DNA of 64,000 bases, taken from Heptranchias perlo (lineage: Eukaryota). The notes under the pieces are model-generated. The model was not told where the DNA came from, searched no databases, and saw only the letters and a list, made by a program, of their open reading frames with translations. This document shows, one piece after another, positions 1-64,000 of the stretch. Position 1 is the stretch's first letter. Each line of letters starts with the position of its first letter. The position numbers and the translations under genes were made by a program. The DNA lies in the NCBI RefSeq assembly GCF_035084215.1, contig NC_090346.1:43338001-43402000 (forward strand), in the 5' to 3' direction.

Positions 1-264
1 CTGCAAAGACCATGAAGTGCAGAATAATAAAGCTAGAAACTACAAATCTTTTTGTCCATGAACCAAATACTTATGAAATTACCGTAGAGAAACAGGCAAG
101 GACATATCCAGAGCTGATTGAACACAATGCAGACTCAGGGGTTAGAAGTCTAGAAGTTAAACGTGCATGGGGTCCAAAAGGATGCTTTACAAATACACGT
201 AAAAAAAACTATTTAATGGCAAGTATTGTAGTAAATTCAAACACCTTAAATCAGTTGCACCTAC

Positions 265-790
265 ATGAATTGTGTTCATTTCTGGGCACCACACTTTAGG
301 AAGGATGTCAACGCATTAGAAAGGGTGCAGAGGAGATTTACTAGAATGGTACCAGGGATGAGGGACTTCAATTATGTGGAGAGATTAGAGAAGCTGGGGT
401 TGTTCTCTTCAGAACAGAGAAGGTTCAAAATCATGAACGGTTTTGATAGAGTAATTATAGAATTAGAGTTTCCAGTGGCAGAAGGGTCAGTAACCAGAGG
501 ACACAGGTTTAAGGTGATTGGCAAAAGAGCCAGCAGCGACATGAGTTTTTTTTTTAACGCAGCGAGTTGTAATGATCTGGAATGTACGGCCTGAAATGGT
601 GGTGGAAGCAGATTCGATAGTAACTTTCAAAAGGGAATTGGATAAATACTTGAAAAGAAAAAAATTTACAGGGCTATGGGAAAAGAGCAGGGGAATAGGA
701 CTAATTGGATAGCACTTTCAAAGAGCCGGCACAGGCACCATGGGCCGAACGGCCTCCTCCTGTGCTGTACCTATTATGATACTATGATAG
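265..790 (+). mobile_element. CR1 LINE 3' fragment
   Basis: CVHFWAPHFRKDVNALERVQRRFTRM...TRGHRFK, followed by a 3' UTR ending in a short tandem tail (tatgatactatgata). Confidence 0.92.
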
Positions 791-1934
791 ACCTTACATT
801 TTAGCATTTACTACAATTTCTGCAGAAACCTAAACATTGCATTTCATGCATTCCATTAGCTTTCTGAGAGCTCATGTTGAGGCATCAAATCTGTACTGTC
901 TAAATTTCTAGCCTTACGATTTATTTCTCGAGCCCATACAGTCAGTAGGTATTGTGCTGACCAAATTAAGTTCCTCACTAATTTACACAGACTAGCACGC
1001 CTTTACTTCAGAAAAGCCAAACAACCTTGGTTACTGTGCCAGTTTACGTAATGCCCTTATGCAACTCACTGAATTCCACCAGAATAAAAAAACAGAATAC
1101 ATCAAAGGTACAGACAATATAAACACTTTCCATGGAGCAATAGTATTTCAGCACCAGCAAGGATGGTGAAGTTTAATGATTCCTAACTAAGGTCAGTTAT
1201 CATTAGCTGCACATCAGATAAGTGAGTGATTAAAATTGCAGGATCGTGCATTCACACAGCTTTTCAGCGTGCTAACTGATATCGATATAGATAAAGGGAG
1301 AGATTATAGATGGAAATAGAGACACAAAGGTAAACTGATTACCTGGGTATAATTATCATTACACGCAGAGGTGGTATAGGAAAAAAACTGAATATGAATA
1401 GAATACCTAAATAACCACGATAAATGTAATGAACAGGTGGGCGTGATATCCAGATAGTAATTACATCTTGGGTTTGGATAACCTGTAATAAACCACTCAA
1501 ACTATCCTTATGCTGATCATGAGGCCATCTAACCCTTCAAATTACTGGCTGGCAATTATACCAGGACAGCCATTATTCTCTATATAATTTGCAGCTATGA
1601 TGAGATAAAACTCAACCTGTCTTTGGGCCAGCCAGTATTGTTATGGCGCAGTGCTGTGTACACATTTCATTCGCTGTATAAAATTGGCACTGTTGGCACC
1701 ATTTACACAAATGCATCAGTCACCTAATCTGCTGTTCTACATCAAATAATTTTTCTCCCATTAACTTTCTTTAGAATGAAGGAAAGTCCCAATGTTGAGC
1801 GAGGAGGAGAAAAATCACTATTCAGTGACCCCTGCTGGAAGGCCACATGCATGAACATCAGGAGATGATAGGAATGGGCTCAGTGAGATGCTCCCCTGAA
1901 GTGTAAATAACATGGCAATTAACCACCACCACCA

Positions 1935-2390
1935 ACTTGCAATTAGATAGTGCTTTTAACGTAGTAAAAAAGTCCCATGGCATTTCGCAGTCGTACAAGA
2001 AAATCATTCAGTAAGCCAAAGGAGGTGAGACTGGGAGGTGTAACCAAAAGCTTGGTCAAAGAGCTGGGTTTTAAGGAGGTTCTTGAAGTAAGAGAGGTGG
2101 AGAGGAGGAGGAGGCGGCATTTAGGAAGGGAATTCCACGAGTGGGATTTAGAAGGCTAAAGGCACCGCCACCAATGGTGAGCTGAAGGGAGAGGGCAATG
2201 CACAAGAGGCGGGAGTCAGAAGAAAGGAGTGTTTGGCAGGTGGGGGGGGGAGGGGCAGCGTTGTCGTGCTCTAGGAGGTTGCAGAGAAAGTGAGGATAAG
2301 AATTTTAAATCTGAGGTTTTGGGGGAATCAGGAGCCAATGTAGGGCAGTGAGGGCGGGTGTGATGAGCGAACGTAATTTGGTGTGGAAGG
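1935..2390 (-). mobile_element. L2-type LINE 3' fragment
   Basis: Reverse complement of the tail ctccttaaaacc...tttgaccaagctt seen at ~55990 and ~57640. Confidence 0.7.
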
Positions 2391-2994
2391 CTCACATGTG
2401 ACTGCTGGTCACTTGAGGAGATACTGAAGGATAAAAGAATGCATATAAAACTGCAATAGTGAGTCAATTCCTTCAAGGGGGAGGAGAAAATTGACAAGAA
2501 GAAAAAAATTCCTTTTGGCTACCCAAAAATAACATCTTATCTCACCCCAAGAGTATTGTTGACAAATTTAGTCAACTTCATCCAACATGTAAAGAGTTCT
2601 GAAAGTTATTAAATGTTGTCAGAAAATTCACATATGCTGTTGTTTTGATGAAAGGTCTATACCTGAATGGTTAACACTGGTGCTGACTGACCCACTGAGC
2701 GTTTCCAGCATTTTCTGGTTTTGTTTGAGTTTCTTCTGCAATTCCTTTGTTTTTTGTGAATTTTGGGACTTGGGAGATTATTGCAACAAAAGTCATGGGC
2801 AACAATAATTAACCAGCTACAGGTAAATGTGGATGAAACCTTTGGGGCCAGTTTCTAAATAAGACCATCGGAGATCATAATTTGTTCAAAATTCTCTCAA
2901 TATTCCATTACCATAGCAACATTCTTCCCATCAACACAAGGTCAGGGACGCCTAAAATTGCTCAGACAAATCCCTAATAAGGGAAATAGTGAAG

Positions 2995-3300
2995 TATTTG
3001 TTTTTGTATAGCGCCTTCCACAGCCTCAGGGTGGCCTGATGCCACTGCTTCGCTGCCAATTTATTACTTTAAGTAATTTTGGTTGAGTGAGTAATGTTGG
3101 CCCAGGCACCGGTGGAATAACACAATGCTCTAAGCGTAAGAGACCTTTTGCATCCACCAAGTCTCATTCAAAAGACGGCACTTCCAACAACGCAATGCTG
3201 ACTCAATACTGCACTGAAGTGTCAGCCTAGGTTGTGTATTCTCAAGCAGGGTTTGAACCCACACCCTTCTGACGCAGAGTTCAGTGCTACTAATGACATC
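2995..3300 (-). mobile_element. tRNA-headed SINE (degenerate)
   Basis: Reverse complement of the SINE head and tail seen at 61960-62420. Confidence 0.75.
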
Positions 3301-4255
3301 GGCCATTGCAAAAAAAAAGCCTCAAGCTTCCAGTACACAAGATGCACCTTTCATTTACACATTCCTGGATTCAACCTACTCAGCAGACAGGACACAGAGG
3401 GGGAAAAAAGAAGTTGTATTATGAATATTTGAGAAAAACTAAAATGAAAGAGTGCAGGAAGTGATTAAATTGAAGGGAAGTAGAATCCAGCAAGAATAAA
3501 ATAATTTAAAAAGGCAAAAGTACAAATTAACCCTGTGAAATCAGAATTTAAATATCAAAATTTTAACTAAGCCAATTGTTTCGATTTCAAGAATACTACC
3601 ATAAAAAATGTTCTATGGATCATTTCACTGTTTTAATTTAGTATTATAGCAGCACACAAATTTATTTACAGTTTACAAATGTTAAACTGTTCGTATAACC
3701 TAGATTCAATACCAATATATTTGTTCACGCTTAAAACAAACTAAGTCAAGTGTCTAAATTGTAACCCATGGGCCAGATATCTAAATTCATCTATTTGCAC
3801 TGATATTTCTGACTCACTAGTTTATTGTATTTGCCAACATAACAACAGTGACTGCACTTCAAAATAATTAATGGAATGTGAAGTACTTTGGAACATTCCA
3901 AGAAATGTAACAAAGGCACTATATAATGCTAGTCTTTTTTTCTTGTTCCATTTGATTTTTAGGGGATGTGGAGGCTTGCAAAGGTCTGTTTCAGCTGTTG
4001 ACTCACTGGTAGATAAATCAGGACACCAAGATCACTTAGCATTCACAGCTTGAAATATATGCAAGTTAATGGGAAAGGATGGCTTAAACTTTGTATGTGG
4101 CCCGCAATGCTGCATGGAATGCACCAAGACGAAAAGTCTGAACAATTCCTAAAGTAAGCCAATTTCAACGAGCACCCAAATACATACACTCCTGTCGGCA
4201 TAACACCTATTTTCACCCAACAGCATTGGCTCTTCGCCAAATAGGTTTTTCTTAC

Positions 4256-4337
4256 CTGGCAAACAAACTTAACATCAGGTGAATTTCTAGAAAGTGGCTT
4301 TGGAAACACGTAGAAGTTAAAGGTCTTCATTATGTGT
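4256..4337 (-). CDS. PARN: PARN coding exon 5 ([28 protein letters not shown]); gene continues beyond the left edge
   Basis: 82-nt exon, ttgacag|...|gtaaga. The next expected exon (SSSIDFL...) was not found in 1-4255. Confidence 0.96.
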
Positions 4338-4454
4338 CTGTCAAACAAAAAAGAATCATGAATAAAAACTTAGGTTTTAGAATTTCTTACCAATTTCCCG
4401 AGTGGGGAAAGGCACCATCTGGGGTACTATTAAGCCATATAAGCCTGAGGTTGC

Positions 4455-4770
4455 CAGGTAAACTCAAGGGAATACAAACCAGGTTTATACAACCTGTCCT
4501 CATAATTTAACCACTTAAGCCCTGGTATTATTCTGGTGAATCTGTACTGTACCCCCTCCAAGGCCAATATCTCTTTCCTGAGGTCCGTCTTCCAAAACTG
4601 AACACAGTACTCCAAATAGGGTCTGACCAAGTCTCTGTATAACTGAAGCATAACTTTCTCACCCTCTTGAGATAAAAGCCAATTAGTCTTTTGATTACTT
4701 TTAGTACCCATGCACTAGCTTTTAGTGATTTGTCTACAAATGGACACCCAAATCCACTAAGTTCCTCCCC
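4455..4770 (-). mobile_element. CR1 LINE fragment
   Basis: LYRDLVRPYLEYCVQFW...RFTRIIPGL. Confidence 0.88.
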
Positions 4771-4997
4771 TTGACTTATTTAGGTTCTCTTGTATCTTAG
4801 TGTTCATTATAGCCTCCTGCATCTGTCTTTAATGGGCCCACATTCCCCTTTACCACTCTTTATATTATAAAATTATTTTCTGTTGGCTTTGCTATCACAT
4901 GGAAGTTTTTCTTTCATCGTCCCTTTTTGCATCTTGTATCCCTTTGTTTCTTTTTATAGCTCTCCCGGTCCACTGAATTTCTACTTTTTCTTGCATG

Positions 4998-5280
4998 TAC
5001 ATAGGAACATAGGAACAGGAGTAGGCCCATTCAGCCCCTCGTGCCCGCTCCGCCATTTGATAAGATCATGGCTGATCTGTGATCTAACTCCATATACCTG
5101 CCTTTGGCCCATATCCCTTAATACCTATGGTTGCCAAAAAGCTATCTATCTCAGATTTAAATTTAGCAATTGAGCTAGTATCAATTGCCGTTTGCGGAAG
5201 AGCGTTCCAAACTTCTACCACCCTTTGTGTGTAGAAATGTTTTCTAATCTCATTCCTGAAAGGTCTAGCTCTAATTTTGT
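4998..5280 (-). mobile_element. CR1 LINE 3' end
   Basis: RARPFRNEIRKHFYTQRVVEVWNALP, then a 3' UTR with (cataggaa)n tail. Confidence 0.88.
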
Positions 5281-5611
5281 GCAAGCATTTTCTTTTAGCT
5301 TGATACTGTCTCTCATCTTGTTTGTTGACCATGGTTGGTTAACTACACAAGTTGCCTTGCAGGTGCATGTACTGGTTTTGTAAATGTCAGATGCAGAATG
5401 AATCTCATCTGTTGTTCCCTTAAATGGTAAAATAGCTCAGTCATTGGTTAGATTCACACGGAACATGTTCACTTGGGTAATTACCCTGAAGGCAACTGGC
5501 ACCCATGGAACTGTATTACAGCACAAGTCAACAACGTCAGGGAGAAAAGGAGAGATAATTTACAGAAACTTAGTACTCATAAGATGAAGGCAAGTGCGAA
5601 AATAAACCCAC

Positions 5612-5679
5612 CTGTTCTCTACAGAGTCATACTTAAATGTGCAAAGTCCAAACTGAAACAGCAGGAAGTCCATGGAATG
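5612..5679 (-). CDS. PARN: PARN coding exon 4 ([22 protein letters not shown])
   Basis: 68-nt exon, ttttag|...|gtgggt. Not in the ORF track; translated by hand. Confidence 0.96.
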
Positions 5680-7285
5680 CTAAAAAAAAAAGCAAGTCAT
5701 ATTTCATTTTTTGAACGCAGAGGTTCCTCATTCTGGTTATCAATGCTTAATGTGATACAATAAAACCAATTTGCTTGAAAGCTTTGAATATCTTTCTGCT
5801 GTCTATAATTAGACAGGCCCAGGTCCCAGTGAATCCAAGATTCATAATCACATCATGTCCACAATCGTGGCACTAATAGGAACTATGCTGTCAGTTTCAC
5901 TCGGAGTCGAGACGAAGTGTGAAGTGGAAATGCTACACTGATGCAGTGGGTGGACTGTTCTGCAGTGGTCTTTGAACTAAATTGTCACAGCAGTGTGAAT
6001 GAGCTTCACATTGCAGGTAAACACGCTAGATCTGATCTGGGAATGCTGATACTAGGTAGCAAATGTGGAAAACAAGCATTCCAGTCTTCTGCATAGACAT
6101 CCCTCACCTAGACAAGCACAAAGGAAAAAAAAATCAAACCTCCTAATGGCCTACACAATATAAAGTTAAAAAGCCAAAAGTTCTGTAACAAACAGCATTT
6201 AAGAGATACAAAGTTAGAACTGAAAAAAAAACAATATACAGTCCTTTTAAATTTTACAGTGATACATAAAGTACTTTATCCCCTGTCTGAAAGTTCTGGC
6301 CTGTGAACATCACATCAGAATCAAGATTTTGTGTAAATTTTAGAGCACCATCACATCACCCAGTGAGAGGCAGCCCTGGGTTGTCACCCACCTACATATT
6401 AATGACCTCATCACTTGTACAGTTAGCTCACTATCAGCCACTTTTCACAATAGAAACTTGGAATGGGAAAAGTCATTTTGTGTATTATCATAGGAATGAA
6501 TTAAGAAGTTGGGGATCTTTTAATTAGTTTCAGGCTTACAGGTATACAGTCGAGGACCATCCCCTCCCCACACTCATATCTGCAATGTAGCCCCCATCTC
6601 ATTATTCTACACATAGTATAACATACTAGAGTCAGGATTCTCCAAAAAAAAGTAAGGAGGTGTACACCAATCAGTGCATTTACTACTTTGTACAAATAGC
6701 CAAGAGATTACAGAACTGTAAAGGGAATTAGAAATGGAACATCTGGCAGTTGGAGCTTATCTGATTCCACTGAACAAAACATAAACTAACAATTTCTTCC
6801 TGATTTAAAAAAAAGTATTTCACACATTTTTCACAAACCAGCAGTAGCTCACCAGGGATATGAAACCCTCGATGTCCTGTAACTACTGTACAACTTGCAT
6901 CACAGCAATAACACATCGGAACATGAAAACAACTGTTGGGATAAAGAGTGCGGTGGCTGTTACTCAACCATTTGAAACATTCTTGCCATCTTCAAGCTTC
7001 CACAACCCTCTCTTTCCTTCCCTGCCCCATAATGTAAAAACTCTCCTTCTACATTAGGACATCACAGTACAGCATTTGGACGTCTCTGTAACTGTGGTGG
7101 TTGCCACTCTTCATCCTTCCCTTCGGCCACCCACCCACGCTCATTTCTTCTCCATGCAAAACTTCATTCAGGGTCTCAATTATGAACCAATTACTCAACA
7201 AACTCAGTTTGGCATTTTGCACAACCTGCAGATGTTGATAGCTTCCAATATGCACAGATACAATGAAAAAAAATGCTCTGCTTAC

Positions 7286-7365
7286 CTTTTTCAGCTTTTG
7301 ATATCTTTCTTCTGGTGTGTCCAAGCCATTTGTCAGTGTGCTTACTGAAGGTCCATCACTTATTC
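7286..7365 (-). CDS. PARN: PARN coding exon 3 ([26 protein letters not shown])
   Basis: 80-nt exon, tttcag|...|gtaagc. Near-identical to the vertebrate PARN peptide; phases consistent. Confidence 0.97.
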
Positions 7366-8706
7366 CTGAAACAAGGGTCATGGTGCAATTTTTAAATAAC
7401 TTACGGTCAGCCATCATGGCAAAAGTAAATAGAGGTGTTAAAATCCCACATTCCTCTTACATCAGGTTGAAGTTCAGAACTGCAATGTGCTACACATGCT
7501 TAGCTGCAACGACGATTTGTACAAGAACCAAGACAGGTCTCCAAGAATCCAGCCCAGTGTTGGCTGAGCCTAAACCACTGCAGCGTTCCTGCAACATCTA
7601 AACTAGCACAGGTTTCACGACTAGCTGCAGGAAGGGGGATTCCCCACTGCGGTGGAGTGCAGTCCTTCCCAGAACAACCATGTCCTGAAGGACCAGAGCG
7701 ACACACCTCAATCCGACTGAGTAATGTCTGGCCTTTTCCCGGAACGGAATACTAACACAGTCTGGGGCTCATTCTTGGGAGTCTCATGCAACACAAATCC
7801 CCTCACAACACTCCTGATCCCTGACCCAGAGGACGACCAAATTGCTTCAGCCATTAAACCCACATTGCTCCAAGCAAAGGTACAGACATGCCCAAAAAAA
7901 TGCAACATTGTGCTCCTCCTGAAGCAACATGTCATGAAAAGATACAATGGATTCAAATATTATGTTTGTGAATTAAACTTTAATTAGGAGAAAAAATAAA
8001 ATCTGCTGGTCTCAGCCACGATATTACAATTGGTTAGTTTAAATTTTACTTTTCATAGCGAAGCAACAGCAAAACCTCTGCCCAAACCTGCTCGCTACGG
8101 CTTCAAACCTACCTTAAGTGGCTCCAAGTCCTGCAGATAAGACAGGGCATATGGATCTACAGTTGTTTCCTTTTTACTTCCTCTATTTTCTCCTCTCTCC
8201 TATTTGCTAGCATTCAGCTCCTTGGACCCCAGTCGCTGGCTAGTACCTTGCTCCAGTCACCATTATAATCAACAATGGAATTCAAGGCAAATCCAATGGC
8301 TACAGTGCAGCATCAGCACGTACACCTGCACTACAATCCCACCTACAAGAAGTTTCTCCTAGAGGCTTTTTGTACACAAGAACTTTGTAGGAAGTTTGCA
8401 AGTTACAGTAAAGAACCATTATGCCATGGACCAGTGACTTTGGCCAGAAAGTAGTCACCTCTGCTCAACAGCTCTTCAGCTGCAAGTTAAAACCTGCAGT
8501 TACTAATTCAAGTTACAAATTTAAAAAATTCAGATCGTATCTATAGACAGTTTAATCTAATAAATATGGGAATGTAGGAAAATATCAAGTCATTCAGCCC
8601 ATATATGTTACTATAGCATCCGAATTCTATCCCAAACCAATATCTCTTCTAAAAAAGTGATAATGTAATAGGCCTTACACATTACTAAGTGTCATTCTAC
8701 CAATAC

Positions 8707-8784
8707 CTGAAAATTCCCCATCAATTGCCAGAAAATCGGCTTCTTCAATAGCTTCATATATTAGGTTTAGGCGCTCCTTAAAAT
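8707..8784 (-). CDS. PARN: PARN coding exon 2 ([27 protein letters not shown])
   Basis: 78-nt exon, ttcaacag|...|gtattg. Contains the DEDD-nuclease catalytic D-x-E motif (AIDGEFSG). Confidence 0.97.
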
Positions 8785-9381
8785 CTGTTGAAAAAAACAC
8801 AATTAGATAGATGTAATTAATTATTCTTGTGACTGTTAAGATAAGATACCGTATTTCAAAATAAAAAATTAGGTTTTGAATTGTACTATACAATATTTTT
8901 AACTTGATATGGCATCATAATAAAAGTGAGGATAACACAGGGAACTCATCAGTTAAAAGGGAACAGTCTGTTCTTTATAAATGGCATAATACCCTTTAAA
9001 AGACAACTCTCATGTCATAACCACCTCCAGTTACCAACTCTACACTACTTTCCAAAAATCATCAGTAAGTTTATTTGGCATTACATTACCTCAGACAGCA
9101 TTGCAAATGTTAGCTTCACAATGAGAATTCAAGCCAAACAAATGGAACAATCAGGTCGATTGCCAGCTTAACCTGTTACAGAGCACAATAAGACCATACT
9201 AAATTTCCGGCATGGTTAATGGCATATGAATGGCCAATTATTGTTCCGTCAAGCTGCTCCCAATATCAACAAAATATTTCAAATAACATCGAGCCCCAAG
9301 AACATCAAAGCAATTTAATCAAAGGTGGAAGTTCAATCTCATCATTTTAATGATAGGCCTGGGGGGATAAGAAAGATCTAA

Positions 9382-10332
9382 CTTGGATGAAGGAACAGAG
9401 TGTCTTGTGGCCAAATTTTCTGATGATACAAAGATAGGTGGAAAAGCAAGATGTGATGAGGACACAAAGTGTCTGCAAAGGGATATTGACAGGTTAAGCG
9501 AATGGGCAAAAAAATGGCAGATGGAATATAATGTGGGAAAATGTGAAGTCATCCACTTTGGGAGGAAAAATAAAAAAGCAAAATATTATTTGAATGGAGA
9601 AATACTACAAAATGCTGCGGTACAGAGGGATCTGGGTGTCCTCGTACATAAAACACAAAAAACGTCAACATACAGGTGCAGCAGGTAATCCGGAAGGCAA
9701 ACGGAATATTGGCCTTTATTTCTAGGGGGATGGAGTATAAAAGCAGGGAAGTCATGCTACAACTGTACAGGGTGCTGGTGAGACCACACCTGGAGTACTG
9801 CGTACAGTTCTGGTGCCCTTATTTAAGGAAGGATATACTTGCATTGGAGGCAGTTCAGAGAAGGTTCACTAGGTTGATTCCAGGTATGGAAGGGTTGCCT
9901 TATGAGGAAAGATTGAACAGGTTGGGTCTATACTCATTGGAGTTTAGAAGAATGAGAGGAGACCTTATTGAAACATACAAGATTCTGAGGGGCCTCAATA
10001 GGGTAGATGCTGAGAGGATGTTACCCTTTATGGGGGAAATCTAAAACTAGGGGGCATAGTCTCAGAATAAGGGGTCGCCCGTTTAAGACGGAAATGAGGA
10101 GGAATTTCTTCTTCCAGGAGGGTCGTGAATCTTTGGAATTCTTTACCCCAAAAAGCTGTGGAGGCTGAGTCATTGAATACATTCACGGCTGAGTTAGACA
10201 CATTTTTGATCAGCAAGGGAGTCAAAGGATATGGGGAAAAGGCGGGAAAGTGGAGTTGAGGTAAAAATCAGATCAGCCATGATCTCGAGGGGCCGATTGG
10301 CCTATTCCTGCTCCTATCTCTTATGGTCTTAT
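9382..10332 (+). mobile_element. CR1 LINE, 5'-truncated, frameshifted RT C-terminus
   Basis: KFSDDTKIGG...LQRDIDRLSEWAKKWQMEYNVGKC; LYRVLVRPHLEYCVQFW; 3' UTR tail. Confidence 0.93.
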
Positions 10333-10425
10333 AAAACTTGACTCCAATTTACCAGACCAGTCCCAGCCTGCTCACTTCTACCATCATATTATTCTTGGAG
10401 AAAAGGCAATTGAATAGACTTTAAG

Positions 10426-10806
10426 GTGTCAGCCCTGGCTCAATTGGTAGCACATTCGCCTGTGAGTCAGAAAGTTGTGGGTTCGAGTCCCACTCCAGAA
10501 ACTTGTGCGCATAATCTACAATGATACTTCAGTGCAGTATTAAGGGAGTGCTGCACTGTCGGAGGTGCCTTTTGGATGAGATGTTAAACCAAGGCTCCAT
10601 CTACCCTCTCAGGTGGGCCTAAAAGATCCTATGGCACTATTTTGAAGAGCAGGGCAGGTTACCCCAGTGTCCTGGCCAATATTTATTCCTGCTGTGTTTC
10701 CTATGTTACAACAGTTACTATACTTCAAAAGTACTTAATTTACCTGTAAAGCACTTTGGCACAGCCTCAGGTTGTGAAAGATACTATATAAATGTAAGTC
10801 TTTCTT
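10426..10806 (+). mobile_element. tRNA-headed SINE
   Basis: A box TGGCTCAATTGG and B box GGTTCGAGTCCC; tail ...ctatataaatgtaagtctttcttt. Confidence 0.88.
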
Positions 10807-11639
10807 TCATAGTGTACACCATTCACCATTTTGCTTTTTTCCCCCTCTTGTATTAAAGTTGTTTCTTCCTTTCTTACCCAACCTATACATTTAATTAAAA
10901 GGTTTTGTCCTTCTCAAGTGAAGCAAGAGGATCGTAGAGTCTGAGCATTATACTTTTCATAGCACAGAAAAATACTAAACAAGGGGCAAGATTACACAAC
11001 ACACAGCAGTGGAACAAAAATCAGAAAAGGTACTACTTTGAGAGATGGCACTGCAGTACTTTTGACACAAATCAACTTAAAAGATTCCATGTTTTCAAAA
11101 GAATCCCAAATGTTTTTGAAAACCACTGTTCACAGTATAAGTATTAAACATTCTACATGCACATTTCAATCAACATTTCAATAAAACAGGTTAAAATTAC
11201 TCAAGATAACAAACCACTGAGAAAACTCATTAAAACCCTGGGAAAGGGCACAGAGAACACACTGCCTGATTAATTACACTTCATCATTTCCTACAACAGT
11301 GACTACACTTCAAAAAGTACTTCATTGGCTGTAAAACGCTCTAGAATATCCCGAGGACGTGAAAGGCGCTATATAGATGCAAGTCTTTCTTTAATTTTCA
11401 GCAGGAATAAAGGGGTCATGAAGCTTTAAGCCTGGACCAGTAAATTGTCCTTGGTGCAGTCATTTTATAAGGGACGCGAAAGTTAGCATCAATGCAAAAA
11501 GGACCTCTATAGTCGCCATCCAGCTGATCTGAAGATGATGGGGGCATTTAATAAAAAATGTGCAACTTGCTCTTTCCAATATTTTATTTAATGATGAATT
11601 TACTGGGGAAAAAAAATTAGTTTCCACAAGCAGATGTGC

Positions 11640-12130
11640 TGCAGGTATCCAATCCCCCCCTCCCTCCCTCCCCACCCATTGCACCGAGTCCTGTGAATGG
11701 GCACCGAGTACCCCCCACATAGGCTGTCTATTTACTGGGAGCCAGACCGGCCGTGGATTCACCCAACACTTCACCCCCCCCGGGGCCTTGGCCGAGAAGG
11801 AAGCGTCGGCACCAAGCGCCCGGGCTCCATCCCGCGCCGTGACCCGTGTCGGCCCGCTACCGGCGCTTCACGGGGAAGTCAGTCGGGCTTCGCCCCTCAC
11901 ACTTACTCCGTCTGGTGATCTCCATGGCTGCAAAAAAAAAAATCTCCCCGGGCCCAGACAAACCCCCCGCACAGGAACAGCGCCGCCACCTTCAACCTTT
12001 GCCCTTTAACCCTCGCTTCACAGTCACTTCCGCTGTAGACACAACAAACACGTGGTTCGTGTCACTCCACACAATTCAGTCACCAGCAGCAGCCGGCACT
12101 GAACACTGCCCGTCAAGATTCAACTCCACG
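11640..12130 (-). promoter_or_regulatory. CpG-rich PARN promoter / first-exon region
   Basis: Local GC/CpG enrichment around the PARN ATG exon; ETS-like GCGGAAGTG on the minus strand near 12025-12033. Confidence 0.65.
11907..11925 (-). CDS. PARN: PARN coding exon 1 (MEITRR + 1 nt)
   Basis: Minus strand reads gcagccATGGAGATCACCAGACGGA|gtaagt. Strong Kozak context. The phase-1 donor joins exon 2 (A|AT TTT AAG) to give MEITRRNFK, matching the vertebrate PARN N-terminus (MEIIRSNFK). Confidence 0.92.
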
Positions 12131-12240
12131 CATGATGGACATGCAGACATGCAAACTGTCATCGTTTTATATTTACAGCATGCTATTCCCAAGTGGCAGC
12201 TTGTTCATGTTTCACAACAAAAGTCAGCCTGGCCAACATT

Positions 12241-15200
12241 TATCCCCCAACAACACTAAAACAGATTATCCCTCAACCAACATCACTAATACAGATTATC
12301 CTTCAACCAACATCACTAAAACAGATTATCCCCCAACCAACATCACTAAAACAGATTAACCTTCAACCAACATCACTAAAACAGATTATTCCTCAACCAA
12401 CATCACTAAAACAGATTATCCCCCAACAACACTAAAACAGATTATCCCTCAACCAACATCACTAATACAGATTATCCTTCAACCAACATCACTAAAACAG
12501 ATTATCCCCCAACCAACATCACTAAAACAGATTAACCTTCAACCAACATCACTAAAACAGATTATTCCTCAACCAACATCACTAATACAGATTATCCTTC
12601 AACCAACATCACTAATACAGATTATCCTTCAAACAAAATCACTAAAACAGATTATCCTTCAACCAACATCACTAATACAGATTATCCTTCAACCAACATC
12701 ACTAATACAGATTATCCTTCAACCAACATCACTAAAACAGATTATCCCCCAACCAACATCACTAAAACAGATTAACCTTCAACCAACATCACTAAAACAG
12801 ATTATTCCTCAACCAACATCACTAAAACAGATTATCCTTCAACCAACATCACTAAAACAGATTAACCTTCAACCAACAACACTAATACAGATCCTTCAAC
12901 CAACATCATTAAAACAGATTATCCTTCAACCAACAATACTAAAACAGATTATCCCTCAACCAACAACACTAAAACAGATTATCCCTCAACCAACATCACT
13001 AAAACAGATTATCCCTCAACCAACAACACTAAAACAGATTATCCCTCAACCAACAACACTAATACAGATCCTTCAACCAACATCATTAAAACAGATTATC
13101 CCTCAACCAACATCACTAAAACAGATTATCCCCCAACCAACATCACTAAAACAGATTATCCCTCAACCAACAACACTAAAACAGATTATCCCTCAACCAA
13201 CATCACTAAAACAGATTATCCCCCAACCAACATCACTAAAACAGATTATCCCTCAACCAACAACACTAAAACAGATTATCCTTCAACCAACATCACTAAT
13301 ACAGATTATCCTTCAACCAACATCACTAAAACAGATTATCCCCCAACCAACATCACTAAAACAGATTAACCTTCAACCAACATCACTAAAACAGATTATT
13401 CCTCAACCAACATCACTAAAACAGATTATCCTTCAACCAACATCACTAAAACAGATTAACCTTCAACCAACAACACTAATACAGATCCTTCAACCAACAT
13501 CACTAAAACAGATTATCCCCCAACCAACATCACTAAAACAGATTAACCTTCAACCAACATCACTAAAACAGATTATTCCTCAACCAACATCACTAAAACA
13601 GATTAACCTTCAACCAACATCACTAAAACAGATTAACCTTCAACCAACATCATTAAAACAGATTATCCTTCAACCAACAATACTAAAACAGATTATCCCT
13701 CAACCAAAACTAAAACAGATTATCCCTCAACCAACAACACTAATACAGATCCTTCAACCAACATCATTAAAACAGATTATCCTTCAACCAACAATACTAA
13801 AACAGATTATCCCTCAACCAAAACTAAAACAGATTATCCCTCAACCAACATCACTAAAACAGATTATCCCTCAACCAACAACACTAAAACAGATTATCCC
13901 TCAACCAACAACACTAATACAGATCCTTCAACCAACATCATTAAAACAGATTATCCTTCAACCAACAATACTAAAACAGATTACCCTTCAACCAACACTA
14001 AAACAGATTATCCTTCAACCAACATCACTAAAACAGATTATCCTTCAACCAACAATACTAAAACAGATTATCCCTCAACCAAAACTAAAACAGATTATCC
14101 CTCAACCAACAACACTAATACAGATCCTTCAACCAACATCATTAAAACAGATTATCCTTCAACCAACAATACTAAAACAGATTATCCCTCAACCAAAACT
14201 AAAACAGATTATCCCTCAACCAACATCACTAAAACAGATTATCCCTCAACCAACAACACTAAAACAGATTATCCCTCAACCAACAACACTAATACAGATC
14301 CTTCAACCAACATCATTAAAACAGATTATCCTTCAACCAACAATACTAAAACAGATTATCCCTCAACCAAAACTAAAACAGATTATCCCTCAACCAACAT
14401 CACTAAAACAGATTATCCCTCAACCAACAACACTAAAACAGATTATCCCTCAACCAACAACACTAATACAGATCCTTCAACCAACAACACTAAAACAGAT
14501 TATCCCTCAACCAACAACACTAATACAGATCCTTCAACCAACATCATTAAAACAGATTATCCTTCAACCAACAATACTAAAACAGATTACCCTTCAACCA
14601 ACACTAAAACAGATTATCCTTCAACCAACATCACTAAAACAGATTATCCTTCAACCAACAACACTAAAACAGATTATCCTTCAACCAACATCACTAATAC
14701 AGATTATCCTTCAACCAACATCACTAATACAGATTATCCTTCAACCAACATCACTAAAACAGATTATCCCCCAACCAACATCACTAAAACAGATTAACCT
14801 TCAACCAACATCACTAAAACAGATTATTCCTCAACCAACATCACTAAAACAGATTATCCTTCAACCAACATCACTAAAACAGATTAACCTTCAACCAACA
14901 ACACTAATACAGATCCTTCAACCAACATCATTAAAACAGATTATCCTTCAACCAACAATACTAAAACAGATTATCCCTCAACCAACAACACTAAAACAGA
15001 TTATCCCTCAACCAACATCACTAAAACAGATTATCCCTCAACCAACAACACTAAAACAGATTATCCCTCAACCAACAACACTAATACAGATCCTTCAACC
15101 AACATCATTAAAACAGATTATCCCTCAACCAACATCACTAAAACAGATTATCCCCCAACCAACATCACTAAAACAGATTATCCCTCAACCAACAACACTA

Positions 15201-16555
15201 AAACAGATTATCCCTCAACCAACATCACTAAAACAGATTATCCCTCAACCAACAACACTAAAACAGATTATCCTTCAACCAACATCACTAATACAGATTA
15301 TCCTTCAACCAACATCACTAAAACAGATTATCCCCCAACCAACATCACTAAAACAGATTAACCTTCAACCAACATCACTAAAACAGATTATTCCTCAACC
15401 AACATCACTAAAACAGATTATCCTTCAACCAACATCACTAAAACAGATTAACCTTCAACCAACAACACTAATACAGATCCTTCAACCAACATCACTAAAA
15501 CAGATTATCCCCCAACCAACATCACTAAAACAGATTAACCTTCAACCAACATCACTAAAACAGATTATTCCTCAACCAACATCACTAAAACAGATTAACC
15601 TTCAACCAACATCACTAAAACAGATTATCCTTCAACCAACATCACTAAAACAGATTAACCTTCAACCAACAACACTAATACAGATCCTTCAACCAACATC
15701 ATTAAAACAGATTATCCTTCAACCAACAATACTAAAACAGATTATCCCTCAACCAAAACTAAAACAGATTATCCCTCAACCAACAACACTAATACAGATC
15801 CTTCAACCAACATCATTAAAACAGATTATCCTTCAACCAACAATACTAAAACAGATTATCCCTCAACCAAAACTAAAACAGATTATCCCTCAACCAACAT
15901 CACTAAAACAGATTATCCCTCAACCAACAACACTAAAACAGATTATCCCTCAACCAACAACACTAATACAGATCCTTCAACCAACATCATTAAAACAGAT
16001 TATCCTTCAACCAACAATACTAAAACAGATTACCCTTCAACCAACACTAAAACAGATTATCCTTCAACCAACATCACTAAAACAGATTATCCTTCAACCA
16101 ACAATACTAAAACAGATTATCCCTCAACCAAAACTAAAACAGATTATCCCTCAACCAACAACACTAATACAGATCCTTCAACCAACATCATTAAAACAGA
16201 TTATCCTTCAACCAACAATACTAAAACAGATTATCCCTCAACCAAAACTAAAACAGATTATCCCTCAACCAACATCACTAAAACAGATTATCCCTCAACC
16301 AACAACACTAAAACAGATTATCCCTCAACCAACAACACTAATACAGATCCTTCAACCAACATCATTAAAACAGATTATCCTTCAACCAACAATACTAAAA
16401 CAGATTACCCTTCAACCAACACTAAAACAGATTATCCTTCAACCAACATCACTAAAACAGATTATCCTTCAACCAACAACACTAAAACAGATTATCCTTC
16501 AACCAACATCACTAAAACAGATTATCCTTCAACCAACATCATTAAAACAGATTAC
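12241..16555. repeat. 30-bp-unit minisatellite (~145-150 copies), SINE-derived, with higher-order repeat structure
   Basis: Consensus TATCC(C/T)TCAACCAACATCACTAAAACAGAT, with 26- and 27-bp deletion variants. The unit matches the body of SINE copies at ~24305, ~50810 and ~62220. Confidence 0.98.
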
Positions 16556-17149
16556 TAACAGCTACCGCACAGAAACAGGCGGAAAGAGGCAGTTGAAGAT
16601 CGGGAAGCCCAGAGACCGCCTGCCAGCACTCAGGTAAGTCGTTGGGGGTGGAGTAGGTATCGACATGGTCTTGTGGATGGGAGGGAGATGAGCCGGGGTA
16701 GCAGTGACACAGACTTTCCTTTTGGGGTCCAGAGGAGCACACCTACTCCCCCTGGCCCCACAAAGGGCGGTGGCTTCTTTCAGTCCAGGTTTCACTGCGT
16801 TGAAGTCACAGCCTGGTGGGAATGGGGTAGAAAATTGACCCTCTCCATTTTAACTCCCCCTTTTGTGTCTAGTTCATATTTGTGTCAGTCGGACTTCAGG
16901 TGTCATACTATCGCACATGCAAGTTTCTGTGTCACAGGTTAAAAAAAAAGAGAAAGCAAGCCAGTCTGACCTTGAATTGACCTGAGCATCTGAAAGATGA
17001 ATTAATGTCTTAGGGTGCGTTTACACTGCTTTTACCTGTCTGAAACTGATAACTGCTGCTCAGGGTTCCAACCAAGCAGAAGCCTGTTTACATTGGTTGG
17101 CTTCTGCCTGGCTAGTAGCTTAGCTGCCCTGTTTAGGGGAGAGAACCCA

Positions 17150-17345
17150 CCTCCTGCTTTCTCGACCCTATTCCCACTAAACTGCTGACCACCCAACTTC
17201 CCTTCCTTGCCCCCATGCTAACTGATATTGTAAACGGTTCCCTCTCCTCAGGTACTGTCCCCCTTCCTTTCAAATCTGCCATTATCACCCCCCTCCTCAA
17301 AAAAAACACCCTTGACCCCTCTGTCCTTGCAAACTTCTGCACCAC
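17150..17345 (+). mobile_element. L2/CR1-group LINE ORF2 fragment
   Basis: Plus-strand translation LDPIPTKLLTTQLPFLAPMLTDIVNGSLSSGTVPLPFKSAIITPLLKKNTLDPSVLAN. Confidence 0.85.
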
Positions 17346-17837
17346 ATTTATAATGAAACTGCCTATGTAAACTCATCACGCTGTAAATACACCCTCCTCC
17401 CAGCGGTAGTGCTGTAGTGCCTCAGTTTTGCATCTCCCAGCTCCTCATCCTGTACCGCAGAGAAACTCCTGTGCCAACTTTACTCCTCAGCTTCCCAAAT
17501 TGCTGTCAGTTTTGTCTCAATATCTAAAAATGAGGATAGAATGTATGATTTTAAAATGAGGACTGAATTACATCTGCACATCCTGGTCCAATTGTTCCCA
17601 CTCTCTAAGCCCCTTTCACCTGAATATTACACTTGGTCTTCACTTCCATGTGCAGCCCCATAGTAAATTCACAAATGATCATTGAAAACCTCTGAAAAAC
17701 ATGTAAAATGAGATTTAGTATGATGTGAGGAATTTTTGGAGCTTTTAACCAAGAAGTGTTTTTGTGAATTAGCTTGAAATGACAAACGTGGACTACTTGT
17801 GCATTTTCTGGTAGTTTCTGTGCTTATTTTTAAAATA

Positions 17838-18292
17838 GATATAGAATCATAGAAGTTTACAACATGGAAACAGGCCCTTCGGCCCAACATGTCCATGTCG
17901 CCCAGTTTATACCACTAAGCTAGTCCCAATTGTCTGCACTTGGCCCATATCCCTCTATACCCATCTTACCCATGTAACTGTCCAAATGCTTTTTAAAAGA
18001 CAAAATTGTACCCGCCTCTACTACTGCCTCTGGCAGCTTGTTCCAGACACTCACCACCCTTTGAGTGAAAAAAATTGCCCCTCTGGACCCTTTTGTATCT
18101 CTCCCCTCTCACCTTAAATCTATGCCCCCTCGTTATAGACTCCCCTACCTTTGGGAAAAGATTTTGACTATCTACCTTATCTATGCCCCTCATTATTTTA
18201 TAGACTTCTATAAGATCACCCCTAAACCTCCTACTCTCCAGGGAAAAAAGTCTCAGTCTATCCAACCTCTCCCTATAAGTCAAACCATCAAG
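17838..18292 (-). mobile_element. CR1 LINE 3' fragment
   Basis: YRERLDRLRLFSLESRRFRGDLIEVYKIM...TRGHRFK; (atagaatc) tail. Confidence 0.9.
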
Positions 18293-18769
18293 TCATGTTG
18301 GAGTTAAGAGGTGGATAATATGGCAAAGTGCCATTAATGCTATGAGGTAGATAGATCTGTTACATTTTCTACCATTCTTCAACTTGATGAGCAGTATATA
18401 AGCAATATAATTCCCCCAACAATTCTAACATCAGATTAAATTAATAAAATTAAATCAATATGAAAAATGTTACTCTCCTTATATTCATTGCATAGAAACA
18501 GTGCCACCTACTGAGTAAAGAGGACAATGACAAAGTAAATAATCGCTGTGTAACATCAACCATGAGTATACAGTTAACAACTTTTTTTGCAAAAGTTCTC
18601 TCTAAATTCTCACTTAGCTTAAAACTTCTTATATTAAGAACACGAGGATAGATTTTTCTTCAGGATTCCACCCGTTTTCTGACAGTCCCAGGGTAGAGGA
18701 GGAAAATGGGACAGGGAGGCTTACCACCGAATCCCAGCTCCAAAAAAAACCGACCTGCATAGGACTTAG

Positions 18770-18952
18770 CTGTGACTTAGTGATAGTACTCTCGCCTCTG
18801 AGTCAGAAGGCTGTGGGTCCAATTCTTGCTCCAGAGACTTGAGCACAAAATCTAGGCTGACACTGAGGGAGTGCCGCACTGTTGAAGGTGCTGTCTTTCA
18901 GATGAGATGTTAAACCGAGGCCCCGTCTGCCATCTCAGGTGACATAAAAGAC
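18770..18952 (+). mobile_element. SINE 5' half
   Basis: Matches the head and body of 61960-62160. Confidence 0.82.
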
Positions 18953-20699
18953 ATTCTTTTAGATACCAGGGTACCATGTATCTTGCTCAAGAATCATGGC
19001 ACATTAATTAGTCTGTTGTGCTAAAACTTTGATATGCCCAGCTCAGGATAGCACCAGTGATCTAATTAGAAATACCTGGCTATACTAGAATGTGTGAATG
19101 TTTTATCTGTGTTACAAGGATCTCCCGGAATGCAAGGATTAACTGAGGGGAATCCAGAATGCATATAGTATTTCTACAGATCTGTAGCTGTGATTCTCAG
19201 AAATCATCTTAAAACTTTTCTGCCACAAATTTATACACACCCAATAGTTGGAGAAGGCAATGTCTGATTGGTTCTGACAGGCTCCAGCCTGCTCACTAAC
19301 TGATCTGATTGACAGCTTCCAGACTCATCTTTCAATTAATATGATTAAATTGATACTGACAGCCCCCAATCCCAGTGGAAAAAAATCCGATTTCTCTAGA
19401 GAAATGCTAATAAGTTGACACATGGGTTGAATTGCTGTCAGCTTAAAACACTGAAGGTTGGAACAAATGCAGATTTGCACCTGCCCTAAATCCCGTGAAG
19501 GCAGCACTCATTCATATTGCTGAACCATCTGCAACATGACATGGCTGTTTGTGTTCTGAACATTCCCCATTTATACTGTAGAGCCAGATTTGGAACACTG
19601 GCAGCAATACCAGAACAACTATGCCTGTGCAAGATTGTGGATACGCAATTGCTTTAAAGGCAAGTTCATGACTTTATGTTTCTAGCATTGGGGGTGATCT
19701 GTACAGGGCAACAATTTCAAAGCCACATTGCTGAAAATGTGGGCATCTGTGTACTTCCTTTAGGTAGTATCAAAAGTTTTTTTAAAAACCTAGTAAAAAG
19801 ATATTGGAGCATTTGTAATTGTTAAATCTATTGTATTAAAAAGTGTCCATCCTTGCAAAGCTATTATTTAGATGTTTTTATTTTCTAGGAATAGTTTTAC
19901 AACACTTCTTGTGCATTCATGCCAGCCTCCATGAGAAGGTTGGAAGCCATTTAATGATAAAAGACAATTTTGTGTGGTTCAAAAACTGCGAGTCTGTTTG
20001 TCAAATTTGTAAATTATTTTCCAATTGTATATCCTGAGGCTCTTTTTAATGGGAACTATGATGTATGCTTTTATAATTTGGTTTCAGCCATTAGATATGT
20101 TCCACGTTTTAAGTCAACCCAGTTTGGAATACTCATATTTTCCGTTTTTAAGTGTCTGTTTTAGTGAAAGGAGACAGAAAGGGTGCTGGACAAACAGAAC
20201 GACAGGAGGAAACAGGAATTCGAGGGTATGAAACAAATGAAGAGACAGTTGCATAAGTGAAGAGACAAACAGATTTTATTTTCCATATCATCTGTGAGCA
20301 ACACCACGGGAAATCAGTAAAGTTGCTAAGCAAAATGAGAAATGCTATCTGTTTTGTAATTCATTATTGTTGAGAATTGATTTATATTGAACAACCATTG
20401 CTCCGGCGTTGGATACTCACTAACGGTGACTGTTGTGATTCCTGTACAAAGTAAAACTTTAAGTAGTGTTTAAAAAAAAACTTGCAAATGTTGGAAATCT
20501 GAAATAAAAACAGAACATGATGAAAATACATGTATTTTGAGAGAAAAGACACATTGATGTTAGGGTTTTAGATCCTTTGTTAAAACTTGAAGTGGTATTT
20601 ACCAGTGCAAAAAAAAATGTGAGCTGCCTGGACCAGAGTATTCAGAAAGGTCAGTTGGAAATTCCGGACCGAATTATTCCTTTTATCCTGGATTGAGGG

Positions 20700-21050
20700 T
20701 GAGTGTCAAATCCCGGACTGGAGTTTACCCTTTTTATTTCCATGACGTGGTCACGATGCTAAGCGAGCCAATCAGCGGCGCATTCCGGCTCATCGACGGG
20801 TGGGAGGAAATGCAAGCGCGTGAATGGGTTTGATTGACGCGGACTGCAGCCAATCGCCGCGCGCCCTGGCGCACGGTAGGGGGTGGGGAGAGAAGTATGA
20901 TTGGTTGAAACGGAAGGCAGCGCTCCAATGGGCTGGGAGGACGGGCCGGGAGTGACGCGGCAGTTGTTGTCAGGGTGTTTTGGCTGAAACTTTAATGGCG
21001 GCCTGACTGGGTTATGTTGTACAGCGGCCCTTGACCCGGGCGAGGAGTGA
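20700..21050 (+). promoter_or_regulatory. BFAR CpG-island promoter with multiple CCAAT boxes
   Basis: CpG-rich. CCAAT at 20768, 20850 and 20925; ATTGG at 20900; TGACGTGG at 20743. Lies upstream of the acceptor (ttacag|, exon start 26321) of the BFAR ATG exon. Confidence 0.75.
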
Positions 21051-22314
21051 GATGAAGAAAAAGCAATTTATTGGGAAAGGTATTTGTGCTTTTCAAAGTA
21101 AGTCTTTCCCTGTGGGTCTTCTTTCTGGGCCAGCTGGCTGGGATCGACCTCAGATCCATATTATCGGGCTCCATTTTATTATAGGCTATTTAATCAGGAA
21201 TTCGCAGGGCTGAAGTACAATACACTCGTGAGATCAAGGTGCTACGGGGTCTGTATTATATAGTAAATTGCAAACAAAAAAAATGCCGTTTTATACGAGT
21301 GTATTTCGCCATCCAATGTCATTGAGAGAAGCAGTGGTGGATATAGAATAAATTCCCCCATGTAGTGGCTGCACCTCTGGTGATTTATTTAAAATAACTT
21401 AAGAGTGCATAATTCGTTGGGTGGCACAGCTATAAAATCTGTTTTGAGTGGTTACTTTTCTATAAATCCCATGTGTGTATTTTATTCAGTGTAGTTTAGT
21501 AAGAGTTTTTTTTCCTCCAGAAAAAAGATTGTGTGGGATGAATTGCATGGTAATGTTATGCCTGAAAAATTCTGGACACTGGATGGTTTAACAAAAGAAA
21601 TTAAATGTTCCTCTGTTGACTTTTTAGAAAAGAGTCTGGTAGTGTAAACCAAATACACTTTTTATATTTGCATTTATGTAGGACATTATCATGTTTAAAT
21701 CTCTCAAAGCTCTTCACACAATGTTTTACTTTTGCAATGTAGTGATTATTATAATGTAGGCAAATACATACAATGTAAGTTAACTCCCACTATCCTGAAC
21801 AGTGAGTGGCTCCTAGTCACTCATATATAATTATCTTACTATGTCAGTTCCCAAGTTTGTCACTAGTGTTAAACACAACTTATGTTTGTGTTTCAGCCAC
21901 TACTCATGTCCTCTCTCTATTCTGTTTATACCATATATTTGAACCAATGACATGGTCTTGCTTGACTGTTCCTTTACTTTCTAGGTCACAAAATAACTAA
22001 ATGATCCTGTGCTCAATTGGTATAGAGATGTATAAGATAGGAAGCACAGTAGAAAAGGTTCATCTTGAGCACCATGTGAAGTTAAACCACATGTGCAGGA
22101 GAATGGGTCATGGGTATGAACTGGTAAGACAAGTTCAGGATTGATGTCAGGAAGCACTTCACACAAGGAGTGCTTAAAACCTGACCGTGATCTTCCAGGT
22201 AGGGTAATGGAGACAAAAACTCTGGAATAATTCAAGAGGATGTTAGATGCCATGATGGGAGGATTATAGGATGACTTAGGTTGAATGGCCTTCTTCATTT
22301 GTATTTATCTTTTT

Positions 22315-22730
22315 GGTAGCACTGTCATCACTGGGTCAGAAAGTTGTGGGTTTGAGCCCCAAATTAGGATTTGCACTTTTAATCTAACCTTATACTGTAT
22401 TGATGGAGTGTTGAATTGTTGGAGGTGCTGTCTGAAATTTTAAAATTGAGGTCACGTCTGCCTCTTTGGTGGCTCAGGTTGATGTATGTTGCGATTCAAA
22501 GAACAGGAGATTTCTCCCGGTATCCTGGCCAAGATTCCCTCTGCAAGCAATATCACCAAAAGACAGATCAACTGGTTGTTCACCTCATCGCAGTTTGTGG
22601 GATGCTGCTGGTGCAGAATGGTTGCTGTGTTTGCCTAGGTAAGTCACTGCATTTCAAAGTAATTCATTGCATGATGCATTTGAGATGTTTCAGTTGTGTT
22701 AAGGCACTACATAAATGCAAATATTTTTTA
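22315..22730 (+). mobile_element. Deu-domain SINE (diverged)
   Basis: tRNA-like head, gtttgtgggatgctgctg core, ataaatgcaa tail. Confidence 0.78.
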
Positions 22731-24144
22731 CTAGTAGATTTCCCATTGAATTTCTCACAGTAAGTCAGATTATATGCTGTTCTATAATGATTATTAAGCA
22801 CAATGTGTTACTCTGGTACTAAGGCAGCAGTGTTTTTATTTGTTCTTGGGATGTTTGTGGCACTGGCAAGGTTGTATTGTCCACCTCCTGTTGCAATTGG
22901 TTTTACAGCTGAGTGGCTTGCTTGGCCACTTCGGAGGGTATTAAGACATAGTGTGGGACTGGAGTGATGTGTAGGCCAGACTGGGTAGAAATGGCAAGAC
23001 ATATTAGTTAGCCCAAGGAATAAATTTTTGTCACTAGACAGGTAGTTTTCAAAAGAACTAAAACGCATCATGGATTTGTACACTGTATTTTTGCTTTCGT
23101 GACAAGTTTGATCCAGCTATTCTGGCCTTTCCTGACTAAGGGTCTTGGGCAAAATGTGTGACCATAACTGTACTCTTGTTGGGTATGTGTCGACTGCACA
23201 CAATTGGCTGCCATTTTGTGCTAAATGGGTAATCTCACTTGGAGGCCATGAAGATGGCTGCTATGGGAAATTGAATAGTTCACAGTCGGGGAGCTATTCT
23301 GCGATTAGGCAGCGTTAGAAAGCCTGTATTGTTTGCATCCTAGACAATATTCAAATGGCTTTTTACGTTGGTGCAGGTTGGTTAATTTAAATTACAGATA
23401 GTCTCTTTAGAACAAAAACCATTTAAATTAAAGAACTGATTTATTCCATTGTAGATAAGTTAAGTGTTTGTACCTCACTTTTTATAAATCAAGATATAAA
23501 TCAGAGCTGCATCAAGTATTGATCTGATTTGAGAAAGAGAACTCCTGAGATTACCTAGAAGTGTCGGTATTCACACCTGTTGAGTTAAAAATAGGAGATT
23601 TGAGGCAGCAGAGGGCTTTGGTCCTGAAAGGTTGTGAATTACTTTACCAGAAGTTTGTGCTTGAGTGGACAGATAGAATTCATAGTGCAATGTCAAGAAT
23701 TTTGTAAAAAGACAGACACTTGAACTGAACAGTAGTTCTCCTTTCTAAGGATAATTAACCTATTATTGAACATTCTTAGTATGTTAAGTATGTATTGTGC
23801 TTTTAGTATTTGCTGTTTTGATTCATATTGTTACTTGTTTGTAAATAGTTACTTGTAGCTTTAATCTATAAATCTCTGGTCTGTTGTTATCCACAGTTTC
23901 AAAGAAAAAAAAGTGTAGTACCTGTATGAGCTTGTGTTAAATCCAATACACAGATTATTGCAAATGGAAAGATAGCCGTGCGGTATGTGACTCTGCAAGA
24001 CCTGTATGCAGAGAAAGTGCAGCTTCCGAATCATAAAGGACAACCTTTGCTTATTGGAACTGACATTAGTCTATTGTGAGAGGGGGAGAAGAGACCACAC
24101 CTTGAATACTATAGTCACAGGTACACAAAAATCAGCATCAGAAG

Positions 24145-24545
24145 AAAGAGAGAATTTATATTTATATAGCACCTTTCACGATGTCAGATGCCCCAAAGCC
24201 CTTCACAGCCAATGAAGTATTTTTGAAATGTAGTCACTGTTGTAATGTATGGAATTCCGCACTGCAAGGTCCCATAAACAGCAGTGAGATATGTGACCCG
24301 ATACTTGTTTTAGTGATGTTGATTGAGGGAGGACACCAGGAAAACGCCCCAACTTTTCTTTGAATAGTGCCATGGAATCTTTTACGTTCAACTGAAAGTT
24401 CTCATCCAAAAGGCAATGCAGCATTCCCTCGGTATTACACTGAAGTGTCAGCCAAAATCATGTGCTCAAGTTTCTGGAGTGGGCTTGAACCCACAACCTT
24501 CTGACTTTGAGGTGAGAGTGCTACTACTGAGCCAAGGTTGACTTT
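24145..24545 (-). mobile_element. Deu-domain SINE
   Basis: Reverse complement of the family consensus; includes a segment homologous to the minisatellite unit (~24305-24330). Confidence 0.85.
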
Positions 24546-26377
24546 AGAAGGCTGAGTTATGAGGATAGCCTGACCAAACTTGAGTTTTTCAGTCTTAAAG
24601 GAGGTGAATGAGAAGTGACAAATAAGAAAATAGAGGGTACAGAAAAGTTAAATCTGGAACACTATTTCAAGCTGAACTATGATAAGATAAGGGTACACAA
24701 ATTCAAAGTAGTAAAAGGCAAATTTAGGATTAATGCTAAGAAGTTCTTCATACACACAGAATGTTCGACGCATGGAATGGACTTCAGGTGGGGTAGTGGA
24801 GGTAAAAAAAAATCAGTCTCTGTGATGCAGTAGGCATCGCATTTGGCTGTCAATGAAAAGGTTGTTGCTTTGAAATCACTGATATTCCTGAGTGGGGTGG
24901 GTGGAATGGGTGGAATCTCGAATCATCTGTCTTTGGATGAGATGTTAAACTGACTGCCTGCTCAGGTGGATGTTAATGATTCTGTGGCACTGTTCAAAAA
25001 ATATAGTTTCCCGGTCTTCTAGCCAACATTCCTTCCTCAATCAATTCGACTCCAGAATAATTAAGAAACAGTTGGATTGTGTAATTGGAGCGGGGCCTTT
25101 TGGAGGGATAAGCAGCGAAAGGCTTGCTGGTATTCCTCGTCACATTGATCTTGTAAATGGTACTGACATGGTGGGACATACAGTATTGCTCATAGGCCAG
25201 ATAGACCGTTTAAAGGTAACTTAGTCTAACCAAAACAAAAGGCAATGTTAAGAGTGCAATAGTTGAAAGCAGGATAATGCTGGCTAAGTTATAGGCAGAA
25301 AAAGAGCTATAACTGGTTATGTGCAGAGGATGAAGGAGCAGATCAGCAGAAGAAAGTGCCTATCTGCACTGGAAGAGCGATAGCATAAATTGCTCAAACT
25401 GTAGCTGGACACACGAGAATTAGCGCAAGCATGAGTTGGCATTCTTCAAGTATGGGGCTGATGACTGAGTTTAGGAGGATGGTAGAACAAGAGAAGCTGC
25501 AGTAGCATGATCCGATAGTGGTATTAAAGCAACAATGAGTGAGATTCCAGGGGATCTGGCTCATAATTCACTACATAGTAAATTTATTAAATCTAGCCTT
25601 ATTCCAAATTATAAGGATGAGGTGATGTCGAAGACGTTTTAAAGGTGTCTGAGCTGTTAGTGGATCAAGTAACTTTGGTCCAAAAAAGTTGGTATTGTCA
25701 CTCAAAAGTAAAACAATTACTGCATCTTCACTGGTAGATCCTACACCAAGTACAGATTATAATATGATGAAACAAAATTCTGATTCATTTTAATCTCACT
25801 TCTGAACTGTATACTTTTAAGTTTAAAATACTATACAAATCCTATGATTGACACTAAAACTAGTACTAGAAATAAAAGACATATGCAAACTGCGGTTACA
25901 AGAAAATGTAATTACTTTAGCTAGTTGAATGCGTTACATAGAATTTACAGCACAGAAACAGGCAGTTCGTTTATGCCGGTGTTTATGCTCCGCACAAGCC
26001 TCCTCCCACTCTATTTACTTCACCTCCCCCTATCAACATATCCTTTGATTCAGAAAATTCTAAATCTCTAGCCCAGAGGTGGGTTGTGGCCCAGGAGTCT
26101 AAGGCAGTGGATTACAGCTTCATTTAGTTCAGGGAATCAGTTCTGCTTCCAGATATTGTAATGTTCATGTAAGTTTGGGTGCAGTTTTTAAAAAGAAGAA
26201 ATTCTCAAAAGTACTGAGTGCTAAATGTAACAAGGGCAGTTAGCTCTTTCAGTTGTACTCTTGAAGCGAATGAGGCAGTTTCCTTTGGTTGACAATATGC
26301 CATAAACATTTTTATTACAGCTTCTTGATGCTGCTATAAGAAGACAATCAGGCCTGCAAAACTTCAGTTGTAATCGA

Positions 26378-26655
26378 ATGGAGGGTGATGTGGGATTCCG
26401 CAATAGGCAAAAATGCAAGGAACAGTGGGAGGAGCTGGAGGACAGTACATTACCAGAGCCATCCTGTCAGCTCTCTGCCAATGAATTTTCCTGCCATTGC
26501 TGCTATGAAATTTTAGTAAACCCAACTACTTTGAACTGTGGACACAGTTTCTGCCGGCATTGCTTGGCACTGTGGTGGGATGCTTCCAGGAAAACAGAAT
26601 GCCCAGAATGCAGAGAGAAATGGGAGGGATTTCCTAAAGTCAACATTGTCTTAAG
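26378..26655 (+). CDS. BFAR: BFAR coding exon 1 (RING finger)
   Basis: C3HC4 RING: CHCCYEILVNPTTLNCGHSFCRHC...CPECREKWEGFPKVNIVL. Donor AG|gtacag, phase 2. Confidence 0.97.
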
Positions 26656-28307
26656 GTACAGTCAAATTTTGAATGCAACATACCTTCATGTGAACAGGAT
26701 GTCTTTCAGAAGCTCAGAGCACAATAGAATAAATGAATTAGATGAATTCCTGTTGAATGCAACAAAACACCAAGTGTAATCAAAGTAATTAATTTTGGAA
26801 ACACCTAAACTGAGTTGTTTTTTGTATGGAGGTGTGGAATTGACAATCTGCCAAGTTTTTAATGGTGAATCCCTTTTCCACTATATGATCATGGGTAACA
26901 TTTTTCCATGTGCTAGCTTTTGCTTGCAGGTCTAGTACTGTTCAACATAGTTCACTTTTGTCTGCAGTGCCTGAAGTTCCCACAGCTTTAGTTTTAACTG
27001 GCCCAAAGCAATGTTGTTGGCAGTTGCACTACCCTCCCAATTTACGTTTTGTCTACTTCTGACTCCGCTCACCTATTTTTGAAGCAACTTTTTTTGTCAC
27101 CAAAAAAACAGCTGAAACCGCATTGTGATGCCGCTATCGTTGTATGTATTATGGTCACTTGATTGCCACAGCCAATGAGCAGCAGTTATCATTGATCAGT
27201 GATGGATAAAATTTTTTAGTCTCATTGTTCCATGGGCATAGTACTCAAAACACAATGAACAGTGATTATCACAGAAAGGGTCAGCAGATTACCATACATC
27301 AGTCTGTCTGTACTACATACCTCTCAATTTTATACTAAATTTTATTTTCTACTTATGACCCTGGCAACAAAGTCTTGAAGGGATTTTTTTTGTAGTTCCA
27401 AAAAAATTGGTTGACAATGTTATGAGATTACTAGAAAGACAACCAATCTCGTGATCAGTACTGGCCATGAAGGTGCTGGAAACTAATGTACCGATGTTTT
27501 TATATTGAATAGATGGATATGTTGCACTTCATTCTTTACACATTTCAGTAATGTTTATATACACTTAGTTTTTGTTTTTTATAAGGGGAATGGAATTGAC
27601 AATCTACAAAATTTTAGCTGTGACTCCCTCTCCTCCTGATGATCATTGGTATATTATTTAATTACATGTTCGTTAATTTGATCCTTTTTTGAATAGACAG
27701 TTTGATTCACTAAAACTTGAAAATACCTTCTCCTTGATTCTCATTTAAGTGACCATTTATGTACTCTGCCTCTGCAGCTAGAAGGCTGTGTACATCCCCA
27801 AATTAAATCCTGTACGAGAATGATTGCTGTCTAGTCTAGTTCATTCATGTTGCTCGCAGAATCAATATGGGATGTGTTGCCGTTATTTGCTTGGTATCTT
27901 GTGAATTTGAACTGGGTGAAACATAGGAATTCAATGTCAGAATTCTTGATCTTGTGATGAGACTCCACGTTCCTCTGCCTAATTTTCTTTCCTGTTGGTC
28001 TTCCCTTAGTCTCCATTGCTAGGAGGATGAGGAATTTGTTTCAATCAAAATTGCACATGTATAGGTTTGATTATATTCTGATGTTTCATGACCGATCACT
28101 AACAAGAAAATGCAGAAGACCAACAGAATTTGCTTGTAGTTGCTGTTTTATTAATGCTAGCTGCTTCTTGATTTCTCTATTTTCAGCCTTCGTGGCAACC
28201 CTGTACTATGGGACATCTAGGGTTTCTCTTTTATTAAGAAAAAGTCAAATGTTTACAAGTGTTTGAGTCATTTTTGCCTTGTTTTGTCTTTCCCCCCACT
28301 TTTCCAG

Positions 28308-28506
28308 GGATGCTGTTGAGAAGCTGTTCCCTGATGATGTCACAAGACGACAGGAGGAGACACAGAACAACTTAAAAATCTCAAATAGCATTTTAGCTTT
28401 CCAGAAATACGGTAACGAACAATCAAGAGCTTTCAACCACTCGGGGGAATGGCGACGAGGAGGTGGCTTTTTCTCCGGAGTTCTAACTGCTTTAACCTGT
28501 GTGGCA
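28308..28506 (+). CDS. BFAR: BFAR coding exon 2 (RDAVEKLFPD...GGGFFSGVLTALTCVA)
   Basis: 199 nt, tttccag|...|gtaagt. Confidence 0.97.
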
Positions 28507-29507
28507 GTAAGTATCTGTTTAGAATCCTGTTACAACAGTGTCCAAACTCGTATCACTTTATACTCCAGCTAAATGATTGGATAATCTTTGACTTGGACTT
28601 AGAAGGTTTTCTAAATCAATGACATATATTTAAATGTGTTTTCCAACCTTTGTGTGATTACTAAAATTATTGCAGCATGCATAATGACTTTATAAATGTC
28701 TTTTTAATGAAAGATAGAAAACCGATTAATATCCCGTTTACACTAGAGGGTATCCTCCAATAGCTATCTTAAGTAAACAAAACTGTTCTCAGTGCTACAG
28801 AGGAAAATTGTTCAATGATTTTGCCAAGTAATTTTATTTACTTAACCATTTTATTCTTTTATCCGTTTTAACTGTTGTATCAAGTTTAGCAAAAAGATAA
28901 CAATGGAATGCCAGACTGGATTGCAATTACAGTACTGTAGAAATGGTCACACACTTGTCATGGATAACAAAGTCTATTTGTTATTCACTTCATTACAATT
29001 TATAAGTTACAGTGCAGCACAATTTTTTTTAAAAGAGGCTGTCATACACCAATCTGTTTAACAATTTCTCTGAGCATCTTTCTGCCCATTCAGCATCGCA
29101 ATTACTTTCACCTTTTTATAAGCAAGAGAAAGAACCTTTTTAGAGGTGGTGTTTCCATTATTCACAGTGACAGAATTTCTGATTCAGCTTGTTGCCAAAG
29201 GGTTTGTGTGCTGCAAAAACATGGGTAAGTTCTAAGTATCACAAAGCTTGAGCAACAGCACATGATGCAGTTTTCACACCTAGAGTGCGTGTCACATTGA
29301 TTGCCAAAAGTTCTTGAGCCCTGGCACCTGATGAGGTGAAAAAGACTCTAAAACATCACTGAATTGGTAATTTTCACACCTAGACAAAAACGCTTGTTAA
29401 AAGAACTTAACCCATGGATTGGCAAAAAAGGCTCAACACATTGGCTTTAGTGATTGTAAACAATTTTACAACACCAAGTTATAGTCCAGCAATTTTTATT
29501 TTAAATT

Positions 29508-29542
29508 CACAAGCTTTCGGAGGCTTCCTCCTTCGTCAGGTG
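29508..29542 (-). ncRNA. Minimal hammerhead ribozyme motif, inverted copy
   Basis: Exact reverse complement of 29816-29850. Confidence 0.72.
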
Positions 29543-29815
29543 AACGATGTGAAATGGTCACACACTTGTCATTCTGTCACTGTGAATAATGGAAACACCA
29601 CCTCTAAAAAGGTTCTTTCTCTTGCTTATAAAAAGGTGAAAGTAATTGCGATGCTGAATGGGCAGAAAGATTCTCAGAGAAATTGTTAAACAGATTGGTG
29701 TATGACAGCCTCTTTTAAAAAAAATTGTGCTGCACTGTAACTTATAAATTGTAATGAAGTGAATAACAAATATACTTTGTTATCCATGACAAGTGTGTGA
29801 CCATTTCACATCGTT

Positions 29816-29850
29816 CACCTGACGAAGGAGGAAGCCTCCGAAAGCTTGTG
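29816..29850 (+). ncRNA. Minimal hammerhead ribozyme motif (Penelope type)
   Basis: CAC-CTGACGA-A-GGAG(gaagc)CTCC-GAAA-GC-TT-GTG: intact core, 4-bp stem II, palindromic stem III (AAGCTT), stem I CAC/GTG. Confidence 0.75.
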
Positions 29851-30748
29851 AATTTAAAATAAAATTGCTGGACTATAACTTGGTGTTGTAAAATTGTTTA
29901 CAATTGTCAACCCCAGTCCATCACCGGCATCTCCACATCATGGCTTTAGTGAGGCAGTACAACTTTGAGTTCCGATGAAAGGTCATCGATTTGAAAAATT
30001 AACTGTTTCTTGCTCCACAGATGCTGAGTGTTTCTAGCAATTTTTTTGTTTTTATTTAAAGTTTCCAGCATCTGAAGTATTTTGCTTTTGAAATTAATTG
30101 TTTTATTCATTTAACAGGGGCTATCATTGGAAAAGATAGAAAAGGATTTATACATGGAGATTTTATTCTCTTAAATATTTTATTCTTTTCGGTTATTCAC
30201 TTAAGTGGGCTTGACTGTAGTGATACTTATCCCTAATTTTTCTGAATACAGTTGCTTTTCATAAGACTGTACAGATTCTGATAAGCAAATTCCCAAATTA
30301 CCACAGATTCTTTTTATGCCTGGTAATTATAAATGATATGTTGCACTTTGTCAAAAGTATACACTATGGCTGGGGTTCTCTGCTTCCACATTTGCAGCCT
30401 GCAATTTTACTATCCATTAATATAAATGGGGGGAGGGAAATCGTAGGCTGGTCAGTGCACAAGTGAAAACCTCCAGCCTAACAGTAGATAAAGTTGTTTC
30501 CCTTGATTTGTAATGGACTATACCACAATGAGTTTAATGTTTGTCTATTCCTTGCATTTTCCAGCTACTATACTATACTATTTAAAAATTGGCCTGTTTG
30601 TGGGTCCAGTGCAACATTGGATTTAAAGACCAAAACTTGTACATTCAAAATTGTGAATGTTGTTTTAAAAGGCAGGACATTAAAAGGTGATGACAACTGA
30701 ATTGCTATTACAGGGATATTAGCACTGAAGTTCTTTATCTTGTGCTAG

Positions 30749-30915
30749 GTGGTGTTTCTAGTTTATCTTTGGAGCAGAGAGACTGAACAAGATCTTCTTG
30801 TGCACAAACCTGTGACTAAATGGACTGCAAAGGAAGTGACTCTCTGGTTAGAGCAGCTGGGTCAATGGGCTACTGTTTACAAAGAGAGGTTTTTGGAGGA
30901 AGAAGTTAATGGAAG
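30749..30915 (+). CDS. BFAR: BFAR coding exon 3 (transmembrane end + start of SAM domain)
   Basis: 167 nt, gctag|...|gtgagg. Hand translation: VVFLVYLWSRETEQDLLVHKPVTKWTAKEVTLWLEQLGQWATVYKERFLEEEVNG. Confidence 0.97.
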
Positions 30916-31749
30916 GTGAGGCTTACTTTTTGAATTCAGCTGTACAAGGTCACTGCCTTTAATGTAATTGTGGACTCAGGCCGTTGGCAGTTTTTAAAGC
31001 ATCTACTCAGCACTTCTCCCAATAGTAGGAGTGAGAGGAAATTCAGGTGCAGGCTTCTGTCCTATACTTCCATAGCAAATTAGTACATTAAAAATCTGCC
31101 CTGCGTGACCTGCTCCAAACATATTGGAATCTCATTACCTGTCACACTATGTAGAGTTGAGATGCGTACATCTCATCTAACAAGAACAGTGAGCTCTTAG
31201 AATACTGAGGTCGTTGGTCTGTTCATCTCATGCTCTTGTTCGTAGTAGTAGGACGAGCAGGGGAAACTGTTCCCCTAATGAAGTCATTTCCTGCTATGCG
31301 ACAGATTCAGTTGACAAGTCTGCTGGTCATCAGCTTCTCGTATCAACGGCTTATCTATAAAGTCCTTGCTGTTTGGAACTAAATTTACCTTCAGTGTAGG
31401 TGGTTTTCAGAAGGTAATTTATCACTTAAAAGCAATTTGCCTCTTCGCTTTATGACCTGAACAGAATTGCCTGGCTGAAGGAATCCAAAATAGCATGAAT
31501 CTAAATGATTGATTATTTTAATTATTTTAAGAGGATTTGATTTTATTCTTCTTCTGAGAAGTAAAGATAACTGATTAATACAACCTTTTAACTTTAAAGG
31601 TCAGACCGTATAGTGGATAATATTGTTGAATATCAACATATTGAGACAGATTTGGCAGAAGATTTATCAAGTTACATTGAAGTGAAATCTTGAGTCTAGA
31701 TTGTTTGTTCAAAAACTTTCTACTCTTCATCCATTAATGTATTTTTTAG

Positions 31750-31894
31750 GCTATTATTGACTCTAGGTGAAGAAGAGTTTTCAAAGCCTCCTTTCAACAT
31801 TGAGAGAGAGCTTCATAGGAAAGCCATTCTGATGGAATTGGACAGTGTAAAAGCACTTGGAGTCAAACCCCCTCAGAATCTCTGGGAATACAAG
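31750..31894 (+). CDS. BFAR: BFAR coding exon 4 (rest of SAM domain)
   Basis: 145 nt, tttttag|...|gtaact. RLLLTLGEEEFSKPPFNIERELHRKAILMELDSVKALGVKPPQNLWEYK. Confidence 0.97.
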
Positions 31895-32420
31895 GTAACT
31901 GTTTTTGAAATGAAGCAGTCAGCATAGTGTCTTTTTTTTCCTAACGGTGCAATGAATTAACAATTTGTTTTTGTTTTATATGTGCCTTAATGACAAGGGA
32001 TTCAAATTTGTTAATCCAAAGTTCTCGGTGCTAGAGAGAGGGCTTTGTGCTATAGGAGGTGCATTTTGCATACTATCAGTCTGAGATATATAACCGTGTA
32101 CCTCCTATTTTAACTGATATTCCTAATGTGTTAAGATTTCAGTTCCATTTTTTGTTAAGATACATTATATTGTGACTGGCTAGTTGATGGTGTTGCGCTA
32201 ATCTTTATTATGGTCCTTCTACAAACCGTTGGCAATGCTGTTTGAGCATTAGTTTTTTTTGGAATAATGCAAAAGTCTGAAATGTAGCATTTGTTAAAGA
32301 TTTTGTATTTGTGTGTGTTTTATATATTACTGTAGTTACAATTATCTAAAATTAATTTTATGCTCTAAGTTTTTATTTTCTTCTCTGCTTGCTGTCGAAT
32401 ACAAATACTTATTTTTTCAG

Positions 32421-32597
32421 GCAATGCATGTAGGCAAATCACTGTTTCTGCTATATGCACTGAAGAGCTCCCCACGGCTGACCATGCTGTATCTCTACCT
32501 ATTTGATTACTCAGAAATATTTCTCCCACTTATCCACACCATTTCTCCTGAGAAAACTGAGATGACTGAGGATGCAGATATTTTTCGCAAGTACTGG
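32421..32597 (+). CDS. BFAR: BFAR coding exon 5
   Basis: 177 nt, ttttcag|...|gtaaga. AMHVGKSLFLLYALKSSPRLTMLYLYLFDY... Confidence 0.96.
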
Positions 32598-34695
32598 GTA
32601 AGAAGTACAGGCATTTTGTTACTTGTTTCCTAAAGGAAGCAATTATTTAAGGAAAGAATCTATTTATATTAGTTGCTTGTTCCCATTGTGAAGCACCTTG
32701 GGCCAATTTTTTGGGTTGAAGACATTATATAAATGTAAGCTCTTGTTGAGTTACTGGACAGTAATCCAGAGTTGAATCCAGGCCATTCCCTCACTCCCCT
32801 GCCTTGGGCCACAGATGTAAATTATAACGTCCTTGGCTGAGATTCTTAAATGAGCACCAAGTGGGACTTTGCTGATTTTATGTGTCAGTACCATGTCATG
32901 TGATGGATTTATCCATTGGGAAGCTGATATCCACTATAGATGACCTATTTTTCATCAGAGAACTTCAGTTACCATTTTTAAGCCTTCACATTTAGCATAA
33001 AGCCAATCATTCTAAGTGGGAGATGCTAGCCGAGGCCTTCCCGCCCACTGCCAATTTTTCAGCAGATCTGGGACAGTCAGGCAGAAAACAATTTGACTAT
33101 GTGCTGTTCTGCATCCTCACTGCTTTCTGGTGGTTGGTCTAGTCAGCGGAAGCTGCACTTGCTCATGTGTCAACCAAAAGCACACAAAGAATGGTAACAT
33201 GTTTCTGCCATGTTACCTATCATCTGTACTCTTTGAACACTGGATTCAGGAGCCATCTGCTGGACCCTACTTTAGAGTTTGGCAATGAGAGCACCAGGGC
33301 CTGCAGCCTGTGCGTGGCTGCTGGGCGCACGACCCCGCACCGTACCCATCGTTGAAAAGAGAGCTTTCAAAGCTAATTTTTTTTTTAATTGGCAGCATGC
33401 CGGGCACCTTCATTTTCCTGCTGCAGTGGCTACCAGAGGCTGCCTGGTACAACTTCCTGGCAGAGGGTGGGGAAGCCTATATGTAAATAGGCCTGGGCCA
33501 ACAGGACATCTGCAGTGCGGGCTGAAATCCCACCTTGCTGGAGATGCACCTCGATCCCTGGGAGTGGGAGGGGATTGAAAGTCGTAGACTTTTGTGTTTA
33601 CCCATGCTTGGAATGCCATCAACCTTTCTTGAGGGACTAACTTCTGCACTCCTTGTATTCTGCTCGTTTCCGCACTTTCTCAGTTCTTCCTTTGGGTTTC
33701 CAATTGTGATTTACCCTGAAGGTGTATCTTTCCACACTTGAAGAACAGCCCTAAATGGGATGACCAGGATTAAGACAAGTGCATTTGAAAGTGTATATAC
33801 TCCCTGTTGTCAGTGATACACAGAAGCATGGAGTTGACTGGGACTGATTTTTGCGCTATAAAAATGTATGATTGTTGTGTCCATTTGACCAATCATCCCA
33901 GAACAGTGGGTCATCATGTGACTTACTGGCGGTGCATTTAACCAAAAAAAAATCTCTGGGATGCAACCACTATGAGGATTACCTGCATCCTGGCCACTAT
34001 TAAAGTTAAGGTAGATTATAACAATAATACAAAAGGAAATGAGCCAATGAAACTGCACGTTGAAATAAATAACACTCAATTTTAAATCGATTTCCCCAGC
34101 CCTGATGCTGGGTTTGCTGTGGCCTGCTGTCGTGCCATATTCCTACTCGTACACTAACTTTACACACACCCTCACTGTTACGCATTTGAGGGCTGATTGT
34201 GGCCATTACATCCCTCCATATTAGACTTCAGCTCTTCCCTGACCTCAACCTAATCATCTCCTGACTTGGTACAGCCTCAACTTCAGCAACAAGAGCTGCA
34301 AGATGCCTAGACCTTCCATTGACACCTCAATTTTCCTTCCATGTTCCTCCACCACCCCCCGCCCGCCCCTACCGGGCCAGAAGCACTGCTTGGCCACATC
34401 CTGAGGTAAGTAGTGCGATCAACTGAATGGGAGACCCACCAATCAGTGAACTGATTTCAGTGATGTTTTTAATTAGTTTCATACTTCTGGTACTTGTTCT
34501 CCAAGAATATGATTAGTGCTACAAACTACCTATCTACCACATCTTTTTGTTTACAAATGTAAATGGTTTGATATTACAGTTTACTGAATGAATATCTTGT
34601 GAAGTATATTTTGAAATTTCATTCTTTGTTATAAAATCTCTATTTTTGAATTTTCTTGAATATGTGCAATTACTTTGACAATCTTTCTTTTAAAG

Positions 34696-34895
34696 TCTGA
34701 TGATATCAGCTTGAAGCAATGGGCTGAGTTCCTTGTGAAGTACTCCCTGATACCATATCAATTAATTGCTGAATTTGCTTGGGATTGGTTGGACGTGCAC
34801 TACTGGACATCACGTTTTATAATTGTCAATGCAATGCTTCTATCAGTCCTGGAAGGCTTTGCATTCTGGAGACTCTGGTCAAGAGGAGGACTCAG
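34696..34895 (+). CDS. BFAR: BFAR coding exon 6
   Basis: 200 nt, ttttaaag|...|gtagat. KQWAEFLVKYSLIPYQLIAEFAWDWLDVHYWTSRFIIVNAMLLSVLE. Confidence 0.96.
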
Positions 34896-35479
34896 GTAGA
34901 TTAGAATTGAAGTTATTGCTACCGTGTTGTTAATGAGTAGCTAAAAGTGATTCTCCCCTGAAACTTGAGTACATAAAAACTGATTGTTGTATTTGAATGT
35001 ACAGGCTAAAATGCTGACCTACCTTTTTAGTTCTTTCCTCTGAATTTCAATAATGTCTTAACTAGTGCTGACAAAGAAAGGAGGTACAGATAAACAATCA
35101 AATGGGAGATGAATGGACTTCTGTAAAGGATTTATCACCTTTTAAGTTTCTTGGGGTCTGATTGATTTTGGTTAAATCATCAATATATTTAAAATGAAAA
35201 CCACTACTCATACAGATTCCATATACTGTATGTTTAAGATTTCATTTTTAAATGCTTTAGAATTTTCTGATTAATTCAGTATAAACATTCATCAGAGTAG
35301 TGAATCTTTCCACCTTCCTTCTGTTCCCAAATATTAGATTTATTACTCTGATTAAAGTATACACTTTGTCATGGGTGTTCAGCTTTGCCAAAATTGCCCA
35401 AAGTCTTGAATGCCATCCTTTATGATTGTGATACATCATCCTTATCCTTCTTGATTTTATTAAAAGAAATTTAAAAATT

Positions 35480-35985
35480 GCCACAGTGTTTGGCATAGTT
35501 GACCACATCACCCTCCTCTGTTGCCTAGCTCCATGGGACGACCCTTGAATGGTTGGATTTCTGCCTATCCAAATACAGCCAGTGCAATCTCCATCAATGG
35601 CTTGCCTTCCTTCTCCTGCACAGTAGTGTCCTGAGCCACCAGGGATTTACCCATGGTCCTGTCCTCTTCATCTACATGCTGCATGTCGACAATGTCATCT
35701 ACAGGCTAACTTTCACATTGTATGCTAATGACCTCTCCACCACCTCTTGACCCTTTGGCTGTCAGTGCTGTCAGACTGGTTGTCTCACGTCAAGTCTTGG
35801 ATGATTCATAACTTCTTCAAAAGTCATCGTATTCGGTCCCGACCACTAACTCTGCTCCCTTGCATACTGCTTCCGTTCCCCTCCTTGGCCACTCTCTCAG
35901 GCTGAACCAGACCATTTACAACTTTGCCGTCCTTTTTTACACTTGAGCTGAGCTTCAAATTTTCACATCCTATCCATCAATTTTA
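35480..35985 (+). mobile_element. Degenerate L2-type LINE RT fragment
   Basis: Remnants of GP(V)LFIYML and LYA(D)D motifs and the WM..NF motif, with frameshifts. Confidence 0.7.
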
Positions 35986-36068
35986 CGACATCGTATTTTA
36001 AACCTAAATTAGTATCCCAATAATTTTTATCCTTGGATCGTGCAAATAATTGAAATGTTCTTTTCTAG

Positions 36069-36261
36069 GACTATTCCTCAGAAAATGTGGAGTCATTTCT
36101 GGAAGGTATCAAGCCAAGGAATCCTTGTTGCTATTCTATGGCCAATTATTCCTCAATTTGTTTGTGACTGTTTATTTTACTGGGCTTTGTACTTCAATCC
36201 AATCATAAATATCGACCTGGTAGTCAAGGAAGTCCGGCGTTTAGAAACTGAAGTACCATGA
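36069..36261 (+). CDS. BFAR: BFAR final coding exon (to TGA); spliced CDS 1359 nt = 452 aa
   Basis: ttctag| then RTIPQKMWSHFWKVS...YWALYFNPIINIDLVVKEVRRLETEVP*. All phases close. Confidence 0.97.
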
Positions 36262-36929
36262 ACATTTGTGACGAAAATGGAGCTGTCACATTACGTGCCC
36301 AAGAACAACTTACTACAACAGAAGTATTAATGGTGTACATATTTGTAAACACACTGTTTCACAGTTTCTAGGTATTTGCAACCACATACTGAAGCAAAAT
36401 GTTCAGAAATGACTGTATAATTCAGAGTTTGAAGAACTAAAATATTAAATCTGTATAAAGAAGAAAACCAACACTTGCTCTATTCAACTGTGTAGGAGCT
36501 AATATGCTATAACTGTGGACTTATTACCATTCAGTCAGGGTGTTGTTCAGTACCAATTGCTGCAATTACCACATTCATGACTTTAAGCAACCAATTTGCC
36601 TGCAGTTTTCACTTTTACATTTCTTCTTTAATTAAACATCCTTCTACTCTCAAATTTCACCCAGCAAAGTAATTGCTTTTTTGGGGGAAGTCGTCTTGTA
36701 TAATCCAATAATACTTGTAATTCTGCAAACCACTTGTGCCAAGTCACCCTTTAAGTTTTAATGTATATCAAGGGCTACAGTACATCATGTATCATAATGT
36801 AAATTGTGGACAGAAGACAAAGTTGCAACTCCAATATTTAACACCTGTCTTCGTAAATTTATTTAGTTGATTTGATTTTTTTTTAAGTTGAATATGGATT
36901 CTGTGATCATTTTTGTAATTAATTTGTTA

Positions 36930-36935
36930 AATAAA
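36930..36935 (+). terminator. Candidate BFAR polyadenylation signal
   Basis: AATAAA ~670 nt after the stop codon, followed by T-rich sequence. Confidence 0.55.
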
Positions 36936-39689
36936 CTCTATTTTTGCATTTCCTTATGGTTAATCATACTGGAATAGCACATTGTTAAAGTGGTATAGCT
37001 GGTTGAATTGTGAATGTTGATCTGCAATCTTGTTTCCTTCCATTGATGAAATCGTCAGTTTCTGAAAAGTGATTAAATGAAGTTTTTTTAAAAATTAAAA
37101 TGATGCTCAAAATTGATGTGTGTGTATATATCTCAAGATATGAAAATGGAAATATACAGCAGGTCTGTCAGCACCTGAAAGAGGAAAGTGTGCTTCGTGT
37201 TTCACGGTCGGGGAAGAACGAGTCTTCGTCAGAACTTTTTTTTGTTTTTTCTTCATTTTCTGTTTATTTCCTTCCATTTAAATCTGATTAGCGAAATGTG
37301 GCCTGCTCAGAAAATGTTAGGGTTAGTAGTGATTGCTTTGCTTCAGTGAAACCTTTAAAATCTCCATGAAACCAGTGCAGAATTTTAAAAGTTTGGAGAT
37401 TTGTAGTGTCTGTTTACTTACTCATAATAGTGGTTCCCTTAAGCAGACGATTGTCCCATATGATCCAGAAGTTGTCTTTTTAATACTCTACGTTTGTAGA
37501 GGTACATGTCAAGTAGTAACAATTACCCCATTTGCAGTAATCTAGTGCGTTTAACAATTTTGCACCATGCTTCTAAATTATCCAGATATTACCACAGAAT
37601 GCAAGTTTGTTAACTGCAGCAGCTGAGTACTTCAATATTGTAATCACCATTAAAAATGCATTGGAAAATGTGGCAATTGACTGACAACCAGATCAATCAG
37701 CTGTGGTCTCATTTCAAGTATAATACTATTAGTAAAGTTTAATTATATAACCTAAACATGTTTTGAGCCAAGTTACTGATTACTAAAGGCTGCATTTTTC
37801 TTCCTGCTTGATTTACTCCCCTCCTGTGGACGTGCTGACTTCTGCTGAGCTATAAGTCCATATGATAACCACCCGCCCTCTGTTATCTCACCTAAGTGGC
37901 AGATAGTGATCCTGTTCCTTTGCATGCTTTCTAGCGAGGGCTACTGGATAGAGATCACGAGTAGAAACCTGACTGATGTTTTAATACTCTACGTCCAGCT
38001 GAGGGGAACTGAGCCAATTATAGCAATTCTACTTTCTGCGCTGGTTGAGATCAGCTAACCCAATGGAGACCAACACTGAACTTTCAACTTCCTATTCTAT
38101 ATGTTTTTGTACATTTAACCACTGACTGCTTGGGGGAACTAGGCTAGCACTAGTTTGCTATATCTTTCCTTTACAAATTGCTTGCTACTCACCACTTCTG
38201 CAAAATGGGGAGTGCTTGGAAAATCGTTGTTTTCCTGAATCTGCCCATTTTCAGCAAGAGACAGTGGACGTGGTAAAGCAGCAAAGGAAAGTAACAAAGC
38301 AGTGATACAAGTTACTTAGATGGAGATACCAGAGACTGATGGAGTCTCGTAGGTTCTGATATAATTAAGGAAAAAAGGTGGAAGCAAGAGCAATACCAAA
38401 GTATATGCACATGCCTATGCATAATTTATTAATATTGTGACATAGTATGCTTGCCAGGAAATAAAATTCTGATTTGCAGCACCCTTAGAGAGGTACCATG
38501 GAAACATTTACACAAACTTTCCTCTCTGTATAATTACAGAAAAGCTGCAGGACACAATGTTTAGTTGCCAGCAGACCCAGCATGCATGCTGCATTGGACT
38601 GCATTCCTAGAAGGACGTATGTGCACTCACTAGAGTTGACTATGTGCTCTGCCAATTTGTAAGACCCAAATGTCTAATGTCCTCTTCCAGGAAAATCACT
38701 GCAAGTGAACTTGCACAAATAGGGGACCATCACAGTTGCAGCAGCTGGCCCTCAGTATACTTGACCTCAGGTCCTTGGAGGGAGTAGAAAGGGAGTGTTT
38801 GGAGGACTGCTTCCTCCTGCTCCTCCAACAACTAAACTTTTTTTCCCCTTTCATTGTTATTCTTGTTAATTCTCTCACTCAGTAGCACAGGGGCATGCAT
38901 AGTAGACTGTATATTAGCATCATAGCTCTGTTCCAAAGCATTTCATCCAGAAACCACAGTAACATCTTCTTTTCTCCTATAGGCTCTTCCCAAAGTGAGG
39001 TGGAACCAGCTGATGACAGGAATAAAATGCTGTATAGCATGTTGTCATGCACTCCATCTACTACAAACACCATCACAGATTAAAACACCCCAGGACGTTT
39101 AAATAATGAGTTTAAGGATGGAGGACCAGGTGAAACACAATGACAAAGTAGGAGGAGTGAGTGTAGGGGGCAGAACAGCGACCAGCAGCCTTGACTTTAA
39201 GCTGGAGGTGTTCTTCATAAAATACAAGTTCTTTCCCTTTATTGTGGCATGGGTAAAGAGGGATTGGTATCCTCCTGGGTCTACCTTCACAAGATCGATA
39301 ACCAAAAAGTCTTCATGTTTAGTTGCATAAATGGCATTGTTTTCACTAAACGAAACCGATTCAGGAACTAAATATCAACCCTTCTTCCAAAAATACACAA
39401 ATTTAAATTAAATTGTGAATGCTGACCTTGTTTTAATTTCTGCAGACCAATCCAATGGATTAGTTATATGTCTGTTTGCTATGGATGAGGTTTAGTGCTG
39501 CAGGAGGAGTGCATCCAAACGACGTGAGTTTCAGTATGGTGACATCGTTATTATAACTTCACAAGGAGGCTGATGCTGAATGGCAGTGTAGCTTTCCTTT
39601 AGTTCTCTTTTTTTGTCGGATATGAATTGCAATGCACAGTAATTGGGGTAGGTGACTCTGAAGAATATTATTGTGAAGAAAGAAAATAC

Positions 39690-40090
39690 ATGTTTATATA
39701 ATCTCATGTTCTCCGGATAACCCAAAGCATTTCACAATCAGCAAATTATTTTTAGAGTAGTCAATTGTTTCAATGTGGCAACCAATTTTCTTCACAGAGT
39801 CCCACAAACAGTAATGAGAAAAATGACCAGTTAATCTGTTTTGGTGGTATTGGTTGAGGGATGTCTGTTGACCAAGGCAGTAGGAACACTCCTGGCTCTT
39901 CAAAAAGTGTCATGAGATCTTTTACATCCACTTAACCAGGCAGATGGGGCCTTGGTTTCATGTCTCATCCAAAGGAGAGCACTTCCGACCATGCACTAAT
40001 GTGTCAGTATGCTTAAGACTTGGAGTGGGATTTAAACCCACAACTTTCTAACTTCATGGCAAAAGTACTGCTATTGAGCCAAGTTGACAC
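39690..40090 (-). mobile_element. Deu-domain SINE
   Basis: Reverse complement of family head, core and tail. Confidence 0.82.
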
Positions 40091-43000
40091 TAATACCAGG
40101 TTCATGCCTTGCATCTGTATGCTATTTGGCATCTCTGAGTTCCAGTGCCAGGTGAAAATAACATGAAGGACAGAGCTAAGACAACTTCAAGTTTTAAAGA
40201 AATTTTTGTCTTCACTGTGATCCACATACCAGAGTAGATTGTCCTGCAAACAGGAGGGACAGACACAGGACTCAACATTCAAGCAATCGCTTGCACAGTA
40301 GGTGCAGATTGTTACCTTTGGTTATCAGCTGTCAGATCCTGCTGTTTCAGGTAACATTAAGGGATATTCCATTGAAACAGTAGCTACTTGCAAACCTGCA
40401 TGACATTTGTACAGCAGCTAAATTAGCAGATCTTTACTAGGTATATAGTAAAGATCGGATGTGAAATTAAACATCAGGAATTTCATGAGAAGGAAAAATA
40501 GGGCAGACGGTTACATAACCTGCTTTTCAAATGGGATTATTTGTTTTCAATGTATGGGGCATTGGAACTTTAAATTAATATTCTAAACTATTCACTATTA
40601 TAATACCAAAACCAGGTAACACTTCACTGATTTGTTAAAATAAAAAACACTCTATATAATAATTTTGTTCAGGATGAAAGAGGCAAAACCTGATGGAAGT
40701 CAACCCAATAACCCATTTAGACAATTCACTATGTAAAGGTCAATCTACTACTCAAGCATATATTCTTAATATACCCCATCCCACCTTCACAATATGGTGG
40801 AAAGGTTCCAAATCAGAGAAATTAGTTTTTACTTTGTCTCCATTTAGGTTCCTGTGCCATACACAATGTTCAGACTGAGCTGGTAGACAGACCACCTGCT
40901 GCTAGGCCTGTACCAATGTCACCATTGAGTTAAGTACTACAAGATGCACAGTAGATGCAGGAAAGCTCACAGTCTTTTCTCACCACCTCTCCCACGGTGG
41001 CATAACCAAGATTGGCAGCTTGTCAGATGAGAGTCACAGATGTAAACTCTACTCCCATCATATCACTCCAGCACACAACCCATTGGTGTTTTAGATTTAC
41101 ATCGGTCGGATGACCATATTTTCATCAACTGCTGCCTATTTGTATTATTAAGAATACAAAAACAAAGATTTCACTCTGGTTAGTTTGAAATTGCTCTGCA
41201 CCTTAACCTTCTATCACAGCAGACTCCAACATTGGTTATAGCTATAGCTACTACTAAGCAGTGGTGTCACTTGGAATACATTCATGACTTCCACAAATTA
41301 TGTTAACAGACGTTGCTATTCACATGGAGGAAATCTTGATAAGTGACAAGCCTCACATGTGGAATGAAACATGATGCATGCTAACTGCGTAAATGCAAAG
41401 GTTGAATTTTCCAACCCCCATTGAAAGCTGGTACAAAGTCTCTAGGCCTTTCCCTGCATCCGGCTGCAATCCTGTTCTTTTGTTATCCAATACAACAAAA
41501 AAGCTAGAGGTGCAAAATGAAGCTGGGATAGCAAGATGACATAACACTTGATCACAAATCCTGTCGGGGTTAAGTTTGCTAGCTTCACAGGGCGGAACAG
41601 GAACACAAAAAGGCCAGGAGTATCTTGCTATTTTATATTAAATTTGAAATTGTGCATGGAAAAGTGCATTCAAGCAGGTTGTTACAGAGTACAAGCCAAA
41701 TTTCTTAGAATTTGCTAATGTAAAATTTGCATTAAAAACCACAATAGAGCATAGTCCAAAGTCATTACCAAATATCCAAGAGTGCGTAGTTGGACTTTTG
41801 TACATCATGTCTTAAAACATCTTAAAATTAACAGTTGGGTGCTTTGATAGCATCCATGGACAGAAGTGACATAGAAATACACTCAAACTATGCAGTGTCA
41901 TTGAGTGAACAGCAGCTTTTAGCTGGTTTGTACTCTTAACTACAGTGCCAGCTATGACGTGCTACAAGCCCAATGTTCAAGATAAGGTGGTTTGCGAAAA
42001 CATATAATCCACATAGACCAGGTCAATAGGTACAATATACCAACTTTTTTGTTTTCATTCAGTGCTCCTCAAGCCCAATCTTACGGGACCCTTTCATAGT
42101 AGTAATGGTATTCCCAATTTCTAGAAATAACTTGAAACTCTCAATGATAGGCTAGCTTAAATTGATAGCTAAACAATTGAAAACAGCAAGACTCTGATAT
42201 TCAAGTATGTGCTGTCTACTTTCCATAGGGACCAAAGCCCTCATGTTTGTATGTGTTACTATAATTCCCCATAATAACTATTGGGACTAACTGGAAAAAT
42301 CAGTACTTCTTGCCTCTTGGTAATGCCCTCATTGCATAATGGTATTTATTCTGTATTGATGGCACAATGAGAATGTATCTGTGTTTACATTTACGTGCAT
42401 GTGAATAAATTGTTGATTAATGTGCAAATGATACGGATGATAACTTTTTCAAGCAATCCTCCTCGGAATCTAGAGGCAGTACTGTAACATTATGTTATTT
42501 GCTGCTTTTATGACAATAATTACACGAGTTACAATGCCGCTGTGGCACAATGCAATACAAAAGAAAAATATATTTCAAATATATAACATTTTAAATGACC
42601 GTATAGTAGATTTAAATATATTAGCATTCTTTTAGCTGCCGTCTTAGCTAAACCTTTTGGGCCAAAAGTGGTTTCTGTTTTCCGAGCACGTCCATTGACC
42701 AGATTGGTTACTCCCAAAGGAAGCATGAGTTGAAAGGTCATATACTGTGCCAGGCTTAAAAGGAAACATTTATCCGTGGGTTTCAATTTCTTTTGAGCCT
42801 GCAGAGTATTTCTGCATTTTGGACTGTCAGCTGCGGAGTAATGAGTAAGGCAATCAGTTTCACGGATAATTCACTGGATGAGTCGTCAGTAAGCAGTTAA
42901 CATCGGATTACATTTAAACTTTTGAAGCGGTTGGATTTCTAATGTTATGTAGCACGAGGTCCTGGAAAATGTGTTCGCAGCACCTGTTCTGCAGCTCTGC

Positions 43001-43746
43001 TCTACAGAACACCTCAGAGGATGAGCTAGATAGGAATTTCACAGTTACAATCTACACTGTAGGGAGTCAAATCGAATATGTATCACCATTAACCAAAGTA
43101 AATGTGATCGCTAGTAAAAATGGCATTGTATTGTCCGAGACTAAGTCCAGGACAGTGATGGTTCATCGAACACTGTTCTCCTCTGATGACCAACTGTGAC
43201 ACTGCTTACTGCAAACCTCAGCAGTAGAGTCAATAACTGCAACAAATTCAAATCGGAATTGAAAAGCAGCAAGCGGGGAAAAATAAAACCAATACATTGA
43301 TGAGTTACTAGATTGTGAGGGTTCATTATTTGAAGATGTGGCCTTCGTCAAATATTCCTGGATCTGGTTAAAGCTCTGATCTGCAACATATTAAATACCA
43401 CAGATCAACAGCTGAAGATTATGTTAGATTCTCTATCTCTGCAACCGTAACAACTACAATCTATTGCACATTTGAAGGGGAGAGAAAATGGGTGCAATTA
43501 CTCGAACGTTATTGGATCCTAACCAGACCTGCATTATTTCCTAAATAATGTGCCTTTAAGGGAAAAGTACCTAAACAACTAAAAACACAGGAAACTAAAA
43601 TCTCACATGCATGGTGATATGTATTTGCATTAAAAGTAACCTGCACTGTTATCAATTAATGGTCACATGCTACTTATTGTTCGAGTTCTGTATCAGGCTA
43701 TCACTTTTCATTGGTAACTAAAACATTTAAGGCCGCCTGCAGAGCG

Positions 43747-43886
43747 TCATTTGCGTTTGCTGTCCAGTAATGCTTTCCAATCATCAGCCCAAGAGTGCAG
43801 TCGCCTTTTAGGGGGTCTCAGTTGCTCGTGAATATTGTGACAGGTTGAGAAGAGTACGTGCTCCCATTTAGGATAGGGGTCCACAC
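43747..43886 (-). CDS. NT5M: NT5M final coding exon; spliced CDS 678 nt = 225 aa
   Basis: tttgtag| then GVDPYPKWEHVLFSTCHNIHEQLRPPKRRLHSWADDWKALLDSKRK*. Confidence 0.97.
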
Positions 43887-44007
43887 CTACAAAATACAAT
43901 TAGCAATGTAAATGATAGACGTCATTTGGAAATCATTCTGAAAACATGGTGGTACAAGAGACGTATGTACTGACGGGCTAATATCCTCTGAGAACCCAAG
44001 CTCGAAG

Positions 44008-44072
44008 TAGAAGAGGAGGGAGATGGGTTGGGAGAGGAGGGAGATGGGTTGGGAGAGGAGGGAGATGGGTGG
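44008..44072. repeat. 21-bp tandem repeat, ~3 copies (GAGGAGGGAGATGGGTTGGGA)
   Basis: Directly visible; gives ISLLSQP repeats in a spurious ORF. Confidence 0.85.
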
Positions 44073-44135
44073 GAAGATTTTCGTGGAGCCAGAAAGAACT
44101 TTCATGCTCCTCCTGACCCCACAAAAAAAACTTCC

Positions 44136-44436
44136 ACCACAAGGGGACATAGATTCAAGGTAAAAGGCGGGAGGTTTAGAGGGGATTTGAGAAAGAACTT
44201 TTTCACCCAGAGGGTGGTTGGAGTCTGGAACTCACTGCCTGAAAGGGTTGTGGAGGCAGGAACCCTCACAACATTCAAGAAGCATTTGGATGAGCACTTG
44301 AAATGCCATAGCATACAAGGCTACGGACCAAATGCTGGAATATGGGATTAGAGTGGACAGGGCTGATGGCCTGCGCGGACACGATGGGCCGAAGGGCCTC
44401 TATCCGTGCTGTATAACTCTATGACTATGACTCTAT
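44136..44436 (+). mobile_element. CR1 LINE 3' end
   Basis: TRGHRFKVKGGRFRGDLRKNFFTQRVVGVWNSLP; (ctctatga) tail. Confidence 0.9.
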
Positions 44437-45279
44437 GGTACATGAAAATAGCATTGGGGTCCCACAACTGGCGCAGGATCCTAAATTTAAATATTGACTT
44501 AGGCATTGTTTCGCCCCGGGGGGGGGGAATGCTGGCCATCTATTTCGAGGCCCGCTCGAAAATAAGGTTTGCTGGGCCTCGGGCGGAAAATGGACGAGAA
44601 GCTTTTTTTTAAAAAAAATCATCCGCTGACCCCCGACTTATACTGAAAATCACCCACCCCGCCGATTTGTCTTCTCCCACTGCCTCCCTGGAGGATCGTC
44701 ACTAGTTGGCCGTCAGACAACCAACAAGCTTAGGTGGACAGCAGGAGCTTCTCACTACCTGCATGGCAAAACTTCCATAAGATGTGTGAGTGATCTGGCT
44801 CGTTTGATTGTGCACTGTCTCTGGTTCTCTTTTGAATGGTTCCTTAGCTCAGCTATTCCGCTTCCATTTGGAAGTAATGTGTGAATAAACCTATTTTAGC
44901 CTGTTACGAAAAATGTTTGGTGTGGCTGATATTATCCTTCTTAAGTGATAGGAGACATAATGGAATCCGATGTGCTAAGTGGATCAAGTTTACAATAAGC
45001 GAGACAATTAGTCACCGTGTGGCACACTATATCCACATACTAAATGCTTACGGTTAAGTTTTTGATCATAGGGAATGCAGATTTGTCTATGGAAGCTGAC
45101 TTTTGCTTTGAGAATGAGGAAAAAAAAGTATTGGGACCAAACCTGAATTCTAACTATGATCATTATGTTATGGCTGGGGAATTGTTTTAAGACTTCGAGG
45201 CAGCCTTCCATTTCGAGAAAACATAAGTATTTTTGTTTAATTTTGTTTATACATGGACCTTGTAAGTGAGAGCATTTTA

Positions 45280-45441
<162 letters not shown>

Positions 45442-45993
45442 TTAACTTAATAGTATAAAAGTCTCAAAGATGGAAAGAGTTGTTAATTTTAATACTTTTT
45501 TCCCATTGATATCTTTTGATTTTTCCTTTTAGTTACTTGTGCATGAATAATAGAAATTACGGCAAAAAATGGAACGTTGGAACCTAACTTTCTGTGGATT
45601 ATGTTTCCCTCTAGTCCGCGGCTCTGAGTTCATTCTCACCATACGTTAAAAGTTATCTAATGTTACAGTTACTATCTTAAGTTCCAGATGGTCAACAAAA
45701 GCAAAGATTTTTTTTCTGTGCAACCAATGTAGAAAATTGTAAACTCATTCTTTAGAAATGTGCTTATGATTGAACTATACTTTTGTCACTATTTGGTGTC
45801 TCATTGATGATGACCTTTTACTTCACATGGTTAGATAACTTTATCCAGTGTGTATGCGGTTGCATTCTATGGCCTTCCATATTAGACATAACTATATCAG
45901 TTGGATGTACATGTGGAGTAAAAGTTCATATTTCTGAATAAACCTTAATAATTGGTCATCTATTTTCTTGGATGAAGTTTCCTCGTAACTTAC

Positions 45994-46054
45994 TTTTTCA
46001 TAAGGGCAGTAATCATACTTCTTTATTGGACTGGTGCAAATGAATACATCTGTG
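45994..46054 (-). CDS. NT5M: NT5M coding exon 3
   Basis: 61 nt, ccacag|...|gtaagt. TDVFICTSPIKKYDYCPYEK. Preceded by a 91-nt intron. Confidence 0.97.
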
Positions 46055-46145
46055 CTGTGGAAGAGCAGAAGTAACGTTACTACAGAAATTCTGTTAAGTC
46101 AAGCATGAATTAGAATACTTTTGGGGTTTAAAGTTATGAACTCAC

Positions 46146-46246
46146 TTTTTCAAGTTGGCCATCTCTTTCACAGCCTCCACTGCGCCAGGAAGGGGATCCA
46201 GTTCAATAAAGAAGTTCTTTGACTCCCAAATACTTATTGCTTTTTC
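46146..46246 (-). CDS. NT5M: NT5M coding exon 2
   Basis: 101 nt, tcacag|...|gtgagt. EKAISIWESKNFFIELDPLPGAVEAVKEMANLK. Confidence 0.97.
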
Positions 46247-46589
46247 CTGTGATTTTTTTAAATGCAAGAATGTTACGTTCAAAAGAAACTTTTGTTGAAC
46301 AGTCTTCATTTACATCAATTTCTTTTCTTCAGGTAATCTGTTCCCTTGCACTGACAGTTAAATGACCCAATTTATTGTGAACTATGGTAAGGTACAAGGT
46401 AGTAAATTAAATCTTCTGGAGCATAAACACCGGCATAGACCAGTTGGGCCAAATGGCCTGTTTCTGTGCTGTAAATTCTATGGGGAATTGTCCAAAAGCT
46501 AACAAGAAAAAAATTGTATTTGCATGTCAACAAATATGACAAGGCCCAGTGTGTGAAGTACCTGGTATCTGCTTGACTTAATTGGTTGT

Positions 46590-46955
46590 ATTATTGTTGC
46601 TGAGCCCCACATGAGCACATAATCTAGACTTACACTCCAATACAGGGGGAGTCTTGCATTGTTGGAGGCGAATGAAAAGATAAACTCGGATTCCAGCTAT
46701 CTACTCAGATAGATATTGAAGATTCCAAGACACTTAAGAGAACAGGTTTTTTTCCTGGTGTCCTGGCCAACATTTCGCCCTCAACCACAATCATCAAAAA
46801 TTAATTATTGGTATTGGTGTCCTTGTTTGTGGGATCTTGCTGTGTACAAGATAGCTGTCGTGTTTCTCTACATAACTATATTCAATGTACTATGTAATTA
46901 ATTATGTGAATGCTCAAACGTTTTAAAGCACATGTGATAAATGCAAGTCTTTCAT
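46590..46955 (+). mobile_element. Deu-domain SINE (diverged)
   Basis: gtttgtgggatcttgctgtg core; ataaatgcaagtcttt tail. Confidence 0.78.
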
Positions 46956-48329
46956 TGACCCTGAGCGTTCTCAGAAACTGAGAATGGCTACATTCACAGT
47001 TGATTTACAGTTTTCAGGGAAAATTGATGCAATTGTGGACTTCCATCCCCAAAATGGTGGTCAAAATCCTGGAATCCCATGTAATAAAAACATTATTACA
47101 AATTGGCTTGCTTGGTTACTGTAACTCAGTGCCTGGGCTTACGACTTTAGCAACCATCCTTTAATTTTATGGTATACTGTGTAAAGCAGCACCTTGAGTG
47201 GCAACCCAGGTGCTTTAATGAATAGCACTGCACTCTTTTTTAAAAAAAATCCAAGTTTCATGACCAGTCTTGAGCTTTAGGTGCATTAAATTTCTGCTAA
47301 AGGTAAGATTTTCCGGCTTTCGATCAAACTGTGTGGAACAGAAATAAAATGGCCAGCAGTTTGCAAGTGTTTCTTTCTCTACGACACTGGGAAGGTGTTC
47401 CTCCCTGTATTGCTCAAGAGCACCTCATGGAGGACAACACATGAACAACATTGAAAGGATAAATTTGCATATCTTGCATGTTCTCTGAAGCATAATGAAT
47501 GACAATGTAATTAGGCACGGCATTGAAGTAAGGGAGTTTTTTTTTAAATGTGCTTTTCCAAATTGAGCTAATAAATGGCATTCTACATCAGAACAATTAA
47601 CAGAAGTTTGAAGCGATGGAACAACCTTGGAGTAGGGTTAATTTTTTGCTTCCACTGTGCCAGCGGAGAGCCTTGTCCGCCAGGAGCGCAAGTCTGGGGG
47701 AATTGCGCGCATGCAGCTATAATGTAGGTCCATTAATTTGGAGGGAATATGGTGAGCTGTACGTGCGTAATTTTCTGATATGTGCTCTTGGCGGAAGAAG
47801 CTCTGCGACAGGAGCAGGTAGATGGAACATTTGCCCTCAAAAGTTCTTAATTTATCGTAAGCTTTAGTAGTTTATTTTTAAAGGGGAAAGAAAGCAACGT
47901 CCACCCCCAGTTTGGACTATTTCAAATTTAATCTTCAGCTAGCACTTGTTCAAACCTGCCGAAGGAGCACCACTTCAATTACTTGTTCCCAAGTCTATAC
48001 TTATCCAACAACGCACAATTCCACGTAAATAACTTGCAGTTTCTTTTAAAGTTCTATAACAGTTAACAGAAACTGCAAGTCAGTGGCAGTTAAATCAATC
48101 AGCTGTAAGTAATTGCCTGAAGAGGTAATTACTGTGAGCTGGAAGTTGAGTGAACAGTTCCAACTGGTGTTCTCAAAAGGTGTATAAAGTAGAAGGTTAT
48201 CTGCTGAACAGAGTTGGATTGTGAACCAAGTGGGAACTTGAGAGGGGAAAGGAGGTGCTAATTTTTTTTTAAAAAGCGAAAAAAAAACCAAAACAGGCTA
48301 AAAAGTAATTATCTATAAATAAATAGATA

Positions 48330-50330
48330 ATTTAGTCGAGAGAAGTGGCACTGAGCACCAGGGGAGGAGCCCTGGCTGTCAGTATAAAAGTGAGAGCCGA
48401 GTCGAGATCAATGGCGCTGAGCACCAGGGGAGGAGCCCTTTCCCCATTTACTAAGAACAGAGAGTGACATCACTGAACGGAGGAGGAGCAGCTCTGAGAC
48501 CTGGAATGAAAGGGTAGATTAATTGGGGTAAGTAAACAGTAAGTAAATGAATAATAGAGTAAAGGGAGTTTAGAAAAAAAATTCCTAAATATAATGGATG
48601 GGCAGCTGAGACCCAGTGTCTGCAATTCCTGCGCCATGTGGGAACTTCAGGATGCTTCATGTGTCCTGGAGGGCCACGTGTACAAGAAATGCCTCCAGTT
48701 GCTCAAGCTCAAGTTGAGGGTTTGAATTTGAGGGGTGGCTGGAGGTTTCCTGGATCACTAGTGCTGATGGCCGGCGCGGACACGATGGGCCGAAGGGCCT
48801 CTATCCGTGCTGTATGACTCTATGTGATCACTCTGCAGCCACAAAGAGTTCAGGATAGCAAATGGGTGGCCATCCGAAAGGGTAGGAAGAGGCAACGTAA
48901 GGGGAACAGCCAGAAGTCGTGGTCCATGTGGATACCAACGACATAGAAAAGGGATGAGGTCCTGCGGTCAGAGTATCAGGAGCTAGGGAGGAAGTTAAAA
49001 AGCAGGACCTCAAAGGTAGTAACCTCTGGATTACTCCCAGTACCACGTGCTAGTGAGTACAGAAATAGGAAGATAAGGCAAGTTAATGTGTGGCTAGAGA
49101 CATGCTGCAAGAGGGAGGGCTTCAGATTCTTGGGGCATTGGGACCAGTTCTGGGGCAGGAGGGACCTCCAAGACAGATGGGTTGCACCTCAACAGAGCTG
49201 GGACTGATGTCCTTGTGGGGAGGTTCACTAGTGCTGTGGGGGAGGATTTAAACTAATGTGGCAGGGGGATGGGCACCAGGATGTAGCATTAGAAAGGAGA
49301 AACAAGGTGCACAAAAGATTGGGAGACATAAATAGCACAGTATTAGGTGGGATCAGACCAACATAGAATACAAGAAGGTCTAAGGTTTACAGTGCATATG
49401 TGTAAATGCACAAAGCAGGTAAACAAAATTGGTGAGCTGTAGGTGCAAATAGCCACATGGGAATATGATGTAGTGGTGAAAATGCAGACCTTACTCTCAA
49501 AAGGGCAGGATTGGGTACTAAATATTCCTGGATACAAGGTGTTCAGGAAAGAAAGGGGGGGGGGGGTAGTATTGATTAAGGAGAATATTGCAGGCCTGGA
49601 GAGAGAGGATGTCCTTGAGGTGTCAAGGACAGAATCTAATTGGTTTGAGTTAAGAAACGAGGTGCCATTACACTATTGGTTGGTGGCCTATAGAATATAC
49701 CGAGTGAGAAGGATATAGAGAAGCAAATTTGCAAGGAAATTAAAGAGGTGCAAGAACTATAGCATTGTGATAATGGGGGACTTTAATTATCCTAATATAG
49801 ACAGGGATAGTAATAATGTAAAGGGCAAAGAGGGGGAGGAATTTCTGAAGTGTGTTCAGGAGAAATTGATTGGTATGTTTCCAGCCCATTGAAGAAGGAG
49901 GCATTGCTTGACCTAGTTCTGGGGAATGAAGTGGAGCAAGTACCACAGAATATTTAGGGAACAGTGATCATAGTATCATAAGGTTTAGATTTAGTTATGG
50001 AAAAAGACAAGGAGCAATCTAGAGTAAAAATACTTAATTGGAGGAGGGCCAATTTCAGTGGGTTGAGAATGAATCTGGCTTGGGTAAATTGGAATCAAAG
50101 GTTGGCAGGCAAAACTGTAATTAAACAATGGGCAGCCTTTAAAGAGATGATGGTTCGGGTACAGTCTAGGTACATTCCTACGAGGGGGAAAGGTAGGGAA
50201 ACCAAATCCAGAGCCAATTGCAGGGCTACGAGGAAAGAGTGGGGGAATGGGACTAACTGGATTGCTCTTACAAAGAGCTGGCACGGGCCAAATGGCTTCC
50301 TTCTGTGCTGTAACCATTCTATGATAGGAA
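48330..50330 (+). mobile_element. Decayed CR1 LINE with 5' UTR, ORF1 (zinc finger + SGNH esterase) and ORF2 endonuclease; RT region missing
   Basis: CNSCAMWE..CKKC; VVVHVDTNDI; LHLNRAG; LNIPGYKVFRK..GGGV; IMGDFNYPNID; LDLVLGNE; SDH. Joined directly to a CR1 3' UTR at ~50218. Confidence 0.85.
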
Positions 50331-50639
50331 AATGAAAATTTTCTTTTAATAGTCACAGATTATCAGAGAAAGGTAACGTCTTCCTAATACCCCAAGTCCT
50401 GTTGATCTAACTCCAACAGTAGCTCTTTGGTTTACTCCTGAAGTAACTTCTTTGTTTGCAGCTGTAGTAAGTCTCACTGTCTGCTCTGAAGTTTTTGTTT
50501 TTGTCTCAATTGGTTATTCTAGGAGTATTGCACAAAGGCATACTCACTAACCCAGTGAGTTGGCGACCTCGTTTTCTTTCTTTTCTGCTCTGTTCCCAGT
50601 CAAAAAGCAGGGACCTACCCAACAGTGGTATTAGTTGAC

Positions 50640-51665
50640 AAAGAACTTGCATTTATATGGCACCTTTCACAACCTCAGGATACCCCAAAGAGCTTTACGG
50701 CCAACTTTTGAAGTGTAGTTACTGTTTTAATGAAGTAAATGCAGCAGCCAATTTGCACACAGCAAGCTCTCACAATCAGAACAGACAATAAACGACCAGA
50801 TCTTCTGTTTTTTAGTGATATTGGTTGAGGGATAAATATTGGCCTGAACACTCCTCTTCAAATTGTGCTGTGGGATCTTTTGCATCCACCTGAGAGGGTA
50901 GATAGCACCTTGGTTTAACATCTAATCTGAAAGACAGCACCTCCGATTGTGCAGCACTCCCTCAGTACTGCCAGCCCAGATTATGTGCTCAAGTCTCCAA
51001 AGTCGGGAAAAAAGCAAGGAAGTCATGATGAACCCTTTTTATAAAACAGTGGTTCAACCACAGCTGGAGTATTGTGTCCAGTTCTGGGCACTGCACTTTA
51101 GGAAAAATGTGAAGGCCTTAGAGAGAGAGTGAAGAGGAGATTTACTAGACTGGCTTCAGGGATGAGGGACTTTAGTTACGTGGATAAACTGGAGAAGCTG
51201 AGGTTGTTCTTCTTGGAACAGAGAAGGTTGAGAGGAGATTTGATAAAGGTATTCATATTCATGAAAGGTCTAGACAGAGTGGATAGAAAGAAACTGTTCC
51301 CATTGGTGGAAGGGTCAAGAACCAGAAGGCATAGATTTAAGGTGATTGGCAAAAGAACCAAAGGTGACATGAAGGAAAAACTTTTTTACACAATGAGTGG
51401 TTAGGATCTGGAATGCACTGTCAGGTGGGATGGTGGAGGCAGATTCAATCATGGCTTTCAAAAGAGAACTGTATAAATACTTAAAGAAAAAATTTGCAGG
51501 GCTACGGGGATAGGGCAGGGGAGTGGGACCAGCTGGATTGCTCTTTTGTGAAGCCGTCATGGACTCGGTGGGCCGAATAGCCTCCTTCCGTGCTGTAACC
51601 TTTCTATGGTTCTATGAACCCCCAACCTTGACTCAGAGGTGAGAGTGCTACCATGGAGCCAAGGA
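50640..51665. mobile_element. Minus-strand SINE split by a plus-strand CR1 3' fragment (~51010-51616)
   Basis: The SINE body stops at ...gtgctcaagtctc (~50998) and its head resumes at aacccccaaccttgactcagagg (~51617). Confidence 0.88.
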
Positions 51666-52401
51666 AGATACTTAATGTTCCGGGTACAATCTAGTCTTAG
51701 AAAGCAAATTGATTCAGTGAAATTTCTATTAAAAAAAAAATAGCAATAGTGCTACATTGTTTGTGCCTCAGCCTCAACCCTCTACAAATTTCAACTCATT
51801 CAGACCATGGCCTACATCCAAACGCACAAAGTCCCACGTTCCTTCTCCCAGTCTTTCCCCCAGCTTTGCTTGTTCCCCATGTCCCACCGAACTGACTAAG
51901 TGCCTCGTTTGCTTTCAAGATCTTGCATATCCTTGTTGCACTCACCCTCCGCTCCTATCTCGCAGGTCTACTCATGCTCCCTTTGCTCTACTGTTTGTGG
52001 CCACTCCTTCAACCAGTACTGTTTAGAACTCACTCCCTGAATCCCTCTCCCTTGCCACCTCTCCCTCTGCTTTCAAAAGCCTCCTAAAAAACCATCTCTC
52101 CCACCTTGTTTTCAGTTGCCCCTAGTGTTTCTGCTTTTCCTTCTTCCCTCCTACTCATTCAGTTATTTTTCCTCCAATCTGTAAATGCTCCTAGATGTCT
52201 TTCTGTACACAAGGAGCCCTGTAGAAATGTAAGTTTCTGTACATTCACAATTTAAAAACCCCAGCAAATTAACAATCACGAAGTCGATTGACTACATTAT
52301 AGTAACAAGTTGGTCTATTCTAATTGATGTTTTTGATCATTCTCAGCTACACTAAAATATGGACCAATTCTCCACTAGGAAAAATCAATGATCTGTTTAA
52401 T

Positions 52402-52612
52402 GAAATAAAAACAGAAAATGCTGGAAACACTCACCAGTTCAGGCAGTATTTGTGGAGAGAGAAATAGAGTTAACGTCTCAGGTCGGTGACCGGTCATTGT
52501 CCAAAAGTACGAACTCTGTTTCTCTCTCCACAGATGCTGCCTGACCTGCTCAGTGATTCCAGTACTTTTGTTTTTAATTCAGATTTCCAGCATCTGCAGT
52601 ATTTTGCTTTTG
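52402..52612. mobile_element. Palindromic non-autonomous element, probably Penelope-derived
   Basis: Inverted arms aaaacagaaaatgctggaaacactca...tgtggagagagaaa / tttctctctccacagatgctgcctgacctgct... Confidence 0.75.
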
Positions 52613-52752
52613 ATTTGCTAAATAACAGTCAATTACTAACTATTGTTATCCAAGCTAAGAAATATTTAAAAATATAAGTCTAAGTCTGGAACAACACCAA
52701 TATGATGCTGTGCACTTTGATAATTTCCTGTTATCAGTCTCCTTTGACTTAC

Positions 52753-53013
52753 ACACAGATCAGGCTTCAGTTTTCCATACTGTGTCGAGACCCAGAAACC
52801 TCTGCGATCTTTCAACTCTATGAAGGGCTCCTTGGGATACGTGTCCTTATATTTCTGGAGGAATCCACCTTCAAAATCAGCCAGCACTCCGTCCATGTCC
52901 ACCAAAACCCGCAGCCTCTCGCCCTCTAGCCTGTCTCCAGCGCTCTGCGCCACTGCGCCAAACAGTTTGCTCCCCGAGCTCCGAAGAGATGCAAATCTAG
53001 TCAGAAAGATCAT
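52753..53013 (-). CDS. NT5M: NT5M coding exon 1 (putative mitochondrial presequence + HAD motif I)
   Basis: MIFLTRFASLRSSGSKLFG...RVLVDMDGVLADFEGGFL...DLC|gtaagt. The ATG at 53013 has A at -3; a second in-frame ATG lies at 53061. Confidence 0.93.
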
Positions 53014-54211
53014 GGTCGGGCGCAATGGGAAAAACAATTTGCCTAAAGCAACCTTTCGCATTGGTATAAAGTCATAAGGGGAGGAAAAAAATATTTAGCC
53101 ATATACAATCAATGGAGGTCGCCACTGAAATATCCCTGCATACTCATGGTTGAGGTGCAACTGCACCGAAGTGGTCAATTAACGCATTGGTTACTTGCTA
53201 GGTGACCGAATGACCTCGACTTGCAATAAGCGCAATACCTAGCCGGAGCTCACTCCAGTATCTCGCATGATTAAAATCAAGCCCTACGGGCCCCTGCACA
53301 AGTGATCTGTCTTTTCATATATTGAGCAACTCAATATATAACTGGCCGCACAGTCCCGTTAATCTCCGGAAATTACGCGCTCCCCTTCTCTATAACCTTA
53401 AAGCTGGGTTACAAGGTTCCCCAGAGCTTGCAGGGATTCATCGAGATTTATTTATTTTCAGGGCAATGCAATCGAGTCAATGTCTGCCAATCCCTTCAAG
53501 TTGGAAAGATCATGTTTTTGTATTCCCTAAAGAAGTAAAGATTTTAAGAGCAGTGGTTACAAACAAAGTAAGCAACGTTTTGAACGGACGTTTAAGTGTT
53601 GTAGGGAAAATAAACTTCAGACAGTCTTTTAAAAGTGTACACAGAATGTAAAGGGTTTTGTTAAAAGTCAAATAAATGATTGAGCCAACCCATTAAAGCA
53701 AAAGTCTAATTTGTGACATTCAAATAAAAACAGTCTGTTTGAATATTGTCTACATTATTTCCCCCCCACTCTCCTGAAGCCATTGGCTTTGCTGCAAGAC
53801 AGTTTCATAGCCACTGGTTGTCTTCCAGTACGTTGCCCAAATGGCCATTCTTCAAGCTTGTCCCCTTTACGATGAGTGTTGCCATGATATTTGACCATGG
53901 AGTGCTCACAACTGATCATGTCCTCACCCATGACAAGGTAATAGGTGGCTGCTTGGTATCCATGAAACCAGGGTCCAAATTTGAGTAAACTTCACCTTCA
54001 GGAGAGAAGACAAAATTAGTGTTTTTTTTAAAAAAAGGTAAAATCATGTATACAGAAGATTGGCACTATTTTAAAATTATTTCCACATTCATAGGTTATA
54101 TACATAGTATTAAATGTACAATTAGAAAGGAGCGGATTTCATATGCCAAACATTCCTAAAACTTTATGTTCTCACCCCAATTCTGTGTGGGACTGGCGAA
54201 TTATGTTGGCA

Positions 54212-54412
54212 TAAAAACAGAAAATGCTGGAAACACTCAGCAAGTCAGGCATCTGTGGAGAAAGAAACAGAGTTAACGTTTTCTAACGAAGGGTCTTCGA
54301 CCTGAAACGCTAACTCTCTTTCTTTCTCCACAGATGCTGCCTCACTTGCTTGAATATTTCCAGCACTTTGTGTTTTTCAATTGCAGATTTCCAGTGGTTT
54401 TTTTTGCGTTTG
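54212..54412. mobile_element. Palindromic non-autonomous element with decayed hammerhead core
   Basis: Same family as 52402. Centre reads CTAACGA-A-GGGTC(ttc)GACCT-GAAA-CG. Confidence 0.75.
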
Positions 54413-54589
54413 ATTATATGCTCTAAATCCCCCCCCCCCGCCAAAATCCTTCTATTTTTAGCATTTTTTAAAAAAAAAACGATGCATACAAGTACCTGTT
54501 ACTTTTTTTTTAAAAACAAAAGTTCATGACCGTGGCAATGAAAAGAAGTGCATTATGATTTCTCTTGCCGAAAGGTGCTTTACAGCTTT

Positions 54590-55310
54590 AAGATGCTCTG
54601 CTCCTCCTCCTCCTCCTCCAGGCCCCGCCCCCAGCGTGCTGCTGCCCGCGAGCTTTAGCGAAAGCTCGCGAGAGTGGGCTGGCTGGCTGGCGAGCCGCTT
54701 CAATGCTGTGTCACGGCGTTTGAATGAGGAGCAAGGAGGCGGTTTGAGAAATGGCGTCCGCCTTGGAGCAGTTTGTCAACAGCGTGAGGCAGCTCTCCTC
54801 CCAAGGTAAGAGATGGCGGTGCCTGCTGCTATTTAAGCCTGTGGTTTTTTAAAAAAAAATATCTATTATTAATTTAAAGGGGAGGGGGGGGGGGAGGAGA
54901 TATGATGTGGGGGATGGGCGGGAGGGAGGGAGGGGAAAGCGGTTGCTGCTTCTTCCCTTCCCCTCTCGGCCGTTACCCTTCAGGGGCTGCCGGGACGCCC
55001 CTGTCCGACCGGGGCGGGTGGGGGGGTGGCCGCAGTGTTTTAAAACCTTCGCTTCTGTTCGGTGACCGACCCGGAGAGCATCCTCCGCTGGCGGTTTTCA
55101 CATCCACGGCCTGATCGGTGAGGGATATTTCGTGGCCTGTTTACTTCGGCGCAAAGGAACACCATGATACCGGAAGTACCCGCCTCCCTCCGATGATTGG
55201 CTGCTCTTCGAAGATTGACGGCCGATTCCGAGGGCGGGGCTTGTCCTCCGATCGCCGATTGGTTCCCGCGGCTGTCATTCATCGGCGCCCCTGCACTTCC
55301 GGTGTGAGTT
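54590..55310. promoter_or_regulatory. COPS3/NT5M CpG island
   Basis: GC box CCCCGCCCCC (~54623); CTCGCGAGA (BANP/ZBTB33-type motif, ~54665); ETS, CCAAT and GC-box cluster at 55170-55302. Confidence 0.8.
54751..54805 (+). CDS. COPS3: COPS3 coding exon 1 (MASALEQFVNSVRQLSSQ + 1 nt); gene continues beyond the right edge
   Basis: Peptide matches the vertebrate COP9 signalosome subunit 3 N-terminus. Donor G|gtaaga. Exon 2 not seen in the window. Confidence 0.95.
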
Positions 55311-55839
55311 GAGCTCAACTTACTAACATTGGGCCTAGCCAGGTAAAAGGTAGCAGTTAGTGGGGTTACAGAAGGGCGGTGAATTCTTGCGACACTACCC
55401 TCAAGGTATTTTGGGGACGTCTAATGTCATCCAAAAATCTATGCTATGCTACATTCTCTAAAGTGATTTACTTTCTTATATAATCGACTTTTGAATGTTA
55501 TAGGGTTAGTTCTTGCTGTAAAAAGTAGGCTTACAAGTCTAGTGTTACGAGAATATCAATAAAGCATAATGGTGTGCATTTTGTGGACTGTCCACCTGAA
55601 TTGTGGGAAAAAAAACTAGTACAACAACTATATATCTCAGCTGTCTTGTTTTAATCAGGGTGACCTGATATTAAGCAGCAGTAGACTCAGCAGGTTCTAC
55701 AAACAACATATTTCCCGGCCAAAGCGTGACCCAATTTCTATACACTTACACATTGTAGGTTGAGCGGGATATAATTGCAGCTATTGATTTTGTTCCTTGA
55801 AACATGAAATTAACTTTGAAATAGAAAACTCCAAGGTAT

Positions 55840-56140
55840 CCCAATCGACACCAAGTCCTGCTCACCCATCATTCTTGCGCTGAAAATTGGCTCCTGGTCC
55901 ACCAATACCTTGATTTTTAAAATACTCATCCTCGTGTTCAAATCCCTCTGTGGCCTCGCCCCTCCCTATCTCTTGAACCTTCTCCACCTTTAAAACCTAC
56001 CTCTTTAACCAAGCTTATAGTCACCCATCCTAATATCTCCATCTTTGGCTTGGTGTCAATTTTAGTCTGATCACGCTCATGTGAAGTACCATGGGGCGTT
56101 TTGCTACGTTAAAGGCGCTATATAAATGTATGTTGTGGTG
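55840..56140 (+). mobile_element. L2-type LINE 3' fragment
   Basis: tttaaaatactcatcctcgtgttcaaatccct...; tail aaaggcgctatataaatg, shared with the SINEs. Confidence 0.8.
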
Positions 56141-56829
56141 AAGTACTGGGGTTACAATTGTTTTTAAAAATTTGGTCTTGAGGTGTAGACAACCTGCAAG
56201 GCTACATTTATTACCCATCACTAGTTGCTTTGACAAGGTGATGGTGGGCCTTCTCCTTGACTAGCCGGAAGTCCTTGTGATGGCGCTTCGTGGGGAGTTC
56301 CAGGTTTCTGACCCGGCAACAATGAAGGAATGATATATGTCCAGCTCAGGATGGTGTGTAACTTGGTGCTGAAGGCGTTCCCACAACATTGCTACTCCTC
56401 TTGTTCTTGGTGGTAGAGGTCGCAGGGGAGGGTGGTGCTGTTAAAGTAATCTTGGTGAGTTGCTGCATTGTGTCCTCAAGTTCATACATACAACAGCTCA
56501 TGCTTGCAAATTTTGTTGGTTTGCAAGCATTTCTTTTAGTGATTCAGGCAGGAAATTTTAATATAGCTTTCTACGTGTTTAAATTTCCTGTGTGAATTGT
56601 ACTTAAGCTAGCAGGAAAGTCTTTAGGAAAAAAGAAGTGTCAAATTTTGGGATTTCCTACTGGAACCCTGGCAGTAATGATGGAAGGAATTTGAGGTGAT
56701 AAGTATTGTGCAAAAAGCCATTTCATAAGAGAGTAATGGTCTAAATGTGAATTTTACAGCACATTAAATAAGCTTAGTGACAATTCTGCAACCAATCCAC
56801 TCCCAGATATTGGAACTACATCAAATATC

Positions 56830-57220
56830 AGTTTGACACAGTTGGTAGTACTCTTGCCTCTGAGTCAGAAGGTTGTAGGTTCATGTTCCAGTCCAGTACT
56901 TGAGCATGTAATCTTGGCTGATACTTCACCGCTGTGCTGCATTGTCAGAGTTGCCATCTTTCAGATGTGCCTCATCTGCCTGTTCAGATGGATGTAAAAG
57001 ATCCTACAGCAATATTTGAAGAAATGGGGAATTCTGGTGTCCTGGCCAACATTCCTTCCTCAACTTACACCACCAAAAACAGTTTAATTTGCTTTGTGGG
57101 ATCTTATGTGCAAATTAGCCTACATAACAATAACTGCACTTTAAAAAGTGATTCACTGGATGTCATGTTGTTTGGAACGTATTAAGGACATGATGAGGTG
57201 TTCTATTAATGCAAGTTATT
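56830..57220 (+). mobile_element. Deu-domain SINE
   Basis: tRNA-like head, core and tail of the family. Confidence 0.82.
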
Positions 57221-57329
57221 ATTTCCTTCCTAGGAATTAAATGCTATTTCATCTTCTTTCATGTAACTACTTATTCTGTGCATGTTTTAGCTCTACAGTA
57301 TACAAATTATGATGCTTTAGTTGTCCTCC

Positions 57330-57780
57330 CAACGTCTCACCCATCACTCCTGTCCTCACTGATCTACAATGACTACCAGTCCCTCAACATCTTTAAAATT
57401 CTCATTCTTGTGTTTAAATCCTTCATGGCCTGGCCCTTTCCTATTTCTGTAATCTCCTCCAGCACTCCCCCCTCCCTTCCAAACACTCTGATTCCTGACT
57501 CTGATCTCATGTCTACCCTCCTTCTGGCCCCACCATTGGCAGCCACATCTTCGCCTGCCTAGGCCCCATGCTCTGGAATTCCCTCCCTAAACCACTCTGC
57601 CTCTCCTCCTCCATCACCACTTTTAGGACCTTTCTTAAAATCTACCTCTGACCAAGCTTATAGTGATCCCTCCTAATATCATCCCCTTTGGCACAGCATC
57701 CATTTTTTTCCTTGCATTTCTGTGAAGTGCATTGGGATGTTTGTTCTATGTTAAATGCACTGTATAAATTCAGGTAGTCA
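57330..57780 (+). mobile_element. L2-type LINE 3' fragment
   Basis: IFKILILVFKS motif; ctctggaattccctccctaaacc; family tail. Confidence 0.8.
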
Positions 57781-58544
57781 TTGTACCTTCAAACGTGGTT
57801 TTTACGACTTGTCTATCGGGTTGAAATTTCAGCACTGACCAAAGGCCAAAATGTCTCAATTTTGATTTTTACATTGGTGCAATATCTAGTGTACAACATA
57901 CTGTCCTCGTCTGAGCTTTTCAAAATGCAGCCTATAACTTGTGCAGTTATGTAACTTATCAAAAAAAATTTACAGCAGTTGTTGCATAATGTACTATTTC
58001 TGAAATGGTGGATGTGGTCATAACTTTAAATTACTCAACTCTAAATTCTTCTTTAAACATTGTTATAGCTTCTATTCTGTAGCAATTGTTTTACCCTCAT
58101 TGGTCCATGTGTAATAAATAATAATGGATATCCAATGGATTAAGAAGTAGCAAACTAACAAGTGCTTTTTAATGGTGCACAAAAAGAGTTCATTAATTAT
58201 ATCAGAACTTGCCTTTCATTTGTTTTAACTTAGCACTTTCAGTTGTGGGGTTGGAGCACCAATGTGTGGCCTTATGGGATACAGGTGTGATCTCCCAGTC
58301 TACTGATCTCAGCTGCCTGGCTGTGCGAGAGATGCTTCCCCTTGGGCAAAAATCAGGAAAAGCTTTTGACCCTGGATCAGTACTGTTTGTCTTCTAGCAA
58401 TGAGTTCTGAGTACTATTGATCGAGGACTGTGAGCTGGTTTATAAAGTTTTCTGTAGGGTGCTACATTGATTCTCTAGTGCGATGTGTCCGGACTGCTAA
58501 TATGTACCTGCAATTCATCAGTATCGACTGTCTAGAGGTTGGAG

Positions 58545-59208
58545 TTAGACAAATCTTTGAAGGCAGCAGGACCAGTTGAGAAAGCGGTTAAAAAAGCATA
58601 CGGGATCCCGGGCTTTATAAATAGAGTCATAGAGTACAAAAGCAAGGAAGTTATGTTAAATCTTTATAAAACACTGGTTCAGCCACAACTGGAGTATTGT
58701 GTCCAATTCTGGGCACCATACTTTAGGAAGGATGTGATGGCCTTAGAGAGGGTGCAGAAAAGATTTACTAGAATGGTTCCAGGGATGAGGGACTTCAGTT
58801 ATGTGGATAAACTGGAGAAGCTGGGGTTGTTCTTCTTAGAGCAGAGAAGGTTAAGAGGAGATTTGATAAGTGTTCAAAATCATGAAGGGTTTAGATAAAG
58901 TAAATAAGTAGAAACTGTTCCCATTGGCGGAAGGGTCGAGAACCAGAGGTCACAGATTTAAGGTGATTGGCAAAAGAACCAAAGGCGACATAAGAAACTT
59001 GTTTATGCAGTGAGTAATTATGGAATGCGCTGCCTGAAAGGGTGGCTTTAAAAAAAAGAATTGGATAAATACTTGAAGGGAAAAATTTTGCAGGGCTATG
59101 GGGAAAGAGCGGGGGAATGGGACTAACTGGATTGCTCTTACAAAGAGCCGGCATGGGCTCGATAGGCCGAATGGCCCCCTTCTGTGTTGTAACCATTCTA
59201 TAATTCTA
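58545..59208 (+). mobile_element. CR1 LINE 3' fragment
   Basis: LYKTLVQPQLEYCVQFWAPYFRKDVMALERVQKRFTRMVPG; same subfamily as 265-790 and 51010-51616. Confidence 0.92.
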
Positions 59209-59722
59209 TGACAGCAGAGACCAGAGTTTCTCTCCACAGGATGAGTGAGGGAAAGGAAGAAACACGGCTAAGTCACCCTGTGTTTTTTGGACTCTAGCTC
59301 TCGATTTCAGTGTAGTATTGATACACCGTTTACATAAATGAGGATGCTGTATTTGCCTCCAGTGGGAGAGAACATCACTTCGTAGTGTTGTTTCTTTTTC
59401 TGCTTCTGGAACAAGTGACCCCGGTATCAAATGGACATGGCAGATGCTGTCTCGCTGTCATCTTGCTCTGGAGAAAACTGTTTCCATTTGTTGCCTGTGG
59501 TGCTGAGTCCTGGGCAGTGTAGAGATAACACAACTCTGGAGGTCACTACCTGGATCCTCTGACATCAGGAAAGGACTTTGGTCAGAAGCGTAAACTCATG
59601 AATGTGACCTTCTGAATAACTGCATATGTACAGGTGCTGAGGTTGACCTCTGAACCTGCCTGCAGTAGGAGCTAGGCAAATGTGGAACATAGTGAGTTGC
59701 ATTATATTTCAGAAGCCCTTCC

Positions 59723-60940
59723 TTTTTTTTATTCGTTCATGGGATGTGGGCGTCGCTGGCGAGGCCGGCATTTATTGCCCATCCCTAATTGCCCTTGAGA
59801 AGGTGGTGGTGAGCCGCCTTCTTGAACGGCTGCAGTCCGTGTGGTGACGGTTCTCCCACAGTGCTGTTAGGAAGGGAGTTCCAGGATTCTGACCTAGCAA
59901 CGATGAAGGAACGGTGATATCTTTCCAAGTCGGGATGGCGTGTGACTTGGAGGGGAACGTGCAGGTGGTGTTGTTCCCATGTGCCTGCTGCTCTTGTCCT
60001 TCTAGGTGGTAGAGGTCGCGGGTTTGGGAGGTGCTGTCGAAGAAGCCTTGGTGAGTTGCTGCAGTGCATCCTGTGGCTGGTACACACTGCAGCCACAGTG
60101 CACCGGTGGTGAAGGGAGTGAATGTTTAGGGTGGTGGATGGGGTGTCAATCAAGCGGGCTGCTTTATCTTGGATGGTGTTGAGCTTCTTGAGTGTTGTTG
60201 GAACTGCACGCATCCAAGCAAGTGGAAAGTATTCCATCACACTCCTGACTTGTGCCTTGTAGATGGTGGAAAGGCTTTGGGGAGTCAGGAGGTGAGTCAC
60301 TCGCCGCAGAATACCCAGCCTCTGACCTGATCTTGTAGCCACAGTATTTATATGGCTGGTCCAGTTAAGTTTCTGGTCAATGGTGACCCCCAGGATGTTG
60401 ATGGTGGGGGATTCAGCAATGGTAATGCCGTTGAAAATCAAGGGGAGGTGGTTCGACTCTCTCTTGTTGGAGATGGTCATTGCTTGACACTTATCTGGCA
60501 CGAATGCTACTTGCCACTTATCAGCCCAAGCCTGGATGTTGTTCAGGTCTTGCTGCATGCGGGCTCGGACTGCTTCATTATTTGAGTGGTTGCGAATGGA
60601 ACTGAACACTGTGCAATCATCAGCGAACATCCCCATTTCTGACCTTATGATGGAGGGAAGGTCATTGATGAAGCAGCTGAAGATGGTTGGGCCTAGGACA
60701 CTGCCTTGAGGAACTCCTGCAGCAATGTCCTGGGGCTGAGATGATTGGCCTCCAACAACCACTACCATCTTCCTTTGCGCTAGGTATGACTCCAGCCACT
60801 GGAGAGTTTTCCCCCTGATTCCCATTGACTTCAATTTTACTAGGGCTCCTTGGTGCCACACTCGGACAAATGCTGCCTTGATGTCAAGGGCAGTCACTCT
60901 CACCTCACCTCTGGAATTCAGCTCTTTTATCCATGTTTGA
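59723..60940 (-). mobile_element. Young 5'-truncated CR1/L2-group LINE with largely open RT frame and A-rich tail
   Basis: ORF 59785-61092 contains ALDIKAAF, GVPQGSVLGP, FADD and WADKWQV. The first ~50 aa are read-through from flanking DNA. T-run at 59723-59730. Confidence 0.95.
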
Positions 60941-61619
60941 AAGCAGTACCGTATTGTAAATGAGGTATTGCATAGGGCCAGCAGCAGATGTGGTGTAAGA
61001 AGACATGAAAAAGGGACACATCGCAATATTAGTTTTGTGGAGTATAGCGCCAAGTTGCACGAGCCCTCAGTTGTTGCAGCCTTGAAACACAATACAACCC
61101 AGCTTTAAGAAAATAAGTTGTACATTAGATTTTATATTGGAATCTAACTTACACACAATAGCTATCAAAATTTGCATACAACACAAAAATGGGGAGCATG
61201 GTTAATGACCTTAGGGGCCAGTGTTGATATCATTGTTCTTGATGTATATAAATAATTTTGGTTATAGAGGGTACAATATCAAAGTTTGCAGATGACACAA
61301 AATAGGGTGTGTGGTTAACTCGTGAACAAGACCAAGTGTCTTCAGTGGAACAGACAAATTAGGAGACTGGGCAGATAGATGAAATTTAATGCAAAGAAAT
61401 GTGCGATACATTGGATGCTACATCCTCAATCTCTGATTTGAAGCAAGCAACATTGTCTTTAGTGTGAAGTAGTCAGAATGTGGGCCAGATTCTGAGCCAT
61501 TCTCTAGTGGTTCATTAGAGTGCCTGGGAGCAGAATGACTACCTGCACACTTGGTTGGTACATGCCTCAGTGGAGGGGATGTAAATGTGAGGAGAAAATA
61601 CTTTACTTTAAAAAAAAAT

Positions 61620-61958
61620 CAGTTTCCACTCCTCTTCCCAAGGTGCTAACTCTTGCTGGAATATGGTTATATGGAGGCTAGAGCCCACCATTACCTTGTC
61701 CAAGTGGCCATTCTATGTGTGAGCCTCAGTGGTGAGTATTTGACCATACAAGACATCACAGTGGCACCTGTCGCTGTTCTCATCTGATGGTAACACACAG
61801 ACATTTTCCAGCAGAGTAACTGCATAGTAATCAGGAGCAGAACCTCGGATTATATTTTCTTCCATCTTAGTCCATTGAGACATTGGCCAGCTGCTGAAAT
61901 GAGCTAACTTAATATGGATGGTAAATCCAACCTGGGATCTCCTGGTTTGTATGATTTA
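61620..61958 (-). mobile_element. Second dispersed repeat family, probably a SINE; related copies at ~1770-1900, ~8180-8260, ~37790-38130, ~53760-53930
   Basis: Shared motifs gtgctgactcttgctg, ccaagtggccattct and ccagcaggggtcactg; tRNA-like ccaggtt.ga head on the minus strand. Confidence 0.55.
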
Positions 61959-61959
61959 G

Positions 61960-62420
61960 TGTCAGCCATGGCTCAATTGGTAGCACTCGCACCTGGGAGT
62001 CAGAAGGTCGCGAGTTCAAGCCCCATGCCGGAGACTTGAGCGCATAATCTAGGCTGGCGCTCCAGTGCAGTACTGAGGGAGTGCTGCACTGTTGGAGGTG
62101 CTGTCTTTGAGATGAGATGTTAAACCGAGGCCTTGTCTGCTCTCAGTTGGATGTAAAAATTCCCATTGCACTATTCGAAGAAGAGCAGGAGAGTTCTCTC
62201 TGTTGTCATGGCTAATATTTATCCCTCAACCAACCTTACTGAAACACATTATCTGGTCATTTATTTAATTGCTGTTTGCGGGACCTGGCTCTGTGCAAAT
62301 TGGTTGCCGCATTTCCTACGTTGCAACAGTGATTACGCTACAAAAGTACTTAATTACCCGTAAAGCACTTTGGGACGTCCTGCAGTTGTGAAAGGCGCTA
62401 TATAAATGCAAGTCCTTTTT
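61960..62420 (+). mobile_element. Near full-length tRNA-headed Deu-domain SINE (SacSINE1-like)
   Basis: A box TGGCTCAATTGG and B box AGTTCAAGCCC; core gctgtttgcgggacc...aattggttgccgcatttcctac; L2-like tail aaaggcgctatataaatgcaagt. Confidence 0.9.
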
Positions 62421-62559
62421 CTTTTTTTAGTGCTATGCTGGCTGGCACCTTTTCCCCTTTGGCCATATTGGAGCTGAAAATAACCTTTTAATATGTTTTA
62501 AATTCAGAAAAAAGAATGCATGCATATTGTTTCACTGTACAGTTTTGTCACATAGTACT

Positions 62560-63860
62560 TTAAATGCAGGAACAACATGGGATTAAAGTAATAAGTGGCA
62601 AAAAAGGGAAGACATTTCTTCAATGTGTTTAGGCCTCCTTTCTGGATCAGTATATTTTTAGTCCAACAAGGTAAGAGTTGGATCTAGTAACTAGAAAATG
62701 AAGTGGGGCAAGTAGGTGATGGAAGGGAAATATTTAGGAATTAAGCGACGATAACGTAATTAGGTTTGATATAAAGTTTCAGATGGAAAGAGAACAAAGT
62801 TAATGGTATCTGACTGAAAAAAAGCCAGTTTCTAGCAGATTAAAAGTAAGGGGATTAGCTGAGATAAATTAGACTGAAAAACTAGCAGATAAAACACTGC
62901 ACCAACAATTGGAAACGTTCAATTAGGAGATGATTGTGGTACAGGTTGGACATATTTCCACAAGAAGAAAAGCACTAGCCTGGATGAGCAGAGAAATTAA
63001 AATGCGACTTAAAAAAGAGGCACATGACTTATCTCGGGCTAATAATAGAAAAGAAAATCAAAATTAGAAAGGCTGAGAGGGTATGAAGAAAGACTGACAG
63101 GTAACATAAAGGAAAATAGTAAAGGATTTTATAGACACATTAAAAAAAATTAAGGAAATATGGTCAATTAGGGATGAAAAGGGAAAGACAGAGATGCTAA
63201 ATAGTTATTTTGCCTTGGTTGTCACAAGATTGTGGTAGTGAAAGTGTACAAAAGGGTGAGGTGGAACAGTCATATAGGATAACTATTGATAAGGAAGTGA
63301 CACTGAAAAAAAGTGATGGAACTCAAAGTGGAAAAGGCCTGATGTCATCATCCCAGAATGCTGACCTAAATCAGAGAGAAAATAGCAGCAATTCTCATTA
63401 CAATCTTTCAAACATCCTTGGATTTGGAAGTTGGGCTATTGGAATGGAGGCTTGCCAATGTAACGCTTCAGTTCAAAAATAGAGAATGGTAACAATAGAC
63501 CAGTCAGCCTAGGGTCGGAAGTGGCTAAGCTACTAGAGGCCATAATATTAGATAAAATTAATACTCCCCTGGAAAGACATGAATTAATTAAGGCCTTTAT
63601 AAAAGGCATCTCATGCCTGACAAACTTAATAGAGCTTTTGAAGAAACAACAGATATTGATAAAATAAATGTAATCGATGTATATATGAATTTTCAAGAGG
63701 TGTTGGATAAGATGCCCAATAGGGGCCTCTTGATAAAATGAAGGTACCCAATATTATTTGTAGGTAACATAAAATAAGGAGCGGTTAACTGAAGAGGATT
63801 GTAAGTGACTTCAGGCGGGGATAAACAACTTAGTAGATTGGGCAGATAAATATCAGATGA
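62560..63860 (+). mobile_element. Old, heavily decayed CR1 ORF2 fragments
   Basis: Remnants of W..ANVT..FK, N.RPVSL, SCLTNLIE and D..Y..F....DK.P motifs. Confidence 0.7.
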
Positions 63861-64000
63861 GATTCCTCTTCTTCCCTCCCCCCCCCCCCCCCCCCCCTCC
63901 CTCCCCACCCCCCCCCCCCGGCCCCCGGACAGTGCAAAGTAACTCAGTAAAAGGATCATTGTTAATCCTGCATTCTACGCACCCATTTAGTCCATGCACA

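Follow-up and report, generated by a model that had tools for sequence, protein, structure and literature searches.

A putative Penelope-like insertion in a shark BFAR intron, with inverted arms joined by DNA copied from the landing site

Introduction

Insertions of EN+ Penelope-like elements (PLEs) canonically consist of an inverted, 5'-truncated pLTR, a one-sided tail of 30-40 bp and a TSD (PMC8557442, PMC3846280), and PLE hammerhead ribozymes have an extra base between positions 9 and 10.1, a G10.1-C11.1 pair and a palindromic helix III/loop 3 (PMC4209133). A purified PLE protein was shown to cut and extend both strands, with reverse transcription starting at two RNA sites that lie one tail length apart; how PLEs form their inverted ends and complete integration is still an open question, the steps after reverse transcription having been left unvalidated in that study (PMC11167929). 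Host DNA has been found captured between the pLTRs of Adineta Pen1 and Pen3a, where the available text does not describe it as a copy of the landing-site flank, and in one Pen2a lineage an inverted copy (304 bp) of the lineage's own internal insert lies upstream of the pLTR (PMC3846280).

Locally templated DNA has been described for other retroelements. For L1, 22 templated insertions were reported, typically of less than 250 bp and with a template no more than 15 bp from the site (bioRxiv 10.1101/2024.08.27.596794); another study described three insertions whose flanks had been inverted, three that contained locally templated DNA, and twin priming, in which an intact TSD fits the use of the second primer ahead of end processing (PMC11702581). 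At the 5' junctions of R2, the 3' end of the cDNA can snap back and prime on its own cDNA or on nearby target DNA (PMC11371274). Zebrafish LINEs carry several extra nucleotides derived from the flank at the element-to-flank joint, for which a stable synapsis ahead of joining, dependent on host factors, was proposed (PMC4245944). In the SD-MMEJ model snap-back synthesis makes new microhomology, and the primer distances in the corresponding assay were mostly 15 bp or less and up to 30 bp (PMC5728401). Pol theta extends stem-loops from two terminal base pairs and slips by +1 in runs (PMC11292364). Patches templated by flanking DNA are thereby already known from retrotransposon joints; a Penelope arm-to-arm joint with two such patches, as described here, is a new setting for them. 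Literature searches, judged by title and the start of the abstract, found no description of landing-site copies in a Penelope arm-to-arm joint, although supplementary figures of the L1 studies may hold closer precedents.

The insertion was analysed within the window, which is the whole stretch of 64,000 nucleotides of Heptranchias perlo DNA. Support from reads was taken from the contigs of four DNA runs (X1-X4), all from one sample; since these runs may be the assembly's own source, they test for mis-assembly and do not represent an independent population.

Results

As the preliminary description had proposed, the structure lies in an intron of BFAR. The gene is on the + strand; its RING exon had a best match of 92% to a shark BFAR-like protein, the neighbouring BFAR exons were mapped by tblastn to both sides of the insertion (P0001/P0004), and Pfam recognised the RING exon alone, one of six pieces. 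The insert is flanked by a perfect 12-bp direct repeat, the presumed TSD, TGGCTTTAGTGA, which was found exactly twice in the window and for which the chance of a match at a fixed place is 7e-8. The suggestion that a single TSD-bounded event had taken place was supported. The features are listed in Table 1.

Table 1. Features of the insertion and of its host intron, in positions of the window (X1-X4 denote the sequencing runs).
Feature	Position	Strand	Basis or remarks
BFAR intron, containing the whole structure	28507..30748	+	GT donor 28507, AG acceptor 30747-48
BFAR exons bracketing the insertion	28308-28506 and 30749-30915	+	tblastn
Host source segment, copied	28940..29176	+	begins with GAAA; AGAAAT 28939-44 and ATTTCT 29175-80 bracket the segment
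TSD, left copy	29442..29453	+	flank contigs unbroken through the TSD to 29474, 4/4 runs
Tail-less inverted element arm	29453..29554	-	reverse complement of 29804-29904, 0 substitutions, +1 T
18-nt direct copy of host 28944-28961	29555..29572	+	in X2 contig 29543-29600
233-nt inverted copy of host 28944-29176	29571..29803	-	237 nt including the common GAAA/TTTC; overlaps the 18-nt piece by 2 bp (AT)
Sense element segment (pseudo-LTR end), putative first cDNA template	29804..29940	+	bins 29779-29952 at a depth of 1e6; other copies have fold-back joints that reach 29554/29804
Predicted minimal PLE-type hammerhead	29814..29853	+	CUGACGA, extra A, G-C closed stem II, GAAA, palindromic AAGCUU, 5-bp stem I
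One-sided tail, 36 nt	29905..29940	+	41 nt if 29941-45 is counted as element
TSD, right copy	29941..29952	+	first 5 bases common to many other copies; X1 contig 29920-30091 bridges

Both inverted copies that had been described were reproduced by alignment. Positions 29571-29807 matched the reverse complement of 28940-29176 over 237 nt with two mismatches (blastn, E 2e-117), at 28974 and 29075, where the source has C and the copy has A. The two differences (28974/29075 versus 29773/29672) are the same transversion, C/A, or G/T on the other strand. The source, which had been placed about 270 bp upstream, was measured to end 265 bp short of the TSD (277 bp short of the insert), and self-comparison of the 64-kb window gave no further match to it beyond its inverted copy; the identity of the captured DNA as unique, local BFAR intron is supported. 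The left arm (29453-29572) matched the reverse complement of 29786-29904 over 120 columns with no substitutions and one extra T (E 6e-54), which sits in the run at 29493-97. Outside a tandem array, the 237-nt and 120-column pairs were the sole near-identical long self-matches in the window. This array (12247-16554) has a 30-bp unit in about 147 copies with 88% matches and a strong GC skew. A shorter direct match, of 65 bp and 95%, was present between 44359-44423 and 48760-48824, a closer pair than the remaining copies of this dispersed repeat within the window (73-84%).

The Penelope-type end had been placed at 29808-29940. Its type was upheld by the hammerhead core, inverted arm, tail, TSD and copy number, but the element edge was corrected from 29808/29550 to 29804/29554. 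The GAAA at 28940-43 of the host is identical to the GAAA at 29551-54 of the element (TTTC at 29804-07), a 4-bp microhomology with an expectation of 0.5% by composition; both arms stop at the identical element base, and the four junction bases belong to element and host. The non-element filler amounts to 249 nt, made up of 18 direct and 233 inverted nucleotides with AT common to both, and the joints have microhomologies of 4 bp (GAAA), 2 bp (AT) and 1 bp (A). Apparently no element bases were lost at the centre of the insert. No ORF was found in the insert, and the element copy is a short, dead Penelope-type stub. Only the 18-nt piece must be a fold-back or a second copy, and about 18-22 nt at most need fold-back. 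About 100 of the 120 left-arm bases are probably a second target-primed cDNA, because the left arm lacks the 36-nt tail, like an ordinary Penelope inverted arm. The earlier reading of the entire 120-bp arm as a cDNA fold-back is therefore not required: only the 18 nt show that the junction was copied, and about 100 bp have the canonical tail-less arm form.

Assignment of the element to the PLEs is putative and draws on non-coding features. A pattern scan and fold gave a hammerhead-like core with PLE traits (Table 1), mirrored at 29505-29544; a search of Rfam with 28000-31000 at E up to 5 gave four matches (E 1-3.8), all below gathering scores and none of them a hammerhead. An inverted 5'-truncated arm was present on the 5' side of the insert (29453-29554), and the one-sided 36-nt tail was within the 30-40 bp expected of an EN+ Penelope-like insertion. 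The family is dispersed and multi-copy, with 43-61 contigs per listed position that have unrelated flanks at the tail end. The locus resembles the canonical EN+ PLE unit in its one-sided tail, apparent 12-bp TSD, hammerhead motif and inverted arm, which is 36 nt shorter than the sense arm; unlike that unit (Pen2a_Av), it has no ORF, and its arms are parted by 249 nt whose template lies 265-502 bp upstream of the left TSD copy.

The first five TSD bases (29941-45) are common to many other copies, and an ATG lies at 29940-42. In X2-X4, 44-49 contigs per run matched through 29945 and then continued into unrelated flanks (among the best 24 of 1,032 loose ends). These common bases suggest either pairing of the primer with the RNA or a target preference; initiation was non-homologous in the anole element (PMC11167929), whereas here the primer may have paired with the RNA. 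A 22-nt stretch of the tail matched one locus in metagenome contigs and one in prokaryote genomes, and these matches (22-23 nt, GC-rich at 58% and 67%) were rejected as chance; the same stretch gave 0 loci in viral contigs.

Hammerhead-like cores were also observed elsewhere in the window. Perfect 14-bp direct repeats, TTTTCACACCTAGA (29271-29384), enclose an insert of 86 bp (29285-29370) with a degenerate hammerhead-like core; the bins across 29271-29384 had a depth about 15-40-fold over the flank. This insert lies 57 bp from the Penelope TSD and probably represents an older, short mobile insertion. At 37033-37278, a 12-bp direct repeat (37033, 37267) surrounds about 220 bp, with hammerhead-like cores of the form CTGACGA...GAAA on the minus strand at 37232 and 37058, possibly representing a second family of short ribozyme-bearing insertions.

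The central joint was carried by a contig from X2 (29543-29600, 58 nt, 0 differences) at a depth of 12.3, compared to 10.7-12 in the flank; this contig has 29 letters on each side, below the 31-letter bridging rule (among the best 16 of 16,431 pieces). Filler contigs had about 1.5-2 times the depth of the flank (17.9 and 21.2 in X2; 24.7 and 30.6 in X3 versus 15.5-16.3) and broke at 29571 and 29807 (depths and breaks among the best 32 of 86,957 pieces), and the two copy-specific bases were both present in contigs covering 29634-29807 in X2 and X4. In the element bins the summed depth was 1e5-1e6, and it dropped from 574,182 to 150 at the element edge. Because the host segment had about twice the single-copy depth and a contig held the central joint, it is neither a mis-assembly nor element sequence, in agreement with the preliminary description on both points.

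The left flank, TSD and arm were continuous in contigs of 4/4 runs, and an empty allele or empty-site joint was not present among the joints listed (best 15 of 446; four runs, one sample); the sample therefore looks homozygous for the insertion. X1 differed from X2-X4 at 28676, 29423 and 30527, indicating two haplotypes, and the insertion was found in both sets of runs. Since an X1 contig with the 29423 variant enters the insert, we infer that the insertion predates the split of the two haplotypes. It had been called young, which holds in that it is recent enough for identical arms; it is, however, not segregating here and is present in the runs of both haplotypes.

Other copies of the family have arms that fold back and reach 29554 and 29804 (12-23 contigs per run, among the joints listed), and 12-13 contigs per run continue past 29554 with different letters, which identifies the GAAA at 29551-54 as element sequence. 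These copies have four T at 29493 and no extra T (33 contigs in X1, 45 in X2), so the extra T arose in the left arm. Their fold-back zone is 29804-29824 (best 15 of 446 joints), and the filler therefore sits at the family's arm-joining place; since a fold-back contig can be read in either direction, such joints are equally compatible with self-copying and with two cDNAs. Ten X1 contigs with long unrelated flanks began at 29451, at most 2 nt from the arm start, and were absent from the X2 listing; a sharp family-wide pile-up of arm starts at 29453-54 was not seen among the best 12 of 88 loose ends. A lone 'other letter' in 12 listed element contigs was left out of the analysis, because in high-copy repeats the long contigs are those that carry the rare variant.

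Discussion

We consider that there is about an even chance that the landing site held two cDNA arms whose 3' ends were identical, and that these were bridged by a long local copy, followed by a short fold-back. The filler is likely to have been made during integration, by DNA synthesis of a repair type that connected the two cDNA ends; the order of the steps, the strand and the polymerase are what we infer from the arrangement. A staggered 12-bp cut would have provided two primers. Copying of the RNA would have started at about 29940 on the bottom strand and at 29904 on the top strand, and would have stopped at 29804 on both. Two identical 3' ends (GAAA) would have resulted, unable to pair with each other, and the upstream flank would then have been copied once, over 233 nt. 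In the slightly favoured sub-route, the top-strand cDNA would snap back on its own resected flank at TTTC 29176-79, run to 28940 and anneal there to the first cDNA through GAAA/TTTC; in the other, the first cDNA would invade at 28940. The bottom strand at 29176 would fold back by 2 bp (AT), copy 18 nt plus GAAA and anneal to the top-strand cDNA. In both sub-routes host capture would precede the short fold-back; the original claim that capture must have come first is thus kept in the favoured route, and does not hold in every route.

This two-cDNA reading is supported by the fit of the arm, the 36-nt tail and the TSD to the canonical PLE unit, by the position of the filler in the zone where other copies fold back, by the GAAA that belongs to element and host alike, by the ability of Pol theta to extend stem-loops from two base pairs and the snap-back synthesis of the SD-MMEJ model, and by the intact TSD, which fits use of a second primer ahead of end processing; since PLE protein uses two RNA sites one tail apart, the left arm is most simply a second, top-strand-primed cDNA. 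The ten X1 contigs that start at 29451, near the arm start, hint in the same direction. Against this reading, a copy of 233 nt at 265 bp from the cut exceeds the SD-MMEJ primer distances and the usual 15 bp of L1, the +1 T in the element part of the left arm suits DNA-templated copying by a slippage-prone polymerase, and the family's arm starts do not pile up sharply; the favoured sub-route would also require that a 17-nt loop became fixed. In favour of the snap-back, the end of the long copy is in register with the TTTC site, which would be the case for 4.4% of end positions by chance and was noticed post hoc. Host 29152-29175 is similar to the first 23 bases of the element and can pair with the end of the cDNA (19/25 columns, -11.3 kcal/mol); such pairing was found in 0.4% of 44,745 control windows, and a site of this kind was held by 11.6% of 285 control 500-nt segments. 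A stronger pairing site (29088-29114) was copied through, and the pairing is no more than a faint hint. A slipped 6/7 microhomology through the family's next bases, in a consensus of low agreement (0.53-0.54), is possible. One locus cannot settle either order or strand.

Several known systems share parts of this structure. As in L1 templated insertions and twin priming, nearby genomic DNA of less than 250 bp (here 237 bp) was duplicated into the insert, the TSD was kept, the joint has microhomology and the second primer would come from the other cut end; unlike L1, there is no poly(A), the template lies 265 bp from the TSD rather than within 15 bp, and the same element bases are fully present in both arms. 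The R2 snap-back junctions are similar in that a cDNA 3' end primes on its own cDNA or on nearby target DNA, but that case was engineered in human rDNA and had no second, tail-less arm, whereas here both kinds of switch would occur together. The microhomologies of 1-4 bp, the inverted and direct flank pieces, the apparent 2-bp stem-loop priming and the +1 slip are like the products of SD-MMEJ and Pol theta; unlike in the SD-MMEJ plasmid assay, the long tract is 233 nt and 265 bp away, and the 18-nt piece fits in length only. Zebrafish LINE fillers are likewise junction DNA copied from the flank, but here the filler is 249 nt and lies at the arm-to-arm joint.

The alternative with the fewest molecules, which is the route of the preliminary description and which we regard as unlikely, is that one strand did everything: the first cDNA would have left the RNA at 28940 (GAAA) for the bottom strand of the host, extended as far as 29176, turned back on AT to copy 118 nt of its own sequence, and joined the left flank through 1 bp. 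The arms end at the same element base with 0 substitutions in 101, the homopolymer +1 T fits a slippage-prone DNA polymerase, and snap-back of R2 cDNA onto itself or nearby target DNA has been published (PMC11371274). Such a strand, however, has to stop precisely one tail length short of the end, a position for which two-site priming accounts with no added assumption; it must also invade 514 bp from the cut on 4 bp of homology, at the poorest-matching of the six local GAAA sites scored, and it leaves the TTTC at 29176 as a coincidence. It is very improbable, in our judgement, that both cDNA ends used the same GAAA independently and the junction was never copied. The short piece would then have come first, the top-strand cDNA taking 18 nt at 28940-61 of the bottom strand of the host, close to the resection end, before snapping back at 29176 and copying to 28940 to meet the first cDNA. 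With identical cDNA ends and only six GAAA sites on the top strand of the upstream 1 kb, double use of one site is not far-fetched, but this route needs that reuse as well as a template end at about 28961, of which no sign is seen.

Palindromes are fragile, and it is conceivable, if decidedly unlikely, that a plain, perfect fold-back stub was inserted first and that its centre broke later and was filled with local DNA by host repair. Filler-less fold-backs of the family are abundant among the joints listed, and the broken ends would equal the same two GAAA ends. Against a later event, the filler differs from its source at 2/237 and so shows no greater identity than the arms show to each other (0 substitutions, 1 indel in 102); the filler joint, moreover, is at full flank depth (12.3 in X2), and the centre seems to have lost no element bases. 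A jump of the top-strand-primed reverse transcriptase from element RNA to nascent BFAR pre-mRNA, with copying of 237 nt of intron, is improbable. The orientation would fit, BFAR being transcribed on the + strand and the long copy being its reverse complement on the top strand, and RNA-to-RNA template switches have been reported for L1 (PMC11702581); yet the 18-nt direct piece needs a further, DNA-templated step, the source is right beside the cut and not elsewhere in the gene, and the first (bottom-strand) cDNA cannot have used BFAR RNA. That the structure is an assembly artefact, or that the 237 bp are part of the element's consensus, is scarcely credible. Such a reading could appeal to the use of contigs alone, to the shortness of the joint contig and to the possible origin of the assembly from the same runs; against it stand the about twofold filler depth with its breaks, the two copy-specific bases, the unique joint contig at single-copy depth and the fall in summed depth at the element end.

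A filler whose template is the landing site itself shows that the two arms were joined on the chromosome at this locus and that their joint was not brought along from a source element; the microhomologies at this joint can be read. The preliminary description had proposed local duplication driven by the element; host repair synthesis fits at least as well. More broadly, and tentatively, since we doubt rather than expect that it will prove general, Penelope integration may routinely leave two identical cDNA 3' ends that cannot pair, with every inverted-arm insertion closed head to head by host synthesis-dependent end joining. If this were true, Penelope fillers would be a genome-wide record of the closing step, with at least 514 nt of flank exposed at this locus, and the elements would steadily generate inverted duplications of local DNA, and long double-stranded RNA within introns, in sharks. 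The value of the locus is that a genome-wide count of fillers could discriminate between models of Penelope integration.

The single locus is a repair scar with no sign of function. The predicted fold of 28930-29960 had an energy of -547 kcal/mol, with 235 base pairs formed by the 237-bp stem, whereas the 120-bp stem did not form. In BFAR pre-mRNA, the 235-bp stem is predicted to bury the hammerhead's normal partner arm, and it may be a substrate for RNA editing. The insert has no GTRAG donor; it contains one pyrimidine-rich AG, at 29539.
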